From: Bacilli bacterium
Lineage (GTDB): Bacteria; Bacillota_I; Bacilli_A; RF39; UBA660
Assembly (NCBI GenBank): GCA_900772415.1
Contig: CAAHEC010000058.1
Coordinates: forward strand, 4,762 to 68,761
Direction: 5' to 3'
DNA length: 64,000 nt
A model generated the notes under the pieces. That model was not told the origin of the DNA, ran no database searches, and saw only the letters and a list, made by a program, of their open reading frames with translations. Made by a program: the position numbers and the translations under genes. Shown piece after piece: positions 1 through 64,000 of the stretch; within the stretch, counting starts at the first letter, position 1, and every line of letters begins with the position of its first letter.

Positions 1-993
1 ACTGTAGATATTTGTAAAAAATATAATGCATCTTATTTTGTAAGAAAAGATTTAGAACTTAAAAGAAAGGGTTATGCACTTGATGAATGTGTTAAATATA
101 TTTTAAAAAATAATAAGCATTATGATGCATATTTTATATTTGATGCTGATAATATTCTTGATAAAAATTTCATCAAAAACATGGTACCTATTTTTGATAA
201 TGGTTATGATTTATCATCAGGATATAGAAATTGTAAAAATGGTAATGATAGTGTTATAGCAGCATCATCAGCGCTTACTTTTTCATTAGTTAATACAGTT
301 TTTAACAATAGAAAAAATAAAGAAACTAGGAATATAACTTTTTCTGGAACAGGTTTTTTTATAAGAGGGTCTTTAATAGAAAAGTGGGAAGGATATCCTT
401 TTCATAGTTTAACAGAAGATTATGAACTTAGTTTATATGCAACTTTAAATAATTTAACAACATATTATAATACTAAATCTATTTTTTATGATGAACAACC
501 TACTAATTTTAAGGCAACATTTAATCAAAGAGTAAGATGGATTAGAGGATATTTTGATGTTAGAAGAGAATATCAAAAAAAATTATTTGCATCTCTTTTA
601 AAAAAGGATAATAACTATGGTTCTAAATTAGATGAATCTTTTGGAATAATTCCTTATATAATAATTATTTTAGGTATATTTATATGGTTTATACCACTTG
701 TAATTTCATGTATTTATAATTATATTTTAAAAAATATGTTTTTATTTAAAAAAAATATAAAAGAAGTTTTAATATTTCTCTTTGTTATATATTTAATATT
801 ATTTTTTATGTCACTTGTTATTTTATTATTAGAAAATAAAAAAATAAACATAAATAAAAAAGTGAAAATAAAAACATTATTTTATAATCCTATATTTATA
901 ATTAGTTATGTTTTATGTGCAATTAAAGCATTAACTTCAAAAGAAGTAGGCTGGACAAAAATAGAACATGGAATAAAAAAGAAGACTGATTAA
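1..993 (+). CDS. Family-2 glycosyltransferase (processive GT2-like), 5' end cut by the window edge, C-terminal multi-TM region
   Basis: Frame 1 is open from nt 1 (TVDICKKYNASYF...), so the ORF-track start at 181 is internal. DxD-type motif FIFDADN, Q(R)xRW-type motif QRVRWIRG, then hydrophobic helices. Confidence 0.75.
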   Translation, partial: TVDICKKYNASYFVRKDLELKRKGYALDECVKYILKNNKHYDAYFIFDADNILDKNFIKNMVPIFDNGYDLSSGYRNCKNGNDSVIAASSALTFSLVNTVFNNRKNKETRNITFSGTGFFIRGSLIEKWEGYPFHSLTEDYELSLYATLNNLTTYYNTKSIFYDEQPTNFKATFNQRVRWIRGYFDVRREYQKKLFASLLKKDNNYGSKLDESFGIIPYIIIILGIFIWFIPLVISCIYNYILKNMFLFKKNIKEVLIFLFVIYLILFFMSLVILLLENKKININKKVKIKTLFYNPIFIISYVLCAIKALTSKEVGWTKIEHGIKKKTD

Positions 994-1003
994 TCAGTCT
1001 TTT
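983..1003. terminator. Palindromic hairpin between convergent genes (bidirectional terminator candidate)
   Basis: agactgat/atcagtct perfect palindrome at 983-1000 overlapping both stop codons, followed by ttt. Confidence 0.5.
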
Positions 1004-1935
1004 AATATTTTATCTGTATTTTTAAAGTTTAGTTTAGCTATTTTATTAAGAATATCTTTTCCATATATTTTGACTATTTCTTTTCCAAATTTATCTACTT
1101 CTAAGCCAGCTCCTTTTGGAACCTCTTTTCCCAACATTTTTGATATCTTATCCATTTCTTTTATAAACACATATCTGCTTATTATTGAAGAACAAGCGAC
1201 CGATAAGCATTTATCTTCTCCCTTAGTTGTAAATGTAATGTTTCTAAATACATTTTCTGAATCTTTTAAATAACTAAAATAATTTCTTGGATAGCAAAAT
1301 TGATCAATAACTACTTTATCATAATTATAGTTATCTTTTTTTAATAATGATAATAATGCTTTATTATGTAAAATAGCTTTTATTTTGTTCATATTAAAAT
1401 CTAAATGAGAATTATATTCTATATTATTATATATAATAGTTTCATATGGAATTCTTTTAATAATTTTAGGTACTATTTCAAGTATTTTTTGATCTGTTAA
1501 TTTTTTAGAGTCTTTAACACCTAATTCTTCTAAAAAAGGTATATCATCTTTTTTTACAAAACTAGCACTAACAACTATAGGACCAAAATAGTCTCCTGTT
1601 CCAACTTCATCAGAACCTGCAGAATTAATATAATAAAATTTCTTTTTTTCTTCAAAAATTTCTATTTCATTTTTCTTTTCTTTTTCTTTATTCTTTTTTT
1701 CGATAGGCATCTTTCCATTATTTAAATGTGCCTCCATATCTCTCCACATATTAGCATCTATATCCGCACTTATTCCTTGAAACATTACTTTTCCGGATTC
1801 ATATAGTGTAATAATAGTACCTGCTTCTTCTGCTTGAAAAACTGCATAAGGTGGGGTTTTATCTCTCTTTTTATCTTCATAATATTCAACCATTTTTTGT
1901 TTTGTATTATCACTAATTTTGTATACTATTACCAT
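994..1935 (-). CDS. rnhC: Ribonuclease HIII
   Basis: 313 aa. N-terminal RNase HIII-specific domain plus RNase HII/HIII core GSDEVGTGDYFGPIVV and DSKKL. Confidence 0.85.
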   Translation of the reverse strand: MVIVYKISDNTKQKMVEYYEDKKRDKTPPYAVFQAEEAGTIITLYESGKVMFQGISADIDANMWRDMEAHLNNGKMPIEKKNKEKEKKNEIEIFEEKKKFYYINSAGSDEVGTGDYFGPIVVSASFVKKDDIPFLEELGVKDSKKLTDQKILEIVPKIIKRIPYETIIYNNIEYNSHLDFNMNKIKAILHNKALLSLLKKDNYNYDKVVIDQFCYPRNYFSYLKDSENVFRNITFTTKGEDKCLSVACSSIISRYVFIKEMDKISKMLGKEVPKGAGLEVDKFGKEIVKIYGKDILNKIAKLNFKNTDKILKD

Positions 1936-2051
1936 TTTAATTTCACTCCTGTATTTATTTTAACATAAAAGTCTTTATTTATAAATAAGCTGGACTAATT
2001 AGTGTAAAATATTATATAATAAAAATGTACATAAATAATAGGAGGATATTT

Positions 2052-2354
2052 ATGATAAAACATGCGAATAATGAAAATTTTAATGAATTAGTAGGAGAAG
2101 AAAGAGTTTTAGTTGATTTTTTTGCTACTTGGTGTGGACCTTGTAAAATGCTTAGTTTAGTTATAGAGAAATTTGATAAAGAAAATACTATACCAATTAT
2201 AAAGGTAGATGTTGATGAGTGTGAGAAAGTTGCAAGTAAATATAGAATATTTTCTGTTCCAACGCTTATAGTTTTTGAAAATGGTAAAGAAATAAAAAGA
2301 AAAACCGGATATATGGGGTTAGAAGAGTTAGAAAAGTGGGTTTATGATGAGTAA
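2052..2354 (+). CDS. trxA: Thioredoxin
   Basis: WCGPC active site. RBS aggagg at 2040-2045 favours ATG 2052 over the ORF-track start at 2025. Confidence 0.9.
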   Translation: MIKHANNENFNELVGEERVLVDFFATWCGPCKMLSLVIEKFDKENTIPIIKVDVDECEKVASKYRIFSVPTLIVFENGKEIKRKTGYMGLEELEKWVYDE

Positions 2355-2754
2355 AATAAAAGGCTTCACTTTAGTAGAATTATTAGCTGTTATAGTAATT
2401 TTAGGAATTGTTTTATCCGTAAGTATAGTGTCGGTAAACAGTATAAGAAAAAAACAGGAAAAGGAAAACATGGAAAACGTAATAAGTAGTATTTTAACTG
2501 GGGCTAAAAGTTATGTTGCTGATAACAATTTAGATGTGCCTACAAGTCTTAAGGTAGAGATTTTACAAGATAATTATGTCTCTTTTGATCAAAAAGAATA
2601 TGATTTTAAAAATAAGATAGTTAATATATCTGCTTGTAAAAATAATGATTTAAAACTAGAGTATAGCATTAATATAGATAATAATATCTATACTGATTGT
2701 GGTTGTGAATTACAAGAGGAAGGTAATTCTTTAAAAATATGCATAAGAAAATAA
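2344..2754 (+). CDS. Small type IV pilin / pseudopilin-like protein (prepilin-type N-terminal cleavage/methylation domain)
   Basis: Class III signal peptide MMSKIKG|FTLVELLAVIVILGIV (G-F-T-L-x-E). C-terminal Cys cluster. Start overlaps the trxA stop by 11 nt. Confidence 0.8.
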   Translation: MMSKIKGFTLVELLAVIVILGIVLSVSIVSVNSIRKKQEKENMENVISSILTGAKSYVADNNLDVPTSLKVEILQDNYVSFDQKEYDFKNKIVNISACKNNDLKLEYSINIDNNIYTDCGCELQEEGNSLKICIRK

Positions 2755-2782
2755 CTAATTTATTCAAACTAGTTATTTTTTT
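2748..2782. terminator. Bidirectional intrinsic terminator
   Basis: 10-bp perfect stem aaaataacta (2748-2757) / tagttatttt (2770-2779), 12-nt loop, T-run. Lies between convergent genes. Confidence 0.6.
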
Positions 2783-3321
2783 ATATAATAATTTAATTTC
2801 TTTGGAAAATTTCCTTCTTCATAAGTAAACTCATATATTACGTTTTTATCAAATTCTTTATAAGTTATCTCATTATTTTTTAAAATATAATTTATTTTGT
2901 TAATGTTTTCATAATCAAATTCTATGCGTTTTGTTATCATATTTCTAATAGGAATTAAATTTTCATTATTAATTAAACTAGCAACAGAGTTGGTATATGC
3001 TCTAACAAGGCCTGCTGCTCCTAGTTTTATACCACCAAAGTATCTTATCACAACTGCTAAAATATGGTTTAAATTTTTACTTTCTAAAACGTTTAATATA
3101 GGCATACCAGCAGTGTGACTTGGCTCTTTATCATCGTTAAATCTTTTAATGTTATTAATTATATAAGAATAACAAATATGACTGGCATCTTTATATTTAG
3201 TTTTTAATTCATTTAATTTTTCATTTACTTCTAGTATGTTATTAACTTTATAAATGTATGTTATAAACTTAGATTTATTAATTATTATTTCACCATTTAC
3301 CTCGTTTTTGATAGTAAACAC
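2773..3321 (-). CDS. yigZ: YigZ / IMPACT family protein (UPF0029)
   Basis: KSKFI, DDKEPSHTAGMPIL and RYFGGIKLG motifs typical of the IMPACT N-terminal domain. 182 aa. Confidence 0.75.
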   Translation of the reverse strand: MFTIKNEVNGEIIINKSKFITYIYKVNNILEVNEKLNELKTKYKDASHICYSYIINNIKRFNDDKEPSHTAGMPILNVLESKNLNHILAVVIRYFGGIKLGAAGLVRAYTNSVASLINNENLIPIRNMITKRIEFDYENINKINYILKNNEITYKEFDKNVIYEFTYEEGNFPKKLNYYIKK

Positions 3322-3414
3322 ATTAAATCACCAAAAATATTATAAATGATTATTTCATTTTTATCAAATGTATTATATAATAAACATATAAGTTTTAGAA
3401 AATGGTGATAGTAA

Positions 3415-4812
3415 ATGATAAATATAAAAACAGATTCAAGAAAAGTCAAACCTGGTGATATATTTGTAGCTTTAAGAGGTATAGTAGGGGATGGTCATGA
3501 TTTTATACCTCAAGCAATAAAAAATGGAGCATCTAAGATAATTGCAGAGGAAGGGGAATATAATGTTCCATATCAAATAGTTCCTGATACAAGAGAATAT
3601 CTAAATAATTATTTAAAAGAAAATTATAATAAATATTTAAATAAAATGCATATAATTGGAATTACCGGTACTAATGGTAAAACAACTACTGCATATCTTA
3701 TATATGATGCGTTAAATAAATTAGATAAAAAATGTTGTTACATGGGTACAGTTGGATATTTTAGAGATAAAAAAATATGTGATTTGCCTAATACAACTCC
3801 TGAAGTAACTGAAGTTTATGATATGTTAATAGATGCATATGATTTAGGCTATAAATATGCTGTTATAGAAGCTTCTAGTGAAGGTCTTTTACATAGAAGA
3901 TTAGAGAATGTACCATTTGAATATTCTATATTTACAAATTTAACACAAGATCATTTAAATATTCATGGTACTATGGAAAATTACGCAAGATGTAAACAAA
4001 AATTATTTAATCAAATAAGACCTAATGGTAAGGCAATTATCAATTTTGATGATCCTAATAAAAACCTATTTTTATTTGACTACAATGATAACATAACTTA
4101 TGGATTTACTGGCGGTAATTATCATATAACTGATTATCAAATGAGCATTATGGGAAGTAATTTTACTTTTATATCAGACGGGGTAAAACAAAATATTAAG
4201 GTTCCATTAATTGGTAAATATAATATATATAATGTTTTAGTAACTATAATTGTGTTAAATTATCTTGGTATAACTTATTATGATATTTATGATGTTTTGT
4301 TGAATATAAACATGCCAGCAGGGAGAATGGATATGGTAGAGTACCAAAATAATCGTATTATAGTAGATTATGCTCATACCCCTGATGCTGTTTTAAACGT
4401 AATAAGTACTGTAAAGGAAGTTTGTGAAGGAAAAATTTATACTGTTTTTGGATGTACCGGAGATAGGGATAGGACTAAAAGACCTATTATGACAAAGATA
4501 GTAACTGATTTATGTGATAAAGCAATAATAACATCAGATGATTTACATAATGAAGATCCAAATCAAATTGTAAATGATATGATAAGTGGATTAACAAATT
4601 CTAATTATATTATTGAAATGGATAGGAGAAAGGCTATTATAGAAGGAATTAATCTTCTTAAAACTAATGATGTTTTATTGATTTTGGGAAAAGGACATGA
4701 ACAAGCTATTATAGTAAAAGATAATAAAAGAATTCCGTTTAACGATAAAACTGAAGTTTTAAAATATTTACAAACTAAAAATGTAATTAAAATAGAAAAA
4801 ATAGATGATTAG
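3415..4812 (+). CDS. murE: MurE-family Mur ligase (UDP-MurNAc-L-Ala-D-Glu:amino acid ligase), paralogue 1 with atypical specificity motifs
   Basis: GITGTNGKTTT P-loop, NTTPE, DYAHTPDA, GCTGDRDRTKRP, GKGHE. Has EASSEG and SDDLHNED where canonical MurE has EVSSH and DNPR/DDPR. Confidence 0.85.
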   Translation: MINIKTDSRKVKPGDIFVALRGIVGDGHDFIPQAIKNGASKIIAEEGEYNVPYQIVPDTREYLNNYLKENYNKYLNKMHIIGITGTNGKTTTAYLIYDALNKLDKKCCYMGTVGYFRDKKICDLPNTTPEVTEVYDMLIDAYDLGYKYAVIEASSEGLLHRRLENVPFEYSIFTNLTQDHLNIHGTMENYARCKQKLFNQIRPNGKAIINFDDPNKNLFLFDYNDNITYGFTGGNYHITDYQMSIMGSNFTFISDGVKQNIKVPLIGKYNIYNVLVTIIVLNYLGITYYDIYDVLLNINMPAGRMDMVEYQNNRIIVDYAHTPDAVLNVISTVKEVCEGKIYTVFGCTGDRDRTKRPIMTKIVTDLCDKAIITSDDLHNEDPNQIVNDMISGLTNSNYIIEMDRRKAIIEGINLLKTNDVLLILGKGHEQAIIVKDNKRIPFNDKTEVLKYLQTKNVIKIEKIDD

Positions 4813-4820
4813 GTGATTGT

Positions 4821-5258
4821 ATGGAAGTAGGAAATATTGTCTTTTTAAAAAATATATGTTTTAAAGAAGGCGTAGTAGACCATGCCTTCGATAGAGGAAG
4901 ACCATGTGTTTTTATTGGTGAATTAGATGAAAAAATGTATTTTGTTCCGCTTGCAAGTGTTAAAAATTTAAAATACCGTGACCATTTAAGAGGAATATTA
5001 AAGCCAAATAAAAATAATAATTTAACTAAAATATGTCATACAAATGTAAAAGAATTGATAGAAAAACCAATTGCATTTTATGAAATAAAAGGATATTTAA
5101 ATGATGAAGAATTGTTTAATTTATTTAATGATATTAAGATATATTATTCTACAATTAGAAATGAAAAAAATAGAATAATGGTAATGTTTGCAGATAATTA
5201 TATGAAATCTTTTAAAAAATATGTAGATTATAATAAAAAAATAACAAAAAGAAAGTGA
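4821..5258 (+). CDS. Hypothetical protein with weak PemK/MazF-like (SH3-barrel toxin fold) resemblance
   Basis: By-eye pattern: GNIVFL...RGRPCVFIGE...YFVPLAS...LTKICHTNVKELIEKPI...GYLNDEELFNLFNDIK compared with GDIxxV..G.E..G.RPxxVI...vxPxT...S.i...qirTid..Rl....G.L of the PemK family. No search run. Confidence 0.3.
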   Translation: MEVGNIVFLKNICFKEGVVDHAFDRGRPCVFIGELDEKMYFVPLASVKNLKYRDHLRGILKPNKNNNLTKICHTNVKELIEKPIAFYEIKGYLNDEELFNLFNDIKIYYSTIRNEKNRIMVMFADNYMKSFKKYVDYNKKITKRK

Positions 5259-5276
5259 TTTGACTTTCTTTTTTTA
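5247..5276 (+). terminator. Intrinsic terminator
   Basis: Stem aaagaaagt (5248-5256) / actttcttt (5263-5271) followed by a T-run. Overlaps the TGA stop. Confidence 0.65.
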
Positions 5277-5320
5277 AAATGTTAATATAACTATCAAATA
5301 AAAAAAGGGGTTTATGTAAT

Positions 5321-6175
5321 ATGGCTATAGAAAAAAGTTGTAAACTTGATGATAAAAGTAAAATTAATGAAATCTTTAAAAAATATATGTATTTGGTAGA
5401 AATGTCATTAAATAAGTTTGATTATGATAAACAAGATTATGAAGATTTATTACAAGATGGATACGAACGCTTGATAATATTAATTAAAAAATATATATTA
5501 GGGACATATAAGCATTCATTAAATATCTATTTAAATTATTCACTTAAACATTATTATAAAACACGTATAAAAAAAATGCATAAGGAAGAAGAAAATTTTC
5601 ACTTAAACTATGTTGATAGTAATAAAGATGATTTTATAACTAAATTAGAAGAAAAAGAGTATATAGGTAAGTTAGAAGAGTTTCTTTTTGAAACAAACTA
5701 TCTTACATTTTTGCAAAAAAATATTATTATGGCAAGAATAGGATATATAAATAATATTATGATAGATGATCACGAGCTTGCTTCTGCATTTTCATGCTCA
5801 AGTAGTAACATAAATCATCAATTTAATTGCTGGATGCAAGTAAATTTACCAAGACGTTTTGAACATAGAGTTTCTTTCAAAAATAATTATAGTCATTTTA
5901 CTGATTTATTTTCTTTTTTTGAAACTACAGAAGAAATAGTTAGGTATTTTATTAATGATCTTACTTTAGAAGAAATTATGTTATTAAAAAAAGTATGGGG
6001 CAATAATTATGACAATATAAAGGGTATAAAATATGCAAATATAGGCAAGGAAGAAGTTATAGAATATTATACTGTGATACATAAGTTATATGATAAAATA
6101 ACAAGTTGTGAAGTATTTGATATAATGCGTAAAACCGGAATTGATAGTTTTGAAATACTTAGAAAAACTAGATAA
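5321..6175 (+). CDS. Divergent sigma-70-family-like protein (region 2-like and region 4-like segments)
   Basis: DYEDLLQDGYERLIILIKKY resembles sigma region 2.1/2.2. LTFLQKNIIMARIGY...HELASAFSCSSSNINHQ resembles the region 4 HTH. 284 aa. Confidence 0.4.
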   Translation: MAIEKSCKLDDKSKINEIFKKYMYLVEMSLNKFDYDKQDYEDLLQDGYERLIILIKKYILGTYKHSLNIYLNYSLKHYYKTRIKKMHKEEENFHLNYVDSNKDDFITKLEEKEYIGKLEEFLFETNYLTFLQKNIIMARIGYINNIMIDDHELASAFSCSSSNINHQFNCWMQVNLPRRFEHRVSFKNNYSHFTDLFSFFETTEEIVRYFINDLTLEEIMLLKKVWGNNYDNIKGIKYANIGKEEVIEYYTVIHKLYDKITSCEVFDIMRKTGIDSFEILRKTR

Positions 6176-6191
6176 AAACATCATTTTAAAT

Positions 6192-6228
6192 AAAGCATAT
6201 CATAAAGACAAATGATATGCTTTTTTTG
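6192..6228 (+). terminator. Intrinsic terminator
   Basis: 12-bp stem aaagcatatcat (6192-6203) / atgatatgcttt (6212-6223) plus a T-run. Confidence 0.75.
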
Positions 6229-6255
6229 TGATATAATACCACTAGGTGGTTTATT

Positions 6256-8025
6256 ATGGATAAAATTAAAGAGAAATTAAGCTTACTTACAACAGAACCT
6301 GGATGCTATTTAATGAAAGATTCAAATAATAAAATAATATATGTTGGTAAGGCGAAGAATCTAAAGAGAAGGGTATCATCATACTTTAATAGAGAGCACA
6401 CTGGTAAAACTAAGGCTTTGGTAGAAAACATTCGTGATTTTGAGTACATTGTAACTCAAACAGAGGTAGAGTCTCTCTTATTAGAAATTAACTTAATTAA
6501 AAAGTATTCTCCAAAATACAACATAATGCTTAAAGATAGCAAATCTTATCCATATATAGAAATAACAAATGAAACATATCCAAGGCTTATAATATCAAGA
6601 CCAAGAAAAATAAAGGGACACAAAGGAAAGTTATTTGGACCATATCCCAATGCTAATGCCGCAAGAAAAACAGTAGAACTATTAAACAGAATATATCCTT
6701 TTAGAAAGTGTCATACCATGGATAAAAAAGTATGTTTATACTACCATATCGGTCAGTGTCTTGGTTATTGTGAGAAAAAGATAGATAAAAACATAATAAA
6801 AAACATGACTGATGAAGTTTCAAGTTTTTTAAAGGGTAATTATGATGAGGTTAGAAAAAAAATTAAGAATCTAATGAATGAAGCCTCAAGCAAGCTTAAT
6901 TTTGAAATGGCACTTGAGTATAAACAAATGCTTGAATACATTGATAAGGTGCTTGAAAAACAAAAGATTAGTTTAAATGATAACATAAATAGAGACGTTA
7001 TAAATTATTATGTCAAAAATGATTATATATCTTTTCAAGTGCTTCACTTAAGAGATGGTAGAATAAATATGAGAGATAAAGAGATATTTCCATTAATAGA
7101 TGATGAAAAAGATACTTTATCTTACTTTGTAACTAGTTTTTATGATAAAAATGATGTTCCAAAAGAGGTTTTAACGAGTTCTTCCTTTGACGTTAAACTA
7201 TTAAGTGATGCAATTAACACTAAGGTTTTAACACCGGTTCGTGGCATCAAAAAAAAGCTTGTAGATATGGCTTATGATAATGCTAAAATAGCATTAGAAG
7301 AAGAATTTGAATTAATAGTAAGGGATGATAAAAGAACGTTTGGAGCAAATGAAGAATTAGGTAAAATGCTTAATATTCCTAATTTAAAAAGAATCGAAAC
7401 ATTTGATAATGCTCATCTTTTTGGAACATTTACAGTCTCTGGCATGGTAGTGTTTACAAACGGAAAACCGGATAAAAAAGAATACCGTAAATATAAGATA
7501 AATTCTGCCTCTAAAGATGATTATCATACTATGCAGGAAGTAATATATAGAAGATATTATAGAGTACTTCATGATAAATTAGAAAGACCCGATTTAATAA
7601 TAGTAGATGGTGGCATATCTCAAATACATGCTGCAAAGGAAATATTAAATAGTCTGTATTTAGATATTCCAGTTGTTGGACTTAAGAAGAATGATAAACA
7701 TACAACAACGTCTTTAATAAGTGAAGATAAAGAATATGATATTGATAAAACATCGGATTTGTTTCATCTTTTAACACGCATGCAAGATGAGGTTCACCGC
7801 TTTACCATAAGCTATCATAAGGATATAAGAAGCAAAGGACAACTATATAGTATATTGGATAATGTACCAGGAATTGGCGACAAAAGGAAAAAGAAGTTAT
7901 TAAAAAAATATAAAACCATTACTAGGTTAAAAGAATTGAAATTAGATGAGTTAAAAAACGATTTGCCAAATAATGTAGCAAAAGAATTATTTTTATTTTT
8001 AAAAGAATATGAAAAAGATGTTTAG
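6256..8025 (+). CDS. uvrC: Excinuclease ABC subunit C
   Basis: GIY-YIG N-terminus (GCYLMKDSNNKIIYVGKAKNLKRRVSSYF), UvrBC-interaction region, C-terminal (HhH)2. 589 aa. Confidence 0.95.
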   Translation: MDKIKEKLSLLTTEPGCYLMKDSNNKIIYVGKAKNLKRRVSSYFNREHTGKTKALVENIRDFEYIVTQTEVESLLLEINLIKKYSPKYNIMLKDSKSYPYIEITNETYPRLIISRPRKIKGHKGKLFGPYPNANAARKTVELLNRIYPFRKCHTMDKKVCLYYHIGQCLGYCEKKIDKNIIKNMTDEVSSFLKGNYDEVRKKIKNLMNEASSKLNFEMALEYKQMLEYIDKVLEKQKISLNDNINRDVINYYVKNDYISFQVLHLRDGRINMRDKEIFPLIDDEKDTLSYFVTSFYDKNDVPKEVLTSSSFDVKLLSDAINTKVLTPVRGIKKKLVDMAYDNAKIALEEEFELIVRDDKRTFGANEELGKMLNIPNLKRIETFDNAHLFGTFTVSGMVVFTNGKPDKKEYRKYKINSASKDDYHTMQEVIYRRYYRVLHDKLERPDLIIVDGGISQIHAAKEILNSLYLDIPVVGLKKNDKHTTTSLISEDKEYDIDKTSDLFHLLTRMQDEVHRFTISYHKDIRSKGQLYSILDNVPGIGDKRKKKLLKKYKTITRLKELKLDELKNDLPNNVAKELFLFLKEYEKDV

Positions 8026-8088
8026 TCTTTTTCTTTTTTTAAGTGTTTTTGACTTATTTAGACAATAATTAAAGTGAAAGGGGGTCAC

Positions 8089-9282
8089 ATGAAAAAAATA
8101 ATCTTGTTTATTTTATTTATCGTTATTTTATCTGGTTGTAATAAGGACAAAGAAATTACAAAAAAAGAAATTAGTAATAAAAAAGAAGAAACTATATCAC
8201 CGAAAAAATATTATTCATATGCTGTTCCAATATATGATCATGATGATTATAAAATAGAAAATAAAAAATCTTATAAAAATATTAGTAATTTAAATTATAA
8301 AAATACTTATGATTCTTCAAATGATTCAAATGAAAAAGAGTTTGTAAATAACATTATAATTGGTAACGATGACACAGATAAAGAAAATTCTCTTATTAAA
8401 GAAAATTTAGAGAATGAAGAAGATGAAAGAGGAAAATTGACCGAAAAAGAAGATAATTTAAATGATGCTAAAGAAAAAATAAGTGAAGAAAAAGAAGATA
8501 ATTTAAATGATACTAAAGAAAAAATAAATGAAGAAAAAGAAGAAAAAAATAAGGAAGATAATAAAAAAATACTATCACCAACCTTAGATGATACTAAAGA
8601 AAAATTAAAAGAAGACAAAAAAGAGGATAATAAAGATAAGATTCAGATGGGATATTATTCTCCTAGTGGTAAATATTTAGGAACTACTAACGTAAAAGTC
8701 ATAGATGTAAGTTATTATCAAGGAAACATAAATTGGGATTTGTTTGCTAAAGAAAGCGATTGTTATGGTGTTATTTTAAGATTAGGATATTATACTACTT
8801 TAGATAAAAAGTTTGAATCTTACTTAAGGGAAATTAAAAGGTTAAATATTCCATATGGTATATATTTATTTAGTTATTCTAAGACAGAAAAAGGTGCTTT
8901 AAAAGAAGCTAATTTTGTTAGTTCTATGGTGGATAAATATAATTTATCTCCTAGCTTAGGCATATTTTATGATATTGAATCTTGGAACAGTAAAAATAGT
9001 AATTCTAATGATATTAGTAAGAGAATGTATGATAATATTGTTCAAATTTTTATAAATAAAGTTAGTAGTCATATTAACTATAAGTATAAAGTAAAGGTAT
9101 ATTCTGGTAGATGGTATGCTATGAATAGATTAGGATCTATCGCTAAATCTTATGTTGATTGGGTTGCTGAGTATAATAAAACTTGTAAGTACGATTCTAT
9201 TTATTCAATGTGGCAATATACATCACGAGCAAGAGTACCCGGAATAAATACCAATGTCGATGTTAGTTATATTATAAATTAA
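8089..9282 (+). CDS. Lipoprotein with C-terminal GH25 muramidase (lysozyme) domain and an acidic repeat linker
   Basis: Lipobox ILSGC. GH25 signature VIDVSYYQGNINWDLFAKESDCYGVILRLGY. ATG 8089 preferred (RBS agggggt) over GTG 8074. Confidence 0.75.
   Translation: MKKIILFILFIVILSGCNKDKEITKKEISNKKEETISPKKYYSYAVPIYDHDDYKIENKKSYKNISNLNYKNTYDSSNDSNEKEFVNNIIIGNDDTDKENSLIKENLENEEDERGKLTEKEDNLNDAKEKISEEKEDNLNDTKEKINEEKEEKNKEDNKKILSPTLDDTKEKLKEDKKEDNKDKIQMGYYSPSGKYLGTTNVKVIDVSYYQGNINWDLFAKESDCYGVILRLGYYTTLDKKFESYLREIKRLNIPYGIYLFSYSKTEKGALKEANFVSSMVDKYNLSPSLGIFYDIESWNSKNSNSNDISKRMYDNIVQIFINKVSSHINYKYKVKVYSGRWYAMNRLGSIAKSYVDWVAEYNKTCKYDSIYSMWQYTSRARVPGINTNVDVSYIIN
8443..8545 (+). repeat. 45-bp in-frame tandem repeat, about 2.3 copies, inside the lysozyme linker
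   Basis: 8443-8487 and 8488-8532 differ at 2 nt (EKEDNLNDAKEKISE / EKEDNLNDTKEKINE). A partial third copy follows. Confidence 0.85.
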
Positions 9283-9307
9283 AAAGAATACTATTTAAGC
9301 ATTCTTT

Positions 9308-9568
9308 TTAAAACCATCTTCTAGGTGGGTAAGGGTAATAGATATTTGGAGGATAATAATATACTGGTCTATTATATCCATAACCGTTATTCCAAAATGC
9401 TGGAGCAATAGCAGCACCTGTTACACCACCTAATAAAAATGGAAATACAAATCCTCCTGCTAAACGCTCATCGCTTTTGTTATTGCCATTGTTAGGATAT
9501 TGATACCAATTACTAGATGATGGATAGCTGTTTTGAGAAGTTTGATAACTTTGATTCATATGTTTCAC
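9308..9568 (-). CDS. Small Tyr/Pro/Asn-rich protein with a central Gly-rich hydrophobic segment (unknown function)
   Basis: 86-aa ORF with RBS (aggtaggtg on the minus strand). Composition YPNNGNN...GGFVFPFLLGGVTGAAIAPAF...YYYPPNIYYPYPP. Confidence 0.45.
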   Translation of the reverse strand: MKHMNQSYQTSQNSYPSSSNWYQYPNNGNNKSDERLAGGFVFPFLLGGVTGAAIAPAFWNNGYGYNRPVYYYPPNIYYPYPPRRWF

Positions 9569-9659
9569 CTACCTCTAAGGTAGTATATGAAATAGTAAAT
9601 TAATTGACATAAATTGCTTTTAAAATGTTATAATTGTTTATGTGAAAGAGGTATTGAAA

Positions 9660-11453
9660 ATGGGTAAAATAAAAATAATGGATGATGATTTAGCTAATAA
9701 GATAGCAGCGGGAGAAGTTGTTGAAAAGTGTGTCTCAGTAGTTAAGGAATTAGTTGAAAATAGTATTGATGCAGGTTCTAATGAAATAAAAATAGAGGTA
9801 AAGGAAGCCGGCACTAAATCAATTAAAGTAACTGATAATGGTTCTGGCATGGAACATTCTGATGCTTTACTTGCTTTTCAAAGACATGCAACTAGTAAAT
9901 TGCTAGATGAAATGTCATTATTTAGAATATCTTCTCTAGGATTTAGAGGTGAAGCTCTGCCTTCTATTGCATCAGTTTCTAAAGTGAGTTTAAAAACATC
10001 AACAGGTGGTATTGGAACTGAAATAGAAATAGATGGCGGAAAATTAATAAAAGATGTGCCAGCTGATGCAAGGCGTGGTACAAAAGTAGAGGTTAAAAAT
10101 CTTTTTTATAATACTCCTGCTAGATTAAAATATTTAAATAGTATTTATAGTGAACTTGCTAATGTTTGTGAATATGTTAATAAAATTGCACTTTCATATC
10201 CTGAGAAAAAGATAACTTTAATAAGCGATGATAAAGTAATTTTAAACACAGACGGTTCTGGGAATTTGCTTAAAGTAATTAAAGAAATATACGGAAGTGA
10301 TGTTGCTAGAAAGATGAAAAAAATATCAGTCTTTAATGATGATTATGATGTTGATGGATTTATTTCTTTGCCTGAAGTTACAAGATCATCTAGAAATCAT
10401 ATGGTAACACTTGTTAATAAAAGAGTAATAAGAAATACAGATCTTAATAGGGCAATAAATGATGCGTATCATACTTATAAACCAGAAACTAGGTATCCAA
10501 TTGTAGTTTTGAATATAAATACCGATCCATCTTTAATTGATGTTAATGTTCATCCATCTAAACTTGATATTAAATTTAGTAATTTCGATGATTTAAAAGA
10601 ATTAATAAAAAAAGGCATAAAAGATGTACTTGATAAGGCTCTTTTGATTCCTAAAATAGAAACAACAAAACCAGTTTCAGATAATTTTAAAGAGTCTAAA
10701 ATAGAGCTTCAGCAACTTAATTTAGAAAGAGAAAAAATAATAGAAGATGACACAATTGATTATTCCTTATTTGATGATGACGTAATGAATGTTAATGAAG
10801 ATATTACCAATTATAACGAAAATAGAGAAGATGATATAAAAAATTACAACGATGAAAAAAAGAAAATTATAATGCCAGAGATGTATCCTGTAGGGCTTGC
10901 TAAAGGAACTTATATAATTTGTCAAAATGAATTAGGTATTTACATGATAGATCAACATGCAGCAAAGGAAAGAATAAACTATGAGGGTTATAAAAAAGCA
11001 TTTGGAAATCCATTGGAGGGAAGTATTAAAATGCTCGTTCCTTTAACTCTTGAATTTCCGTCAAATGAATTTATTATAATAAAGCAAAACTTGGAAGTTT
11101 TAAGGAATATGCACTTTGATATAGAAGAGTCTGGAATTAATTCTTTTGTTATAAAAGAACATCCAACATGGATAAAGGAAGGATATGAAAATGAAAGTAT
11201 AAAAAAATTAATAGAAGTATTAATAAGTGAAGAGAAAAATTTTTCAATAGAAAAATTTAGAGAAAAAGCTGCTATTATGCTTAGTTGTAAAATGGCTATA
11301 AAAGCTAATATGAATATTTCAATTAAAGAGATGGAATCTCTTATAAATGATTTAAGAAAGTGTGAAAATCCTTACACTTGTCCTCATGGTAGACCTACTA
11401 CAATATTTTATAGTAATTATGAACTTGAAAAGATGTTTAAAAGAGCTATGTAA
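9660..11453 (+). CDS. mutL: DNA mismatch repair protein MutL
   Basis: GHKL ATPase motifs IAAGEVVE and VKELVENSIDAG, C-terminal endonuclease region. ATG 9660 preferred (RBS aaagagg). Confidence 0.95.
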   Translation: MGKIKIMDDDLANKIAAGEVVEKCVSVVKELVENSIDAGSNEIKIEVKEAGTKSIKVTDNGSGMEHSDALLAFQRHATSKLLDEMSLFRISSLGFRGEALPSIASVSKVSLKTSTGGIGTEIEIDGGKLIKDVPADARRGTKVEVKNLFYNTPARLKYLNSIYSELANVCEYVNKIALSYPEKKITLISDDKVILNTDGSGNLLKVIKEIYGSDVARKMKKISVFNDDYDVDGFISLPEVTRSSRNHMVTLVNKRVIRNTDLNRAINDAYHTYKPETRYPIVVLNINTDPSLIDVNVHPSKLDIKFSNFDDLKELIKKGIKDVLDKALLIPKIETTKPVSDNFKESKIELQQLNLEREKIIEDDTIDYSLFDDDVMNVNEDITNYNENREDDIKNYNDEKKKIIMPEMYPVGLAKGTYIICQNELGIYMIDQHAAKERINYEGYKKAFGNPLEGSIKMLVPLTLEFPSNEFIIIKQNLEVLRNMHFDIEESGINSFVIKEHPTWIKEGYENESIKKLIEVLISEEKNFSIEKFREKAAIMLSCKMAIKANMNISIKEMESLINDLRKCENPYTCPHGRPTTIFYSNYELEKMFKRAM

Positions 11454-11472
11454 ATTTGACATAGCTCTTATT
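11442..11472 (+). terminator. Hairpin overlapping the mutL stop (weak terminator candidate)
   Basis: 10-bp stem agagctatgt (11442-11451) / acatagctct (11459-11468), followed by tattt. Confidence 0.4.
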
Positions 11473-11509
11473 TAATGTATAATATACAAAAGTTAAAAGG
11501 GTGGAATTT

Positions 11510-12232
11510 ATGGAAAATAAAAATATTATATCTATAAGCAGAGAATCATTTCTTGAAACAAAGAAAAATTTTGAGGGTAAAAAAAGAGCTTTTGGTAGTT
11601 TTTCTTGTGTTTATTTTGATAATAAGAAAGCTTATAAATTGTATAACAAAAAACCATTTTTATTAGATAATAATGATAACATAATATTTAATCATAATGA
11701 TGTTTTAGAAAATATTTTATACTTTAACCAAAATAAATTTAATATGGTATCAGATATAAAAAAAGTATATTTAGTAGATGAAAATATTGTTATGTATGAA
11801 ATGGAAGATTTAAGTTATATGTATAATATGATAAAAATAAATGAAAATAACTTTGATATTACGTTAGAAGAACTTAAACTTACATGGAAAAATGCATTAA
11901 AATTAGCATTTGAATTATCAAATGAAAATAGAGTTATGTATGATTTAAAAGAAAGTAATGCTTTTATATTAAATGGTAATTTTAAAGTTTGTGATGTAGA
12001 TTTTTATATGAAAGAGAATATAGATAATATTTTAAATATTAATTATAAATTAGTTAATACAACGTTTATAGATTTTATTGAAAGATATTTATTTTCATAT
12101 TGCTATGAGTGTAGATATGATAAACATTTAATAGAAACTGAATCTTATGTAGATGATGCTATAGAAGATTTACTTATTAATAGTAACCCTTATTCTAAAA
12201 CATTAAGACAAGTAGCTAAAAACTTAAGATAA
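11510..12232 (+). CDS. Hypothetical protein, possible protein-kinase-like / APH-CotS-like fold
   Basis: MYDLKESNAFILNGNFKVCDVDFY resembles the catalytic loop (HxDLxxxN) and metal-binding (xDFx) motifs of kinase-like folds. Weak. Confidence 0.3.
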   Translation: MENKNIISISRESFLETKKNFEGKKRAFGSFSCVYFDNKKAYKLYNKKPFLLDNNDNIIFNHNDVLENILYFNQNKFNMVSDIKKVYLVDENIVMYEMEDLSYMYNMIKINENNFDITLEELKLTWKNALKLAFELSNENRVMYDLKESNAFILNGNFKVCDVDFYMKENIDNILNINYKLVNTTFIDFIERYLFSYCYECRYDKHLIETESYVDDAIEDLLINSNPYSKTLRQVAKNLR

Positions 12233-12280
12233 AATAATAATTTATATGATATAATTAATATAATTTAGGGAAGTGATATT

Positions 12281-13150
12281 ATGATAGTTGCTATAGTAGG
12301 TCCAACTGGCGTTGGTAAAACTAATATGTCTATAGAACTTGCAAAACATTATGATGCTGAAATAATATCTTGCGATAGCATGCAAATATATAAAAAGATG
12401 GATATTGGAACTGCTAAAATAACAGATGAAGAAAAGCAAGGTATCAAACATCACTTGATTGATATAAAAGATGTTTTAGATGACTATTCCGTTTTTGATT
12501 ATCAAAGGGATGCAAGGCAAGTTTTGGATTGTCTATTAAATAAAAATAAAAATGTTGTTATAGTAGGTGGTACAGGTCTTTATTTAAAGGCTTTATTATA
12601 TAATTATGATTTTAAATTGAATATTAATGATAAAAAAGATTACTCATCATATACTAATAAAGAGTTATATGATATGGTTTTAAAAATAGATAAAAATACA
12701 AAAATACATATAAATAATAGACAAAGACTAGAAAGTTATTTAAATAATCATAGTTACCATGAAAAAAATAAAAAAGTAGAGAGTAAAATGATTTATGATG
12801 CTAAAATAATAGGTCTTACAAGACCTAGAGATGAACTATATAATGCTATAAATAAAAGAGTAGATTATATGATGGAAAATGGTTTGGAAAAAGAGGCTAG
12901 GTATTTTTATGATAATAATATTCATAGTAAGGCAATAAAAACTGCTATTGCATATAAGGAATTATATTATTATTTTGACGGAAAAATGAGTTTAGATGAA
13001 GCGGTAGATTTAATAAAGAAAAAATCGAGAAACTATGCAAAAAGACAATATACATGGTTTAATAATCAGATGGATGTTAAATGGTTTAATACTTATGTAA
13101 ATGATTTTTCTAAAACAATTAAAGAAGTAGAGGATTATATAGATAACTAA
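12281..13150 (+). CDS. miaA: tRNA dimethylallyltransferase
   Basis: GPTGVGKT P-loop and CDSMQIYKKMDIGTAK. 289 aa. Confidence 0.9.
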   Translation: MIVAIVGPTGVGKTNMSIELAKHYDAEIISCDSMQIYKKMDIGTAKITDEEKQGIKHHLIDIKDVLDDYSVFDYQRDARQVLDCLLNKNKNVVIVGGTGLYLKALLYNYDFKLNINDKKDYSSYTNKELYDMVLKIDKNTKIHINNRQRLESYLNNHSYHEKNKKVESKMIYDAKIIGLTRPRDELYNAINKRVDYMMENGLEKEARYFYDNNIHSKAIKTAIAYKELYYYFDGKMSLDEAVDLIKKKSRNYAKRQYTWFNNQMDVKWFNTYVNDFSKTIKEVEDYIDN

Positions 13151-13180
13151 AAAATCAGGTGGATAACCTGATTTTATTTT
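13151..13180. terminator. Bidirectional intrinsic terminator
   Basis: 10-bp perfect stem aaaatcaggt (13151-13160) / acctgatttt (13166-13175), 5-nt loop. Lies between convergent genes. Confidence 0.7.
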
Positions 13181-14103
13181 GCTTCTACATAAACATTCTC
13201 ATCAAAGAAATGTTCTTTATCAGAATTATTTTTTAAAGTGTTATTATCTATCAAAAAATAATCATAACTTATAATGTTTGAATCATCTGTTGTTATAGGG
13301 TCATCCCAAGTTAAATCCAAATGTTTCCATGCTCCTTCTATATAAACTAAGTTCCATTCATGAGTATCAGATGATATTCTATAATTTTTAATTTTCATTT
13401 TATCTAAAAATAAACTCATAGCATCACTATATCCACTACATATTCCTACACCATCAAACAATACTCCATATGCTGTACTTGAGCTTACATTTGAGTTTCC
13501 AGATGTATTTGCTTTATCATATTTTGTTGTATTAATTATATAATCATGAAATGTTTTAATATTTTCTTCTACGGTTTTGTTCTTATCATAATTTTCATTA
13601 TATATTTTATTTATTTTTTTATTTATTTTTTCTATTTGTTTTTCACTATATCTGTCTTTCTTTTTTAGTATTATATTACCAGTATTTGTAAATGTAGTGT
13701 TTATTTTGTTAAAAGTGTTAAAAGGATGTACAAAGTTACTTAAATCAGTTAAGAAAACATTATTTTCTACCATGCCTTTAAAATCATCTAAACAGGTTTC
13801 ATATTTCGAGTCGCATTTTAAAATATATTTATCCCAACCATTATCTAAAAAGGTATATATAGCGTTTTTTATATCTTCTTTGTTTTTCACCTTTGCATTT
13901 TTATTAATTTTAACGTATTCGTAATTTTCATTTTTTTGATATTCATTACTATTTAATGTTTGTTTTATGTTTTTACTTATATACTTAGAGTACAGATATT
14001 CTAGCTTATTTGAAAATAAATAATAATTATCATATATTAAGTAACAAATAACTACCACTATAATTACCGTTATTGTAGTTTTTAATAATTTTTTAATTTT
14101 CAT
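13174..14103 (-). CDS. Membrane-anchored transglutaminase-like (cysteine protease fold) protein
   Basis: GVGICSGYSDAMSLFL...SDTHEWNLVYIEGAWKHLDLTWDDP gives the Cys-His-Asp transglutaminase core pattern. N-terminal TM. ATG at 14103 preferred. Confidence 0.7.
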   Translation of the reverse strand: MKIKKLLKTTITVIIVVVICYLIYDNYYLFSNKLEYLYSKYISKNIKQTLNSNEYQKNENYEYVKINKNAKVKNKEDIKNAIYTFLDNGWDKYILKCDSKYETCLDDFKGMVENNVFLTDLSNFVHPFNTFNKINTTFTNTGNIILKKKDRYSEKQIEKINKKINKIYNENYDKNKTVEENIKTFHDYIINTTKYDKANTSGNSNVSSSTAYGVLFDGVGICSGYSDAMSLFLDKMKIKNYRISSDTHEWNLVYIEGAWKHLDLTWDDPITTDDSNIISYDYFLIDNNTLKNNSDKEHFFDENVYVEAK

Positions 14104-14135
14104 ATAATCACCATAATAATTATAACAATAAAACA

Positions 14136-14161
14136 CAAAAAAAAGAAGTATTAACTACTTC
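14136..14161 (-). terminator. rpsT terminator
   Basis: Stem gaagta (14145-14150) / tacttc (14156-14161), with the A-run 14136-14144 forming a T-run on the minus strand. Confidence 0.5.
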
Positions 14162-14397
14162 GTTTTATTTAATTTTTTGCTTAAATTAGATTTTAAACGA
14201 GCTGCTTTATTTTTAGTGATAATTCCTTTATTACATGCTTTATCAATTCTTTTATTAGCTAAGTTAAGATTTTCTTCACTTATGTTTTTTCTAGCCTTTT
14301 TAACAGCAGTCTTCATAGCTCCCTTAGGTACTATATTAGATTCATGTTTAACAGTTGTAACCTTAACTCTTTTTTTAGCACTTTTAATATTTGGCAT
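14155..14397 (-). CDS. rpsT: 30S ribosomal protein S20
   Basis: MPNIKSAKKRVKV N-terminus. RBS ggaggtg just upstream, so the start is at 14397 rather than 14439. Confidence 0.9.
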   Translation of the reverse strand: MPNIKSAKKRVKVTTVKHESNIVPKGAMKTAVKKARKNISEENLNLANKRIDKACNKGIITKNKAARLKSNLSKKLNKTK

Positions 14398-14502
14398 AAT
14401 TTCACCTCCTGGCGCACATAACTTCTTATAGTTTATCAAAAAAAATATAAAAAATCAATAAAAAATAGTTTTTTTGGTAAAAATATAAAAGGGTGAATAA
14501 AT

Positions 14503-15510
14503 ATGCATAAAATAAATTTAAGTAAATTTGAGACTAGAACTGATATGATACTTGATTTGACATCTTCTACCAAATCTTATAAAGAAGATAAATATAAGGT
14601 TGATGACATTGATGTGTCTTGGATATATTTAGATAAAAACAATTCCTTAAATAAAAAGGATGGTATATATATTACTATCTCTTTTGATGATATAACGGAT
14701 ACGGATTCTAGATTAAAGGTTAGTAATTTATTTTGTAAAGAACTTAAAAAACTATTAGATAAGGTTGGGTTTAATAATAGATTTAAAACAATGGTAATTG
14801 GTCTTGGAAACCCAAAATCAACTCCAGATGCTTTAGGTCCTTATTGTGTTGATAAAATAATTGTTACTAACCATCTTTTTGATATGAATATTAAGGTTGA
14901 TGAAAAATTTTCTAGAGTATGTGCACTTAAACCTAATGTAACAGGTGTAACTGGAATAGAAACGGAAAATTATATAAAAGGCATAATAAACATCGTTAAA
15001 CCTGACTTAGTAATATTAATAGATGCTCTTTGTTCTTCTTCTATATCGAGGGTAAATAAAAGTATTCAAATAACTAATACTGGAGTATCCCCAGGATCTG
15101 GAATAGGAAATAAAAGAAAAGAAATTTCAAAAGAAACCTTAGGTATTCCCGTAATTGCAATTGGCATTCCAACTGTATTAGATGCATCAACGATTGTATC
15201 TGATACAATTAATTATATGACTAAAAATTATGCTTATAACAAAAAGCACTTAAATAGTAAATCTTCTAAATTCATAAGTAAGCCAATTAACTATTTAAGA
15301 GAAAACGATGATTTAAGCGCGGTTGACAGAAAAAAATTATTGGGATTAATAGGGAATTTAACTGATAGTGAAATTAGATCACTAATGAAAGAGGTATTAA
15401 GTCCAATTGGTTATAATTTAATTGTAACTCCAAAGGAAGTAGACTTTGAAATTGATAAGTTAAGTGAGGTTATAAGTTATGGTATAAATCATAGCCTTAA
15501 TAATATATAA
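14503..15510 (+). CDS. gpr: Spore germination protease GPR
   Basis: VIGLGNPKSTPDALGP, ITNTGVSPGSGIGNKRKEISKETLGIPVIAIGIPTV and LIVTPKEVD match the GPR family. Position rpsT-gpr-spoIIP. Confidence 0.9.
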   Translation: MHKINLSKFETRTDMILDLTSSTKSYKEDKYKVDDIDVSWIYLDKNNSLNKKDGIYITISFDDITDTDSRLKVSNLFCKELKKLLDKVGFNNRFKTMVIGLGNPKSTPDALGPYCVDKIIVTNHLFDMNIKVDEKFSRVCALKPNVTGVTGIETENYIKGIINIVKPDLVILIDALCSSSISRVNKSIQITNTGVSPGSGIGNKRKEISKETLGIPVIAIGIPTVLDASTIVSDTINYMTKNYAYNKKHLNSKSSKFISKPINYLRENDDLSAVDRKKLLGLIGNLTDSEIRSLMKEVLSPIGYNLIVTPKEVDFEIDKLSEVISYGINHSLNNI

Positions 15511-15573
15511 AGGATAAATTATTTTCGACAAATATAATATGTATAAAGTGTTATTTTATATTTGGTGATAATA

Positions 15574-16497
15574 ATGAAACAGTTTAAATCGAAAAAACTT
15601 TTAAAAAAGCAAGCGAAGAAAAAAAGAAGATTAGTTTTTGCTTTTTTCTTTATTTTTTCTTATGTGTTTATGGTTAATTACTTAAATAAAAATCATTTAA
15701 AAAAGCAATTATTAAAAAAGGATGTTAATTATACTAATTTCAATTTCTTTACTGAAAGTGAAAATGTCATAAATAAAATAGTTAATAATCCTGTTAATTT
15801 TTTAAATAATAACATAAAAAAAATATCCAGAGTTTCAAAAAATATTAAAATAGAAAAAACAAAAGAAAAAGGAAAAAGTACTAAAGAAATCGTAAAATCG
15901 GATAGTAGACCAGTAATATATGTTTACAATACTCATCAAACAGAAGAATATAATGATAATTATAGTGTTTTGGAAGCCGGGTTATATTTATCTAACAAAT
16001 TAAATGGTAATGGGTATAATACCATGTTTGAGAGTAATAGTATGAAAGTTTTTTTAGAAGAGAGAAATTTAAAGTATTATAAATCTTATTTAGCGTCTAA
16101 AACTTATTTAAATAACGCTTTAAAAGAAAATCCTACTCTTAAGTATTTCTTTGATATACATAGGGATTCCGCATCTAAAAAAATAACAACAATAAACTAT
16201 CAAAATAAGAATTATGCTAAGGTTTTATTTGTAGTTGGAACAGATAATTCAAATTATGAAAAAAATAATATAAATGCTGTTCGTTTAAATGAAATAGTAA
16301 AGTCATTCGTACCAACAATTTCAAGGGGTGTAGTTTATCATGGAGGAAAGGGATATAATGGTGTTTATAACCAAGATATATCTGAAAACGTTTTTTTAAT
16401 AGAAGTAGGTGGTAAAGAGAATACCAAAGAAGAGGTGGAAAATACTTTGAATGTTTTAATAAACTCGGTAGAAGAATATATAAGAGGAATATTATGA
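15574..16497 (+). CDS. spoIIP: Stage II sporulation protein P
   Basis: IYVYNTHQTEEY, FFDIHRDS and FLIEVGG motifs. Synteny after gpr. Confidence 0.85.
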   Translation: MKQFKSKKLLKKQAKKKRRLVFAFFFIFSYVFMVNYLNKNHLKKQLLKKDVNYTNFNFFTESENVINKIVNNPVNFLNNNIKKISRVSKNIKIEKTKEKGKSTKEIVKSDSRPVIYVYNTHQTEEYNDNYSVLEAGLYLSNKLNGNGYNTMFESNSMKVFLEERNLKYYKSYLASKTYLNNALKENPTLKYFFDIHRDSASKKITTINYQNKNYAKVLFVVGTDNSNYEKNNINAVRLNEIVKSFVPTISRGVVYHGGKGYNGVYNQDISENVFLIEVGGKENTKEEVENTLNVLINSVEEYIRGIL

Positions 16498-16820
16498 TTA
16501 GTTATAAGAGGATTTTTCACATTTTTATATGGATCTTGTTTTTTTCTTTTTTAGTTTTGTACTTTGCTAGTATGAATGGCTATTATGCTGATTTAAATAA
16601 CAAGAAGTCTTCTCTTACCTTAGAAAAGATTTATGAATTTGAAAAGGATGTAAAGGAAGGAAAACCAATAAAAGTTGAAAACTATGTTATTAATATTAAA
16701 AAAGATTATGGTAATAAAGTATCTGATTTTGGTCTTTTTACGTCTAAAATAATTGCTAAGGGTTTTAAATGGGGAATGAATAATATATTTGGTGGCATAG
16801 ACAAGATGGTTAATGAATAG
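16494..16820 (+). CDS. Small membrane protein, YqxA-like by position
   Basis: 108 aa with an N-terminal TM. Occupies the slot of yqxA downstream of spoIIP in B. subtilis. 4-nt overlap with spoIIP. Confidence 0.45.
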   Translation: MISYKRIFHIFIWILFFSFLVLYFASMNGYYADLNNKKSSLTLEKIYEFEKDVKEGKPIKVENYVINIKKDYGNKVSDFGLFTSKIIAKGFKWGMNNIFGGIDKMVNE

Positions 16821-17280
16821 TTTATATGTTATAATTTTCTTGGTGATTATTATGCTAGGGATTAGTTTTGAAATTGAAAATAAATATGACAATTATTTAT
16901 GTAAAATACTAGATGGTATTACTTCTTCTTTTGATAACATAATGGTAAATGGAGAAGTGTTTGATAAAAATGGCAACTCTTTATTTAAAAAAAATATATA
17001 TACTAAAGATGAGTTTGAAAGCATTATAAAAAAAGAAGATTATTATATAGTATTTTTATCACTTGCAATTTATGATAAAACATCTAATATGAGTTATATT
17101 TCAAACCTTAGTTGTTATAAGAAATATAAACCAAAACTTTATTTACAGGTGTGTGATTCTACATTTGTGTCGCTATATTCCTTTAATGACAATATAGTTT
17201 GTAAGGCAAAGGGTAACGCTATTAAAAATCATTTTGATAAAATAGAGGATGCAACTTACGAAAAAATGTATTTTATATGA
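16813..17280 (+). CDS. Hypothetical protein with N-terminal TM helix
   Basis: 155-aa ORF overlapping the previous gene by 8 nt. No recognisable motif. Confidence 0.4.
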   Translation: MNSLYVIIFLVIIMLGISFEIENKYDNYLCKILDGITSSFDNIMVNGEVFDKNGNSLFKKNIYTKDEFESIIKKEDYYIVFLSLAIYDKTSNMSYISNLSCYKKYKPKLYLQVCDSTFVSLYSFNDNIVCKAKGNAIKNHFDKIEDATYEKMYFI

Positions 17281-17282
17281 TG

Positions 17283-17311
17283 TTGACAAAATAGCACTAT
17301 TTCTATATAAT
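17283..17311 (+). promoter_or_regulatory. SigA-type promoter of the trpS leader
   Basis: ttgaca (17283-17288), 17-nt spacer, tataat (17306-17311). Confidence 0.75.
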
Positions 17312-17334
17312 TTAGTTATATTTATATTTAAATC

Positions 17335-17566
17335 GTTTTAGCAAGAGTAGTAGCTAGAATTTGATTATCCTAAGAGAGTAGTTGTTTGGTGTGATGCTAT
17401 ATAATCTTTTTAGTAAATGGACTTGCAAGATGATGCCGGAAAATTATAGTATGGCATTACGGAAGTTATCCGTTATCTTATAACATATGTATGATAGTAC
17501 GTATTAGGTGGCATTAAACTTAAGAATTATAACTCTTATCCTATGGTTGGATTAGAGTTTTTTTAA
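17335..17566 (+). promoter_or_regulatory. T-box leader (tRNA-Trp responsive) with terminator
   Basis: AGAGA box (17374-17378) and ggtg distal-loop element. Candidate specifier UGG at 17418-17420 followed by A. T-box core aggtggca (17506-17513) with bulge tggC matching discriminator G73 of tRNA-Trp. Terminator aactcttatcc / ggattagagtt plus T-run (17531-17565). Confidence 0.8.
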
Positions 17567-17662
17567 TATATAGAAAGGACTTTTTATTATGCTTACGAAA
17601 CGATGGTGTATTAACAATTTAAATAAACATAAAAATATAAATAGAAAGAAGGAAAAGTTATA

Positions 17663-18706
17663 ATGGGAAATATTATATTAACTGGAGAAAGACCAACAGG
17701 ACCTTTACATATAGGGCATTATGTTGGTTCACTTAAAAACAGAGTAAAAATTCAAAACGAAGGAAATTATGATGAAATGTATTTGTTTGCGGCAGATGCG
17801 CAAGCTCTAACGGATAACTTTGATAATCCGAAAAAGGTAAGGGATAACGTAATAGAAGTTGCACTTGATAATTTAGCTTGTGGCATTGATCCAGAAAAGG
17901 TTAATTACTTTATTCAATCTGAGGTTCCAGAGCTTACTGAGCTTACCTTTTATTATATGAATTTAGTAACAGTTGCACGCTTACATAGAAATCCAACCGT
18001 TAAGCAAGAAATAGAATTAAGAGGATTTGAAGAAAGTATTCCAGCGGGGTTCTTTACTTATCCAGTAAGCCAAACAGCGGATATAACTGCTTTTAAGGCT
18101 AATATCGTTCCAGTTGGAGATGACCAGTTACCAATGCTTGAGCAAGCAAGAGAAATAGTTAGAAAGTTTAATTCTATTTATGGAGATACTTTAGTTGAAG
18201 CAGAAGCACTTCTTCCAGAAAACGTAAACGAAAGAAGACTTGTTGGAATAGATGGTAATGCTAAAATGAGTAAGTCTTTAAATAACTGTATTTACCTAAA
18301 AGATAGTGCTGAAGAAATTAAAAAGAAAGTATTTAGTATGTATACTGATCCAAACCATATAAGGGTAGAAGATCCAGGTAAAGTAGAAGGTAACGTTGTA
18401 TTTACTTACTTAGATGTTTTCTGTAAGGATGACTCGTTTGAAAAATTTATGCCTGAGTATAAAAACTTAGATGAATTAAAAGCTCATTACCGAAAAGGCG
18501 GCCTTGGAGATATGAAGATAAAAAGATTTTTAAATGATATTATGCAAGAAGAGTTAGCACCTATTAGAAAAAGAAGAGAAGAACTTGCTAAAAATCCGGA
18601 AAAAGTATATGAAATACTAAGAAAAGGTACAGAAAAAGCAAGACAAAAAGCAAGTGAAACATTAAAAGAAGTTAAAAAAGCTATGATGCTAGATTATTTT
18701 GAATAA
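17663..18706 (+). CDS. trpS: Tryptophan--tRNA ligase
   Basis: Class I motifs [12 protein letters not shown] and KMSKS (AKMSKSL). 347 aa. Confidence 0.95.
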
Positions 18707-18788
18707 AAATTTAATTTAATATAGTTATAAAATTATTTAAATAAAATATAAGTATATATAATTATAAAAGTAAATTGAAGTTTTAATA

Positions 18789-18815
18789 AAAAGCCTTTAA
18801 TAAAGGGCTTTTTAC
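18789..18815 (+). terminator. Intrinsic terminator after trpS
   Basis: aaaagccttta / taaagggctttt hairpin followed by ttt. Confidence 0.55.
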
Positions 18816-18857
18816 CTTTTAATCAATGTGGTAAAATAAGTTAGTAGGTGAAAATTT

Positions 18858-20654
18858 ATGGGAAAAGAAAACATAAGAAATTTTAGTATAATAGCACATA
18901 TAGATCATGGTAAGTCAACTCTTGCTGATAGAATAATGGAAAAGACAGGAGCGGTTACAAAAAGAGAGTCTAAAAATCAGATGTTAGATTCTATGGATCT
19001 TGAAAGAGAACGTGGAATTACAATAAAATTAAATGCGGTAGAACTTACTTATAAAAGAAATGGTAAAGAGTATATGTTTCATTTAATAGATACTCCTGGA
19101 CATGTAGATTTTTCATATGAGGTATCACGCTCTTTAGCGGCTTGTGAAGGTGCTATTTTAGTAGTTGATGCAGCTCAAGGAATAGAAGCTCAAACACTTG
19201 CAAATCTTTATCTTGCCTTGGAAAACAATCTTACTATAATACCAATTATAAATAAAATAGATCTTCCAAATGCAGACATAGAGAAAGTAAAAGAGGAAAT
19301 TATTTCAACCTTTGGTTTTAAAGAAGAAGACATTATTTTAACTAGTGCTAAAACTGGATACGGAATAGATGAGCTTTTAGATGCAATAGTAGATAGGATT
19401 CCTGCGCCTAGTGGTGATATAAATAAAAAATTACAAGGATTAATTTTTGATAGCTTTTATGAATCTTATAGAGGAGCAATAATATGGATTAAGGTAGTTA
19501 ATGGAAAAGTATCCGTTGGCGATAAAATAAAAATGATATCAGCGGAAACAGAATATGAGGTAGTTGAGTTAGGTAAGCATACTCCATATGAAAAAAAAGT
19601 TAAAACATTAAGTGCTGGAGAAGTAGGTTACTTATGTGCATCAATTAAAAGCGTTAGTGATATTAAAGTTGGTGATACAATTACTCTATCAAAAGCACCT
19701 AGTAAATTACTTCCGGGATATAAAACTATGAAACCAATGGTTTTTTGTGGGCTTTATCCGACTGAATCAAATAAGTATACTGAATTAAAAGATGCTCTTG
19801 AAAAGTTAAAATTAAATGATGCAGCATTATCATATGAGCCTGAAACGTCGGTTGCTCTTGGATTTGGATTTAGGTGTGGGTTTTTAGGAATGCTACATAT
19901 GGATGTCACGGAAGAAAGAATTGAAAGAGAATTTAAAGTTGATATAATTGCAACAAGTCCATCTGTTGTATATAAGGTAACTCTCACTAATAATACAGAA
20001 TTATTAATTGATAATCCAAATGAAATGCCAGATAGATCAAGAATAAAGGAAATAAAAGAACCATATATAAAAACGAATATATTTGTTCCAAGTGAGTATA
20101 TAGGGCCTGTTATGGAGCTTTGTCAAGATAAAAGGGGTAATTACATAAGCATGGATTATATAACCAAGGAAAGGGTAAATATACACTATGAAATGCCTTT
20201 GTCAGAGGTAGTATATGATTTTTTTGATAAACTAAAATCATATACAAAAGGATATGCATCATTTGATTATGAATTAATTGGATATAAAACAAGTGATTTA
20301 GTTAAAATGGATATTTTAATTAATAAAGAAGAGGTTGACGCTTTATCGGTTATTACTCATAAAGATTTTGCGTATCAAAGGGGTAAAATAATCGTAGAAA
20401 ACTTAAAAAAGCTTATTCCACGTCAACTATTTGAAGTTCCTATTCAAGCAGTTATTGGAACTAAAGCAATAGCACGTAGTGATATTAAAGCACTTAAGAA
20501 AAACGTCCTTGCCAAATGTTATGGCGGTGATGTATCAAGAAAAAGAAAACTTTTAGAAAAACAAAAAGAAGGCAAAAAAAGAATGAAAATGGTTGGAAGT
20601 GTTGAAATACCACAAGAAGCATTCTTATCAGTTTTAAAAGTAGATAATAATTAG
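18858..20654 (+). CDS. lepA: Translation elongation factor 4 (LepA)
   Basis: [20 protein letters not shown] and DTPGHVDF GTPase motifs. LepA C-terminal domain. 598 aa. Confidence 0.95.
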
Positions 20655-20662
20655 GAGAGATT

Positions 20663-21094
20663 ATGACAAATGATGAATTAGAAAAGATAGCGATAGAATA
20701 TTTAAATAACAATATATCAATCAAAGATTTAGCAGCTTCCCATGGAATTTCTAAAACTACGTTAATTAGATGTTTTAATGGAGAAACAAATGGTGTACAT
20801 CTAAATATGGAGTTACAAACACAAATAGATGAAGAAAGAAAAAAAAGATTTTTAAGTTCTAAGTCCACTATGGGAAATAAGGAGAAGTTTGCTATTTCTC
20901 AAGAAGAAATCATTTTGCTAGCTAACTATTACATTCAAAATGATGATGTTAATTTGGAAGCCATTTCAAATTTAAAAAAAGTTTCCAAAGCAACTATATA
21001 TAATAGTTTTACTCCTCATAATTTAGGCGAAGACTTATATAATGCTGTTTTAGAAAAGTACAAACTAAATCATAAAAATGCATTTAAAAGATAA
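20663..21094 (+). CDS. Small protein with two helix-turn-helix-like segments
   Basis: ISIKDLAASHGISKTTLIRCF and NLKKVSKATIYNSF. Inserted between lepA and hemW. Confidence 0.45.
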   Translation: MTNDELEKIAIEYLNNNISIKDLAASHGISKTTLIRCFNGETNGVHLNMELQTQIDEERKKRFLSSKSTMGNKEKFAISQEEIILLANYYIQNDDVNLEAISNLKKVSKATIYNSFTPHNLGEDLYNAVLEKYKLNHKNAFKR

Positions 21095-21096
21095 TC

Positions 21097-22197
21097 ATGG
21101 TTAAAAGTTGCTACATACATATTCCTTTTTGTAAGAGTATATGCTCATATTGTGACTTTTGTAAAAATTATTATAATGAATTAATTGTTTCACAATATTT
21201 GAATAACCTAGAAAAAGAAATAAAGATAAATTATAAAAGAGAAGTGTTAAACACATTATATATAGGCGGAGGAACTCCTAGTGGACTTTCTTATAATAAC
21301 TTAAATAAACTTTTTAATATTTTTAAAATATTTAAACTAAATAATAATTATGAATATACGTTTGAATGTAATTATGAGGATATAAATGAAGATTTGCTTG
21401 TTATTTTAAAAAATAACGGAGTAAATAGAATAAGTATAGGAATTCAAACCTTTAATGAAAAGTTCTCTAAAGTGTTAAATAGGAAAATAGATAAAAAGGA
21501 AATGTTAAAGAAGATAAATTTAACAAAAAAATTTTTTTCTAATATAAATATTGATTTAATGTATGCTATACCAGGAGAAGGGATAAGAGAATTAAAAAAA
21601 GACTTAGAAATAATTAAAATGCTTAATGTATCCCATATTAGTACGTATGCTCTTATTTTAGAGAAACATACTAATATTAAATTAACTAATGAAAAAGAAG
21701 TAAGTGATAGTACACAAAATCAAATGTATTACACAATAGTAAATTTTTTAAAAAAACTTGGCTATAAACATTACGAAATAAGTAACTTTTCAAAAGAAGG
21801 ATATGAATCAAAACATAATTTAGCTTATTGGAATAATATTAATTACTATGGTTTTGGAGCAGGTGCATCAGGTTTTTTAGGTAAAAAAAGATATGATAAT
21901 ACAAAAAGTATTTTTAATTATAATAAGGGGATAACAAAGATATATGAGGAATATATGAAAAAGAGTAAGCTGATTAAAGATGAAATTATGCTTGGCCTTA
22001 GAAAAATTGAGGGTATTAATGTTTTAAATTTTGAAAAAAAATATCATTTGCATATAAATGAAATCTTTGACGTTTCTTATTTGATAAATAATAAATTTCT
22101 TATTTTTAAGAATAACTATTTATTTATACCAGAAAAATATTTATTTGTTTCAAATGAAATTATTTTAAAATTGCTTGATACTTATATCTTGAACTAA
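21097..22197 (+). CDS. hemW: Radical SAM heme chaperone HemW (HemN-like)
   Basis: CKSICSYCDFC (CxxxCxxC), GGGTPS. lepA-hemW-hrcA synteny. Confidence 0.9.
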   Translation: MVKSCYIHIPFCKSICSYCDFCKNYYNELIVSQYLNNLEKEIKINYKREVLNTLYIGGGTPSGLSYNNLNKLFNIFKIFKLNNNYEYTFECNYEDINEDLLVILKNNGVNRISIGIQTFNEKFSKVLNRKIDKKEMLKKINLTKKFFSNINIDLMYAIPGEGIRELKKDLEIIKMLNVSHISTYALILEKHTNIKLTNEKEVSDSTQNQMYYTIVNFLKKLGYKHYEISNFSKEGYESKHNLAYWNNINYYGFGAGASGFLGKKRYDNTKSIFNYNKGITKIYEEYMKKSKLIKDEIMLGLRKIEGINVLNFEKKYHLHINEIFDVSYLINNKFLIFKNNYLFIPEKYLFVSNEIILKLLDTYILN

Positions 22198-22242
22198 ATA
22201 AAAAAATAATGTATAATACTAACTATAATACGGAGGTGCATA

Positions 22243-22620
22243 ATGGATCAAAATACTAATTTGGGACAAGAAGAAGTTATAGAAGAGTTAAATGTAAACT
22301 CTGATATAAAAGAAGAAAAAGAACATGATATAATTGACGATAATGAAGATGAAAAAGTAAAAGAAGATATTCCAACGAGTTTAGTTGATGAAAAAGAAAA
22401 TGATAATATATCAACTAATGATATGGATAATGAAGAAAAAGATAAAGAAAATAGTTTAGATTCTGCTAATGATTATGAAACCGTAAATGAAAGTATAAGT
22501 GAAAAAAAGAAAAATAAGACTCCAATAATTATATTACTATCAATTCTTTTACTTTTAGATTTAGCTGCTCTAGTTATATATATTATAGGTATTGATAAGG
22601 TGGTTAGTTTTATAAAATAA
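22243..22620 (+). CDS. Acidic protein with a C-terminal TM anchor (unknown function)
   Basis: 125 aa. D/E-rich N-terminal 90 aa, then PIIILLSILLLLDLAALVIYIIGI. Confidence 0.45.
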   Translation: MDQNTNLGQEEVIEELNVNSDIKEEKEHDIIDDNEDEKVKEDIPTSLVDEKENDNISTNDMDNEEKDKENSLDSANDYETVNESISEKKKNKTPIIILLSILLLLDLAALVIYIIGIDKVVSFIK

Positions 22621-22646
22621 TCAAGCTTTTTGCTTGATTTTTTTTT
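22621..22646 (+). terminator. Intrinsic terminator
   Basis: tcaagc (22621-22626) / gcttga (22632-22637) followed by T9. Confidence 0.7.
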
Positions 22647-22680
22647 GAATTTTAAAGAACACAAAAAATTTTAAAAAATA

Positions 22681-22707
22681 TTAGCACTCATGTATTGACA
22701 TTGCTAA
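22681..22707 (+). promoter_or_regulatory. CIRCE operator (HrcA binding site), degenerate right arm
   Basis: ttagcactc-N9-cattgctaa compared with consensus TTAGCACTC-N9-GAGTGCTAA. Left arm 9/9, right arm 6/9. Overlaps the promoter. Confidence 0.7.
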
Positions 22708-22723
22708 AATTACATATTATAAT
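22695..22723 (+). promoter_or_regulatory. SigA-type promoter of the hrcA-grpE-dnaK operon
   Basis: ttgaca (22695-22700), 17-nt spacer, tataat (22718-22723). Confidence 0.8.
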
Positions 22724-22755
22724 ACTGTTAGACTACAAAAAAGAAGGTGATTTAT

Positions 22756-23745
22756 TTGCTGAACGAAAGAAAAAAAGAGCTTCTTAAACTTATAGTAGAG
22801 GAATATATTAAATCCGCAACGCCTATTGGTTCTAGTGGACTATGTGACAGACTTAAATGTTCATCTGCAACTATAAGAAACGAAATGGCGTCTTTAGAAG
22901 ATATGGGATACTTAGAAAAAACTCATACGTCATCTGGTAGGGTTCCTAGTGAAAAAGGATATCGTTATTATGTAGATAATTTAATGGTATCTAATAAGAT
23001 GACTGATGAAGAGGTTCTAAAGCTTCAAACCATCTTTGATAATAAACAGTTAGTATTATCCGATGTTATTACAAGAAGTATGGAAATTATATCAGAAATA
23101 ACCAATTGTACATCAGTAGTATTAGGATCATCATCTAAAGACAACAAATTAAAAGAAGTTGATGCTGTTCCTTTTAGTGATAACAAAGTAATTGCTATTG
23201 TTATAACGGATAAAGGACATGTTGAGCATAAAGAACTTAACGTGGATGGAGATGTATCACCTAATGAAGTAAAAAAAGTAGTTGAATTAATTAATAAACT
23301 TCTTATTGGAACACCACTTGATGAGGTTTCATCTAAACTGGAATTTGAGATAAAACCAATAATTGGAAATTATGTTAAATATCATGAATCTTTATATCAA
23401 GCTTTTTATAACGCATTTAATGAGTTTTCCTATAAAAGTCATATGCATATGACTGGTAGGACTAAATTACTTGATTATAGAGAATTTGATGATATTTCAA
23501 AAGTAAAAGAATTATTAAATAAGTTTGATGATGATAACATGATAAAGAAAATAGAAGCTGATGATAAGGATATAAACGTATACATTGGCCATGAAAGTAA
23601 TTTTGATGATGATGTATCTATTATCAAAACAAAATATGCTGTTAATGGAGCTGAGGGTACGATTGCAATAGTAGGACCAAAGAGAATGGACTATGAGAAG
23701 GTTGTATCATTACTTGACTTTATAAAACATAACATAGAAAGGTAG
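22756..23745 (+). CDS. hrcA: Heat-inducible transcription repressor HrcA
   Basis: SSATIRNEMASLEDMGYLEKTHTSSGRVPSEKGYRYYVD. A TTG start at 22756 gives the canonical MLNERKKELL N-terminus (RBS gaaggtg). The ORF track gives GTG 22747. Confidence 0.9.
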   Translation: MLNERKKELLKLIVEEYIKSATPIGSSGLCDRLKCSSATIRNEMASLEDMGYLEKTHTSSGRVPSEKGYRYYVDNLMVSNKMTDEEVLKLQTIFDNKQLVLSDVITRSMEIISEITNCTSVVLGSSSKDNKLKEVDAVPFSDNKVIAIVITDKGHVEHKELNVDGDVSPNEVKKVVELINKLLIGTPLDEVSSKLEFEIKPIIGNYVKYHESLYQAFYNAFNEFSYKSHMHMTGRTKLLDYREFDDISKVKELLNKFDDDNMIKKIEADDKDINVYIGHESNFDDDVSIIKTKYAVNGAEGTIAIVGPKRMDYEKVVSLLDFIKHNIER

Positions 23746-23748
23746 ATT

Positions 23749-24300
23749 ATGAACGCAAACGAAGACGATAAGAAAATGAAGAACGAAAAAAAACATAAAA
23801 AAGAAGATAAAGAAATACAAGAAGCAAAAGAAAAGGTTGAACTTACTAATGAAGAAGTAATAGCTATGAATAAGAAGTTATCTGATGCTGAAGAAAAGTA
23901 CTTAAGATGTCAAGCTGATTTAATTAATTATCGTAAAAGAAAAGATGAAGAAACGGAAAAAATGTTAAGGTACGCAAACGAAGGATTAATTCTTGAAATT
24001 TTACCTATTTTAGATAATTTTGAAAGAGCAACTAATATGAATGAAAACGTAAACATAGAAACAAAAAACTTCATAAATGGGATGAACATGGTTCATCAGG
24101 CCCTAGTTTCAGCTTTAAAAAAGTATGGTGTTAGTGAAATAGAATGTTTAGGTAAGAAGTTTGATCCTACTTTAGAGCAAGCCGTTATGACTGCCGAAGA
24201 AAAGGATAAAGAAAGTGATATAGTTTTAGAAGTATATCAAAAAGGGTATATGTTAAAAGAAAAAATAATTAGACCAGCGATGGTTAAAGTAAATAAATAA
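23749..24300 (+). CDS. grpE: Nucleotide exchange factor GrpE
   Basis: Position between hrcA and dnaK. RCQADLINYRKRKDEE...ILPILDNFERA pattern. Confidence 0.9.
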   Translation: MNANEDDKKMKNEKKHKKEDKEIQEAKEKVELTNEEVIAMNKKLSDAEEKYLRCQADLINYRKRKDEETEKMLRYANEGLILEILPILDNFERATNMNENVNIETKNFINGMNMVHQALVSALKKYGVSEIECLGKKFDPTLEQAVMTAEEKDKESDIVLEVYQKGYMLKEKIIRPAMVKVNK

Positions 24301-26136
<1,836 letters not shown>

Positions 26137-26150
26137 TAAATAATAGTAGT

Positions 26151-26179
26151 AAAGTTCTAGCAGATAAAGCTAGAACTTT
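26151..26179 (+). terminator. Hairpin after dnaK (attenuator or weak terminator, no T-run)
   Basis: 11-bp stem aaagttctagc (26151-26161) / gctagaacttt (26169-26179). Confidence 0.35.
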
Positions 26180-26203
26180 ATGCTTAAATAAAAAGGAGAG
26201 TCT

Positions 26204-28006
26204 ATGGCTAAAGAAGAAAAATTAAGAAGTGAGATTGAAGATAAGTATAAATGGGATTTATCAAAAATATATAAAGATGAAAAAGAGTGGCAAAAGGATT
26301 TTGATGATGCAAAAGAAGAAATATTAAAAGCTACTTCATATAAGAATAGCTTTCTAATTAATGGTAAAAAGCTTTATGAATATTTAAAATATGATGAAGT
26401 AGTATCAAGAAAATTAGAAAAAATATACTATTATGCACATTTAAATCATGATGCTGATACTTTAAATGAAAAATATAAAATAATGACAAATAAGGTTTCT
26501 GATTTATTTACTAAATATAATGAACTATCTTCTTTTGTTGTTCCTGAAATATTAAAGTTGGATGAAAAAAAGTTAGCTTCATTTTATGAGGATGAAAAAA
26601 AGTTAGAAGATTATAGATTTAGTATTGAAAATATATATAGATTTAAAAATCATACTTTAGATGAAGAAAAGGAAAAGATGTTATCAAATCTTTCAAAGTG
26701 CTTATCTAATCCAGAAGAAACTTATGAAGCATTAACGGATTCTGATTTTGAATATGATTATATTACTGATGAAAAAGGTAATAAAGTTAAGTTTAATGAA
26801 AGTAATTACTCATTATTTATAAAATCAAAAGATAGAAACGTACGAAAAAAAGCTTTTGAGATGCTTCATAATAAGTATAAGAAATACATAAGAACAATAA
26901 CATCTACTTATAAGGGTGAGGTAGAAACTAACGTTGTATTAGCTAAAATAAGAAATTATGATAGTGCGATTAGCGCCTCTTTATATTCCGATAACGTATC
27001 ACAAGATATTTATAACAACTTAATAAAAGTTGTTAATGATAATATGGACGTGTTATACAAATACTATGATTTAAAAAAGGAAATACTTTCTCTTGATCGC
27101 CTTCACATGTATGATACTTATGTTGAAATAATAAATAAGGTAAGTAAAAAGTATACATTTGATGAAGCAAAAGAAATAGTAATGGAAGCATTAAGCGTTT
27201 TAGGAGATAAATACATAAAAAACTTAAAGAAAGCCTTTGATGAAAAATGGATAGATATTTATCATAGCAAGGGTAAGAGATCAGGAGCATATTCATCAGG
27301 TAATTTTGATGTTAATCCATACGTTTTATTAAACTTTGAAGGAACGCTAGATGATGTATCAACGCTGGCCCATGAACTTGGACACTCTATGCATACATAC
27401 TTATCTTGCAAAAATAACCCATATCAATATTCGTCATATGAGATATTTGTAGCAGAAGTTGCATCTACCGTTAACGAGCTTTTACTTGCAAATTATATGC
27501 TTAAAAGCTCTAAGAATAAAGAAGAAAAACTAGCTATTATAAATCATATTTTAGATTTATATAAAGCAACTTTATATAGGCAAACAATGTTTGCAGAATT
27601 TGAAAAAGAAACTCATAAATTAAGAGAAAAAGGAGAAGTTTTAACTAGTGATTTATTATCAAATATGTATTATGACTTAGTTAAAAAATACTTTGGACCT
27701 AATGTTTTATGTGACGACTTAATCAGGTATGAATGGGCTAGGATACCACATTTTTATTACAACTTTTACGTGTATAAATACGCAACTGGAATATCAGCAG
27801 CAAGTTATATTGTAGATGGTATATTAAACAATAGAGAAGGTGCACTTGAAAACTACATAAACTTCTTAAAAACAGGAGGCTCTATGTATCCTTTAGATGA
27901 ATTAAAAATAGCGGGCGTCGATTTAAATAGCAAAACCGTTGTTTTATCAGCCATTAAGACTTTTGAGAGATATTTAAAGGAATTTAAAGACATATATAAT
28001 AGTTAG
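26204..28006 (+). CDS. pepF: Oligoendopeptidase F (M3B metallopeptidase)
   Basis: HELGHSMH zinc motif. 600 aa, with M3B-typical N-terminal and C-terminal regions. Confidence 0.85.
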
Positions 28007-28020
28007 GAGGTATAAGAAGA

Positions 28021-29160
28021 ATGAAGAAAGACTATTATGAGGTACTTGGTGTTTCTAAATCAGCTTCTGATGCCGAAATTAAAAGCGCGTTTAGAAAGTT
28101 AGCTAAGAAATATCATCCAGATGTTTCTAAGGAAAAAGACGCAGCAGAAAAATTCAAGGAAGTACAAGAAGCATACTCAGTATTATCAGATAAAGAAAAA
28201 AGAGATAAATATGATAGGTTTGGTCATGCCGCTTTTGATCAAAACGGAGGCTTTAAAGGAGCTAGTGGGTTCTCTGGATTCGAAGACTTTGATGCATCAG
28301 ATATATTTAAAGATATATTTGGAGCAGGCTTTGGCTTTGGAGGAGATTCATCATTCTTTGGAGGCGGAAGAACATCAAATGCCACAAGAAAAACAAAGGG
28401 TCCAGATATTAACGTAATATTTGAGATGGATTTTATAGAGGCAGCGTTTGGAACTTCTACAACGGTTTCATTAAACATTGATGATAAATGTCCAGACTGT
28501 GATGGAAAAGGTGGAACTGGCATTAAGACTTGTCCAGATTGTAAAGGAACGGGATATATAAAAGAACAACAAAGAAGTATTTTAGGAGCATTTATTACGC
28601 AAAGACCTTGTCCTACTTGCGGTGGGGCAGGAGAAACGTACACAAATAAATGTACAACTTGCCGCGGAACAGGTAAAAAGAAAGTTAAGAAAAACATCAT
28701 AGTAAACGTTCCAGCAGGAGTTGATACCGGTGACCACTTAAGAGTAGCAGGTAAAGGTCCAGCAGGAGAAAATGGTGGTCCAGCAGGAGACGTTTATATT
28801 GAAATAAAAGTAAAAGAACATCCAATATTTAAAAGAGATGATAATGATTTATTCGTAACTTTGCCACTTACTATTACAGAAGCAGCCTTAGGATGTAAAA
28901 AAGAGGTTCCAATCCTTGATGGTAACGTAATATTAACGGTTCCTCAGGGCAGTCAATCAGGAGAAAGACAAAGGTTAAAGGGAAAAGGACTTAAATCTCC
29001 TTCAAGACGTGGTACTGGAGATTTATACGTTATATTAAAAGTTATAACTCCAACCAAGTTAGATAGAAAACAAAAGAAATTATTAGAAGAATTAGCTCAA
29101 ACTGATTTAAAAACTTCTGATTTTTCTACTTTTGATAAATTTGTTAAGAAAAATGGATAG
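28021..29160 (+). CDS. dnaJ: Molecular chaperone DnaJ
   Basis: J domain with HPD (KKYHPDV), G/F-rich region, four CxxCxGxG zinc motifs. Confidence 0.95.
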
Positions 29161-29181
29161 TAATGTACTATCCATTTTATT
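29151..29181 (+). terminator. Hairpin overlapping the dnaJ stop
   Basis: 11-bp stem aaatggatagt (29151-29161) / actatccattt (29167-29177), then ta. Confidence 0.5.
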
Positions 29182-29231
29182 TGACTTATTTCTAAACAAA
29201 TGGTATTATACCTTGAAAAAGGTGATATAGT

Positions 29232-30884
29232 ATGAGTTTAAATGAAAAGTATTTAGATAAAATTGATAAATTTATAAGTAATAATAGCACGAAAAATCCA
29301 TATTTATTTTTATTTAGTTTATGTAATAACATAGATATGTTAAAGATAGATAATATAAGCTATTACACAGAATATTTATTAAAAAATAAAAAAGTGAATA
29401 GTTTATTAGAAGAACTTACGGTTGATTATAAAATAGATGTAACTAATGTTTCAGAACGGTATAAAACAAGTTCTGTTTTATTATTGTTGGAATCGTATTG
29501 TAGTAATAATGACATTGAGTTGATTAATAAAGAAGTAGAAAAACAAATAGATATTCAATTAGATGATTCATTTAAAATGTATTTAAAAGAAATAGGGCAA
29601 ATTCCATTATTAAATGCTGCAGAAGAAAAAGAATTATTTGATAGATTAAGATGTGGTGATTTTGCTGTAAAAAATAAAATAATAGAATCTAATTTGAGAT
29701 TAGTGGTTTCTATTGTTAAAATGTATATAGGAAAAGGTTTACCGATTAATGATTTAGTTCAAGAAGGTAATTTAGGATTAATGAAAGCCGTGGATAAATA
29801 TGATATTACTTTAGGCTTTAAATTTTCAACTTACGCCACATGGTGGATAAGGCAGTCGATAACTCGCGCTATTGCAAATCAAGGAAGAACGATTAGAATA
29901 CCAGTACACAAAAACGAGAAATTAAATAAATACAAAAAAAATGTGTCTAATTTAACTTTTGAGTTGGGTAGAATTCCAACAGATTCTGAGGTTCTTGAAC
30001 GTTTAAATGGTATTAGTAAAGATGAACTAGAGGAATTAAAATTTTTAGATAATGATATAATATCTCTTGAACTGCCTCTTGGAGAAGAAGATTTTACTCT
30101 TAAAGATGTAATAGAAGATTGTTCTAACGAAAAAACAGAGGATTATGTTTTAAATAAATTAACTAAAAAAGAATTGATTAGATGTTTGAATGGTCTAGAA
30201 GAAAGAGAAAGAGATATTATATTGTTAAGATTTGGCTTTTTAGGTGAACCTCAAAAATTAGAACAAATTGGTGCAAAATACAAAATAACAAGAGAAAGAG
30301 TAAGGCAAATTGAATCCAGGGCTTTAAGAAAGTTAAAAATTGCAAACGAAAAATCATCAACAATAAATAAACAAAATTTATTTAATGTAGATCACAAATT
30401 ATTAATTGAATTCCAAAATTGCAATAATTTAAAAAAATTTGAAAAAAACTCTGATATTGTAAAATTTAGCAATGGAAGTTCTATGAGCTTTTGGTTTTAT
30501 AAAAATGTATTGCCCTCTATAAATAGTTATTCATTTTTAAGTACTATTAATAAGCAATATGTAAAATATTTAGCAATAAAAGATAAAGAAGAAAATAAAA
30601 TTTTAATTGATGATGAAGTAAAATTAAATGATGACTTTTATAGGCAGTTTAAAACCTCAAAGAATATTGTTAATAAAATTATAAACTCTAACTTTTGCAG
30701 TAAAGAAATTGAACTTATAATAAAGTTGAACTCTAATGATAATATATATAATGTGCAGGCTGATGAGTGCGTCACATATGAATATTTGGTATCAAGAATT
30801 AAATTTTTTGTAGATAATTATTTTAGATTAAAATATACTGATTTTGAAAATAGAAATACCAAACAAAAGAAAATGATAAAATAA
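29232..30884 (+). CDS. RpoD/SigA-like sigma-70 factor with a non-canonical N-terminus and a ~190-aa C-terminal extension
   Basis: Region 1.2 FKMYLKEIGQIPLL. Region 2 DLVQEGNLGLMKAVDKYD...FSTYATWWIRQSITRAI. Region 4.2 KITRERVRQIESRALRKLK ends near aa 360 of 550. Confidence 0.8.
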   Translation: MSLNEKYLDKIDKFISNNSTKNPYLFLFSLCNNIDMLKIDNISYYTEYLLKNKKVNSLLEELTVDYKIDVTNVSERYKTSSVLLLLESYCSNNDIELINKEVEKQIDIQLDDSFKMYLKEIGQIPLLNAAEEKELFDRLRCGDFAVKNKIIESNLRLVVSIVKMYIGKGLPINDLVQEGNLGLMKAVDKYDITLGFKFSTYATWWIRQSITRAIANQGRTIRIPVHKNEKLNKYKKNVSNLTFELGRIPTDSEVLERLNGISKDELEELKFLDNDIISLELPLGEEDFTLKDVIEDCSNEKTEDYVLNKLTKKELIRCLNGLEERERDIILLRFGFLGEPQKLEQIGAKYKITRERVRQIESRALRKLKIANEKSSTINKQNLFNVDHKLLIEFQNCNNLKKFEKNSDIVKFSNGSSMSFWFYKNVLPSINSYSFLSTINKQYVKYLAIKDKEENKILIDDEVKLNDDFYRQFKTSKNIVNKIINSNFCSKEIELIIKLNSNDNIYNVQADECVTYEYLVSRIKFFVDNYFRLKYTDFENRNTKQKKMIK

Positions 30885-30911
30885 AAAGATAATTGAAGTT
30901 ATCTTTTTTTA
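30884..30911 (+). terminator. Intrinsic terminator
   Basis: aaaagataa (30884-30892) / ttatctttt (30899-30907) plus a T-run. Confidence 0.7.
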
Positions 30912-30961
30912 TTTGTGAAAAAAAATGGTATAATAATAAATATAAAAGTAGGTGAAAAATC

Positions 30962-33271
30962 ATGAAACAAATTGTTGGATTAACATCAAGTGAGGTAGAA
31001 AAAAGAAAAAATAAAGGTCTTATTAATTATGACACAACAACTCCTAGTAAGAGTATAAAGCAAATAATATTTGAAAATGCTTTTACATTATTTAATTTTA
31101 TTAATATCATATTAGCAGTTTTGATTATTTTAGTTGGTTCATATAGAAACTTACTTTTTTTAGGTGTTGTATTATGTAACACTTTAATAAGTTCAATTCA
31201 AGAAATAAGAGCTAAAAAAACAGTTGACAAACTATCCATTATTGCATCAAGTAAAGCAAAAGTAATAAGAGATGGTATAAAAAAAGAAATACATATTAAT
31301 GAAGTTGTTATAGATGATGTTATTATGTATGAGCTAGGAAATCAAATTATAGCGGATTCAAGAATCATAGAGGGAAGTTGTGAAGTTAATGAATCGTTTA
31401 TAACGGGAGAGGCAAAAACTATATATAAAAAAGAAGGTGATGTACTTTTATCTGGGAGCTTTATAGTAAGTGGAATGGTGTACTCAAAAGTCATTCATGT
31501 CGGGATAGATAATTATACGTCTGTTATTTCTCATGACGCTAAGATAATGAATAAAGAAATAAATTCCCAAATAATGAAATCTTTAAATAAAATAGTAAAA
31601 TATATTTCTGTAGCCTTAATTCCTATAGGAATATTACTTTTGTTAAAACAATTCTCTCTTCCTTCAAATTCTACTCAAAACGCGGTTGTTTCCGTAGTTG
31701 CTGCTTTAATAGGAATGATTCCAGAAGGTCTTATATTACTTGTATCAACGGTTCTTGCTATTAGTGTTTTGAAACTCTCTAAATATAATGTTTTGGTTCA
31801 AGATCTATATTCTATAGAAACACTTGCTAGAGTAGATACTTTGTGTTTAGATAAAACAGGTACGATAACTGAAGGAAAAATGCATGTTTATGATGTTGTT
31901 TTAGCAGGTAATCATAAAATGGACGAGATAGATTCTGCAATGGAAGCTATATCTACCAATTTAAATGATAATAACCCTACGTTTATTGCTATAAATGAAA
32001 AATATGGAAATAATTCACCTTTAAAAGCTATTAAAACCATTCCTTTTTCTTCAGAAAAAAAATGTTCTTCAGTTATTTTTGATGATTACAGTATAACTAT
32101 TGGAGCTCCTGAGTTTATTTTGCAAGAAAATGAAAATAAATACAAAGATCAAATTAATGAATTATCAAAGGAAAATAGAGTTTTAGCACTTATAAAAACT
32201 GTAAATAAAAAAATAGATGTTTTAGGTTTCATTTTAATAAGAGATAAAATAAAAGCTGATGCTCAAAGTACATTAGATTTTTTTATGAATAACGATGTTG
32301 AATTAAAAATCATATCTGGGGATAATCCCAATACTGTGGCATCGGTTGCAAAATCCGTTGGTATAAAAATCAAGGGCGTATATGATACAAGAAATATCAG
32401 TGAAACAACTGATATTAATAGTGTTGTTGAGGAAAATAATATATTTGGTCGTGTAAAACCAGAAGAAAAAAGGCTTTTAATTAGAGCCTTAAAAAGTAAT
32501 GGACATGTTGTTGCAATGACAGGTGATGGCGTAAACGATGTTTTAGCTTTAAAGGAATCGGACTGTGGAATTGCAATGAATTCCTTATCTGATGCTGCAA
32601 GAAATGTTTCAGAATTGGTATTATTAGATTCAAACTTTGAAGCAATGCCTAAAATTGTAAAAGAAGGAAGACAAGCTATAAATAATATTGAAAGATCAGC
32701 AACACTATTTTTATCTAAGACAATTTATGCTTCTCTTTTAGCAATATTATTCCTATTTGTTAATTATAAGTACCCATTTTGGCCTATACAGATGACTTTA
32801 ATTAATAGTCTAACAATTGGTATTCCTGCCTTTATTTTAGCTCTTGAAAAGAATAACGAAAGAGTAAAAGGAAAATTTTTAGTAAACGTAATAAGTAAAT
32901 CTATACCAAGTGGTATTACAACAGTTATAAATATTTTGATATTAGTTTTTTTAGCCAATATATTTAATATTAGTGAAGAACAAATTTCAACTTGTGCAGT
33001 TATTATAACTGGTTATACAGCAATTCTTTTAATATATAGAATAAGTAAACCTCTTAATTTACTTCGCAAAATTTTGCTATTTTCCTTGATCACCATATTT
33101 TCTTTAGCACTTATAACACCAATCGGAAGAGAAGTCTTTTATCTCGAAATTTTAAGTCCTAATTCCTTATTGATTCTTTTACCTCTTATGTATTTATCAA
33201 CTAGATTATTTGTATTTTTAAGTAGAATTTTAAATATAATAATAAAGAGAAAAGCAAGTTGGTTTATATAA
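30962..33271 (+). CDS. Cation-translocating P-type ATPase (P2-like, HAD-IC family)
   Basis: DKTGTIT phosphorylation site, MIPEGL in TM4, TGDGVNDVLALK hinge, multiple TM helices. 769 aa. Confidence 0.85.
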   Translation: MKQIVGLTSSEVEKRKNKGLINYDTTTPSKSIKQIIFENAFTLFNFINIILAVLIILVGSYRNLLFLGVVLCNTLISSIQEIRAKKTVDKLSIIASSKAKVIRDGIKKEIHINEVVIDDVIMYELGNQIIADSRIIEGSCEVNESFITGEAKTIYKKEGDVLLSGSFIVSGMVYSKVIHVGIDNYTSVISHDAKIMNKEINSQIMKSLNKIVKYISVALIPIGILLLLKQFSLPSNSTQNAVVSVVAALIGMIPEGLILLVSTVLAISVLKLSKYNVLVQDLYSIETLARVDTLCLDKTGTITEGKMHVYDVVLAGNHKMDEIDSAMEAISTNLNDNNPTFIAINEKYGNNSPLKAIKTIPFSSEKKCSSVIFDDYSITIGAPEFILQENENKYKDQINELSKENRVLALIKTVNKKIDVLGFILIRDKIKADAQSTLDFFMNNDVELKIISGDNPNTVASVAKSVGIKIKGVYDTRNISETTDINSVVEENNIFGRVKPEEKRLLIRALKSNGHVVAMTGDGVNDVLALKESDCGIAMNSLSDAARNVSELVLLDSNFEAMPKIVKEGRQAINNIERSATLFLSKTIYASLLAILFLFVNYKYPFWPIQMTLINSLTIGIPAFILALEKNNERVKGKFLVNVISKSIPSGITTVINILILVFLANIFNISEEQISTCAVIITGYTAILLIYRISKPLNLLRKILLFSLITIFSLALITPIGREVFYLEILSPNSLLILLPLMYLSTRLFVFLSRILNIIIKRKASWFI

Positions 33272-33292
33272 TTAAGTAAATGTATTTAATGA

Positions 33293-33322
33293 TTTGAAAT
33301 AAAATAAATAATGTGTTATAAT
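33293..33322 (+). promoter_or_regulatory. Promoter of the metG leader (extended -10)
   Basis: ttgaaa (33293-33298), 18-nt spacer, tgt-tataat (33314-33322). Confidence 0.6.
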
Positions 33323-33334
33323 TTACTTGTTTTA

Positions 33335-33557
33335 AAGGCAATGAAGGAAAGAAAAAGGTAAAACTATTAATAAGAGAGTGCATAAATGGTGAAAGTGCGT
33401 AATAGATAATAACTATATAAATGGTTCTGGAGCTTTTTAACTGAATAATTAGGTTAAAGCGGTAGCTACGTTATAGCATAAGAGCATATATATTTATATA
33501 TGAATTAAGGTGGTACCGCGGTTATCAAATCGTCCTTTATTAAAGGATGATTTTTTA
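33335..33557 (+). promoter_or_regulatory. T-box leader (tRNA-Met responsive) with terminator
   Basis: AGAGA plus ggtg elements (33372-33392). Candidate specifier AUG at 33421-33423. T-box aaggtggtaccgcg (33507-33520) with bulge tggU matching A73. Terminator atcgtccttta / taaaggatgat plus T6 (33529-33556). Confidence 0.85.
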
Positions 33558-33575
33558 TTTTGAAAGGAGATTATT

Positions 33576-35126
33576 ATGGATAAGAAAAAATACTATATTA
33601 CAACTGCAATAGCATATACATCAGGCAAACCTCATATTGGAAATACGTATGAAATTGTTTTAGCGGATGCTATTGCAAGGTACAAAAGACAAAAGGGTTT
33701 TGACGTATACTTTCAAACTGGAACTGATGAACATGGTGAAAAAATAGAATTAAAGGCTAAGGAAAGAGGTATTAGTCCAAAAGAGTTTGTAGATGAAGTA
33801 TCTACTGAAATTAAAAGAATATGGGATGTTATGAATACATCTTATGATAAATTTGTTAGGACAACTGATCCACATCACGAAAGAATCGTTCAAAAAATAT
33901 TTGATAAGATGTACGATAAAGGTGATATTTATAAGGGAGAGTATTCTGGACTTTACTGTACACCTTGTGAATCTTTTTGGACAGAAAGTCAGTTAGTAGA
34001 TGGTAAATGCCCTGACTGCGGAAGAGAAGTTGAAGAAAAAAAAGAAGAAGCATACTTTTTTAAATTATCTAAGTATCAAGATAGATTAGTAAAGTATATA
34101 GAAGAGCATCCAGAATTCATACAGCCTGAGTCAAGAAAAAACGAAATGCTTAATAATTTTATTAAACCAGGTCTTCAGGATTTATGTGTATCTAGAACTT
34201 CATTCGATTGGGGAATACCAGTTGACATAGATCCTAAACACGTTGTGTACGTTTGGCTTGATGCATTAACAAACTATATAACAAACATTGGATATGATCC
34301 AGATGGTTCATCTAGTGAGTTTAATAAGTGGTGGCCTGCTGATTTACACTTAATTGGTAAAGATATAATAAGATTTCACACGATATACTGGCCTTGCTTT
34401 TTATGGAGTTTAGATTTAGAGCTTCCAAAACAAGTATTTGGACATCCTTGGTTACTTACTAATAACGATAAGATAGGTAAATCAAGAGGAAATGCGATAT
34501 ATGCTGATAACTTAGTAGATTTATTCGGAGTAGATGCTGTTAGATATTACGTTTTACATGAAATTCCTTTTGCAAACGATGGTAACTTAACTTACGAACT
34601 ATTAATAGAAAGAACCAATACTGATTTAGCAAATACACTAGGTAATTTAGTTAACAGAACAATATCAATGGCTAACAAATACTTTGATGGACAAGTTACT
34701 AATAAAAAAGTATGTGATGCGTTAGATAAAGAATTAATAGATATGATAAATGCCTTAGATGGTAAAGTAGAAAAGAGAATGGACAAGTTAGAAATTGGTT
34801 TCGCATTAGATGAAATATTTGAAGTTTTAAGAAGATTAAATAAATACATTGATGAAACTATGCCTTGGTCTTTAGCTAAAAAAGAAGATAAAAAAGATAG
34901 ATTAGAAACAGTTTTATACAATTTGCTTGAATCTATTAGAGTATGTGCAAACCATCTTACACCTTTCTTAACTAATACTTCAAAAGAAATATTAAAACAA
35001 TTAAATACTGTTGATACATCATTAGAATTTAAAGAAAATAGTTCTTATAATAATATGAAACCAGAAGTGTTATTTCAAAGAATAGATAAAGAAAAGAAAC
35101 TAAAGGAAATAGAAGAAAAGAATTAA
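33576..35126 (+). CDS. metG: Methionine--tRNA ligase (short form without the C-terminal tRNA-binding domain)
   Basis: HIGH-type GKPHIGN, zinc knuckles CTPCE...CPDCG, KMSKS-type KIGKSRGN. 516 aa. Confidence 0.95.
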   Translation: MDKKKYYITTAIAYTSGKPHIGNTYEIVLADAIARYKRQKGFDVYFQTGTDEHGEKIELKAKERGISPKEFVDEVSTEIKRIWDVMNTSYDKFVRTTDPHHERIVQKIFDKMYDKGDIYKGEYSGLYCTPCESFWTESQLVDGKCPDCGREVEEKKEEAYFFKLSKYQDRLVKYIEEHPEFIQPESRKNEMLNNFIKPGLQDLCVSRTSFDWGIPVDIDPKHVVYVWLDALTNYITNIGYDPDGSSSEFNKWWPADLHLIGKDIIRFHTIYWPCFLWSLDLELPKQVFGHPWLLTNNDKIGKSRGNAIYADNLVDLFGVDAVRYYVLHEIPFANDGNLTYELLIERTNTDLANTLGNLVNRTISMANKYFDGQVTNKKVCDALDKELIDMINALDGKVEKRMDKLEIGFALDEIFEVLRRLNKYIDETMPWSLAKKEDKKDRLETVLYNLLESIRVCANHLTPFLTNTSKEILKQLNTVDTSLEFKENSSYNNMKPEVLFQRIDKEKKLKEIEEKN

Positions 35127-35167
35127 TAATATATATTACTATTTAATTGCATAAAAAAATATGTTTC

Positions 35168-35209
35168 AAAAGTTAGCTAGTAGTAATTAATTTTACGCTA
35201 GCTTTTTTT
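35168..35209 (+). terminator. Weak terminator after metG
   Basis: aaaagttagc (35168-35177) pairs imperfectly with gctagctttt (35197-35206), long loop, T7. Confidence 0.45.
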
Positions 35210-35286
35210 ATTTATTATAATATTTAAATATTTTTATTGAAAGAAAACATTAAAATTAATTTTAATAAATAATAATTGTATATTAA

Positions 35287-35315
35287 TTGTAATATAAAAT
35301 AAATTAGTATATAAT
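35287..35315 (+). promoter_or_regulatory. Putative promoter of the retron transcript
   Basis: ttgtaa (35287-35292), 17-nt spacer, tataat (35310-35315). This places the TSS about 7-10 nt before the left inverted repeat. Confidence 0.55.
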
Positions 35316-35322
35316 AATGGTA

Positions 35323-35487
35323 TGTGCAGGTAGCGTTTGATTTTACTTGTAAAATCTTTTTAGCGAGTCGCTAAAGTAAGAAATTTTAAATATAGACATT
35401 AAACTTATAATGCAGGTGTACTATCATACGTTTCACGTATTTAAATGTACACCTTGCTAATTAAAGTATGTGTTAGTACCTGCATTA
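35323..35487 (+). ncRNA. msr-msd: Retron non-coding RNA (msr-msd) candidate
   Basis: Inverted repeats tgcaggta (35325-35332) / tacctgca (35477-35484). G35333 lies in a TAGCG context right after the left repeat. msr-like hairpins at 35341-35354 and 35359-35375 (tttagcg/cgctaaa). Long msd-like hairpin at 35412-35457 (aggtgtac/gtacacct plus atacg/cgtat). Directly upstream of a retron RT. Confidence 0.65.
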
Positions 35488-35500
35488 AGGAGATGATAAT

Positions 35501-36451
35501 ATGTGGAAGTATTTAACTGAATCTAAATATAATGAACTATTATCATCTTTTAATTTGGTTAATACATCTGATATAAAAAAGATTAATAAAATACTTTATG
35601 GTATCAGTAATAACATAGATTTAAATTATGAAGAGATAATAATTAAAAAGAAAAATAATGGCTTAAGATATTTAAATGAACCTAGTCATATTTTAAAAAG
35701 TATCCAAAAAAGAATTTTAAAAAACGTTTTGGAAGAAAAGATGATATCTAAGAGTGCTTATGCTTATAAAAAGGGATTATCTACCGTTTTAAATGCTAAA
35801 AATCACGTAGGGTGTAAAGTGATTTTAAAATTAGATATAGAAAATTTCTTTGATAATATTAATTTTTACAAGGTATATAATTCTTGCTTTAATGAGAGTT
35901 TATATCCAAAAAAACTAGGTATGCTTTTAACTAATTTATGTGTTTATAATGATAGGCTTCCGCAAGGGTCACCAACTAGTGGTTACATATCTAATATAGT
36001 TCTTAGAAACTTTGATTGTAATATAGATGCATACTGTAAAGATAAAAACATTAATTATACTAGGTATTCTGATGATATGACTTTTTCTGGAGACTTTGAT
36101 ATAAGAAAGTTAATTAAATACGTAAATGAATTGTTATATAAGGAAGGATTTAAACTTAATAAATCCAAAATAAAAGTAGTTTTAAATACCACAAGACAGC
36201 AGGTAACTGGGATAGTTGTTAATGAAAAAATAAATTTAAGCAAGAATTATAAAAGAAAAATCAGGCAGGAAGTATATTACGTATTAAAGTATGGGGTAAA
36301 AAGTCATATTAAAAAAAGAAATATTAATTTATCTTGTAATAAATATTTAAGTGTGCTTCTTGGAAAAATAAATTATGTGTTAACCGTAAATCCAAACGAT
36401 AAAGAATTTATTAATTATAAAAATGAAATTAAACGTATAAAGAATAAATAA
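35501..36451 (+). CDS. ret: Retron-type reverse transcriptase
   Basis: 316 aa. NAxxH (VLNAKNH), LDIENFFDNI, LPQGSPTSGYISN, catalytic YSDD (YTRYSDDMTFSG), retron-specific VTG (RQQVTGIVVNEK). RBS aaggag at 35487-35492. Confidence 0.9.
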   Translation: MWKYLTESKYNELLSSFNLVNTSDIKKINKILYGISNNIDLNYEEIIIKKKNNGLRYLNEPSHILKSIQKRILKNVLEEKMISKSAYAYKKGLSTVLNAKNHVGCKVILKLDIENFFDNINFYKVYNSCFNESLYPKKLGMLLTNLCVYNDRLPQGSPTSGYISNIVLRNFDCNIDAYCKDKNINYTRYSDDMTFSGDFDIRKLIKYVNELLYKEGFKLNKSKIKVVLNTTRQQVTGIVVNEKINLSKNYKRKIRQEVYYVLKYGVKSHIKKRNINLSCNKYLSVLLGKINYVLTVNPNDKEFINYKNEIKRIKNK

Positions 36452-36466
36452 TTTTATTCTTTTTTT
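36441..36466 (+). terminator. Intrinsic terminator closing the retron unit
   Basis: agaataaa (36441-36448) / tttattct (36453-36460) plus T6. Overlaps the RT stop codon. Confidence 0.65.
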
Positions 36467-36517
36467 GTTGCATATTTTTTTATTTTACATAAATAACTAT
36501 AGAGGTGATTAGTTTTA

Positions 36518-37816
36518 ATGATATGGACTAATTCTAAATATGTGGGTGAGAAAGATGTATTTTTAGCAACCGAAAGAAATTATAAATACATAGATTTAAA
36601 TTTACTTAAGAAAGTATCAGAAATAGTGTTTGTAAGTGATGAAAATAAATACATATATGATAACTATTATGACAAGATAAAAGAACTTAAATTAATTGGG
36701 GTAACTGGTACTAATGGTAAGACTACAACTTGTTATTTAATATATCAAATGCTTAATTTAATTGGAATTAAAACAGCTTACATAGGAACCATTGGCTTTT
36801 ATATAGATGATATGGTATTTAAATTAGATAATACAACACCAGAAATTAGTCTTTTATATAACATGCTTTGTTATGCTAAAAAAAGAAAATGTAAGGTAGT
36901 TGTTATGGAAGTTTCATCACATGCTTTAAAACAAGATAGAATATACGGGTTATTATTTGATTCAGTGTTAGTTACAAACATAACAAGGGATCATTTGGAT
37001 TATCATAAAACTTTAAAAGACTATATAAAAAGTAAACAAAAATTAATTTATTTAACACGTGGCAAAAAGATTTGTATTTTAAATAAAAAAGATAAATACT
37101 ATAAAAAATTTAGAACAAAAAGTAATAACAACATAATAATAGGAAAAGACGTTAAGATAACACTTGTTTTGATGAATAGTTCAAATACTTATGTAGTAGT
37201 TAAAGATACAGTTAAAAGATGTTTTATACTTCCTTTCATGGGTCTATTTAACGTATATAACTTCTTGTATGCATATTATGCGATAAAATATTTAGGATAT
37301 AATTTGAACTCTTTAAAAGACAAATATTATCTTTTAAAAGAGCCACCTGGTAGGATGGAGAAAGTAAAATATAAATCGAATAATATTTTTATTGATTATG
37401 CCCATACTCCTGATGCGGTTTTAAACGTATTAAAAACCGTAAGTAAAGTAAAAAATAACGGAATCATAACTATAATAGGATGTGGAGGAGATAGGGACAA
37501 AGAAAAAAGACCAATGATGGCAAAAGTGGCCTGTAAATACTCATCATTTGTAATATTTACAAATGATAATCCAAGATGGGAAGATGAAAAAGAAATTATG
37601 AAAGATATATTAAGAGGAGCGTCTAAAAATTATGAGGTTATATATGATAGATATGATGCAATAAGAAAAGGCGTTAGAATGTTAAAGGATAACATGATAT
37701 TAATGATTTTAGGAAAAGGACATGAAGATTATCAAATAATAAAGGGAAAAAAGCTTTATTTTAGTGATAAAGATGCAGCTTATAAAGTGATAAAAGAACT
37801 AGAAGAAACAAATTAA
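36518..37816 (+). CDS. MurE-family Mur ligase, paralogue 2 (canonical catalytic motifs, shortened N-terminal domain)
   Basis: GVTGTNGKTTT, DNTTPE, EVSSHAL, NITRDHLDYH, DYAHTPDA, GCGGDRDKEKRP, TNDNPRWED (DNPR), GKGHE. The P-loop is about 20 aa closer to the N-terminus than in paralogue 1. Confidence 0.85.
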   Translation: MIWTNSKYVGEKDVFLATERNYKYIDLNLLKKVSEIVFVSDENKYIYDNYYDKIKELKLIGVTGTNGKTTTCYLIYQMLNLIGIKTAYIGTIGFYIDDMVFKLDNTTPEISLLYNMLCYAKKRKCKVVVMEVSSHALKQDRIYGLLFDSVLVTNITRDHLDYHKTLKDYIKSKQKLIYLTRGKKICILNKKDKYYKKFRTKSNNNIIIGKDVKITLVLMNSSNTYVVVKDTVKRCFILPFMGLFNVYNFLYAYYAIKYLGYNLNSLKDKYYLLKEPPGRMEKVKYKSNNIFIDYAHTPDAVLNVLKTVSKVKNNGIITIIGCGGDRDKEKRPMMAKVACKYSSFVIFTNDNPRWEDEKEIMKDILRGASKNYEVIYDRYDAIRKGVRMLKDNMILMILGKGHEDYQIIKGKKLYFSDKDAAYKVIKELEETN

Positions 37817-37868
37817 ATTTGCTATAATGAATATAGAATAAATATGATGGAAAGTACATGGAGGTTTT

Positions 37869-38267
37869 ATGTCGAATTGAGATAAGGAATATTTAAATTT
37901 ATGCAAAAAAATATTAAAGGAAGGAACAGAGGTACAAAATAGAACGGGTATAAATTCTATAAAAGTGCCATCTTATCATTTTCACTTTGATTTAGAAAAA
38001 GAGTTTCCTATTCTTACTACCAAGCAGTTATTTTTAAGACAAGCGGTTCTTGAAATGCTTTGGATATATCAAGCTAAAAGCAATGATGTAAGGTGGCTTA
38101 AAGATCGTGATGTTCATATATGGGATGAATGGGAAATAGGTGAAGATGGTATTTGGAAGGCAACTCAAAATGTTTTAGGTAAAGATGGAAAATTAAAGCA
38201 AAAAGAAGTTGAAAAACATTTGAAAAATAATCCACCATATAAACATATCTTATATAAAAGAAAGTAA
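37869..38267 (+). pseudogene. thyA: Thymidylate synthase (thyA) remnant: in-frame TGA at codon 4 and loss of the C-terminal about two thirds
   Basis: ATG 37869 with RBS ggagg. MSN*DKEYLNLCKKILKEGTEVQNRTG...FPILTTKQLFLRQAVLEMLWIYQ...DVHIWDEWE matches the ThyA N-terminus. TGA at 37878-37880. The ORF stops at 38267 without the catalytic Cys region. Confidence 0.8.
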
Positions 38268-38291
38268 AATTAAACTCTTTTGATATATTAA

Positions 38292-38316
38292 AAAGGACCC
38301 TTTTTGGGTCTTTTAA
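38292..38316. terminator. Bidirectional terminator
   Basis: aaaggaccc (38292-38300) / gggtctttt (38306-38314), loop ttttt. Lies between the thyA remnant and the convergent AAA+ gene. Confidence 0.65.
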
Positions 38317-39284
38317 TAATCATTTAAGTCTACTTTTTCTTTTTCCAAAAAATCTTTAAATTGTATTTTAAAAGCTTCTATTTCTTTTTTTATAACGTCG
38401 GAATATACGCTTTGACAATTAGCAATTGCTTTATAAAAATGTTTAAAAGTAACATATTCACTATTATCAAATTTCGCATAGCTAAACGCCTTAGATAAAA
38501 GTGAAAGTGCATTATCAGGATATCTTGAACCTAATTCATAAATTCTTTTATATTCACTTGTCATATTAACTATGAATTTCATAATGTTTTCTATAACAAA
38601 TTTAGAGTAAGCTAACTTTACGCCAGTTTTCTTTTCTATTCTAGGGTATGACCCCATTAAGATTTTGACGGTAGTTTCTGCGTCTGGTTCAGCAACATCT
38701 ATTTTTTCAAAACGTCTTAGAAAAGCTTTATCTCTTATTAAATACTGATTATATTCATCTAGGGTTGTTGCTCCAATTACCTTTATATCACCACGAGATA
38801 GAGCCGGTTTCATGGCATTAACGAAATCAATACCGCTATTTCTAGATTCAATAACAAGTGTGTGTATTTCATCAATAAAAAGAATTGTATTTTTAGCCTT
38901 TTCTACCTCTTTTAATAAAACATTAATCCTAAGTTCTTCCGTACCATCTTCTGATATACATTTACCAAGTAATTGCGATGTATTGACCTTTATTATGTCA
39001 TATCCTTTAATTGCATTAGGTACCGTATTATTCTGAATTTTATATGCGATTCCTTCTACAATAGCGGTTTTACCAATTCCTGCTTTACCTACTAAGATAG
39101 CGGATTTATCTGGTGTTAAAATAGTTAAAATGGTTTTTTCTATTTCATTATCTCTTGCAATAGCGGGATTAGTAACATATGTTTTAGTTGTTAAGTTTTC
39201 ACCATATTTTTCTAATATACTCATTTTTTCAATGTCATAATTATCATTAAGAGTTAAAGTTTCATAATCTTCCTTGTTATCCAT
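38313..39284 (-). CDS. Stand-alone Clp/Hsp100 D1-type AAA+ ATPase (no N-domain, M-domain or D2)
   Basis: LEKYGENLT...PAIARDNEIEKTILTIL...AILVGKAGIGKTAIVEGIAYKI...ILFIDEIHTLV...KPALSRGDIKVIGATTLDEY...FLRRFEKIDVAEPD is collinear with ClpB/ClpC NBD1. 323 aa. Confidence 0.8.
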   Translation of the reverse strand: MDNKEDYETLTLNDNYDIEKMSILEKYGENLTTKTYVTNPAIARDNEIEKTILTILTPDKSAILVGKAGIGKTAIVEGIAYKIQNNTVPNAIKGYDIIKVNTSQLLGKCISEDGTEELRINVLLKEVEKAKNTILFIDEIHTLVIESRNSGIDFVNAMKPALSRGDIKVIGATTLDEYNQYLIRDKAFLRRFEKIDVAEPDAETTVKILMGSYPRIEKKTGVKLAYSKFVIENIMKFIVNMTSEYKRIYELGSRYPDNALSLLSKAFSYAKFDNSEYVTFKHFYKAIANCQSVYSDVIKKEIEAFKIQFKDFLEKEKVDLNDY

Positions 39285-39409
39285 AGTACATTTCCTTTCT
39301 TCTTATATCTTATCCTTTAATATTATACCAAAAAATAAAATATTTTCGAACTTTTATTTACTTAATTTACATTCTTTGTTATAGTATTATTTATTGGGAG
39401 GTTTTATTT

Positions 39410-39988
39410 ATGAAAAAGGATGAAAACAATAATTTTTATACATATGGTATGATTAAACCGGATGGATTAAGCCATGCAAAAGAAATAATTGATATGATTT
39501 TAGAAGCAGGCCTTGAAGTACAATATATAGAATATGATTTTTTAACTGATGAAATAATATATGAAAATTACTCACACTGTTATGGAAAGGATTTCTATCC
39601 TGGCATGAAAAAACATCTACAAAGTGATTTGGTAATTAAAATGCTTATTTATGATAAAACAGGAAATGCAGTATCTAATTATAGAAAAGTTTTGGGTGCA
39701 ACAAGGCCTTGGGAAGCAGATGAAAATACAATAAGGGGAAGATTTGGAGATAAAAAAATAGGTTATAAAAACGTGGCCCATGGATCTGGTAATGAAAAAG
39801 AGGCTAATGAAGAAATAATTAGATTCTTTAAAAACAATATATCATTAATGTTAAATGAACTTAAGATATATAACGAAAAAGAAACACTTAATAAAGTTAT
39901 AAGTTATATAGATGATAGTTATGTTAAAGAAACAATTGAAGATAGATTAAATAGAGCTAAAAAAATATATTTAAATGGTACTAAGTAA
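39410..39988 (+). CDS. ndk: Nucleoside diphosphate kinase with a ~55-aa C-terminal extension
   Basis: YTYGMIKPDG, LGATRPWEADENTIRGRFG, catalytic His in NVAHGSGNEKEANEEIIRFF. Its stop overlaps the rsmE start (TAATG). Confidence 0.8.
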   Translation: MKKDENNNFYTYGMIKPDGLSHAKEIIDMILEAGLEVQYIEYDFLTDEIIYENYSHCYGKDFYPGMKKHLQSDLVIKMLIYDKTGNAVSNYRKVLGATRPWEADENTIRGRFGDKKIGYKNVAHGSGNEKEANEEIIRFFKNNISLMLNELKIYNEKETLNKVISYIDDSYVKETIEDRLNRAKKIYLNGTK

Positions 39989-40692
39989 TGCAACAATATT
40001 TTGCTAAAAACAAAAACTTAGAATTGGAAGACAGTGATTATCATCATATAAAAAACGTTATGAAAATGAAACGTGGAGATTTAATAAAAGTTGTTTTTGA
40101 TGATACTATATATACATGCAAACTAAATAACATAAATGATGTATCATTCGATATAGTAAATAATATTAAGCCTGATTATAGAGTATCAAGACAAATTGAT
40201 GTTGCATTTTCTCTTATTAAAGAGCAAAAACTTAATTATCTTTTACAAAAAACAACAGAACTCGGAGTAAATGAAATAATACCAATTGAAACAAAAAGAA
40301 GTGTTGTAAAAATAGAAGACAAAAAAAGAAGTTCAAAAATAGAAAGATGGAAGAAAATTTTAAAGGAAGCATCTGAGCAATCCTTTAGAACTAAAATTCC
40401 TAAAATTCATGATATTTCTAATTTAAAAAACTTGGTTAATATGGATTATGATTTAAAACTTTTGTGTTCATTAAATAAAAATACAAAAAATATAAAAAAA
40501 GTACTTCCAAAATTTGATAACTGTGTTAAAATATTACTAGTCGTTGGTCCTGAAGGCGGGTTTGATTTTAGTGAAGAAGAGTATTTACTATTAAACGGTT
40601 TTATTAGTGTATCTTTGGGGAATACGGTTTTAAGAGCGGAAACGGCACCTGTTGTGGCTCTTTCGATGATAAATTATGAATTTATGAGGTGA
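39988..40692 (+). CDS. rsmE: 16S rRNA (uracil1498-N3)-methyltransferase RsmE
   Basis: PUA-like N-terminus, VVGPEGGFDFSEEE, SLGNTVLRAETA. Synteny with mtaB. Confidence 0.85.
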   Translation: MQQYFAKNKNLELEDSDYHHIKNVMKMKRGDLIKVVFDDTIYTCKLNNINDVSFDIVNNIKPDYRVSRQIDVAFSLIKEQKLNYLLQKTTELGVNEIIPIETKRSVVKIEDKKRSSKIERWKKILKEASEQSFRTKIPKIHDISNLKNLVNMDYDLKLLCSLNKNTKNIKKVLPKFDNCVKILLVVGPEGGFDFSEEEYLLLNGFISVSLGNTVLRAETAPVVALSMINYEFMR

Positions 40693-41282
40693 GTAGTATG
40701 AAAAATTTATTTGCGTCAGCGTCTTATTCTTTTAATAATTTTTATAACAATCTGACATTACCTGGGCAAATGATTTTTACTATCATAATGTTTTTAATTA
40801 TGATTTTATGCATACTTCTTTTTATAACCTATATAGTACAAAGTTTAAATGCTAAAAAAAGAATAACAAAACTAAAGGAAAAGCTAAAAAACAGTCATTT
40901 CAAAATAACGAAAGAAGAAAAACAGCCATCAAAAAAAGAGATATCTAAAAAAACCGACATAAAAGATATTGCGGATGCTATTAATGATGCATTAAAAGAT
41001 GAACCTGTTACTTTGACTGATTTTGAAGAAGATCAAGAAAAAACAGCTATAATATCAATTGATGAATTAATGAAGAAGGCTAATGATTTAGAACTAATTG
41101 ATGATGATGAGGACACAGGTGTTAATTATCTTGAAAAATATAATTTAGATTCTGCAGAAGTAGTTCAGCCAAAGGATGAAGATACATTAAATAAAGAAGT
41201 TAAAGCGTTTAAAGTATCTCAAGTTATTTCTCCTATATACGGAGTTAAAAAAGAAATAATAAATAATGATAGAAAAGCTTAA
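40689..41282 (+). CDS. Hypothetical membrane-anchored acidic protein
   Basis: 197 aa. TM helix MIFTIIMFLIMILCILLFITYIV, then a K/E/D-rich region. GTGA overlap with rsmE (alternative ATG at 40698). Confidence 0.45.
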   Translation: MSSMKNLFASASYSFNNFYNNLTLPGQMIFTIIMFLIMILCILLFITYIVQSLNAKKRITKLKEKLKNSHFKITKEEKQPSKKEISKKTDIKDIADAINDALKDEPVTLTDFEEDQEKTAIISIDELMKKANDLELIDDDEDTGVNYLEKYNLDSAEVVQPKDEDTLNKEVKAFKVSQVISPIYGVKKEIINNDRKA

Positions 41283-41318
41283 ATTTAAGCTTTTTATTTT
41301 TGAAGGAAGTGAAGTTAT

Positions 41319-42608
41319 ATGAAAGTTGCGGTATATACTTTGGGTTGTAAAGTTAATACTTATGAGAGTGAGTATGTTATAAAAGAATTTTTAAAAAGAG
41401 GATATACTTTAACTGATTTTTCTGATGAAAACGCAGATATTTATTTAATAAATACTTGTACTGTTACTAATACAAGTGATCAAAAGTCAAGAAAAATGAT
41501 AAGACAAGCAAGAAAGAAAAATAAAGATGCGGTAGTAGTTGCAATGGGGTGTTTTACTCAAATAAGAAACAATGATAATCAAATTATGGATTTTGTTGAT
41601 GTAGTAATTGGCAATAAAGATAAAAGTAGAATAGTTGATTTAACTGAAGAATTCATCAAAAATAAAAGAAAAATTGCGAATATAGAAGACATTAATGAAG
41701 CAGATTTTGACGATATGGAAATTAGCTATTTTAATACTAGAACAAGAGCTTTGGTAAAGATAGAAGATGGTTGTGAAAACTTCTGTTCATATTGCATTAT
41801 TCCTTATGTAAGAGGACGTGTTAGAAGTAAAAGGCCAGAAAAAGTAATAGATGAAGTTAAACGTTTAGTTAATAATGGTTATAAAGAAATTGTTTTAACA
41901 GGAATTCATACTGGACACTATGGAGCAGATTTAAAAGATTATGACTTTAGTGATTTACTACTTGAACTAGAAAAGATAGATAATCTTGATAGAATTAGAA
42001 TTTCTTCTATTGAAATAACGGAGTTAAATGATAAGTTTTTAAGTGTTTTAAAAAAATCTAAAAAAATTGTTAATCATATTCATATACCACTTCAAGCTGG
42101 AAGCGATCACATTCTAAAACTTATGAATCGTAAATATGATAAGAAATACTATTTAGATAAGATAAATAAAATAAGAAAAATAAGACCGGATATGGCATTT
42201 ACAACCGATGTAATAGTAGGATTTCCTTTAGAAAGTGATTATGATTTTAATGAGACTATAGCTTTCGTAAAAGAAGTTTCTTTTGCAGGAGGACATGTTT
42301 TTCCTTATTCTAGAAGAAATGGTACTCCTGCTGCTAAAATGAAAGGCCAAATAACAAAGGAAGAAAAACATATTAGGTGTAAAAAATTAATAAGCGTATT
42401 TGATAGTTTAGAAGAGGAATACTACAAAAAGCATATTGGATGCACTTTAACAGTAATTGCAGAAACCTATCAAGATGGTACTTTAACAGGTCATACTGAT
42501 AATTATTTAAAAGTTAGATTCAAGGGCTCAGAAAAGCTTTTAGGCCTTGAAGTAAATGTTAAATTGAGTGAATATAAAGATAAGATGTTATTTGGCGAAG
42601 TAGAATAA
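41319..42608 (+). CDS. mtaB: tRNA (N6-threonylcarbamoyladenosine37-C2)-methylthiotransferase MtaB
   Basis: UPF0004 N-domain (YTLGCKVN), radical SAM CENFCSYCIIP, TRAM C-terminus. rsmE-mtaB synteny. Confidence 0.85.
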   Translation: MKVAVYTLGCKVNTYESEYVIKEFLKRGYTLTDFSDENADIYLINTCTVTNTSDQKSRKMIRQARKKNKDAVVVAMGCFTQIRNNDNQIMDFVDVVIGNKDKSRIVDLTEEFIKNKRKIANIEDINEADFDDMEISYFNTRTRALVKIEDGCENFCSYCIIPYVRGRVRSKRPEKVIDEVKRLVNNGYKEIVLTGIHTGHYGADLKDYDFSDLLLELEKIDNLDRIRISSIEITELNDKFLSVLKKSKKIVNHIHIPLQAGSDHILKLMNRKYDKKYYLDKINKIRKIRPDMAFTTDVIVGFPLESDYDFNETIAFVKEVSFAGGHVFPYSRRNGTPAAKMKGQITKEEKHIRCKKLISVFDSLEEEYYKKHIGCTLTVIAETYQDGTLTGHTDNYLKVRFKGSEKLLGLEVNVKLSEYKDKMLFGEVE

Positions 42609-42634
42609 AAAATGCTATGACATTATAAAATCTG

Positions 42635-42669
42635 AAAAAAAACACTAAAAAATAATTAGTGTTTTTTTA
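42635..42669 (+). terminator. Intrinsic terminator after mtaB
   Basis: 13-bp stem 42636-42648 / 42656-42668 (aaaaaaacactaa / ttagtgttttttt). Confidence 0.7.
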
Positions 42670-42688
42670 TGATTCAATAAAATTTTAA

Positions 42689-43042
42689 AAAAAATACATA
42701 TTAAAAGAACTAGAACATTTCTTTTTAGGTTTTGGCTTTACATTAGTCTTAAAATATGATAATAAAAATTATTATGTAGACTTATTACTGTTTAATAAAG
42801 AACTTAACAGATACATAGTATGTGAACTTAAACTTGATGAAATAAGGCCGGCAGATGTTGTGCAGACGAAAGTATATATGATGCTGACTGATAAGCTTTT
42901 AAAAGGAAGATTTCATAACGAAACAATAGGCATTATAATAACTGATAAAAATGGCAAGTTAGCATTAGAATACGTAAGTGATCTTAATATATTTATTATA
43001 ACATACAAACTAAATAGCAAAATAAAGATGGTTAATACTTAA
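42689..43042 (+). pseudogene. Remnant of a YhcG/DUF1016-type PDDEXK nuclease (C-terminal ~115 aa only, no start codon)
   Basis: The frame is open from 42689: ...LEHFFLGFGFTLVLKYDNKNYYVDLLLFNKELNRYIVCELKLDEIRPADVVQTKVYM...ETIGIIITDKNGKLALEYV matches the D...ELK nuclease core of DUF1016. The N-terminal ~200 aa are missing. Confidence 0.65.
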
Positions 43043-43083
43043 GAAATGTGATAAAATAAATTAGCAAGGTTAGGAGGTAAAAT

Positions 43084-45276
43084 ATGGAAACGTACATAAA
43101 AGGGACATATAAAAGATGCATATTTTCTTCTAATGATGGATATACTATTGGCCTTGTTAAAATCAAAGAAACTAACGATCAAGATTTATTAGAATACATA
43201 GGAAAGCAATTTACTTTTACAGGTTTATTTGCTGGATTAAATATAGATGAAGATTATACTTTCTATGGAAATACAATTGATAATCCAAAATATGGTATTC
43301 AGTATAAAGTAAATAGATATGAAAAACTAATGCCAGAAGATAAGGACGGTCTTATTATATTTTTATCTAGTGACATATTTCCTAAAGTAGGTGAAAAAAC
43401 AGCTGAAAAAATAGTGGATACGCTTGGTAATGATTGTTTAAGTATGATATCTAATGATTATGAGTGCTTACTTAAAGTACCTAAAATGACAGAACAAAAG
43501 GCAATTGATATACAAAGAAATTTAAATAAATATAATGAGAGTTATGAAACGGTTGTTTATCTAACTAATTTTGGCTTTAACATGAAAGATGCTCTTAAAA
43601 TATATAATCATTATCTAGAAGATACAATAAGGGTAATTGAAAATAATCCGTATGAACTAATTGATACGATCGATACTATTACTTTTAATAAGATAGATTC
43701 TTTAAGAAATAAAACTAATGTTAAAGAAGATGATGAAAGAAGACTGCTTGCTCTTATTATTAATACAATGAAAAATGCTTGTTTTGAAACTGGTGATACA
43801 TATTTAGAGTTAAGTACAATTTATAATGCTGTTAGAATGGTTTATGAAGAAATAACAGAAGAAAAATTAAATTATTATTTAATGGAATTAAATAGTTTGG
43901 GTAAAATAATTATTGAAGATAATAAATGCATATTATCTAGTTACTATAACTGTGAAGATTATGTTGCTTCCTTAGTGTATGAATTAAGTAATAGAAAAGA
44001 TATAAAAATAAATGACATAGATATAAAAATAGAAAGACTAGAGAATTTTTTTGATATAAAATATAATAATGAGCAAAAAAAAGCAATAAAACAAGCTTTA
44101 ATTAAAAATTTTTCAATAATAACAGGAGGACCAGGTACAGGTAAGACAACTATAATAAAAGGTATTACTCAAGGATATAAAATGATAAGTGGTTATTCAT
44201 TTGATAAACTTAAAGAAAGAATGATTTTACTTGCACCGACTGGACGAGCAGCTAAAAGAATGAGTGAAGCGTGCTTATATCCAGCATCCACAATACATAG
44301 ATATTTAAGATGGAATAAGGAAACTTTGGAATTTGGTTATAATGAAACGAATAAATGTAAAGCAGAGTTTGTAATAGTTGATGAAACAAGCATGATAGAT
44401 ATAGAATTGATGTGTAGTTTATTCAAAGCACTGCCAATGAATGTAAAAGTTGTTTTTATAGGTGATTATAATCAATTGGAAAGTGTAGGGCCAGGTAATG
44501 TATTAAAAGATTTAATAAAATCAGATATGATAAATACAATAATCTTAAAGGAAATATATAGACAAGATCAAAATTCTTATATAACGGAGCTAGCTTATTT
44601 AGTAAATAAGGGTGAACTAACCGAAGATTTTTTGGAAAAAAAAGATGACTATAATTTTATAAAATGTGATAGTAAAGATATTTTAAAAGGAGTAACAGAT
44701 GTTTGCAAATTAGCTATAAAAAAAGGATATGATTTAAAAAATGTCCAGGTTTTAGCACCTATGTATAAAGGGATAAATGGTATTGATAATTTAAATAAAG
44801 TTCTTCAAAAAGTTTTTAATCCCAAGGATGATAGTAAAAATGAAGTTTTTGATGCTGATGTAATTTATAGAGAAGGAGATAAAATCTTACAGTTAGAAAA
44901 TATGCCTGATGACAATGTTTTCAATGGTGATATTGGTTTTATAAAAAAAATAAGTGGAAGTGAAATAACTGTTTCGTTTGATGGTAACATGGTAAAATAT
45001 AGTCCAAAAGATTACAAGGCTATTAAACATGGATATGCAATAAGTGTTCATAAATCGCAGGGAAGTGAGTTTGAAATAGTTGTTATGCCAATTGTAAAAG
45101 AATATAGAATAATGCTATATAAAAAATTAGTTTATACAGCAATTACTCGAGCTAAAAAATCTCTTATTTTACTAGGAGATCCACTTTCTTTTTCTAAGGC
45201 TGTATATAATAAAGGAAATAAGGAAAGAAATACTCTTTTAAAAGAAAGACTTGAAAGTAAAATTATAAGTATATAA
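43084..45276 (+). CDS. recD2: ATP-dependent RecD-like DNA helicase (RecD2)
   Basis: SF1 motifs GGPGTGKTT, LLAPTGRAAKR, VDETSM, GDYNQLESVGPG, HKSQGSEF, YTAITRAK. 730 aa. Confidence 0.9.
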   Translation: METYIKGTYKRCIFSSNDGYTIGLVKIKETNDQDLLEYIGKQFTFTGLFAGLNIDEDYTFYGNTIDNPKYGIQYKVNRYEKLMPEDKDGLIIFLSSDIFPKVGEKTAEKIVDTLGNDCLSMISNDYECLLKVPKMTEQKAIDIQRNLNKYNESYETVVYLTNFGFNMKDALKIYNHYLEDTIRVIENNPYELIDTIDTITFNKIDSLRNKTNVKEDDERRLLALIINTMKNACFETGDTYLELSTIYNAVRMVYEEITEEKLNYYLMELNSLGKIIIEDNKCILSSYYNCEDYVASLVYELSNRKDIKINDIDIKIERLENFFDIKYNNEQKKAIKQALIKNFSIITGGPGTGKTTIIKGITQGYKMISGYSFDKLKERMILLAPTGRAAKRMSEACLYPASTIHRYLRWNKETLEFGYNETNKCKAEFVIVDETSMIDIELMCSLFKALPMNVKVVFIGDYNQLESVGPGNVLKDLIKSDMINTIILKEIYRQDQNSYITELAYLVNKGELTEDFLEKKDDYNFIKCDSKDILKGVTDVCKLAIKKGYDLKNVQVLAPMYKGINGIDNLNKVLQKVFNPKDDSKNEVFDADVIYREGDKILQLENMPDDNVFNGDIGFIKKISGSEITVSFDGNMVKYSPKDYKAIKHGYAISVHKSQGSEFEIVVMPIVKEYRIMLYKKLVYTAITRAKKSLILLGDPLSFSKAVYNKGNKERNTLLKERLESKIISI

Positions 45277-45350
45277 ATAAAATTATTTAACATAATAATA
45301 ATGGCATTAAAATGTATGCCACATTCATATTTTTGTTAAGAGGTGAAATA

Positions 45351-45512
45351 ATGAAAGCACTAAATAATCTTGGATGGATGCTTTTAGGTGTAGCCGTTGG
45401 ATCTGGAGCATTATATTGTTATAATGAATGCTCATGTAATGGAGGTATCAAGCAAACCATAAATAAGGTTAAGAAAAACGCAAGTAAAAAATTAGAAAAT
45501 ATGATGGATTAG
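45351..45512 (+). CDS. Small membrane protein (YtxH-like?)
   Basis: 53 aa starting at ATG 45351 (RBS agaggtg). GWMLLGVAVGSGALY Gly-rich helix. Confidence 0.4.
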   Translation: MKALNNLGWMLLGVAVGSGALYCYNECSCNGGIKQTINKVKKNASKKLENMMD

Positions 45513-45531
45513 TAGTTTTTAGCTACATAAA

Positions 45532-45560
45532 AAAACGGTAAAAATATTTTGCCGTTTTTT
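45532..45560 (+). terminator. Intrinsic terminator
   Basis: 12-bp stem aaaacggtaaaa / ttttgccgtttt (one G-U pair), 3-nt loop, T-run. Confidence 0.75.
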
Positions 45561-45597
45561 GTTTAAATATGCTATACTATAATTAGGAGGTAATAAT

Positions 45598-46164
45598 ATG
45601 AACATAGAAAGGAAAATAAAAAAAACATTCAATTTATCACTTTTAACTTCAATAGTATTTGTTATAATAGGATTATTTCTATTTATAAAGCCAGATACTA
45701 CATTATCTGTAATATCTTATGTAATAGGATCTATTTTAATTATAAGTGGAATAGCATCAGGTTATAGATATTTTTCAGAGAAGGGAGTATTAAGTATTTT
45801 TAGCTTTGATTTAGTTTACGGAGTATTACTTTTAATATCAGGAATATTTCTAGTAGTAAGACCTGATTTATTATCAGTCTTATTTCCAATTATACTTGGC
45901 ATATGGATAATAATAAATAGTATTATTAAATTTCAATATGCCCTTGTTTTAAAGAAAATCAAAAACGAAGACTTTATATATACTACCTTGATTTCATTTT
46001 TAACTCTTATTTGGGGAATTGTGTTATTATATAATCCATTTAAGACTGCTTTATTAGTAACCCAAACAATAGGTGTATTTATAATTGTATATGCTGTTTT
46101 GGATATAATTGATAATTTTATAATTAGAAAAAACGTTAATGAAATTATAAAAATTTTTAAATAA
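45598..46164 (+). CDS. HdeD/DUF308-family membrane protein
   Basis: 188 aa, six predicted TM helices with repeated G-x-hydrophobic-ISGI patterns typical of DUF308. Confidence 0.55.
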   Translation: MNIERKIKKTFNLSLLTSIVFVIIGLFLFIKPDTTLSVISYVIGSILIISGIASGYRYFSEKGVLSIFSFDLVYGVLLLISGIFLVVRPDLLSVLFPIILGIWIIINSIIKFQYALVLKKIKNEDFIYTTLISFLTLIWGIVLLYNPFKTALLVTQTIGVFIIVYAVLDIIDNFIIRKNVNEIIKIFK

Positions 46165-46185
46165 TTTTATAAAGGTAAAAAACTT

Positions 46186-47841
46186 ATGAGAAAGAAAAAT
46201 GGCTTCACCTTAGTAGAGATAATAATAGCAATAATGCTTGTTATTTCTGTCATTACATTAACTATTATAAACACAGTAAGAATAAGTAAAAAAAAGAAAG
46301 AAGAGTCTTATAATCTTGTTGTTAAACAAATTTTAGTTGCAGCAGAAAGCTATTTAGAAGATAATAATTTTTATAAAGAAAATTTAACAGATTCTAATTA
46401 TATAGATATTTCTCTTGGCAAACTTATAAAAGATGATTATTTAAATGTAACAACGAATCCAATTACAAATAAAAAATTTGATAAATGTAATTATGTAAAA
46501 GTAACAAAAAGGAATAATGAAAAACTTAAATATGTTTTTAGGGATAACGAAAAAAATTGTAATGATAATAATTTTGTTAAAGTGTCTCCAAGTATTTCTT
46601 TGAATGTAGAAGGTAAAAAAGGCTTAAATGGGTGGTATAAGTATAATACTGATGAAAATCCAGGAGTTTTAATTGATATTAATGCAATTGACAAAATATC
46701 TGGAATAGCAAGCATTGAAATAAAAACAAATGAAGGATATAAAAAACTTGAAATGAATCCATTAAGGGATAAGAAAGGAGCATACTCAGTAGATAATTTT
46801 TCTTATTCTAAAACAACTAATTGGAAAAAGGTGTGCTATAGGGCAACTAATCATTCTGGGGTATATAATGAGACCTGTGCTAAATTAAAAGTAGATGCTA
46901 ATTTACCTAGTTGTGAATTAAGTGTCATAGGAGATAAAAAGGATGATAATACGTATGTTTACTATACTTCTAATTTGTTTCATATTAACTTAAAATTGCC
47001 ACAGGTTATACTTTCTTACTCTGATATTGGTAGTGGAGTTTATACTAAAACTATATCTAACGATTATAATTTAAAAAATGCAAATTATAATCCTAAAAAA
47101 TTATATACTCAAGGGTCAAAGAAAAATGCACATTGGTCGGGATCGGTAATGGATTATGCTGGAAATTTAAATACATGTAATAAAGAATTTAGTGTTGAAG
47201 AACAAAAACTAACCGAAGCTTTATCAAAAGATTATTGTGGTAGAGCTTATGGTACATCAACTGTTTGGACTAATGAAAATAGGACTATAACTCAAGATTT
47301 TAATAAAACTCTTAGTTCTAAGAAAAAATCTATAACAAAAACATTTAATGTAACAACGAAAACAGGTACTATTTCAAATGGTAATATAAATTGTACTGTA
47401 AATGTATATGTTGATAAAAATAAGCCCGAATTTGATTATATTAATATTTCTAATAATACTGTTAGGTTATATCAGTGGGATAGCTATGGAAATCAAATAT
47501 TGTCCAAAGATATTTATGTTGTAAAACAAAGTAATGGAAAATATTATGGAGAAGCATGTGTTTTAAATAAACCAGGTTATTTTGACATAAGAGATTATGA
47601 TATAATAGCTAAAGATGAAGAAAGTGGTATTAATAATAATAGTTATGAAACTACGTGGAATTATTATAGTTTAAGTAAAAATAAGGAAATTGGGGCACAA
47701 TGTCTAAAATCAGCTGGTGATAATCCTTGCTTAATGAAAGAACATGTATATGTTTACGATAATGCGGGTAATATAAGCGATGATATTGGTAAATTAGAAA
47801 TTAAAATTGGTTATAAAAGTATCGATAATTTTTGTAGGTAA
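46186..47841 (+). CDS. Large modular type IV pilin-like protein (pilin module plus Ig-like surface modules)
   Basis: Class III signal peptide MRKKNG|FTLVEIIIAIML. Pilin module about aa 1-135. Downstream modules show GW(Y), D..SGI and DxAGN signatures (MDYAGN, YDNAGN). 551 aa. Confidence 0.8.
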   Translation: MRKKNGFTLVEIIIAIMLVISVITLTIINTVRISKKKKEESYNLVVKQILVAAESYLEDNNFYKENLTDSNYIDISLGKLIKDDYLNVTTNPITNKKFDKCNYVKVTKRNNEKLKYVFRDNEKNCNDNNFVKVSPSISLNVEGKKGLNGWYKYNTDENPGVLIDINAIDKISGIASIEIKTNEGYKKLEMNPLRDKKGAYSVDNFSYSKTTNWKKVCYRATNHSGVYNETCAKLKVDANLPSCELSVIGDKKDDNTYVYYTSNLFHINLKLPQVILSYSDIGSGVYTKTISNDYNLKNANYNPKKLYTQGSKKNAHWSGSVMDYAGNLNTCNKEFSVEEQKLTEALSKDYCGRAYGTSTVWTNENRTITQDFNKTLSSKKKSITKTFNVTTKTGTISNGNINCTVNVYVDKNKPEFDYINISNNTVRLYQWDSYGNQILSKDIYVVKQSNGKYYGEACVLNKPGYFDIRDYDIIAKDEESGINNNSYETTWNYYSLSKNKEIGAQCLKSAGDNPCLMKEHVYVYDNAGNISDDIGKLEIKIGYKSIDNFCR

Positions 47842-47856
47842 CAAAGGAGATAATTT

Positions 47857-49710
47857 ATGAAAAATAAAAATGGTTTCACTCTTATAGAATTGTTAGTAGT
47901 AATAGTATTGGTAATATCTTTACTTTCTATTTCAATAATAAGTTCTGTAAAAATAAGTGAAAGAAAGAAATTAGAGGCTTATAAGGAAGTCGTAAAAGAA
48001 ATAGAAGTTGCAGCACAACAATATTTTAGTTCAAAAGAGTATTTGTTCGAAGGAATAGAGGGAGACTCTTTTGGAAAAATAACCTTGCAAAAACTAGTTA
48101 GTGAGGATTATTTGAATAAGGTAACTGATCCTAGAACGGGTAAGTCAATTAATTTATGCAATTATGTAGAAATAAAAAGAACATCCGATGGCATTATAAA
48201 GTCATCTTATAAAGATGAAAATAGTAATGTAAAAACTTGTCCTGATTCAAATAAATCTATCGTATACCAGTATGGTGGACCAAAACTTGAATTAGATATT
48301 AATGGAACTTATGGTAATAATGGTTGGTTTATTAGTAAACCAATATCAACTTTAATTGTAGATAACCAAGGTAATGGAGAAATAATAAGTATTAAAAAAA
48401 GAGTTAATAATGAAAATAGAAGTGTAAATCTAGAAAGAATTAACCAACAAAAGCAAAAAGAAGTAACTATAATTAATGATACGAAAAAAGATTACATAAT
48501 GTATGAAGTAACGAATGAATATGGTAAAATTGCAAGGGCAGAAATCACTTTAAAAGTAGATACCAAAGCTCCTAAAGTAGAAATTAATATGGAAAATAGT
48601 AACTGGACCAATAAAGAAGTAAAGTATACTTTTAGTGCTTCTGATGAATTTTCGCTTTCAAGTATACAAACTTACTGGAATATGTATGGTCTATCACAAC
48701 AAAAGGCTGAAAAAGATGAGTACAGATGGAATAATAATACAAAAAAATATAATAATAGTAGTGTTAAGGAGAACTGGGGAGGAACTTGGAGCAAAAATTT
48801 AAGCATCAATACTGATAATTCAAATGAGATAGTGTTTAATGGTGGTGGAAGCTTTAAAAATGTTTATAGTAATGCGGGATATAGGAAAATAAGGGCAAAA
48901 GCCTGTGATGATGCTGGTAATTGTTCTTATAGCCGAGAGGGAATCGCAAAAATAGATATAAGTGCACCTGATATAACTCCATATGTTTCAAATTCTAATT
49001 GGACAAATCAAGTTATAACTTATGGATACAAGAATCTAAAAGATGATTTATCTGGTGTTGATAGTGTTGTACTTTATGCTAATGCTCATTCACTTACGGA
49101 TGATCTTGCAAATAGTCAAAATTTTAGCTGGAATGGTAGTTCATATAATAATGGGTCTGTAAATGGAGCATCATTAGTTATAGATAATTCTTATACTGCA
49201 AATTTACAGTATCAAGGGTCTAGAAGAATAAAATTCAAAGTTTGTGATAAGGTTGGAAATTGTAGGTATAGTGATGAAATTATAGCTAAATATGAAAAAA
49301 CAATCACTATGGATATAGAAGATAAAACAAAAGATTCTAGAAATAATAAGGGTAACCTAGCTTTTAATGGTACTGATGGTTTACAATATTTTACAGAAAT
49401 TACTTCTAATCCAGATCCTAGTCATTTTGATCCGACAGCATCAGGAAATGATTGCAATGGAGTAAACAAATGTTATTATGCAAAAATATGCAAAAATATT
49501 GGTGGCTTTGATATTTGGTTTAATATCGATTCTATATCTGCTGGAAAATTAGAGATTACTGATGATGCTACTGATAAATCTAGATGGTATGGTGAATGTC
49601 ATAAAAAGACTTGTAGATATTATCGCTATGATTATACTTATACATCCCCTGCTGGTAACAAAGCTACTGTAAGAACGTTTGAGGACTATAGTACTTATTG
49701 TGGTTACTAA
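47857..49710 (+). CDS. Large modular type IV pilin-like protein, paralogue (pilin module plus duplicated Ig-like modules plus Cys-rich C-terminus)
   Basis: MKNKNG|FTLIELLVVIVL. The pilin module is similar to that of 46186..47841. Two internal ~130-aa repeats (APKVEINMENSNWTNKEV...CDDAGNC / APDITPYVSNSNWTNQVI...CDKVGNC). 617 aa. Confidence 0.8.
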   Translation: MKNKNGFTLIELLVVIVLVISLLSISIISSVKISERKKLEAYKEVVKEIEVAAQQYFSSKEYLFEGIEGDSFGKITLQKLVSEDYLNKVTDPRTGKSINLCNYVEIKRTSDGIIKSSYKDENSNVKTCPDSNKSIVYQYGGPKLELDINGTYGNNGWFISKPISTLIVDNQGNGEIISIKKRVNNENRSVNLERINQQKQKEVTIINDTKKDYIMYEVTNEYGKIARAEITLKVDTKAPKVEINMENSNWTNKEVKYTFSASDEFSLSSIQTYWNMYGLSQQKAEKDEYRWNNNTKKYNNSSVKENWGGTWSKNLSINTDNSNEIVFNGGGSFKNVYSNAGYRKIRAKACDDAGNCSYSREGIAKIDISAPDITPYVSNSNWTNQVITYGYKNLKDDLSGVDSVVLYANAHSLTDDLANSQNFSWNGSSYNNGSVNGASLVIDNSYTANLQYQGSRRIKFKVCDKVGNCRYSDEIIAKYEKTITMDIEDKTKDSRNNKGNLAFNGTDGLQYFTEITSNPDPSHFDPTASGNDCNGVNKCYYAKICKNIGGFDIWFNIDSISAGKLEITDDATDKSRWYGECHKKTCRYYRYDYTYTSPAGNKATVRTFEDYSTYCGY

Positions 49711-49725
49711 ATTATTTAGTATAAG

Positions 49726-49754
49726 TTGCATTTTAGAACAAAATCTTATATAAT
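49726..49754 (+). promoter_or_regulatory. SigA-type promoter of the alaS-operon leader
   Basis: ttgcat (49726-49731), 17-nt spacer, tataat (49749-49754). Confidence 0.7.
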
Positions 49755-49769
49755 ATGTTTATATTTAAA

Positions 49770-49976
49770 TTCGTTAATGAAAAATTAGTAGGTAATGAAG
49801 TCTTTAAAGAGAGCTAATGTATGGTGTGAGTTAGTATGACTATTTACTGAAGCTATTTTCATAGAAGTAGTTAATAGCTACCGGGTAAAACCGTTATTAA
49901 AATTAAGAAAAAATTAGGATGGTACCACGACTCTTCGTTCCTAGAAAGAGGATTGGTGCCATTTTTATTTTAAGGA
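49770..49976 (+). promoter_or_regulatory. T-box leader (tRNA-Ala responsive) with terminator
   Basis: AGAGA (49808-49812) plus ggtg. Candidate specifier GCU at 49852-49854 followed by A. T-box aggatggtaccacg (49916-49929) with bulge tggU matching A73. Terminator ggtacca...tggtgcc plus T-run (49921-49976). Confidence 0.85.
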
Positions 49977-49982
49977 GGATAT

Positions 49983-50537
49983 ATGAACTTTGAAAAACAT
50001 AATACTAAAATATTTATAGCAGCTGGAAAAGCAAACTCAGGTAAAGATACTACGTGTGAGTTAATTGGTAATTATATTAAATTAAAGGGTTTGAGAGTGG
50101 TTAATTTACAGTTTTCTTCTTATATTAAGATGTATGCTAAAGAAATAACTGGTTGGAATGGTAGTGAAGATACTAAACCAAGAAGCTTACTTCAGGAACT
50201 TGGAACTGACATTATTAGGAAAAAAATTAATGAAGATTTTTTTATTAATAGAATAATTGATGATATAAAGATTTATTCTTATTATTTTGATGTTATAACA
50301 ATAAGTGATGCAAGGTTTCCTAAAGAACTAGATTCCATAAAAAATAATTTTAATAATGTGTATAAGATAAATATTAAAAGACCAAACTTTGAAAATAATT
50401 TAAATGAAGTTCAAAAAGCGCATGAAACAGAAACGGCACTTGATAATTACAATGATTATGATTATGTATTAGTAAATGATGAAACTATTAATGATTTAAA
50501 TGATAAAATAAAACAAATAGTAGATAAGGTGATATAA
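49983..50537 (+). CDS. Phage T4 gp1-like deoxynucleotide monophosphate kinase family protein
   Basis: P-loop AAGKANSGKDTT (T4 gp1 has SGVKRSGKDTT), LLQELGTDIIR (gp1 LMQALGTDLI), ISDARFPKE (gp1 VPDTRQDHE), AHETE (gp1 THITE), VNDETINDL (gp1 TNDGSLEEL). The stop abuts the alaS ATG. Confidence 0.65.
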   Translation: MNFEKHNTKIFIAAGKANSGKDTTCELIGNYIKLKGLRVVNLQFSSYIKMYAKEITGWNGSEDTKPRSLLQELGTDIIRKKINEDFFINRIIDDIKIYSYYFDVITISDARFPKELDSIKNNFNNVYKINIKRPNFENNLNEVQKAHETETALDNYNDYDYVLVNDETINDLNDKIKQIVDKVI

Positions 50538-53261
50538 ATGAGAAAATTAAATAGTAAAGAGCTTAGATCTGAATGGATAAAATTTTACGAAGAAAGAGGG
50601 CACAAAAATATAGGTGCGGTATCTCTAATTGGTGATGGAACAACAGGGGTATTATTTAATGTTGCGGGAATGCAACCTTTAATGCCATATCTTTTAGGAG
50701 AAAAACACCCTCTTGGTAAAAGATTATGTAATGTTCAAGGATGCGTTAGAACTAATGATATAGAATCTGTAGGGGATTCATCTCATGCTACGTTTTTTGA
50801 AATGATGGGAAGTTGGAGTCTTGGTGATTATTTTAAAGAAGAAAGATGTAAATGGAGTTATGAGTTATTTACAAAGGTTCTTTTAATTCCAAGAGAAAGG
50901 CTTGCTACAACTTGTTTTTGTGGTGATGAAAATGCTCCTAGAGATACTGAGGCAGCTATCATTAAAGAAAAAGTTGGTTTTAAAAAAGAAAATATTTATT
51001 TTTTACCAAAAAGTGAAAATTGGTGGGAGATAGAATCTGGCCCTTGTGGTCCTGATAGTGAATATTTTTATATAACAGATAAACCAGCATGTGGAAAGAA
51101 TTGTAACCCTTCGTGTGCCTGTGGACATTTTATTGAAATAGGTAATGATGTATTCATGCAATATGAAAAAATAGGTAAAAATAAGTATGTTCCTTTAAAA
51201 AATAAAAACGTAGATACAGGTTGGGGACTTGAAAGAATTCTTGCATTTTTAAATACTGATGATGGAGATATTTATAAAACTGATTTATATACTGGTGCTA
51301 TGAATATTATTTTAGAAAAATTAAATTATAAATATAATGATAACGAAGAAACAGATAAATCAATTAGAATTCTTTTAGATCATACAAGAACTGCTACTAT
51401 GCTTTTAGGTGATGAGAAACATTTAACACCATCTAATGTTGGTGCAGGCTATATTCTAAGAAGGCTTATTAGAAGGGGAATAAGACATATTAAAAAACTT
51501 AACTTACAACCTTCCATAATGACGGATATATCTAAATATTTTATTGAAAACGTATATAACACAAGCTATCCTAATTTATTAGAATCCGAAGAATTTATAT
51601 TAAATGAAATAACAAAAGAAACAAATAATTTTTTAAAAACTTTATCCCATGGTTTAAAAGAATTAGAGAAGATGATTGAAAAAAATATAACTAATAACAA
51701 TAGAAAATTAGATTCATCTTTATGTTTTAAATTATATGATACATATGGTTTTCCTTTTGAACTTACAAGCGAAATTTTAAAAGAAAAAAATATATCGGCA
51801 TCAAGAGAAGAGTTTGATTTATATATGAAATCCCAAAAAGAATTAGCAAGGCAAAATGTTAAAAAAATAGATGAATTAAAGATATTAGGCGATATAGTTA
51901 ATTTCAAAGACAAAAGTAAGTTTGTTTATGATTCTTTAGAGACTGAATCTAAAGTGATATATGCATCGGATAATAGTGGTAATGAATCAGAAATATATAC
52001 AGAAGGTATTGTTATTCTTGATGTAACTCCTTTTTATGCAACAATGGGCGGTCAAATTGGAGATATTGGATATTTAACTAATTCTAATGGTTTAAAAGCT
52101 GAAGTAATTAAAACTGAAAAAACTCCTAATAATCAAAATGCAATGTATATAAGGATAATTGGTGGAAGTATTAAAGTTGGTGATACCGTAAAGGCTAAAG
52201 TAAACAAAGAATATAGATTTACTACGTGTCAAAATCATACTGCAACTCATTTACTTCAAAGATCATTACAAGAGGTTTTAGGCGATGAAGTGGTTCAAGC
52301 TGGTAGTTTTGTAAATGACAAAACTTTAAGATTTGATTTTAAGTACTCAGGTAAAATAAGTGATGATAAGGTGATAGAAGTAGAAGATTTAGTTAATCAG
52401 AAAATAGCAGCATGCTATCCCGCTGAAATAAGCAAAATGAGTATTGAAGATGCTAAAAGGATGGGTGCTATGGCATTATTTGATGAAAAGTATGGAAATC
52501 AAGTAAGAGTTGTTAAATTTGGTAATTCAATTGAATTATGTGGTGGTACTCATGTTTCTAATACTGGAGATATAAGACGTTTTGCAATTAAATCAATAGA
52601 ATCTAAAGGTCTTAATATTTATAGAATAGAAGCGGTTTGTGATACTAATTTAGAAATAGAGTTATTTGATGTTATTAAACCTTATAATGATGAAATGATT
52701 TTACTTTTAAAAAAGGCAAAAAAAATAATAAGTGACGCAGAAAAAAAGAGTATTAATCTTTCATTAGATGTTAATATATCTAATGAAAGACCAAAGAGTT
52801 ATAAAGATATAATAGAAAATCAAAACGAAGTTAAGGATGTAAGAAAAAAGGTGGCTATTTTAGAGAAAACTTATAATCAAGAATTAACTAATAAGTTACT
52901 TTCAAATACACATTCTTATGTTAAAGAAAAGGTATGTGGAATATACGGAGATGTATTTATTAAAACGTTTAATAATGAATCCATTGATGCTTTAAAGCAA
53001 CTTTCATCGTCAATTGTTAATGAACTTGAAAATGGAATTGCATTTTTAGTGAATATAAGAGACAATTCTCTTAACTTTATTGCAAAGGAGTCTAGTTCGT
53101 TAAAAGATAAATTTAGCGTTGGAGATTTAATTAAAAATGTATCAAAAATAGCCTCGGGTTCTGGTGGAGGAAGTGCTTTGTTTGCTCAAGGTGGCGGGCC
53201 TTCAGTTGATAAATTAGATATGATATTGACTTATGTTAAATCTTTGATTGTAAAAGAATAA
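50538..53261 (+). CDS. alaS: Alanine--tRNA ligase
   Basis: FNVAGMQP, FFEMMGSWSLGDYF, editing-domain HTATHLL and CGGTHV, C-terminal DHHA1 (GSGGGSALFAQGGG). 907 aa. Confidence 0.95.
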   Translation: MRKLNSKELRSEWIKFYEERGHKNIGAVSLIGDGTTGVLFNVAGMQPLMPYLLGEKHPLGKRLCNVQGCVRTNDIESVGDSSHATFFEMMGSWSLGDYFKEERCKWSYELFTKVLLIPRERLATTCFCGDENAPRDTEAAIIKEKVGFKKENIYFLPKSENWWEIESGPCGPDSEYFYITDKPACGKNCNPSCACGHFIEIGNDVFMQYEKIGKNKYVPLKNKNVDTGWGLERILAFLNTDDGDIYKTDLYTGAMNIILEKLNYKYNDNEETDKSIRILLDHTRTATMLLGDEKHLTPSNVGAGYILRRLIRRGIRHIKKLNLQPSIMTDISKYFIENVYNTSYPNLLESEEFILNEITKETNNFLKTLSHGLKELEKMIEKNITNNNRKLDSSLCFKLYDTYGFPFELTSEILKEKNISASREEFDLYMKSQKELARQNVKKIDELKILGDIVNFKDKSKFVYDSLETESKVIYASDNSGNESEIYTEGIVILDVTPFYATMGGQIGDIGYLTNSNGLKAEVIKTEKTPNNQNAMYIRIIGGSIKVGDTVKAKVNKEYRFTTCQNHTATHLLQRSLQEVLGDEVVQAGSFVNDKTLRFDFKYSGKISDDKVIEVEDLVNQKIAACYPAEISKMSIEDAKRMGAMALFDEKYGNQVRVVKFGNSIELCGGTHVSNTGDIRRFAIKSIESKGLNIYRIEAVCDTNLEIELFDVIKPYNDEMILLLKKAKKIISDAEKKSINLSLDVNISNERPKSYKDIIENQNEVKDVRKKVAILEKTYNQELTNKLLSNTHSYVKEKVCGIYGDVFIKTFNNESIDALKQLSSSIVNELENGIAFLVNIRDNSLNFIAKESSSLKDKFSVGDLIKNVSKIASGSGGGSALFAQGGGPSVDKLDMILTYVKSLIVKE

Positions 53262-53274
53262 TGAGGTTTTAATT

Positions 53275-54369
53275 ATGAATAATAGTAATGGTCATGTAAA
53301 AAAAAGAAAATTAAAGAAGTGGGTTAAATGTTTACTTATTTTATTTTTAATATTTACTTTAATGTTTACAACTTATAAGTTTTTGTTTTCTAAAACTTCT
53401 TTTAAAAGACAGGAAGTATTATTTAAGGTAGAAGATGGTTCATCTGTTTATAAAGTTGGTAAAAAATTAAAGGAAAAAGGTTTAATTCATAGTTACTATG
53501 CTTATAAAATATACGTTAAATTAAATAACATTAACGCTTATAAAGCTGGAACTTATAGGTTGGATAAAACTTATAATTTAAAGAAAATAGTAAGTATATT
53601 ATTAGGAAAAACATATTTAGAAGATGGCTATAAAGTGACTTTTAAAGAGGGAAAAAACATACGAGAAATTGCTAAAACAATTAGTAATAATACTAATTTA
53701 AAAGAAGAAGATTTTTACAATTTGTTAAACGATGAATCTTATATAGATAGTTTAATTAATAAGTATTGGTTTTTAACTAATGATATAAAAAATAAGGAAA
53801 TTTACTATCCTTTAGAGGGTTATTTATACCCAGATACTTATTATTTTAATACCAATGTAACATGTGATGTAATAATAAATACTATGTTAAGGAAAACTGA
53901 TAAAGTTTTAACTAAGTATAAAAGTTCTATTTTAAATAGTGGAATGACAATTAATCAAGTAGTTACATTATCTTCTATAATAGAACAGGAAGGTTTATAT
54001 AAAGATGATAGAAAAAAAATTGCAGGTGTATTCTATAATAGATTAAAATCTAATATGTCATTAGGCAGTGATATTACAACATATTACGCATTTAAGGTTG
54101 ATCTTGGAACTCGCGATTTAACAACAAAAGAAATAAATACTTATAATCCTTATAATACTCGTGGCCCTTTAATGAATGGGAAATTACCTGTCGGTGCTGT
54201 TGGAAATTTTAGTGAGTCCTCATTAGATGCAACTTTAAATCCAGATGTTAGTGATTATTATTATTTTGTTGCAGATAAAAATGGAAAAACACATTTTACT
54301 AGAACTTATAGTGAACATCAAAAAGTAATAAAAGAATTAAAAGAAAGCAATAATTGGATTTCATTTTAA
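53275..54369 (+). CDS. mltG: Endolytic murein transglycosylase MltG (YceG-like)
   Basis: N-terminal TM, LysM-like module, YceG core (LEGYLYPDTY, SIIEQEG, VFYNRL). Synteny after alaS. Confidence 0.85.
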   Translation: MNNSNGHVKKRKLKKWVKCLLILFLIFTLMFTTYKFLFSKTSFKRQEVLFKVEDGSSVYKVGKKLKEKGLIHSYYAYKIYVKLNNINAYKAGTYRLDKTYNLKKIVSILLGKTYLEDGYKVTFKEGKNIREIAKTISNNTNLKEEDFYNLLNDESYIDSLINKYWFLTNDIKNKEIYYPLEGYLYPDTYYFNTNVTCDVIINTMLRKTDKVLTKYKSSILNSGMTINQVVTLSSIIEQEGLYKDDRKKIAGVFYNRLKSNMSLGSDITTYYAFKVDLGTRDLTTKEINTYNPYNTRGPLMNGKLPVGAVGNFSESSLDATLNPDVSDYYYFVADKNGKTHFTRTYSEHQKVIKELKESNNWISF

Positions 54370-54437
54370 GGAATATTGATTCAAAATATTCTTTTTTTAT
54401 TAATTATGTTATAATTGTTAATGTTAAGGAGAAAAAA

Positions 54438-55325
54438 ATGAGATCAGGATTTGTAAGTTTAACAGGAAGACCAAACGTAGGTAAATCAACATTAATTAAT
54501 GCTATTGTAGGATATAAAGTTGCAATTACATCTGATAAATCAGGAACAACAAGAAATGTACTACAAGGTATATATAATGATAGTGATAGTCAAATAGTAT
54601 TTGTCGATACTCCAGGTATTCATAAACCTATTAATAAGTTGGGACAAAGGCTTAATTCTGAAGCATATTATTCTATTGATGATGTTGATGTTATTTTATT
54701 TTTAGTTGATGCAACTAAAGAATTAGGTAATGGTGATAAATTTGTTATTAATAAATTAAAAGAGGTTAATAAACCAGTATTTTTAATATTGAATAAGATA
54801 GATAAAATAAAAAAGGAAAAACTTTTTGAGATAATACTTAAATATAAAAAATTGTATGACTTTAAGGAAATAATACCATTATCGGCATTAAAAAAAGATG
54901 GTATTAATGAACTTATTAAAACCTTAAAAAACTATTTACCTGATAATGTTATGTATTTCCCTTTAGATAGTTTAACTAATACAACATTAGATTTTAGAAT
55001 ATCTGAATTAATAAGAGAAAAGATACTTAGATTAACTAATGATGAAGTTCCTCACGCTATTACTTGTGTTACATCTAATTTGGTTGTAAAAAAAGATAAA
55101 ATTATAGTGGATGCGGTAATTATTGTGGAACGAGACTCACTAAAAAGTATAATAATTGGAAAAAAAGGAGCAATGATTAAAGAAATTGGTTCTAAAGCTA
55201 GATTAGATATTGAAAAAATGACTAATAAGAAAGTATATTTAAATTTACTTGTTAAAACAATTAAAAACTGGAGAGATAAAGAAAAATATCTAAAAGAATT
55301 AGGTTTTTATGATACCGATGAATAA
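54438..55325 (+). CDS. era: GTPase Era
   Basis: G1 GRPNVGKST, G3 DTPG, G4 NKID, C-terminal KH domain. ATG 54438 with RBS aaggag. Confidence 0.95.
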   Translation: MRSGFVSLTGRPNVGKSTLINAIVGYKVAITSDKSGTTRNVLQGIYNDSDSQIVFVDTPGIHKPINKLGQRLNSEAYYSIDDVDVILFLVDATKELGNGDKFVINKLKEVNKPVFLILNKIDKIKKEKLFEIILKYKKLYDFKEIIPLSALKKDGINELIKTLKNYLPDNVMYFPLDSLTNTTLDFRISELIREKILRLTNDEVPHAITCVTSNLVVKKDKIIVDAVIIVERDSLKSIIIGKKGAMIKEIGSKARLDIEKMTNKKVYLNLLVKTIKNWRDKEKYLKELGFYDTDE

Positions 55326-55370
55326 CTTTTAAATTAAATTACCACTATATAAATAGAAAGGTGTGGTAAT

Positions 55371-55463
55371 ATGTCTAGTAATGATGCTTGGGAGTTGTTT
55401 AAAAAAACTGGAGAGATAAAATATTTTTTAAAATATAAAAAAGCTTTAAAGAAAGAAGAATAA
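55371..55463 (+). CDS. yqzL: YqzL-family small protein (30 aa, not in the ORF track)
   Basis: MSSNDAWELFKKTGEIKYFLKYKKALKKEE. The W..F..TG.i..YL.yK pattern and the era-yqzL-recO position match B. subtilis. Confidence 0.6.
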   Translation: MSSNDAWELFKKTGEIKYFLKYKKALKKEE

Positions 55464-55468
55464 AACTT

Positions 55469-56203
55469 ATGCAGTTAAAGAAGTTTGAAGGTTTTATAGT
55501 TGATGAGAAATCTTATAAAGAAACAAGTAAGATATTAAATATAATTACAAAAGATGGCTTAAAAATAGGAGTAGTGTCAAAAGGCTGTAAAAAAATGAAA
55601 AGTAATTTAAGAAGTGTAAGTCAAAAATTTACCTATGCAAATTTTATAATAAGTTATAAGGAAGATGGACTATCAACACTCATATCAGCAGATATTATTA
55701 ATCCGTTTTTAAATATAAAAAAAGATATTGAAAAAATATCATATGTTAATTTTATAACAGACCTAACTAATCAAGTAATAAAGCAGTCTAAAAATAAGAA
55801 TATATATGATATATTGATATCTTCCATTTTAAAGATAGATGAGGGATATGATCCCCTTATTATATGTGACATTTTAGAAATAAAATATTTGGACTTTTTA
55901 GGTATCTCGCCTTACTTTGATGGTTGTGTTGTTTGCAATAATAAAAATATAGTTACTTTAAGTTTGGAAAAAGGTGGTTTTGTATGTCTTAAAGATTATG
56001 ATAATGAATATATTGTAAGTGATAAAACAATAAAAGTAATAAGAATGCTAAAGTATGTTGATATAAAAAAGATAAAAAGGGTAAGTTTAACTTCTAAAGT
56101 AAAAGAGGAAATAAATAATTTTATAGATGAGTATTATGATAAATATACTGGACTTTATTTAAAAAGCAAGGATTTTTTAAAAAACGTTGTTAATTTAAAA
56201 TGA
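55469..56203 (+). CDS. recO: DNA repair protein RecO
   Basis: OB-fold N-terminus, Cys motif CVVCN...C. era-recO synteny. 244 aa. Confidence 0.85.
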   Translation: MQLKKFEGFIVDEKSYKETSKILNIITKDGLKIGVVSKGCKKMKSNLRSVSQKFTYANFIISYKEDGLSTLISADIINPFLNIKKDIEKISYVNFITDLTNQVIKQSKNKNIYDILISSILKIDEGYDPLIICDILEIKYLDFLGISPYFDGCVVCNNKNIVTLSLEKGGFVCLKDYDNEYIVSDKTIKVIRMLKYVDIKKIKRVSLTSKVKEEINNFIDEYYDKYTGLYLKSKDFLKNVVNLK

Positions 56204-56224
56204 TATGTGATATAATATCATTGT

Positions 56225-56346
56225 ATAAATGTGTGATGACAAAGCTTGGAAACTTTATCAGCAGTATAAAAAAAGATGATTCTTCTAGAATAAAAAGGGT
56301 GGAACCGCGGATTTTAAATTCGTCCCTTATGTGCTAGAAGATTTTT
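56225..56346 (+). promoter_or_regulatory. Short glyQS-type T-box leader (tRNA-Gly responsive)
   Basis: -10 tataat at 56211-56216. Candidate specifier GGA at 56248-56250 followed by A. T-box aaagggtggaaccgcgg (56294-56310) with bulge tggA matching U73 of tRNA-Gly. Flanking tcttctag (56281-56288) / ctagaaga (56334-56341) plus T-run. Confidence 0.8.
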
Positions 56347-56370
56347 ATATTTAGAAAGGATTAAATTAAT

Positions 56371-57027
56371 ATGGAAGATAAGTTAATGTATAGAATTAGA
56401 AGTAATAATTCTAGTAGTTATAATGATGAATATAAAAGTACAACTAGTGCTAAAGATATAGAAGATGTTATATATAATTTTTTAGATAGTAATTATATAT
56501 ACTATGTATCAAAGAAAATAGGATTTAAAAAAGATGTACTAAATAAGAATATGGTAACACTAAAATCTTTTAATAGTGTCCTTGAAACAGAAAGAGAAAT
56601 ATATGATTTTTATAAAAAAGAAATAGATAATGCTATCTTTAAAAACATTATTAGTTTAATAAATCAATACCATGATGATATTTATTCTGGTTTAGTAAAA
56701 ATAAAATTAAGTCCTACAACAAAGGCAATAAAACCTGTTTTAAAGACGAATGATGGACTTTATAAGACAAAGAAAATAATTTGGATTGATACAATATATT
56801 TAAATTATACTGATATAAATGACATAAAACTACTTAAGGAAATGATTTTAGAGGTAATTGATGATAATTTTTATAGTTCGTACTTTGATGGGGATGATCT
56901 GATTTTATCTAATAATAATAAAAAGCTAAGATTAGATAAAAATGTATATTATTTATTTGAGAGAATAAAATTGAATAAAAAACGAGAAAACAAAAATAAG
57001 TCAAAACAGTTAAGGATGGTAATATAA
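56371..57027 (+). CDS. Hypothetical protein, first cistron of the glycine T-box operon
   Basis: 218-aa ORF with RBS gaaagga. Stop 57025-57027, and the glyQS ATG follows 1 nt later. No recognisable motif. Confidence 0.5.
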
Positions 57028-57028
57028 T

Positions 57029-58405
57029 ATGAAAGAGAATATAACTATGGAAGAATTAGTTAATTTATGTAAACAGTACGGAATTATATATCAAGGAAGT
57101 GAAATATATGGAGGGCTTGCAAACACTTGGGATTTTGGACCAATAGGTGTAGAATTAAAGAATAATATTAAAAAAGCGTGGAAAAAAAAGTTTATACAAG
57201 AGGATTTAAATAATGTTGGACTAGATAGTGCTATTTTAATGAATCCTAAAGTGTGGGAAGCTTCAGGACATATTTCTACGTTTTCAGATCCATTAATTGA
57301 TTGTAAAAATTGTAAAACAAGATATAGAGCGGATAAATTAGTAGAAGAAACCGGTATAGAAGATGCTGGTGGAATGTCTAATAAAGATTTAATGAATTAC
57401 ATTAATGATCATAAAATAGTTTGTCCTAAATGCGGTAAGTTAGATTATACTGACATAAGACAATTTAACTTAATGTTTAAGACTTTTCAAGGAGTAACAG
57501 AAGATAGTAAAAACACTATTTATCTAAGACCAGAAACAGCTCAAGGAATTTTTGCAGATTATCAAAACATACAAAGGTCAATGCGTTTAAAACTTCCTTT
57601 TGGAGTAGGACAAGTTGGTAAAAGTTTTAGAAATGAAATAACTCCTGGTAATTTTATTTTTAGAGTAAGAGAATTCGAACAAATGGAATTGGAATTCTTT
57701 TGTAAACCGGGTACTGAACTTGATTGGTTTAAATACTATAAAGAATATTGCAAAAACTTTCTACTTTCTCTTGGCGTTAAAGAAGAAAACTTAAGACTAA
57801 GAGATCATTCTAAAGAAGAGTTAAGCTTTTACAGTAATGCAACAACGGATATAGAATACAAGTTCCCATTTGGTTGGGGTGAGTTATGGGGAATAGCAAG
57901 CCGTACCAACTATGATTTATCTCAGCACCAAAAAACATCTGGAGTTTCTATGGAGTATTTAGATCCTTTAACAAACGAAAAATATATTCCATATGTTATT
58001 GAACCTAGTGTTGGTGTTGAAAGATTGGTTCTAATGATTCTATGTAATTCATATCATAAAGAAACATTAGATAATGGCGAAGAAAGAGAAGTTATGAAAT
58101 TTCATCCTTTCTTAGCTCCTTATAAGGCCGCAATACTTCCTTTGGCTAAAAAATATCATAGTGAAAAAGCTTTGGAAGTATATAAAATGCTTTCTAAAAG
58201 TTTTATGACAACTTATGATGAAACAGGATCTATTGGTAAAAGATACAGGAGACAAGATGTTATTGGAACTCCATTTTGTATAACAGTTGATGATGAGACA
58301 ATAAATAATAATACCGTAACCATAAGGGATAGAGATTCTATGAAACAAGTTACTGTGCCAGTTTCAGAAGTTAGTAATTACATAAATTCTAAAATTACTT
58401 TTTAA
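57029..58405 (+). CDS. glyQS: Glycine--tRNA ligase (alpha2 homodimeric type)
   Basis: Class II motifs ([45 protein letters not shown]), anticodon-binding C-terminus. 458 aa. Confidence 0.95.
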
Positions 58406-58407
58406 AG

Positions 58408-59802
58408 GTGATAAAGATGAAAGACAGTAGTAAAAGAATAACCTTAAAATCTTTAATAGAAAAAGAAGAAGAATTAATTAACTCAAAAGACTACAAAAGT
58501 GCTTTATCCACTGCAAATTTAATAGTAAGTAAATTTCCTAAAAATGCTTATGGATATAAATCATTATTAAAAATAAAAACTAATAACTTTGAAAAGTACG
58601 TAAATCAAGTGGAATTAAAAGAAATAAAAAAATATTATGAAATGGCATTTGATTTATCTAAAAAGAATGATAAAGTACATCTAAAAGAATCATTTGATAG
58701 CTATTTATATGATTTAAAAGAAGTGGATAATTTAAGTAAAATAAAAAAAGAAATAATATCTAAAGAAATTTTGAAAAAAATCGACAATGATTCTTTAACC
58801 CTTATAAATCAAGATCTAAATACAATATCAAGTTATGATTTAAGTGGTAAAAAAATAAAGAATATATATGATTTTATAAATGGTATAATTTTAATTTCTT
58901 TTCTAATATATAATATTTTTAATCCTAATTTTCTTCTTATTATAACTATTTCATTTGGTATATTTGGACTTATTACTATATATAGTTTTATAGATTCAAA
59001 TTTAATTTCTAATAGAAAAAATAATAAAAGTAGTACATTTAATGATATGGTTAACATATCTAAGCAAAATTTAGATATGTTAAAAGAAGATATTAAAAAA
59101 AACGAAGATATGATTTTATTTTATAAAAATCAGAAGTTAAACTCAATTAGTAAAATTCCGGAATCATTTAAAAGTGATATATCTTATTTAACCCTTGATA
59201 ATGAGCAGATGGAAGCAAATTTAATTATTGATTCATTAACTAGGTTAGATGTTGTAAAGTTTTCTTATTTGCTTGAAAGTAAGAGTAGTTTAAAAACAGA
59301 AGAAATAAATTTAAAAATCAATTCTTTAAAAGATGTGAGCAATAAACTAACCTTATTTATTAATGATAAGCAAATAAAGAAAAAGAGTAATATAAATGAA
59401 GCATTGCTCATGAAAGATGTAAAACCAATTAATTCGGTAGCATTAGTAATAACTCTATTAATTAGTTTGACATCTTCAGTAGTAATTTTTACTAATTTTT
59501 TTGAAGTTAATATAAGAGCATTATTAATATCATTATTAATAGGGATCTTAACTTCTTTTATTTATAATGTTGACACAGGTAAACATAAATCACTGAGTGA
59601 AATGTTTAGTGATAATTTATTATCAACTATATTTAATGCAACTATTATGTATGATTTGATATACTATAAATTATATAATCAATTATCAATTACTTATGGC
59701 TTTTTACAAATCCCTATTACGATTTGTTTGATTTTAATTGGCTATGTAATGTTAATTTCTTTATTAAAATATAAACATTTACTTAAACATTTAAGAAGTT
59801 AG
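58408..59802 (+). CDS. Hypothetical multi-pass membrane protein with a TPR-like N-terminal segment
   Basis: 464 aa with hydrophobic helices around aa 160-200 and 350-460. 2-nt gap after glyQS. Confidence 0.45.
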   Translation: MIKMKDSSKRITLKSLIEKEEELINSKDYKSALSTANLIVSKFPKNAYGYKSLLKIKTNNFEKYVNQVELKEIKKYYEMAFDLSKKNDKVHLKESFDSYLYDLKEVDNLSKIKKEIISKEILKKIDNDSLTLINQDLNTISSYDLSGKKIKNIYDFINGIILISFLIYNIFNPNFLLIITISFGIFGLITIYSFIDSNLISNRKNNKSSTFNDMVNISKQNLDMLKEDIKKNEDMILFYKNQKLNSISKIPESFKSDISYLTLDNEQMEANLIIDSLTRLDVVKFSYLLESKSSLKTEEINLKINSLKDVSNKLTLFINDKQIKKKSNINEALLMKDVKPINSVALVITLLISLTSSVVIFTNFFEVNIRALLISLLIGILTSFIYNVDTGKHKSLSEMFSDNLLSTIFNATIMYDLIYYKLYNQLSITYGFLQIPITICLILIGYVMLISLLKYKHLLKHLRS

Positions 59803-59862
59803 TATATTTTATATTTACTTTTATTTAAATGATTGATAAAGTATGTAAGTGAGGTGATATAG

Positions 59863-60114
59863 ATGGATCATAAAAATGATATTTACAATACGTTTTGCTT
59901 AATTAATACATATTTGAATAACAACATAGAGTTTTTAGAATCTTTGGAAGAAAGTCAAAGTGAACTATATTCTTATATGTCTTCTTTTGTTGATGAACTA
60001 TGTGTAAAATATAAAAAATTTTTAAATGAAAATAATTTTCAAATAATTGATGTTCCAGAAAGCATAAGGAAATATGTTTTTAATGGAAAACAAAAAAGTA
60101 TTGTTAAAAAATAA
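59863..60114 (+). CDS. Hypothetical small protein
   Basis: 83-aa ORF with RBS gaggtga. No motif. Confidence 0.4.
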   Translation: MDHKNDIYNTFCLINTYLNNNIEFLESLEESQSELYSYMSSFVDELCVKYKKFLNENNFQIIDVPESIRKYVFNGKQKSIVKK

Positions 60115-60135
60115 TTAACAATACTTTTTTATTAT

Positions 60136-60166
60136 ATAAAAAAACAAGTAAATTATATTACTTGTT
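60136..60166 (-). terminator. rpsD terminator
   Basis: aacaagtaa (60143-60151) / ttacttgtt (60158-60166). The A-run at 60136-60143 forms a T-run on the minus strand. Confidence 0.6.
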
Positions 60167-60763
60167 ATAGAATTCAACTATCATTGATTCTTTAATATCC
60201 GCTGGAAGTTCACTTCTTTCAGGCATACGAACATAAGTTCCTGATAATTTCTTTTTGTCAAAGTCCACGTAATCAACTGTTTTATTAATTTTTTCTAAAG
60301 CTTCTAAAATTGCTTTGTGATTATGAGAAGTTTCTTTAACAGCTATTACATCACCTGGTTTAACTTGATATGATGGAATATCAACTTTCTTACCATTAAC
60401 AGTAACATGTCCATGGTTAACAATTTGTCTAGCAGCCTTTCTAGTTGATGCAAGACCCATACGATATACTACATTATCTAATCTGCTTTCTAAAAGTTTT
60501 AAGAAGTTTTCACCTTGAATACCTTTCATTTTAGCTGCTTTTTCAAATGTTAATCTGAATTGTTTTTCATTAACTCCATACATTAACCTAACTTTTTGCT
60601 TTTCCATCAATTGAAGCTTATATTCAGAAGCTTTACCACGTTTTTTATCATTTCCATGTTGACCTGGACCGTAAGGTCTTTTAACTAATTCTTTTCCAGT
60701 TTCTAATAAAGAAAATCCTAAATGACGGCTTTTCTTATATACTGGACCTGTATATCTTGACAT
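60158..60763 (-). CDS. rpsD: 30S ribosomal protein S4
   Basis: [20 protein letters not shown]-terminus, S4 RNA-binding domain. 201 aa. Confidence 0.95.
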
Positions 60764-60924
60764 ATAATATTTCCTCCTTTGTTTTTGTAAACTAAAGGAC
60801 TATTGCCATTTAATAGGGAGTTTGTTTTAATATTTTCATCTTCGCAGCTATAAAGATTACTTATATAACCATATGCAAACAAACACGTTATTAAATTCAA
60901 ATAGTGCTGCTTAAAGTTTACACG
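60764..60924 (-). promoter_or_regulatory. Long rpsD 5' leader (candidate S4 autoregulatory leader)
   Basis: About 160 nt between the predicted TSS and the start codon. Firmicute rpsD genes are known to carry S4-binding leaders. The structure was not verified here. Confidence 0.35.
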
Positions 60925-60930
60925 TATTAG

Positions 60931-60959
60931 ATTATAGCTAATTATATGATTTAAGTCAA
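60931..60959 (-). promoter_or_regulatory. SigA-type promoter of rpsD
   Basis: Minus strand: ttgact (60959-60954), 17-nt spacer, tataat (60936-60931). Confidence 0.7.
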
Positions 60960-61171
60960 GTATTTATTGATGAAATAAGAAAATTAGGTTAATTAGAAAC
61001 CTTATTTTATGTAGTTATAATGAAAAATTAAAAATAAAAGATCTCTATATCGTGAAAATAAAGTGAATAAAATATTCATAATATGTCTTCTTATTTTTAT
61101 TATTTTATTAATTTAGTGCAAAATGTCGTAATTTATGATAAAATATTTTTATATAGTAGGAGGTATAAAAC

Positions 61172-62878
61172 ATGGGACGAGGTTTATATATAGGTACTAT
61201 AATTATTTTAATATTATTAATTATAATTGTTTTTAAAATTATATATAAAAAAAAGAAAGCAAGTAGCATAGAAAAAATTATAAATAAATTAGAAAAAGAA
61301 AAAAATTTACTTATTAATGTACCTGTTTTGAATGAACTTAATAAGGTAGAGGCTTTGGTTAAAAACAACAAATTAGAGGAGAAATATAAAACTTGGAAGT
61401 TAAAATTTGAAGTAATAGAAAAAGAAACTATCCCAGAAGTAAATGACATGTTAATTGAAACGGATTTTTTAACTGATAAGGGAAAAACAAGTGAAACATA
61501 TGAAAAAATATCAGATATAGAAATTAAATTATATGAAATTAAGTTTAAAATTAAAAAAATAATGTCTGAAATTAAAGAAATTACTCAAAGTGAAGAACGA
61601 AATAGAAGTACTATAACAAAACTAAAAGCAACTTATAGAAAATTAAAGAAACGTTTTGAAGAAACCAAAAGTGATTATGAAGAAACCGCAAAAACCATAG
61701 AACTTCAATTTGAAACCATAGAAAAACGCTTCGAAGAATTTGAAACTGTAATGGAAAAGAAAGATTATGAAGAAGTTATATACGTTGTAAAAGGTTTAAC
61801 AGAAATGATTGAACATATGAGTATAGTAATTAAGGAGATCCCAGAAATCATGTTAATGGGTAAAAGCCTTATACCTAAAAGAACTGAAGATATATCTTCT
61901 TTATATATAAAAATGACCAGAGAAAATTACCAATTAGATTATTTAAATGTGGAATATAACATAATGGAAACCGAAAAAAAAGTAAATGCTATTTTTGATA
62001 GAGTAAGAGTACTTAATCTAGAAGATGTTACTTTTGAACTTAAAACAATACTTGATTATTATGACTCATTATTTAATGATTTTGAGACTGAAAAAATTAC
62101 TAGAAAGTATTATGAAGAAGGCATAAAAGATTTTGATAGCAAAAATAAGCATGTAAATAAAATATTAAGTACCATGAAGGATAATATTCCTGAAATGAAA
62201 AAAAATTATAATATAACTGATGAAACATTAGATGCAATAAAAGAATTTTCAAGTGAATTTAATGAAATTAATAAAGATTATGATAAATTAATAACGCTAG
62301 ATAAAAACCATTCGTTTCCTTATTCAAAACTTAATCAAGAACTTGAAATAATATCACTTAAACTTTCTAAATTAAATGAAAAATTGAATAGTTTATTACA
62401 AAGAGTGGGTAATCTAAGAGATGATGAAGAACGAGCAAAAGGACAATTAGAGGATATTAAACTTTTACTTAAGAAGTCAAAATATCAAATTAGGAAAAAC
62501 AGATTGCCTATCATACCTGATAATTATTATGTCGAATTAAAGGAAGCTTCTCTTGCTATTTCAGAAATACAAAAAGAGTTATCAAAAAAACCAATTGATG
62601 TTGATGTGTTAAATGTTAGAGTTGATACTGCAAGAGATTTAGTTTTTAAACTCCATAATACAACATCAGAGTTAGTACGTTTAGCTCTTCTTTCGGAATA
62701 TGCAATAGTTTATGGTAATAGATATCGCTCATCTAAACAAGCAATTAATGAGGGATTAAATAAAGCAGAAAAATTATTTTTTAATGGAGAATATAAAAAA
62801 TCGTTGGATTTAAGTATAAGCACACTTGATGTTGTAGAACCAGGTATACATAAAAAGATTTTAAATTATAGTAAGTAG
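61172..62878 (+). CDS. ezrA: Septation ring formation regulator EzrA
   Basis: A single N-terminal TM (IGTIIILILLIIIVFKII) followed by about 540 aa of coiled coil. The N-terminal NVPVLNELNKVEAL...KYKTWKLKFE pattern is typical of EzrA. Confidence 0.8.
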   Translation: MGRGLYIGTIIILILLIIIVFKIIYKKKKASSIEKIINKLEKEKNLLINVPVLNELNKVEALVKNNKLEEKYKTWKLKFEVIEKETIPEVNDMLIETDFLTDKGKTSETYEKISDIEIKLYEIKFKIKKIMSEIKEITQSEERNRSTITKLKATYRKLKKRFEETKSDYEETAKTIELQFETIEKRFEEFETVMEKKDYEEVIYVVKGLTEMIEHMSIVIKEIPEIMLMGKSLIPKRTEDISSLYIKMTRENYQLDYLNVEYNIMETEKKVNAIFDRVRVLNLEDVTFELKTILDYYDSLFNDFETEKITRKYYEEGIKDFDSKNKHVNKILSTMKDNIPEMKKNYNITDETLDAIKEFSSEFNEINKDYDKLITLDKNHSFPYSKLNQELEIISLKLSKLNEKLNSLLQRVGNLRDDEERAKGQLEDIKLLLKKSKYQIRKNRLPIIPDNYYVELKEASLAISEIQKELSKKPIDVDVLNVRVDTARDLVFKLHNTTSELVRLALLSEYAIVYGNRYRSSKQAINEGLNKAEKLFFNGEYKKSLDLSISTLDVVEPGIHKKILNYSK

Positions 62879-62886
62879 GTGTAAAT

Positions 62887-63834
62887 ATGAAAGAATGGTT
62901 ATTAAAAGAAGATAAAAAAAATAAAGTAGGTAGGCCACGTCTTGCGGATAGCATAGTATTAAAAAAGGCTGTTTATTTGCTTATATTTTCTTTTATTTTG
63001 TCTTTCATACTTATTTTTGGATTTATATGTGAAATTAAAAACGTAAATCCAGTCACTTATGCATACTCTTTAACATTAGAAAAATTGGTTGGTAATATAA
63101 GAGGGGATAAAAACTTTTTAGTTACTGAAAGCTATTTAAAAAATGGTGACTTTATAATAAAATTTAAACCACAAGAAAAGGTATTACAATACCAGGGTAA
63201 ATATAAATACGTTTTATATAGATTATCTGACTCTAAATTTAAAAAAGTGAAGGAAGAAACCTTTGATATTAATACTAAGGAATTTAGTGTTAAAGTAAAA
63301 AGAAATATAAATGAAAATGACACATATAAAATTAATTTATATGTGTTAAATGCATCTAAAATAGAGGATTCTTTTGCACCTTCTGGTTTTACATTTTCAA
63401 ATTCTGAAAATCAAAATGAAATGTATAGTTACAAAATTTTTACGGTAAAAGGCAAATATAGTCCAGTTAGCAATAAAGAATTAAAAAATAAAAAAGATAA
63501 TAAAATTAATGTTACAACAGATTACGTAAATCCTAGAAAATTTAATGTTGAAGTACCCAATTACTCATATAATATATTAGTGAAATACACTGATGAATCT
63601 TCTAAAGATATTATTTTAGCAGATTATAAAAACTTAAATGGTCCATCAAGTTATGTAGTGCCTTGCGTAAATAAGGTAAGTAATGTAACCATCATGATAT
63701 GGCCAAATATTAAAACAAAAGATGAAATAGAAGATATAAAATTATCATCTTGGGCTATAAAGCAAGATAAAAATAATAATTATTATATATCAAATACATA
63801 TTTATTAAAGCCAGAAATGGCCTACGAAGACTAA
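62887..63834 (+). CDS. Hypothetical membrane-anchored protein
   Basis: 315 aa. N-terminal basic segment (KVGRPRLAD), one TM, then a beta-rich extracytoplasmic part. No motif. Confidence 0.45.
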   Translation: MKEWLLKEDKKNKVGRPRLADSIVLKKAVYLLIFSFILSFILIFGFICEIKNVNPVTYAYSLTLEKLVGNIRGDKNFLVTESYLKNGDFIIKFKPQEKVLQYQGKYKYVLYRLSDSKFKKVKEETFDINTKEFSVKVKRNINENDTYKINLYVLNASKIEDSFAPSGFTFSNSENQNEMYSYKIFTVKGKYSPVSNKELKNKKDNKINVTTDYVNPRKFNVEVPNYSYNILVKYTDESSKDIILADYKNLNGPSSYVVPCVNKVSNVTIMIWPNIKTKDEIEDIKLSSWAIKQDKNNNYYISNTYLLKPEMAYED

Positions 63835-63850
63835 TTAGTTAGTCTTTTTT
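63828..63850 (+). terminator. Intrinsic terminator
   Basis: agactaa (63828-63834) / ttagtct (63839-63845) plus T6. Overlaps the stop codon. Confidence 0.7.
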
Positions 63851-63889
63851 ATTATAATCTTCATATTATTTATTAGGTGATTAAATATT

Positions 63890-64000
63890 ATGTTTAAAAG
63901 CACTATAAAATTATTAAGCTTACTTCTTCTTTTAATATTTAGTTTTATATATACTGATAAAGTGTTTGATGAAGCAAGAAAAAATGATCCCCTAATGAAA
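63890..64000 (+). CDS. Hypothetical secreted or membrane protein, 3' end cut by the window edge
   Basis: ATG 63890 with RBS aggtga. Signal-peptide-like MFKSTIKLLSLLLLLIFSFIY. Confidence 0.4.
   Translation, partial: MFKSTIKLLSLLLLLIFSFIYTDKVFDEARKNDPLMK

Follow-up and report, generated by a model that had tools for sequence, protein, structure and literature searches.

Retrons are small bacterial elements that make DNA from a portion of their own RNA. [quoted passage not shown] Orphan retrons are the one large group outside this model, and their function has been an acknowledged puzzle since 2020. The Ec107 branch is such a group: in the phylogeny of Mestre et al. (2020; PMC7736814) it is a branch of clade 2, with 59 RTs that have no associated protein, and it stems from a node common to PRTase-linked RTs; the same authors suggest that a PRTase partner may have been lost. 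RTs of clade 2 have since been reported among the highest producers of RT-DNA (Khan 2024; 10.1101/2024.01.25.577267), the catalytic box of Ec107 itself is YCDD (PMC6868368), and Ec107 was omitted from the defence assays of Millman et al. (10.1101/2020.06.21.156273). Stationary phase and phosphate starvation reportedly increase Ec107 expression (Herzer 1996, cited in PMC6868368). The nearest typed RTs are those of the type III-A retrons, which consist of an RT and a PRTase-like effector with or without a winged-helix (wHTH) protein.

The locus described here lies in a stretch of 64,000 nt (the window) from an uncultured spore-forming gut member of the Bacilli, whose sequence is very A+T-rich (26% GC). 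We put the probability at roughly 85% that it is a functional Ec107-family orphan retron, organized as a stand-alone unit of promoter, ncRNA, RT and terminator. It thus adds one more case to the orphan puzzle and is no new kind of system.

Layout of the locus and structure of its ncRNA

Positions 35287-36466 of the forward strand hold a promoter, a structured ncRNA of 162 nt that the a1/a2 repeats close, an RT gene and a hairpin-plus-T terminator, so that every part of the self-contained unit proposed by the sequence-only reading was found. The sigma-70-type promoter, TTGTAA-17-TATAAT (35287-35315), has 10/12 matches; a ribosome-binding site for the RT, GGAG (35489-35492), can be read directly 3' of a2; and RNA folding places an intrinsic terminator at 36439-36466, where an A/T stem of 10 bp includes part of the RT stop region and runs into a T-run, so that stem and stop codon overlap. 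Because single-sequence scans are uninformative at 26% GC, promoter and terminator were judged by conservation across loci. The promoter scan returned 13 sites against 15.1 expected in this sequence, and the promoter alone is therefore not significant; the same 1.4 kb contains 185 inverted-repeat pairs, and the a1/a2 repeats alone do not exceed chance; and the terminator scan had no match because the stem lacks G-C pairs. Every related locus has a TATAAT box, often in TGn-extended form, 7-12 nt upstream of a1, a hairpin and T-run follow the RT stop codon in most loci examined (their stem sequences differ), and AGGAGATG or a near-identical GGAG/GGTG sequence occupies the ribosome-binding position in related loci of the lineage. 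Comparison with relatives is what makes the repeats, the promoter and the terminator credible.

The ncRNA (msr-msd) occupies 35322-35487, the sole match of our covariance model in the window (175 bits). The 8-nt repeats already noticed in the letters, tgcaggta (35325-35332) and tacctgca (35477-35484), are extended by a G-U pair to a 9-bp duplex between the a1 arm GUGCAGGUA (35324-35332) and the a2 arm UACCUGCAU (35477-35485). The minimum free energy (MFE) fold of 35320-35495 (dG -44.7 kcal/mol, z -3.2) contains this stem, msr hairpin 1 (35339-35356), msr hairpin 2 (35358-35376) with its family-wide GCGAGUCGC core, and a long hairpin (35395-35474) with the apex UACGUUUCACGUA inside the msd (35388-35476), the putative msDNA template. 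Both small msr hairpins of the sequence-only reading thus reappear, as does its long msd hairpin, whose proposed extent of 35412-35457 is superseded by that in the fold. The complementary DNA strand of the msd also folds (dG -13.5 kcal/mol, z -3.8). G35333 lies directly 3' of a1 in a UAGCG context (a1-UA-G-CGUUU); A11, G12 and G14 do not vary in alignment A1, nor does the AG 3' of a1. By analogy with Ec107, G35333 is predicted to be the branching (priming) G, and the branch G of Ec86 stands in the same context (UUA-G-CG after a1).

A covarying a1/a2-msr-msd RNA is present at a fixed distance upstream of the RT ORF in all relatives, and all six helices, including a1/a2 and the hairpins, covary among 18 distinct homologous ncRNAs (alignment A3). 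RNAalifold on a plain MAFFT alignment had missed a1/a2 and hairpin 1 as a result of 1-nt register shifts, which were remedied by building a covariance model from a hand-drawn structure and realigning. In the resulting alignment, which is fitted to the model structure and favours it (a bias offset in part by slid controls and by matches to non-training sequences), 93.9% of cells pair, compared with 81.6% after shuffling and 33-45% after sliding, and both-side changes occur in 30 of 47 pairs, a count matched in 0 of 500 shuffles. Both sides have changed in seven of the nine pairs of helix 1 (a1/a2), where 96% of cells pair, and in six of six pairs of helix 2, msr hairpin 1, whose sequence varies while its pairing is kept; helices 4-6, in the msd, covary as well.

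Relationship to Ec107 and other retrons

The RT ORF (35501-36451, 316 aa) starts 16 nt past the 8-nt right repeat, and its translation carries the motifs previously read in it, LNAKNH (NAxxH), LPQGSPTSG (QGSPTS), YSDD and QQVTGIVVN (VTG). Pfam finds RVT_1 and no extra domain in the 316 aa, and the top PADLOC and top PDB matches are all retron RTs. In the PADLOC ranking, RT_Ec107-like comes first (397.7 bits, E 8.4e-120, full length) and RT_III-A second (334 bits); the two models keep this order when scored on the genuine Ec107 RT, with 437 versus 313 bits. To obtain this reference, Ec107 was located through primer sequences in the supplement of another paper and blastn of E. coli genomes. The two RTs are 42% identical over 307 aa (E 6e-88), nearly their full length.

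The ncRNA points to the same family. A covariance model built from gut-lineage ncRNAs only matches the Ec107 msr-msd exactly (L024, 3448-3629) at E 0.005, a weak score of 20.8 bits, and it also matches the non-training loci L009 and L010 (E 2e-8 and 2e-7) as well as L109, L106 and L108. Motifs common to the window ncRNA and Ec107 are UAGCGUUU 3' of a1, the GCGAGUCGC hairpin and the UACG...CGUA apex of the msd; the branch context of Ec107, GGCAAUAGCGUUU, is the same as that of the window, and GCGAGTCGC of msr hairpin 2 recurs in E. coli Ec107 and in L105-L110. This ncRNA signature is common to Proteobacteria and Firmicutes and therefore points to a conserved recognition surface. By profile scores, RT identity and ncRNA, the retron belongs to the Ec107 (Retron-Eco5; PADLOC PDLC03739) family, clade 2 of Mestre et al. 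As RT and ncRNA both fall in a family that has already been described and has a PADLOC model, the suggestion of an undescribed retron type can be set aside.

Retron-Eco5 and the window retron are alike in ncRNA architecture, with an a1/a2 duplex, the branch G within UAGCGUUU, a pair of msr hairpins and a single long msd hairpin. Each is a unit of ~1.2-1.3 kb between housekeeping genes, without mobile-element hallmarks or an effector, and each is only partially present: Ec107 in 385 of 5426 complete E. coli genomes, the window retron in about half of the contigs sampled for its species. They differ in host (a Proteobacterium versus 26% GC gut Bacilli), in site (pyrE/slmA in E. coli versus metG/murE) and in catalytic box, which is YSDD in the window, whereas some alleles of the lineage have YCDD like Ec107 (L007, P0097, P0118 and P0120). 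The a1/a2 duplex is 9 bp in the window compared with 11 bp. The window ncRNA is also about 20 nt shorter, for which reason an msDNA of ~80-90 nt is predicted instead of the 107 nt of Ec107 and in place of the 70 nt or so first estimated. The window site, in contrast to that of Retron-Eco5, is common to a whole lineage with RTs 62-98% identical and alternates with another cassette in its own species. Type III-A retrons have the nearest typed RTs, but no PRTase or wHTH gene lies beside the RT in the window or in the relatives examined, or elsewhere in the window, and the intergenic gaps are too short for a hidden remnant. Retron-Eco1 (Ec86, type II-A) shares the retron RT fold by sequence and provides the closest solved structure (7v9u, E 5.8e-33), but Ec86 has an adjacent NDT effector and other ncRNA motifs, and RT_II-A scores only 231 bits on the window RT.

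Insertion site, neighbours and rival explanations

As the sequence-only reading stated, metG lies upstream and a Mur ligase gene downstream, the latter specifically murE (NF001126, 420 bits, above the cut-off); the gaps beside the retron are about 200 nt and 66 nt. The metG T-box is the sole match in the window to Rfam, a collection that includes no retron family. Across an uncultured gut Bacilli lineage the retron sits at this fixed metG-murE site, and in the window species a cassette of 1190 bp (35247-36436) with the retron alternates with 1175 bp carrying a gene for a lytic transglycosylase with transmembrane (TM) and SLT domains; both the fixed site and this alternation within a species are new. 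In blastn comparisons of the window with L026, L027, L028, L030 and L033, homology is lost exactly between 35246 and 36437, and at the locus these five have no RT and no ncRNA, carrying a 369-aa SLT-domain ORF instead, with an identical terminator 3' of the SLT gene. About half of the sampled strains or contigs of the species are without the retron. This presence/absence polymorphism, together with AbiQ/ToxN inserted in the metG-RT gap of L007, gives the retron an accessory character. Searches for relatives in viral contigs found none.

PADLOC retron effector models had no match among the 56 other proteins of the 64-kb window, in line with the initial statement that no recognisable effector is present beside the retron or elsewhere in the window; PADLOC likewise found no PRTase in the window or among the neighbours of relatives, and the cassette contains no hidden small ORF of note. 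About ten independent genomic contexts of related RTs have no common neighbour and no known effector, and the neighbours in L008, L009, L105-L110 and E. coli are unrelated. This runs counter to the idea that close homologues always keep a canonical effector that was deleted here. An effector gene or domain linked to the RT, the mark of tripartite retrons, is thus missing, the very exception by which the orphan branch is already defined. Several candidate partners were considered and rejected. A ClpA-like AAA ATPase (38313-39284) lies on the opposite strand in the syntenic core of the lineage, is missing from the other contexts and has weak PADLOC matches; a DUF3800 protein of L008 is three genes off and has no PADLOC match; and TatD is near the RT in L110, about 4 kb off in L106 and in none of the other contexts.

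Three other explanations were weighed. That the gene encodes a non-retron RT, such as a group II intron maturase, Abi or DRT/UG protein, with incidental hairpins upstream, would fit weak matches to group_II_RT_mat (63.6 bits; cut-off 300) and Drt2 (54 bits; cut-off 390), but this is refuted: every strong match is a retron RT, the protein carries NAxxH and VTG, which are retron motifs, the covarying ncRNA has a homologue in the Ec107 msr-msd, itself established by experiment, and among Rfam matches to the window there is no group II intron RNA. It is highly unlikely that the locus is a functionless type III-A remnant, bereft of its PRTase/wHTH effector and heading for deletion. RT_III-A is indeed the second-best model, loss of a PRTase partner has been suggested for the Ec107 branch, the retron is missing from half of the strains sampled for the species, and among relatives the RT is internally deleted in L010 and apparently frameshifted in L038. 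Against decay, however, the RT is under purifying selection, with dN/dS of about 0.1 (0.08-0.15 in unsaturated pairs, dS 0.13-0.44; 0.08-0.24 overall), and the retron is for this reason not regarded as decaying, contrary to one option of the sequence-only reading. Moreover, 17 loci with identities as low as 46% retain an intact full-length ORF, compensatory changes keep all six ncRNA helices, promoter, ribosome-binding site and terminator are conserved, one site is kept across 62-98% RT identity, and GC3 is fully host-like (0.186 for RT, 0.186 for metG and 0.185 for murE).

We also consider it very unlikely that the retron is a lineage-specific tripartite system whose effector is an unrecognised neighbour, either the membrane-anchored SLT lytic transglycosylase upstream or murE downstream. 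This explanation draws on an SLT gene that L004, L005, L014, L017/18 and L023 carry in the metG-retron interval, on the strand of the retron, and of which L007 keeps a remnant; it also draws on murE, which in most of the lineage's loci comes directly 3' of the RT or is set apart from it by a single small ORF. However, the retron occurs without SLT in the window, L001-3, L019, L020, L029 and L034, and in the window species the SLT gene is intact in the five retron-free loci; as each occurs without the other, retron and SLT are mutually independent. Unrelated genes have entered the interval between them, in L005 a leuA-like gene and in L017 two DUF4176 genes, and the SLT proteins have no PADLOC match even at E 0.1. 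With regard to murE, a conserved terminator separates it from the RT, it has its own conserved leader and it scores as an ordinary MurE equivalog, on which grounds it was rejected as a functional partner. Neither gene accompanies the Ec107-family RTs of L008, L009, L105-L110 and E. coli.

Proposed mechanism and possible role

In the preferred reading, a functional Ec107-family orphan retron, a single transcript starting a few nucleotides 5' of a1 would carry both the ncRNA and the RT ORF. The a1/a2 duplex would present the 2'-OH of G35333, and the RT, bound to the msr hairpins and chiefly to the GCGAGUCGC hairpin that is invariant in the family, would prime on this G. The msd would then be copied leftwards from 35476 through the long hairpin, with a stop near 35388-35395, and trimming of the template by host RNase H would leave a branched msDNA of about the length given above; we infer this 5' limit of the msd from the mapping of the 107-nt Ec107 msDNA on L024.

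The most likely role of the product is that of an accessory and probably anti-phage msDNA sensor, whose output would be independent of any adjacent gene and could be relayed by a partner from another part of the genome, the leading option, or by a host protein. We rate the chance of a defence role as about even. To our knowledge no effector or trigger has been found for any Ec107-family retron, and Ec107 was absent from the assays of Millman et al., so that this role is an extrapolation from other retron types. A more tentative and rather doubtful idea is that Ec107-family retrons are truly effector-less and that the RT-msDNA complex itself is the working unit, which might target a housekeeping protein of the host, as decoy or sensor, or else provide a nucleic-acid signal tied to starvation. 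If true, this would explain purifying selection in the absence of a common neighbour, from E. coli to small-genome gut Firmicutes, as well as the cross-phylum conservation of the GCGAGUCGC hairpin and the UACG...CGUA apex.

Whatever its output, purifying selection has preserved this orphan retron intact at a single chromosomal site despite substantial host divergence, which argues against regarding orphan retrons as leftovers. The natural retron-plus and retron-minus haplotypes of a single gut species could, by co-occurrence analysis, reveal a partner encoded elsewhere. As RT clade 2 is reported to make much RT-DNA, compact A+T-rich members such as this one may also interest builders of retron tools.

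Family assignment of the reverse transcriptase

The best PADLOC model for the window reverse transcriptase (RT; 316 aa, 35501-36451) is RT_Ec107-like, matched at full length (E 8.4e-120, 397.7 bits), and RT_III-A models rank next (top one, 334 bits). In Pfam the RT matched RVT_1 only; the NCBIfam retron models did not reach their cut-offs, and the scores for group II and Drt2 fell far short of the required thresholds. Among solved structures the nearest are those of retron RTs, headed by Ec86. We retrieved Ec107 (Retron-Eco5 of E. coli) via primers in the PMC8563936 supplement, which hold the native Ec107 msd ends. By blastn with these ends, the element was found in 385 of 5426 complete E. coli genomes; in NZ_CP033401.1 it is flanked by pyrE and slmA, in agreement with the published account (PMC6868368). 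The Ec107 and window RTs share 42% identity across 307 residues (E 6e-88), and the Ec107 RT ranks the PADLOC models in the same way (437 bits for RT_Ec107-like versus 313 for RT_III-A). The placement proposed as a check in the sequence-only reading therefore assigns the RT to the Ec107 family of retrons, and the option of an undescribed retron type fails, as the element is an Ec107-family orphan retron.

A covarying ncRNA within a self-contained transcription unit

Checking the sequence confirmed the positions first assigned to the two 8-nt repeats, the G that follows the left one, the promoter-like hexamers and the RT ORF, motifs included. Each taken alone, the short features (repeats, promoter, terminator) are not significant. 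The 1.4-kb region around the retron holds 185 inverted-repeat pairs, a scan found 13 promoter-like sites versus 15.1 expected from shuffles, and a terminator scan of the retron region reported none because the stem is all A/T. The predicted fold of RNA 35320-35495 is the one typical of retrons (dG -44.7 kcal/mol, z -3.2): the closing repeats a1 and a2 pair in a 9-bp stem (35324-35332 with 35477-35485), which is joined by two hairpins of small size, at 35339-35356 and 35358-35376, and by a long one (35395-35474).

Related loci were gathered from genome contigs, contigs encoding RT homologues and metagenome contigs. One layout lies 5' of every RT, and compensating changes are visible: a1/a2 varies from GCAGGUA/UACCUGC to GCAAGUA/UACUUGC and GCAAUA/UAUUGC, and in the locus L008 UUAGCGAGUCGCUAA is replaced by UUAGGGAGUCCCUAA. 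A covariance model of 16 sequences, with its structure drawn by hand, has only one match in the window (35322-35487) and also matches two loci outside the training set, L009 (E 2e-8) and L010 (E 2e-7). In an 18-sequence alignment, standard pairs occupy 93.9% of cells, versus 81.6% when shuffled and 33-45% with partners slid; both-sided changes occur in 30 of 47 pairs, versus 12.4 in shuffles, a level reached by 0 of 500 shuffles. The covariation sought in a1/a2 and the hairpins is present in all six helices of this alignment. In the E. coli locus L024 the model picks out the Ec107 ncRNA exactly (3448-3629, E 0.005), and it also matches ncRNAs directly 5' of three more distant Firmicute RTs. 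UA-G-C(G/U)UUU directly after a1 and an invariant core, GCGAGUCGC, in the second msr hairpin are signatures of the family, and the msd apex UACG...CGUA is found in Ec107 and the gut lineage. These comparisons show the window ncRNA to be genuine and a homologue of the Ec107 msr-msd.

The known 107-nt Ec107 msDNA maps onto the entire long hairpin of L024. On this analogy the window msDNA should be 80-90 nt long, spanning 35476 to about 35390, and the predicted strand forms a stable fold (dG -13.5 kcal/mol, z -3.8). By homology with Ec107, we propose with confidence that the steps as far as msDNA synthesis would take place here.

The retron is its own transcription unit, as the sequence-only reading held, with promoter box, ribosome-binding site and terminator at matching places across related loci. 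A TATAAT box lies 7-12 nt 5' of a1 in all loci, frequently with a TGn extension, and a GGAG ribosome-binding site comes after a2. In most loci examined a hairpin and T-run follow the RT stop; the stem sequences are unrelated, and a hairpin that persists while its stem sequence changes is what conservation of a terminator would produce. murE is preceded by a conserved leader located 3' of this terminator. An ordinary T-box leader lies 5' of metG (33332-33540; Rfam RF00230, 105 bits), confirming metG as a separately regulated unit.

Neighbourhood and the question of a partner

The metG gene with its T-box leader lies 5' of the retron, and the Mur ligase gene reported 3' of it is murE (above the equivalog cut-off); the two intergenic spaces measure about 200 nt and 66 nt. 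There is no recognisable effector gene beside the retron, as first noted, or elsewhere in the window: the cassette holds no other ORFs of note, and retron effector models matched none of the remaining 56 window proteins, which are housekeeping and sporulation genes. Gut-lineage loci, whose RTs are 62-98% identical, always run metG, 0-3 variable genes, retron, 0-1 small ORF and murE, except in L005 and L007, where additional genes lie 3' of the RT. The variable genes encode an SLT lytic transglycosylase, AbiQ/ToxN, two DUF4176 proteins, a dockerin protein and a leuA-like product, and the metG-retron gap behaves like a minor hotspot in which accessory and defence genes gather. In L007 a ToxN/AbiQ type III toxin gene (4906-5427; Pfam E 9e-49; PADLOC AbiQ E 5e-38) lies between metG and the retron, and a 99-aa ORF of L004 (4104-4403) is similar to the C-terminal part of its product.

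Distant Ec107-like RTs lie after metK (L008), pflA (L009) or ileS (L109), between convergent SLH surface-protein genes (L105), adjoining DUF6788-DUF3990-DUF3791 (L106/107), between opposite-strand genes (L108), convergent with tatD (L110), and between pyrE and slmA in E. coli (L024). Tabulated in this way, no neighbour recurs across these contexts, in agreement with the report that the Ec107 branch, with 59 RTs, is without association to any protein cluster (Mestre et al. 2020, PMC7736814). Three explanations are allowed for there: the PRTase was lost, the partner acts in trans, or the mechanism differs.

A decaying retron, which the sequence-only reading had allowed for, is not what the RT genes indicate: the ORF is full length in 17 loci, and dN/dS (Nei-Gojobori) is 0.08-0.15 in pairs with dS 0.13-0.44 and about 0.15-0.24 in saturated pairs. 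GC3 is equal in the RT (0.186), metG (0.186) and murE (0.185), indicating long host residence. We thus regard the window element as a functional Ec107-family orphan retron, with a probability of roughly 0.85. For its msDNA we consider the likeliest role to be that of a defence-type sensor whose partner would be encoded away from the retron; a truly effector-less mechanism is less likely.

Haplotypes, recombination and neighbouring loci

Same-species metagenome contigs, with metG about 97% and murE about 95% identical, divide into two haplotypes, which makes the retron an accessory gene, as is typical of defence genes. The retron is carried by the window, L001-3, L029, L031, L032, L034 and L038. 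In L026, L027, L028, L030 and L033 neither RT nor ncRNA was found, and a 369-aa membrane-anchored SLT-domain gene occupies its place. Homology between the haplotypes ends exactly at 35246/36437, and the common right flank contains the terminator. SLT and retron stand in tandem in the more distant relatives L004, L014 and L023. Most parsimoniously, the ancestor had the order metG-SLT-retron-murE and alternative losses followed. The SLT gene is ruled out as an obligatory partner, since each gene is also found alone with an intact ORF. The retron as a polymorphic cassette is a new detail.

The murE genes of L002 and L034 are just 79% identical to that of the window, whereas the adjoining RT and metG are 96-97% identical, which points to a recombination boundary immediately 3' of the retron terminator. 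Two RT homologues are mosaics: P0057 resembles the window RT over its N-terminal two thirds and that of L004 at its C-terminus, and P0111 joins a divergent N-terminal half to a C-terminal half almost identical to the window RT. These mosaics suggest that retron alleles have recombined. Two copies may be inactivated: in L010 (about 1036-1876) the RT is internally deleted and the ncRNA retained; in L038 (238-1181) the RT match splits into two frames near residue 122, by frameshift or assembly error.

A stand-alone 323-aa AAA+ protein (38313-39284, minus strand) corresponds to the first ATPase domain only of ClpA/ClpB (TIGR02639 positions 149-380); it is 87-94% conserved in the close relatives examined (L001-L004) and matches defence ATPases only weakly. 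A 100-aa ORF at 37965-38267 covers only positions 30-88 of Pfam Thymidylat_synt and is a thymidylate synthase remnant. thyA-folA is intact at the corresponding place in L014-L016, nothing is there in L002/L034, and the window species seems to have lost thyA/folA. Ec107 in L024 lies amid the nucleotide-metabolism genes pyrE and dut, and the gut retron near thyA/folA (or the remnant) and ndk (window 37965-39988); this may be coincidence, and the Ec107-pyrE link was already doubted (Mestre et al. 2020, PMC7736814).

The related gut bacterium of L011 carries a different retron type. The ncRNA covariance model has no match in this locus, and its 563-aa RT (5830-7521), with 37% identity, is an RT-protease fusion of type XI (PADLOC E 6e-149), located upstream of three ORFs that may form a putative restriction-modification system.
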